Of a DNA stretch of 9,414 bases, positions 1 through 9,414 are shown piece after piece. The DNA comes from Azolla caroliniana (lineage: Eukaryota; Plantae; Polypodiophyta). The DNA lies in assembly GCA_043228905.1 (NCBI GenBank), contig JBHGNT010001362.1, positions 1 through 9,414 of the forward strand, in the 5' to 3' direction. Every line of letters starts with the position of its first letter. Within the stretch, counting starts at the first letter, position 1. The position numbers and the translations under genes were made by a program. A model generated the notes under the pieces. It was given only the letters and a program-made list of their open reading frames with translations. It was not told the DNA's origin and searched no databases.

Positions 1-605
1 ACGTGTAAAAAAAAGGGGCGGGACCACGGGGGTCTTGGACCGAGGAGCGAAAGAGAGAGAGAGAGAGAGAGAGATTCACCGACACGTAGAAGCGAGGAAG
101 AGAGAGATAGAATCGTAACACTTAATTATAATGACAAGAGATTACAATCCCCGACAGTTACAACCGACAAGGCGGTGACGGACCCGACACGGGGCCCTAC
201 TCACGCACACCGACGACAGTCACACGGCTCCAAGAAACAAAAGGGGAAAGGGAGCGACTCTGCTGGAAGCACACGGGCTGTCCACGAAGCAGAGGCAGCG
301 ACCTCCCGACACCCTCAGAGAGCGACGATTCGAGTAGCAAAGAGAGCTCGGCCCCCGTTTTGCAGCAGCGCTTCCCCTTTTCCAACACGCGATACGTTTT
401 CTCTTGTCCTCCTCCCTTTTATTCCATGTCCCCTTGACAGGGATACGCACAATCCCCCTTTTAATCGTGTGCCTCCTAGTATTTTTCACCCACCGATCCC
501 TTTATGAATCAGGTACAAAACATCAAGTCACGCATCCATCCGTGTAAGAGCCGGTTCATGCGCTTTCTTCTCCGATTCCGCCTATGGCCGGTTTTCTTCA
601 CGACA
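1..605 (-). repeat. 3' LTR of element A (about 625 bp; about 20 nt lie before the window start)
   Basis: Position 1 aligns to 6362, 20 nt into the copy that starts TGTCGCG at 6342. It ends ...CACGACA at 605 (TGTCG/CGACA terminal inverted repeat), directly abutting the PPT. The same boundary recurs at 7326. Confidence 0.92.
53..74. repeat. (GA)11 microsatellite within LTR A
   Basis: Perfect GA run. The other LTR copy has an interrupted version 2 nt longer (about 6411-6438). Confidence 0.9.
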
Positions 606-617
606 TCCACCCCCACC
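606..617 (-). promoter_or_regulatory. Polypurine tract of element A (GGTGGGGGTGGA)
   Basis: G-rich tract on the minus strand immediately 5' of the TGTCGTG LTR start; nearly identical tract at 7327-7338. Confidence 0.85.
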
Positions 618-674
618 AAACCGCGCATCCACCGGCATGCGCCAGAGATGGGTAGATACCGAAGAAAACCGGCC

Positions 675-2130
675 TCACTCGTTGCTCTCCGATTCTCCGC
701 CAGGCCCGAATTGATCGTCGTCGTCACTCCCGCTCGCAGGCTCCGGCTCGTCTTTGAACCGCTTTTTGAACGCTTTGATACGCTTCCCGGCGACCGGCAC
801 CACTAACCGTGTCCCGTCGAGTTCCGCGAGGTGGTATGTGCCGTTGTCGTTCGCGCTCGTCACCATGTAGGGCCCGAACCACCTCCTGGCAAACTTTTGC
901 ACCGCGTTGTGCTGATTGTCAAGGCTGTTGTCGTATACCAAGACCCAGTCGCCTTCCTCGATCTTCTTTGGTCGTAACCTATGCATCCGGTTGAACCGGG
1001 TCTTGTTCCGCTCCCTTGCCGCTCGTAGCTTTTCCTTCGTCTGTATCACGTCCTCTGGCCTTCGCTCGAGTTGCCGAATCCGCGCCGCCAGCAACTCCTC
1101 CCGGCTCATTTCGTCCTTCAAATCTACTGCCGCCCACGAAGAAATCGTCCGTTCCACCGGCATGATCGGCTTCTGTCCGTACATCAGCTCTGCCGGCATA
1201 AACCCCTGTTACCGAACTGTGTGTAGTTCGGGCCGCCCATAGTGCGTAAGGAAGGAGCCGCGGCCAATTCCCGACCTGCCCTTCGCATGCACGCACCAAC
1301 GCTTTTACGATAGGCCCGTGCCCACATTCTACCTTTCCGTTCGCCTCCGGATTGTACGCCATAGTGAGGGAGAGTTTGACGCCTAGCCGGTCGAACAACT
1401 CCTCAGCTTCCCGCGCATCCAGCTCTCCTCGGACCGCCACGATCCTCCCGACGCACCCGTACCGACACATTACTTCTTCTATCAGGAACCGGCATACCGC
1501 CGCGGTTGTCTTGCTTTGCGGTGCACGGCCTTCCACCTGGTTCGTTAAGTCCTCCGGGGCAAGCGCCAGGTATCACATCTGTCCTACCCCCATCGACATC
1601 GTCACCAAGTCCATCATCCACTTGAAATGGACCGTAGGCGGGTAGGTCGGGTGTAGCTCGTCCCGGTGTCGCACTACGGAGTGCACCTGATAGCTTTCGC
1701 AAGTCGTTACGAACCGATGCGCGTCCTGGTATAGCCCCGGCCACCAGTACTTCTCCTTCAGCTTCTCGAACGTGGCCCACGTTCCGCGGTGTCCGGCCCA
1801 TGGGCTCTCGTGGAATGCCGCCAGTAGTTTCCCCTGTTCTTCTTTCTTTGCCACTACTCGGAGTGGGATGCCGCTTCTCTTCTTTGGGTGCCTCCATATG
1901 CACCCGTCCCGTAGGAAGAATCGGTACGCCCTCCTCCGTATCCGGCTCGCCACCTCTCTTGCCCATGCTGCGTTCGGCGTCATCATCCGTAGGAACCTCC
2001 TCATTTGGGGCCACTCCCCATCGTACCTGCTTTCGTCAAATTCGTTAAGCGCCGGAGTGTTCCCTTTCCTCGTCGTTACGTTAGCCGACCCGAAAAAGTC
2101 CTCGCCGACTTCTTCTTCATCTGAAACCAT
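675..2130 (-). pseudogene. pol: pol: integrase (H2C2 zinc domain, DDE core, GPY/F motif), disrupted
   Basis: HESPWAGH...YWWPGL...TTCESYQ (last Cys now Tyr); WMMDLV; IVAVRGE (expected catalytic Asp now Val, 1434-1432); YNPEANGKVE; RWFGPYMV (875-867). In-frame TGA at 1573-1575, 1-nt frameshift near 1205. No chromodomain. Confidence 0.93.
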
Positions 2131-4169
2131 GCCATGCCGTCTTCGTCGTTGAACCTTGCTCTCGAAAGCATGTCGGCCATGGCGTTGTCCTTTCCGGAGA
2201 TGTGTCGTATCTCCGTGTTCAGGGACTTAATGTACACTATCCACTGGAGCATTGCTAGGTCCGGTGTGGCGCATCCGGAAACCATGGCGAGTATCGGCAG
2301 GCAGTCCGTCTCGATGATCAACTTCGTCCCGATCAGATAATCCTTGTTGGCCTTGACTGCCGAAACGACACCCCAAAGCTCGCGCTTAACTTGGGCATAC
2401 CCTCGTTGCCGCTCACTCAATACCTTCGCCCCAAACCCGATCGGGAATCGTACGTCGTCCTTGTCCTCCTGACTGATTACCCACCCGATCCCGGTCGGGC
2501 TGGTGTCCACCGTCACGTAGATGGGAACATCCTTGCCGTAAACTGCTTTACGGAGAGCCGGCGCTGCCGCAAGCGCCTCCTTTAATCTCCGAACCGACTC
2601 CGTGTGCTCTGTCCTCCACTCAAAGCTACGCCCCCTTTTCAATAGTCCGTAGAGGGGTTTCGCGACATGTGCGTAGTGCGGGATCCAGATGTGGTAGAAC
2701 GTGCATGCCCCCAAGAATCTGCAGACCTCCGTGACCGACCTGCAATCGTTCCTCATCGCGGAGATGGCCTCTACCTTTGCCGGAGACGGTTTTCTACCGT
2801 AGGGCCCGCACAGGTGTCCGACCACCAAGATCTCCGACTGTCTCAAGGCCGACTTTTCCCCGGAGAAGGTGAGCCTCGCGCCTTCTAGTCTCTGGAGCAC
2901 CTTCTCGCAGTCATCGATGTGAGTCGCCGCGAAATTTCGACATCCGTCCGGCCCGACTGCCTCGTCCCTTTCCTCCACCGGGCATCCCCTGATCGGGATG
3001 TCGTCTAAGAATGGCATGGTGATGTCCGGGATACAGTCCCTGAGCACCTTGTTCATCGCGTTCACCATGTGAGCCACTGAGTTCGTCCCTCCTTGTGGTA
3101 GGGTACACATCCACACTAGGCCGAGAGGAGTCCGCATCGTCGTAATGTCTCGGCTCTCCACGGCTAGTTGGAACTGATCATACCCCAAGTACAGATCATC
3201 GACAGAGTAAATCGACCTTCTGGCGAAGGCCTCCGCGAACTCGTCTATGGCCGGTCCGATTCTTGCGTTACGGATGGTCACCTTGTTGACCGGTTGCAGG
3301 TCCTGAATGAAGCGTAGCGTGCCGTTCTTCTTCAGCGCCGTAAACCACCAATTCGAATACCGGGCACTCGACGGTTCGAGGATGCCCATCTCCACCTTTT
3401 GCTTTAGGAGCTCCATCAACTTCGGGATGTGAGCTCTTGGCACCGGAATCGGCTTGAGAATTCCAAGGTACATGCGGTACCATGAAGATCACCATCGGTT
3501 TGACAACTGTCGGGTCTATGCACCCGATCTCCTCCGGTGAGAATGTGAAAGCCTTCCCGTGCCTCCCGAGCATTCTCCGAAACTGGTCCTCCTCCACCGG
3601 CAGTAGGAAGTCGCCCCCACCGACCTTGACCTCCCGTAGCATTATGTCGGTGAACCGGTGCCCTATGCCAGCCGGATTTCGTAAACTTAGGTCCAACGCG
3701 ACCCCTTTTATCCGCTCCTCGCTGCCCTCCGGCAAGGGTGCTGCGATTGGCCTCACCTTCTGGTCCACAGTCTTGTATTTCGTATCCACGCGGGCCGTCC
3801 AATCCGACCCGATCCTTTCCCCGAAGTCCGCGATGACTTCGTACATTCCCATGGACCCTACCGGAACGGTCCGGTCTTCCCAAGGTCTTCACCGATAACC
3901 TTTCGCAGTTCGCCCAAGGTGTCGTCAAAAGAGACCGCCTCCACGGCGCCGCTGATGTCTTCGTCGAGGAAGAGGACTCCGCATCCCTTGAGCCGCTCCT
4001 CCGCTCGCTTCCTCTCCTGGCTGCTGACGCCGGTTATAGTACAACCTCCGTTGTCGGAGAACCAAAACTTCCTACCCATGGTACTAGTCTTCTTTCGTAC
4101 TGTACATTTGTGGGGTTGTTCCCGGGTGTCCGGACTATCGCGGCCCCATGCCTTGATAGCCCTCTCTAA
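2131..4169 (-). pseudogene. pol: pol: N-terminal linker, reverse transcriptase and RNase H, disrupted
   Basis: KKNGTLRFIQDLQPVNK, DLYLGYDQ, LPQGGTNS, FLDD (3011-3000); RNase H VDTS...KRELWGVV...ETDC...NAMADMLSR. Frameshifts at about 3860-3888 (1-nt loss), about 3460 (1-nt gain; rejoins PHVPWN-LKPIP) and 2127-2136 (5-nt duplication). Confidence 0.95.
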
Positions 4170-4175
4170 AAATCC
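4111..4175 (-). promoter_or_regulatory. Candidate -1 programmed ribosomal frameshift signal (G GAU UUU UAG plus stem-loop/pseudoknot)
   Basis: Heptamer 4175-4169 sits directly before the gag-pro stop; the -1 frame is then open for 103 codons. Stem GGGCUAUC (4162-4155)/GAUAGUCC (4139-4132); loop UGGGG (4148-4144) is complementary to CCCCA (4115-4111). Confidence 0.7.
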
Positions 4176-6297
4176 CCTCGGGTTTCGCTGCCGAGGGCCT
4201 CGCAGTTACGCTCGTGGTTTGGTCGCACCGTTAGGAGCTGGACCGAGTGATGCCCGTCCTGGCTCTTGACTCTCGCATAGGCTGAACCGTTGTCCAGCAC
4301 CTTGGTCTCCATCCGTGCTACCGTGATATATGGCTCTCCTAGTATAACCGGATGCGAGGACGTCTCCTGCACGAAGAAATGTTGGTCGATCTCGACATCG
4401 CCGATTTTCACCCGTACGTTCGGACAGGCCCCATGTAGTTCTTCTGTGGCGCACGTCGCTGCTCGTATCTTCCAGCCATGCTTGGTGTTGATCGGCCATT
4501 TACCCTTCTTGTAGAAATCCATGCACATCAGGTTGATTTCGGATCCATGGTCTACCAACGCCACCACTGGTTCCAGAACGTTGTCGATCCGTACAGGGGT
4601 TTCCGTAATCGTCCTGGCCCAATGCGGCTTCGTGTAGTGGCTTCCCGCCAGCTCGTCTTCCAGGGCTCCGTCTTCCAGGTGCGTGGTCCGCACTTCCACC
4701 GGCTTCTCCAGTTCCGGCTCCGTCGAGAGCCTCTTCCGCTTCACCAAGTCTACGATAGAGTCGTGGAACTCCCTCTTGGCGATTCCCAGCACCTCCCGCA
4801 ACGACAGCTCCGCTTTACTGTCGAGGATTCGCTCTTCAAGGACCTTCCGTAGGTCCGTTGCTCTCTCGATTTCGGTGCTCAACCGAAACCCCGCCTGCTT
4901 CTTCCCATCCAGCATGCCTGGGTTGCCGGCACCGGTCGGTTTCGGTCCGAACCGGGTCTCATACCTCGGGGGCCCAACCCCTCCGGCCTTTCCTGCCCGT
5001 TTGTCCTCCACCAAAACTTCGTAGTTCTGGCAAGCGGCTTCTACGAGGCCCGTTTTCTCTTCGACCGGGTCATCCCAACCAGTGACCTCCTGGACCTGCT
5101 GTTCCGCGCGGTCCGCCTCTTCCTTCCTCAGCCGAAATCCGGAGAGGCCTTCTAGCACTAGCGGCTAGAATCCGGAGTCCTTCACCTTCCAGGTCTCATC
5201 ACCACCGACCCGAATTCCCGCCGACACTGAGTAGTTAACGGCTTCGACGTGCCGTGCCGCGGCCTCTTCCATCAACCTCTTCATTCCGTCACGCCTCGTA
5301 TTCAGTTCTAGGGCTCTCCGGGTCTCGCTCGCGTGCACCCGCCCGTTCCAGAGGTACACCACGTTGGTCCTAAGCGCGTCGGCGAAATCTGCGCAATCCT
5401 TCCGAATGTGACCGATCGTGTCACACCACATGCACCGTTGCCCAGCCGGCGGCCTCCGGTCGCGAGGTTGTTCGCCGTTGTCTCTCCGGGCCTGCGCGAT
5501 CTACAGGTCACACACCATCTGTGTTAGCTCCTCTAGAGCCGCTCCTCCGGATGGGCCTCTGACCACGTCGTTCGATGCCGACCCCAACTCCGTCCAGATT
5601 CGGGTCTCTTCCTTCCTCCCTGCCGGCACTGAAACCGGCTCTTCGAGCCTCCTCCCCGGGACCGGCCCCGACCCCGACGTGCTTCCATCGCTCCAATCGC
5701 GTCGTTTGTCAAAACGGCTGCAGACCCGTTTTACCACGGCCCAGTCCGTCGTGACCCCTTCGTCTGTTTCCAATAGGGGACCCACCTTTTCCCTATCGAG
5801 CGCATCCAACGACTTGACAAACAGCAATGCTCGACTTGTTTCGAGCACCTCCGGTCCAGCGTCGACAGCCGCGTGAACCGTTTTTCGAACTCTTGGAGGA
5901 GCACCGACGTGTTCCTCCCTTTTCCGAGGCTTTCCACCTATGCCATGAAGTCCCGCCTCGATAGCTGGAGCGAGTCATCAAACCCGTACTTCTCGAGCAA
6001 CTGCAGCTCGAACTCCTCCCAAGTCTGGCATCCGGCCAGCATCTCGAGCACCTCCGCATGGATGCCCGACGTCACCACCCGAGGGAATCCGGACAGCCGC
6101 CTGTCCACCGGGATATCCCTCATGATCATTTTGGCCCAGTAAGCCTCCAAATAACTTGTGGCGTCTTTCCCTCCGAAATGGCCTATAGAGCCGACGATCG
6201 ATTCAATGGCCCTGTCGAGGGTACCCGTTCCCTCACGAGCGCTCACCAGCCGGTCGACGGCCACCGCCATTGCCTCTGCTAGCTCCGATCCCCTCAT
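4166..6297 (-). pseudogene. gag: gag-protease ORF, disrupted
   Basis: First ATG at 6297, just after the PBS. Capsid-like TWEEFELQLLEKY, CCHC knuckle, aspartic protease ALVDHGSEINLM (Asp 4552-4550) ...VILGEPY. In-frame TAGs at 5938, 5501 and 5165, and a frameshift near 5850. Confidence 0.9.
5393..5434 (-). other. Gag nucleocapsid zinc knuckle CX2CX4HX4C
   Basis: Translates CMWCDTIGHIRKDC; the first Cys codon (5434-5432) precedes the ORF-track start at 5431. Confidence 0.92.
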
Positions 6298-6319
6298 CTT
6301 TCGACTCCTTTGCCGCCCT

Positions 6320-6337
6320 TTCACGTCGGGTTCACCA
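6320..6337 (-). promoter_or_regulatory. Primer binding site complementary to tRNA-Trp 3' end
   Basis: Minus strand TGGTGAACCCGACGTGAA, 4 nt from the LTR end. The plus strand TTCACGTCGGGTTCACCA matches, from recall, the last 18 nt of plant cytosolic tRNA-Trp including CCA. Confidence 0.88.
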
Positions 6338-6341
6338 AAGA

Positions 6342-6640
6342 TGTCGCGTTGTTACGCGTGTACGTGTAAAAAAAAGGGGGCGGGACCACGGGGGTCTTGG
6401 ACCGAGGAGTGAAAGAGAGAGAGAGACAGAGAAAGAGATTCACCAAAACGTAGAAGCGAGGAAGAGAGAGATAGAATCGTAACACTTAATTATAATGACA
6501 AGAGATTACAATCCCCGACAGTTACAACCGACAAGGCGGCGACGGACCCGACACGGGGCCCTACTCACGCACACCGACGACAGTCACACGGCTCCAAGAA
6601 ACAAAAGGGGAAAGGGAGCGACTTTGCTGGAAGCACACGG
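6342..6640 (-). repeat. 5' LTR of element A, truncated (R/U5-side 299 bp only)
   Basis: Starts TGTCGCG next to the PBS; about 97% identical to 1-276; homology stops abruptly at AAGCACACGG (6640). Confidence 0.93.
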
Positions 6641-6858
6641 TGTCGCGTTGTTACGCGCGTGCGTGGAGAAGGGCGGAACCACGGGGGTCTCGGACTAAGG
6701 AGAAGGGGAGAAGGAATAGGACTTCGGAATGGAGCTTAGCACAAGAAGAGAAAGAATGAACAAGAGGAAGACGGAGGCCAAATGCTCAACAAGATATATT
6801 AGAACCGAAAACCGATTACAAAATGGCGGCCGCGTAGGCCGCACCGAACGACTATGAT

Positions 6859-6920
6859 AAACCCGAAACCCTAATCCGGCGAAGAAGAAAAGAAACCCTA
6901 AACGAAACCCTAACCCTAAA
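6859..6920. repeat. Cluster of telobox/telomere-like motifs (AAACCCTA)
   Basis: AAACCCTAA at 6866, 6893 and 6905; AACCCTAAA at 6912; degenerate AAACCCG at 6859. Confidence 0.8.
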
Positions 6921-6985
6921 ACGAAATGGTATACCTCACTCACACTCAAAAATAAGGCAACCCCCACAATGGTGCTCTTCCTCTC

Positions 6986-6993
6986 CTTTTATA
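6986..6993 (-). promoter_or_regulatory. Putative TATA box of LTR B (TATAAAAG)
   Basis: Canonical TATAAAAG on the element's sense strand, mid-LTR. LTR A has AATAAAAG in similar context at 416-423. Confidence 0.6.
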
Positions 6994-7326
6994 GCACAAG
7001 GAGAGAAGACCGTTTACAAAAGGGTGCTACAAAATATCCCCTTTCAATCAATGGGGATATTTCCCTTGATTTTAGGGGAGGTGGGAAGGATGGGTCTTAA
7101 CTCCCATCTTTACACGAACTACTATGTACCTAGCTCTCTCTCTCACGTGGATGTGCGCGCAAAAGCACATCACCTTTACACTTTACAAATCCTAAGGTGC
7201 ATTTCTAGCACCACACTTATCACTATCGACAAATAGAAATACAACATCTTGATGTGCAACGTGGCACATCGCGGGTTTGCTTGCTTCGCTCGGGTTTTCC
7301 GCCTATGGACGAAAATCTTCACGACA

Positions 7327-7338
7327 TCCGCCCCCACC
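7327..7338 (-). promoter_or_regulatory. Polypurine tract of element B (GGTGGGGGCGGA)
   Basis: Abuts LTR B; 11/12 identical to the PPT of A. Confidence 0.85.
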
Positions 7339-7889
7339 TAACCGCACATCCACCGGTATGTGCCAAAAGGGGAACAAAACGCGAGATTTTCGGCCAAGGC
7401 GGCCAACCGAGCCCTTGACAACCTCGTGGGCTTGCCCGGCTTCGTCTTCCACTTCGAGCAAGTCCACCCCGTCCACACGAACCACCGTCGCCTTCCGGCC
7501 CACCATCTTCGTCGAATGGTCTCGAACCGTCGGCCCCATCCGATCCGCCACACTCGACGATGCTCGCCGAGTCGTTGCCTCCACCGGATCCGCCACGTCC
7601 ACCGTGTTTCCTCGAACCACCGTCTACATCCGGACCGCCGTTTCCGATGCCCGCGCTTTCTTCCCCGATCGGTCCTCCCGAACGCCGTTGCCGACCCGGT
7701 TGCTCTTCTTTTGTCCACCTCGCATATCCTCCGGATCTGCCTTTTTCGTGCCACGCACCTCGTCGTGCCGACTCTTCTCGCTCCGCGCTTGCCTTCCGTA
7801 GGCTTTCCCCGTACGTCGGTGTTGTCCTCCGAATGCGTGCTCGTGCTTCGGTCCTTCGATGACCCCATCACGCATTTTTCGCCTTCCCT

Positions 7890-9413
7890 TCACCTTCCGT
7901 GCTCTTTCGCCGTAGAGCATATCATCATTCCCATACTCGTTGCTTGGCCCTCATGCGGCCGTATTGCACGTTTCGTATCCCGCTCCTTTTCGCGTACCCC
8001 TTTGGAAAGGTACCTTCCTTTCCCGACCTCCGTGTCGGGGCCCTTCGTGGCTCTCATCATCGCTTCATCTCGACCCGCGCCTTCTTTCGTCCCGCGCTTG
8101 CCTCTCGAAGGCTTGACCCGACTGTCGTCGTCGGTCGCTCGTTGTCGCCCGTTCGCCGTATGCATGCTCGTCTCTTGGCCCTCCACCGGCCGTATTGCAT
8201 GTGTCTCGTGTCGCGCTTCCACCGTAGACCCGTCCCCCGCATCGGTCTCCAACTCCTCGCCGCCACCCGCCATCTCCTCGGTCTTCCGTTGATCCGCAAC
8301 CGCCGAAGTGTTAAGCATAGGTGCGGAGGGTTCCTTCCGCTCTCGGTCTCCCACCGAGTCCTTGTCCTTGCGCCCGCTTGGCCCCCTTCTCGCGCTCACC
8401 GGCTCCCACCGTGTGTTGCGACTCGTACACCTCGGCCTCCAATCGTGCCGCGTCGCCTCCCGTTCGGGTCGGATTACCGACCGGCTCGCCTTTCGGTTGG
8501 GTCGGTTCCCGACTCGCTCCTCGATACCGCTCCGATCCTCTCCGTCGGACTCTCCGTATACGCCCATTCCGGGCCCCGTATCCCCTTCTTCGCATGTGCT
8601 CTCTCCGGGCCACGCCTCCTCACGGCCACCGCCCTTCTCTACGGTCTTATGTTGGCTTCCGAGTGCAACCGCCGTAGTCTCCGGAGTGGGTATGGAGGGT
8701 CTCGTTTGTTTCCGTTTTTCCCCCGAACCATGGTCGTCGTGCCCGGTTAGCCTCCATCTCGCGCTTACCGGCTCCCATCGTAACCGTAACCGTAACCGTA
8801 ACCGGCCAATCGGTCTCGCTGGCTTCCTTCGGTTTGGGCCCGGTTCGCCGGCCCTTACTCTCTTCTTCTTCCGTGCCGTATTCCGGTCGGGTCGGTTCCC
8901 GACTCTCTCCTCGTTTTCGCTCCGGCCCTCTCCGTCGGACCCACCGTATACGCCCATTCCGGGCCCCGCATACTCGTCTTCGTATGCGCTCTCTCCGGGC
9001 CTCACCTCCTCACGGTCACCGCCCATCTCTCCGGTCTCACGTTGGCATTCGAGCACAACCGCCGAAGTCTCCGGCCCCGGTGTCAAGGGGTCTTGCCTCC
9101 GTCCGCTCCAATCTTCCTTCTCGTTTCCGTTGCCCGCCTTGCCGCCGTCACCTCCCGTCGCACTAAGCCTCATGCCGGCACTCGGGCCGGCCATTAGAGC
9201 CTCTAGGATTGGTGTGGGTAAGGACCCGGTACCGCTGCTTGTTGTCTCCGTAGCCGCTTTCGTTCGGACGTCGTTGTCCGCGGCTCCCCCATCTCCGATT
9301 CCGTAAGCCTCTAGTATGCTTGCCACCACCTCTTCCTCGCCATTCTCCGCGTCATTTTGTTTGCCCGCCTTGCCGCCGCCACCGCCCGTCGTTCTAGGTC
9401 TCGTGCCGGCACT
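7890..9413 (-). CDS. Uncharacterised G/E/R-rich, repeat-containing ORF in the 3' internal region of element B (5'-open, at least 507 aa)
   Basis: The frame is open from the window edge (SAGTRPRTTGGGGGKAGK...) to TGA 7892-7890, and continues in frame to TAG 7340-7338. No recognisable domain; coding status uncertain. Confidence 0.4.
   Translation of the reverse strand, partial: SAGTRPRTTGGGGGKAGKQNDAENGEEEVVASILEAYGIGDGGAADNDVRTKAATETTSSGTGSLPTPILEALMAGPSAGMRLSATGGDGGKAGNGNEKEDWSGRRQDPLTPGPETSAVVLECQRETGEMGGDREEVRPGESAYEDEYAGPGMGVYGGSDGEGRSENEERVGNRPDRNTARKKKRVRAGEPGPNRRKPARPIGRLRLRLRLRWEPVSARWRLTGHDDHGSGEKRKQTRPSIPTPETTAVALGSQHKTVEKGGGREEAWPGESTCEEGDTGPGMGVYGESDGEDRSGIEERVGNRPNRKASRSVIRPEREATRHDWRPRCTSRNTRWEPVSARRGPSGRKDKDSVGDRERKEPSAPMLNTSAVADQRKTEEMAGGGEELETDAGDGSTVEARHETHAIRPVEGQETSMHTANGRQRATDDDSRVKPSRGKRGTKEGAGRDEAMMRATKGPDTEVGKGRYLSKGVREKERDTKRAIRPHEGQATSMGMMICSTAKEHGR
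7936..8210. repeat. Short direct repeat pair, offset 231 bp
   Basis: CTTGGCCCTC..CGGCCGTATTGCA at 7943 and 8174 (AIRPxEGQxTSM twice in the minus ORF). Confidence 0.8.
8250..9075. repeat. Degenerate tandem repeat, period 369-390 bp
   Basis: CAACCGCCG(A/T)AGT at 8297, 8666 and 9056. Segments 8491-8680 and 8881-9070 align gap-free with 28 mismatches in 190 nt (hand count). Confidence 0.88.
8779..8804. repeat. (CGTAAC)4 hexamer tandem repeat
   Basis: Four perfect copies plus CG; reads RLRLRLRLR in the minus ORF. Confidence 0.9.
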
Positions 9414-9414
9414 C
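9130..9414. repeat. Direct repeat pair, offset 231 bp, running off the window end
   Basis: 9130-9183 TTGCCCGCCTTGCCGCCG...TGCCGGCACTC recurs at 9361-9414. Confidence 0.85.

What the first reader, a model, noticed from the sequence alone, without database searches (positions are those of the whole stretch)
586..674. Covariation-supported hairpin enclosing the PPT/U3 junction, conserved in both elements
Seen in A: a perfect 14-bp inverted repeat, GGCCGGTTTTCTTC (586-599, inside the LTR) and GAAGAAAACCGGCC (661-674, just after the integrase stop). On the sense RNA a further G-U-rich helix (660-650 with 602-612) covers the PPT/LTR boundary, and there is an inner stem GCGCAT (623-628)/ATGCGC (637-642). 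Seen in B: the same architecture with different sequence. The outer arms are 7299-7322 and 7381-7402; the LTR arm changes GAAAACCG to GATTTTCG and its partner changes CGGTTTTC to CGAAAATC in step. The inner stem becomes GCACAT (7344-7349)/ATGTGC (7358-7363), a G-C to A-U swap. Inference: paired changes in two stems, between families whose LTR middles no longer align, point to a selected structure. It can only form at the 3' LTR and may control plus-strand priming, RNase H cleavage, strand transfer or packaging. I do not know of a description of it for this lineage.
Basis: partly seen in the sequence, partly recalled or inferred. Interest (0 to 1): 0.8.

Follow-up and report, generated by a model that had tools for sequence, protein, structure and literature searches.

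The report
Conserved fold around retrotransposon priming site
A group of plant Gypsy retrotransposons keeps a fold-back sequence around the site that starts second-strand DNA synthesis, with arms that change in step between families and a nearly fixed small hairpin just upstream, which likely helps set that start site; a simpler version is already described in Copia elements and HIV.

Summary
Both elements carry the stems at the stated coordinates. They are Phygy-like Ty3/Gypsy elements; B has no integrase near its PPT. Across 55-57 representatives drawn from 80 related loci, the feature splits into three parts. (1) An inner hairpin with a GGWG loop is nearly universal (95% paired) and ends 17-18 nt above the PPT/U3 junction in 51 of 55. 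(2) The outer stem covaries: 11 double changes on 8 branches, against a null mean of 1.2. It is confined to one clade; the sister clade folds the U3 start into a local hairpin instead. (3) The helix over the PPT is mostly base composition. Which strand folds (RNA or minus-strand cDNA) is unresolved, and in half of the near-clade tests the outer stem did not dominate the RNA ensemble. An inverted repeat around the PPT/3'LTR junction is already published for Sireviruses, other Copia elements and HIV; this scan also noted a U3-start hairpin in microsporidian Gypsy LTRs (e1-7178012). What is new is the Gypsy instance with covariation, the inner hairpin and the interchangeable U3 partner. Most likely role: a positioning signal for plus-strand priming (inferred, untested). 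New variant of a known kind.

The parts
586..599 (-). A outer stem, U3 arm (LTR positions +7 to +20)
   Evidence: I8
600..605 (-). A: first six bases of the 3' LTR; PPT/U3 junction between 606 and 605
   Evidence: junction motif found in 72 of 80 related loci
606..622 (-). A polypurine tract (17 nt, G-rich)
   Evidence: position next to the LTR and conservation; priming function inferred
623..642 (-). A inner hairpin: 6-bp stem and 8-nt loop containing CC and GGWG (GGWG at 633-630)
647..660 (-). A anti-PPT strand (middle helix; variable register among relatives, weak beyond composition)
661..674 (-). A outer stem, upstream arm, directly after the integrase stop
678..1208 (-). A integrase C-terminal reading frame, used as the anchor to collect relatives
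5393..5434 (-). A Gag CX2CX4HX4C zinc knuckle (candidate binder of the GGWG loop; inferred)
   Evidence: read from the translation; no Pfam hit for this frame
6321..6337 (-). A primer-binding site; same motif in 19 of 25 loci of 4.5 kb or more; assignment to tRNA-Trp is recalled
6637..6640 (+). ACGG next to B's LTR end, inside A's 5' LTR; fits an NCGN target site (only one side lies in the window)
7299..7322 (-). B outer stem, U3 arm (LTR starts at 7326)
7327..7343 (-). B polypurine tract
7344..7363 (-). B inner hairpin (A-U version)
7367..7380 (-). B anti-PPT strand (U-G-rich pairing)
7381..7402 (-). B outer stem, upstream arm, in non-integrase sequence; identical in high-depth contigs of three runs

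Best explanation
This is a conserved fold-back element at the PPT/U3 junction of Phygy-like Gypsy retrotransposons, made of a near-invariant hairpin 17-18 nt above the junction and a covarying stem over the start of U3, and it likely acts on the genomic RNA as a positioning signal that would slow reverse transcriptase so that RNase H cuts out the plus-strand primer correctly. Shown: the stems, their fixed position and the paired changes. Inferred: folding in vivo, the RNA as the folding strand, pausing of reverse transcriptase, and any effect on cleavage. Likely order of events: after the first strand transfer, the enzyme meets the U3 stem, unwinds through the PPT and stalls at the base of the inner hairpin with the junction just behind it. 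The GGWG loop may recruit the Gag zinc knuckle as a chaperone. The U3 stem can be supplied by an upstream arm (A's clade) or by a local hairpin (sister clade).
For: Inner hairpin: 94.9% of cells paired in 39 near-clade rows and 95.3% in 16 far-clade rows; 5 double changes on the tree in 50 elements; spacing to the junction 17-18 nt in 51 of 55, while columns upstream of it fall to 0.3-0.7 conservation. Outer stem: cognate duplex -20.5 versus non-cognate -16.3 kcal/mol, n=41, p=1e-4; 11 double Watson-Crick changes in 35 elements against a column-permutation mean of 1.2 and maximum of 4, spread over 8 branches. Two of three further junctions not picked by integrase similarity ranked their own U3 first of 72. 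B keeps a cognate arm in non-integrase sequence, identical in high-depth contigs of three runs. The far clade has a cognate local U3 hairpin (p=2e-4) and the near clade does not (p=0.90). The same role was proposed for the Sirevirus repeat (PMC2829016) and the HIV PPT helix (PMC4439019).
Against: No functional data. Ty3 reverse transcriptase has about 13 bp between its active sites (PMC5371799), so a stall at -18 would not put RNase H on the junction unless this enzyme measures longer (17-18 bp for HIV-1 is recalled). PMC3616985 argues that RNA structure is unlikely to affect a primer that works as an RNA/DNA hybrid, and that PPT pairing may be a by-product of G content; here PPT opening energy beat shuffled flanks in only 25 of 39 and 9 of 16. 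Strand evidence leans the other way: the sense z-score was better in only 9 of 41, and outer-stem mismatches are 45 A-C versus 25 G-U on the sense strand. In a 250-nt context the outer stem had RNA pairing probability of 0.6 or more in 8 of 18 near-clade elements and under 0.25 in 9. RNAalifold on the near-clade alignment recovered neither stem. Registers for one search were chosen by best pairing, and the permutations ignore relatedness. 78 of the 80 loci come from one series of assemblies.
Confidence: 0.4

Rival explanations
1. The outer stem is selected on the minus-strand cDNA, not the RNA. After RNase H clears the template, the cDNA would fold back with the PPT primer held in the loop, so plus-strand synthesis would pause after about six bases and primer removal or re-priming would be timed by that pause.
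For: Antisense z-scores are better in 32 of 41 near-clade elements. With DNA parameters the U3 arm beats shuffled flanks in 34 of 39 (mean z 2.7, versus 1.8 for RNA). Inherited non-Watson-Crick states are mostly A-C on the sense strand, that is G-T on the minus strand: 17 versus 3 internal-branch events, while tips are even at 19 versus 17. In L005, L033 and L047 the outer stem is more probable in minus DNA than in RNA.
Against: Absolute stability is much lower in DNA. Several internal events are root-level artefacts of one out-of-register row, or C residues that can pair with the PPT instead; the independent origins number only a handful, which is not significant. The middle helices of A and B need sense G-U pairs. 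L042 and L002 favour the RNA.
Confidence: 0.2
2. The outer stem is a mutational by-product. Fold-back template switching during reverse transcription would repeatedly copy the U3 start into the upstream arm, giving covariation without selection, while the inner motif is conserved as a sequence (for example a protein site).
For: Single-sided changes that restore pairing fall more often on the upstream arm than on U3 (18 versus 11). Three of the 8 branches with double changes carry two each, adjacent on two of them. The stem is absent from the far clade. Elements with mismatched arms exist (L034, L036, L044). Templated correction of imperfect palindromes is established for DNA replication (recalled; search listing only).
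Against: Family-wide mismatches persist uncorrected (C-A at +8 in 14 of 35, C-T at +18 in 13 of 35). Changes that break pairing are also biased to the upstream arm (38 versus 23), so that arm is simply more variable. The far clade has a different covarying U3 hairpin. The inner motif changes on both arms together, which a plain binding site does not require.
Confidence: 0.18
3. The element is a Gag-binding or RNA-packaging signal. The inner hairpin would present a GGAG/GGUG loop to the Gag zinc knuckle (or a CCGG kissing loop), and the outer stem would mark RNAs that contain the internal-domain/3'LTR junction.
For: The second and fourth loop bases are G in 52 of 55 each, while the third is split 29 A / 26 T. 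This is the pattern that HIV-1 NC reads in the GGAG tetraloop (PMC7599994). A's Gag has a CCHC knuckle. The non-autonomous B keeps the whole element.
Against: Known packaging hairpins lie in the 5' leader, and changing HIV's GGAG loop did not impair packaging (PMC7599994). Packaging alone does not explain the fixed 17-18 nt spacing. The loop can also be drawn as a triloop. The CCGG palindrome is broken (CCAG) in whole families such as L020/L024/L030, against a kissing loop.
Confidence: 0.17
4. It is chance plus base composition: a G-rich PPT next to a pyrimidine-rich tract pairs by itself, and the rest is shared ancestry.
For: This fits the middle helix: cognate versus swapped p=0.26 (far) and 0.04 (near), with differences of 0.3-0.4 kcal/mol; mean z 0.6.
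Against: It does not fit the outer stem or the inner hairpin.
Confidence: 0.05

Closest known systems
[quoted passage not shown] 2010, PMC2829016; noted again in PMC3601003)
   Same: One arm upstream of the PPT and one inside U3, enclosing the PPT and attachment site; forms only at the 3' junction; the left arm can lie next to or in pol; proposed to help RNase H form the primer.
   Different: Here the host elements are Ty3/Gypsy. The left arm does not border the PPT but ends about 39 nt above it, with a second hairpin between. The right arm starts at +7 rather than about 18-28 nt in. The PPT is predicted partly paired rather than exposed. The arms vary in sequence and covary, and a sister clade uses a local U3 hairpin instead.
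Conserved PPT and cPPT helices of HIV-1 and SIV RNA (PMC4439019, PMC3616985)
   Same: [quoted passage not shown]
   Different: Those models rest on SHAPE data, have no comparable invariant upstream hairpin in the passages I read, and one paper reads the pairing as a by-product of G content.
HIV-1 Psi (SL3) GGAG tetraloop bound by nucleocapsid (PMC7599994)
   Same: A stem-loop that can present G-G-A/U-G with the second and fourth G conserved; the element encodes a CCHC knuckle.
   Different: It lies at the 3' end next to the PPT, not in the 5' leader; one knuckle was seen rather than two; binding is untested.
Phygy lineage of plant non-chromovirus Ty3/Gypsy elements (REXdb, PMC6317226)
   Same: RT-RH-INT order with no chromodomain hit, PBS of the Trp type (recalled), NCGN-type target.
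   Different: A is about 7.0 kb, below the listed 7.7-10.0 kb range; no tree with REXdb references was possible; no PPT structure is described in the passages read.

Membership tests
Sirevirus/Copia PPT-flanking inverted repeat | Left arm upstream of the PPT, right arm inside the 3' LTR | tested here: met
   A and B; 36 of 39 near-clade representatives score 18 or more for an upstream-U3 register; absent in the far clade
Sirevirus/Copia PPT-flanking inverted repeat | Left arm borders the PPT directly | tested here: not met
   The partner of U3 +7 lies at -54 to -61 in most elements; the inner hairpin and anti-PPT strand intervene
Sirevirus/Copia PPT-flanking inverted repeat | Right arm starts about 18-28 nt inside the LTR, with the PPT exposed in the loop | tested here: not met
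   The arm starts at about +7; predicted PPT pairing is 0.64 in A and 0.78 in B; prediction only
Sirevirus/Copia PPT-flanking inverted repeat | Host element is Ty1/copia | tested here: not met
   RT, RNase H, then integrase order
Sirevirus/Copia PPT-flanking inverted repeat | Role in RNase H primer formation (proposed, not shown, in the source paper) | not testable with these tools
   Needs an in vitro cleavage assay
Phygy (REXdb) | Ty3/Gypsy domain order without chromodomain or extra RNase H | tested here: met
   Pfam RVT_1, RT_RNaseH, Integrase_H2C2 in that order; no chromodomain hit in the integrase C-terminal frame
Phygy (REXdb) | PBS for tRNA-Trp (81% of members) | tested here: inconclusive
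   One conserved PBS motif in A and 19 of 25 long loci; its identity as Trp is recalled, and the literature search did not confirm it
Phygy (REXdb) | 4-bp NCGN target-site duplication | tested here: inconclusive
   ACGG beside B's LTR end fits; the other end is outside the window
Phygy (REXdb) | Length 7.7-10.0 kb | tested here: not met
   A is about 7.0 kb (5.7 kb internal plus two LTRs of about 0.63 kb)
Phygy (REXdb) | Placement with Phygy references in an RT-RH-INT tree | not testable with these tools
   No REXdb sequences available; nearest named RT relatives are Riccia (up to 65% identity) and Adiantum
Retroviral Psi-type NC-binding hairpin | G at loop positions 2 and 4 | tested here: met
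   52 of 55 at each position, if the loop is drawn as a tetraloop
Retroviral Psi-type NC-binding hairpin | Located in the 5' leader | tested here: not met
   Only two matches in the window, both next to a PPT
Retroviral Psi-type NC-binding hairpin | Specific binding by the zinc knuckle | not testable with these tools
   Needs a binding assay

The most novel reading that the evidence does not exclude
A two-part priming device not described before in LTR retrotransposons: a Gag-knuckle docking hairpin (GGWG loop) held one enzyme footprint above the PPT/U3 junction, plus an interchangeable clamp on the first 20 bases of U3 that works on the minus-strand cDNA, so that nucleocapsid and template structure together fix and time plus-strand initiation.
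Probability: 0.15. Interest if true: 0.75.

Novelty: new variant of a known kind. Interest (0 to 1): 0.5.

Why it matters
How the plus-strand primer is picked out so precisely is still open. Structure near the PPT has been proposed for Copia elements and HIV, and dismissed as a composition by-product by others. [quoted passage not shown] This lineage gives covariation evidence in Ty3/Gypsy, separates a selected part (inner hairpin, U3 stem) from a compositional part (PPT helix), and supplies natural pairs of compensatory variants and two alternative architectures for direct in vitro tests. The 20-nt hairpin is also a usable marker for autonomous and non-autonomous members.

Tried and rejected
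No genome is held for the window, so copies in the same assembly could not be aligned. Viral contigs gave no integrase relative. Its five matches to the hairpin motif lack a PPT and integrase and were set aside as chance. Rfam had no match at E up to 1 in 450-800. No RNA holder was listed; this is no evidence on expression. Contigs laid on A mix many families and give no linkage between arms, so they were not used for covariation. RNAalifold on the near clade chose an alternative pairing of the inner 5' arm with the junction; I rank it second because the stem position that swaps G-C/A-U covaries with the inner partner and the junction varies in the far clade. One search used a structure string one column out of register; it was redone. 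A kissing-loop (CCGG) role was lowered because whole families carry CCAG. Long-range pairing of the loop elsewhere in the window found no complement for two motifs. A G-quadruplex reading was noted (four to six GG runs) but not tested. A literature search to confirm the tRNA identity of the PBS returned unrelated papers in the 10 of 21 listed. Rows dropped: 6 of 80 loci had no junction (4 end too early, 2 continue in unrelated sequence); 4 had under 32 nt of U3; L009 and L060 were dropped after because their U3 is replaced; B is not in the tree; L015, L025, L034 and L044 were left out of the outer-stem tree count (different or no register), and five rows were left out of the inner-stem count.

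Full report
What the window is. It holds two LTR elements on the minus strand. A runs from its 3' LTR (window start to 605) through a broken gag-pol to a 299-nt piece of its 5' LTR (6342-6640), 96.8% identical to the 3' copy. Pfam finds reverse transcriptase, RNase H and the integrase zinc domain in Ty3/Gypsy order, plus a sub-threshold DUF4100 match. B's 3' LTR (6641-7326) interrupts A's 5' LTR next to ACGG, and B's internal sequence in the window has no integrase C-terminus. The nearest named RT relatives are from Riccia and Adiantum; closer ones are unnamed assemblies. REXdb lists Phygy with a tRNA-Trp PBS in 81% and 4-bp NCGN target duplications (PMC6317226, supplement file 3). A fits this in part; the Trp assignment is recalled and A is shorter than the listed range. 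The host was not identified.

The observation. The sense strand folds at z -4.4 and -5.1 with none of 200 shuffles as stable, and the antisense strand is also significant. In a 250-nt context the outer stem has pairing probability 0.99 in A and 0.86 in B.

Relatives. The junction motif was found in 72 of 80 and two more were placed by hand. After dropping four with too little U3, 70 loci plus A and B remained, reduced to 57 representatives at 90% identity. A tree of the integrase coding region, which excludes the hairpin, separates a near clade (39 rows) from a far clade (16 rows) at 100/99 support.

Inner hairpin. It is the constant part: 94.9% of cells paired in the near clade and 95.3% in the far clade, with 1 of 500 shuffles reaching the latter. 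One position swaps G-C (18 rows) and A-U (15 rows) in the near clade, and five double changes map on the tree. It ends 17 nt (34 cases) or 18 nt (17 cases) above the junction in 51 of 55. The loop keeps G at the second and fourth positions of GGWG in 52 of 55 each, while the third is 29 A and 26 T. The motif occurs twice in the window, once per PPT, with none in 200 shuffles.

Outer stem. In the near clade each upstream arm pairs best with its own type of U3: -20.5 versus -16.3 kcal/mol, p=1e-4, n=41. About six arm sequences can be seen by eye. On the tree, 11 double Watson-Crick changes occur in 35 elements, against 0-4 for slid registers and a mean of 1.2 (maximum 4) for 200 column permutations; they fall on 8 branches. 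Of three extra junctions found in the loci, two ranked their own U3 first of 72, including a relative of B with a new arm sequence, and one failed. B's arm is identical in high-depth contigs of three runs. In the far clade the upstream arm is absent (p=0.21); instead the first 30 nt of U3 form a cognate local hairpin (p=2e-4), which the near clade lacks (p=0.90). So the start of U3 tends to be paired in both clades, by different partners.

Results against. The permutation tests ignore relatedness and the registers were chosen by best pairing. RNAalifold on the near-clade alignment recovered neither stem, partly because several families are out of register in that alignment. In 9 of 18 near-clade elements the outer stem had RNA probability under 0.25, and in four of these the PPT pairs with U3 at probability above 0.5 instead. 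Only 5 of 16 far-clade U3 hairpins reach z below -2 individually. L034, L036 and L044 carry mismatched arms. The helix over the PPT is barely above composition: real opening energy exceeded shuffled flanks in 25 of 39 and 9 of 16, and cognate pairing beat swapped pairing by 0.3-0.6 kcal/mol.

Which strand. Raw energies favour it and the middle helices of A and B need G-U pairs. But z-scores favour the antisense strand in 32 of 41, outer-stem mismatches are 45 A-C versus 25 G-U, and inherited mismatches lean the same way while tip changes are even. The independent origins are too few to decide, so a minus-strand cDNA structure remains a live rival.

Mechanism. Fixed position relative to the scissile junction, in both clades and in a non-autonomous element, points to reverse transcription rather than to translation or transcription. 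I commit to a positioning signal for plus-strand priming on the RNA (0.40), with a cDNA fold-back version (0.20), a template-switching by-product (0.18), a Gag or packaging signal (0.17) and chance (0.05) as rivals. That the inner hairpin and U3 stem are real, maintained structures is much more secure than any one mechanism (about 0.85, my estimate). The 17-18 nt spacing matches the recalled HIV-1 active-site distance but not the 13 bp or so reported for Ty3 (PMC5371799), so the ruler argument is weak.

Prior knowledge. [quoted passage not shown] PMC3601003 (passages) adds HIV and calls for a systematic search. For HIV and SIV I read passages and one section of PMC4439019 and passages of PMC3616985. 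Passages only were read of PMC7599994, PMC5371799, PMC3185511, PMC2864245, PMC6911290, PMC5445492, PMC3902901 and bioRxiv 10.1101/2022.12.06.519325; of PMC6317226, passages and two supplement rows. Searches listed no description of this structure in Phygy-like or other Gypsy elements; the library lacks most subscription journals, and I did not see the supplements of PMC2829016.

Verdict. Real feature, a new variant of a known kind. The outer stem works like the Sirevirus repeat but fails its defining geometry; the invariant inner hairpin and the interchangeable U3 partner are the new parts. Interest 0.5.

Noticed in passing
window 6641-9414: Element B looks non-autonomous: its 3' internal region has a 507-aa low-complexity open frame (7890-9413, no Pfam hit) built from 231- and 390-nt repeats, and a 45-nt-period repeat at 7478-7641. 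High-depth, near-identical contigs suggest a recently amplified family; a relative lies in L028 at about 8300-11200.
   Followed up: partly
window 6342-6360: A short perfect hairpin (5-bp arms, 4-nt loop) sits at the U5 end just before the PBS of A; several loci show self-complementary U5 ends too. Possibly a U5-IR-like stem; not tested against controls.
   Followed up: no
window 626-633 and 604-611: The 3' side of the inner hairpin repeats the PPT/U3 junction sequence, so the 5' arm could pair with either; RNAalifold prefers the junction pairing in the near clade. A two-state switch is not excluded.
   Followed up: partly
L010, L014, L033, L047 junctions: In this subclade a change in the PPT (-4) and one in U3 (+18) create a local PPT-U3 helix that outcompetes the outer stem in the predicted RNA ensemble: a third architecture.
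   Followed up: partly
L042, L036, L044, L034 junctions: L042 groups with the L012 family by integrase but carries the whole L076-type 3' module (both arms together); L036, L044 and L034 carry arms that do not match their U3. Recombinants or assembly chimeras.
   Followed up: no
L015 and L025 junctions: Here the U3 arm can pair with the stretch directly above the inner hairpin, and the two families differ by two apparently compensatory changes in that helix (read; not counted).
   Followed up: partly
window 6865-6917: Several AAACCCTA-type motifs in B's LTR (plant telo-box-like; label recalled).
   Followed up: no
window 604-634: Six GG runs across the loop, inner stem and PPT could form a two-tier G-quadruplex competing with the hairpin.
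   Followed up: no
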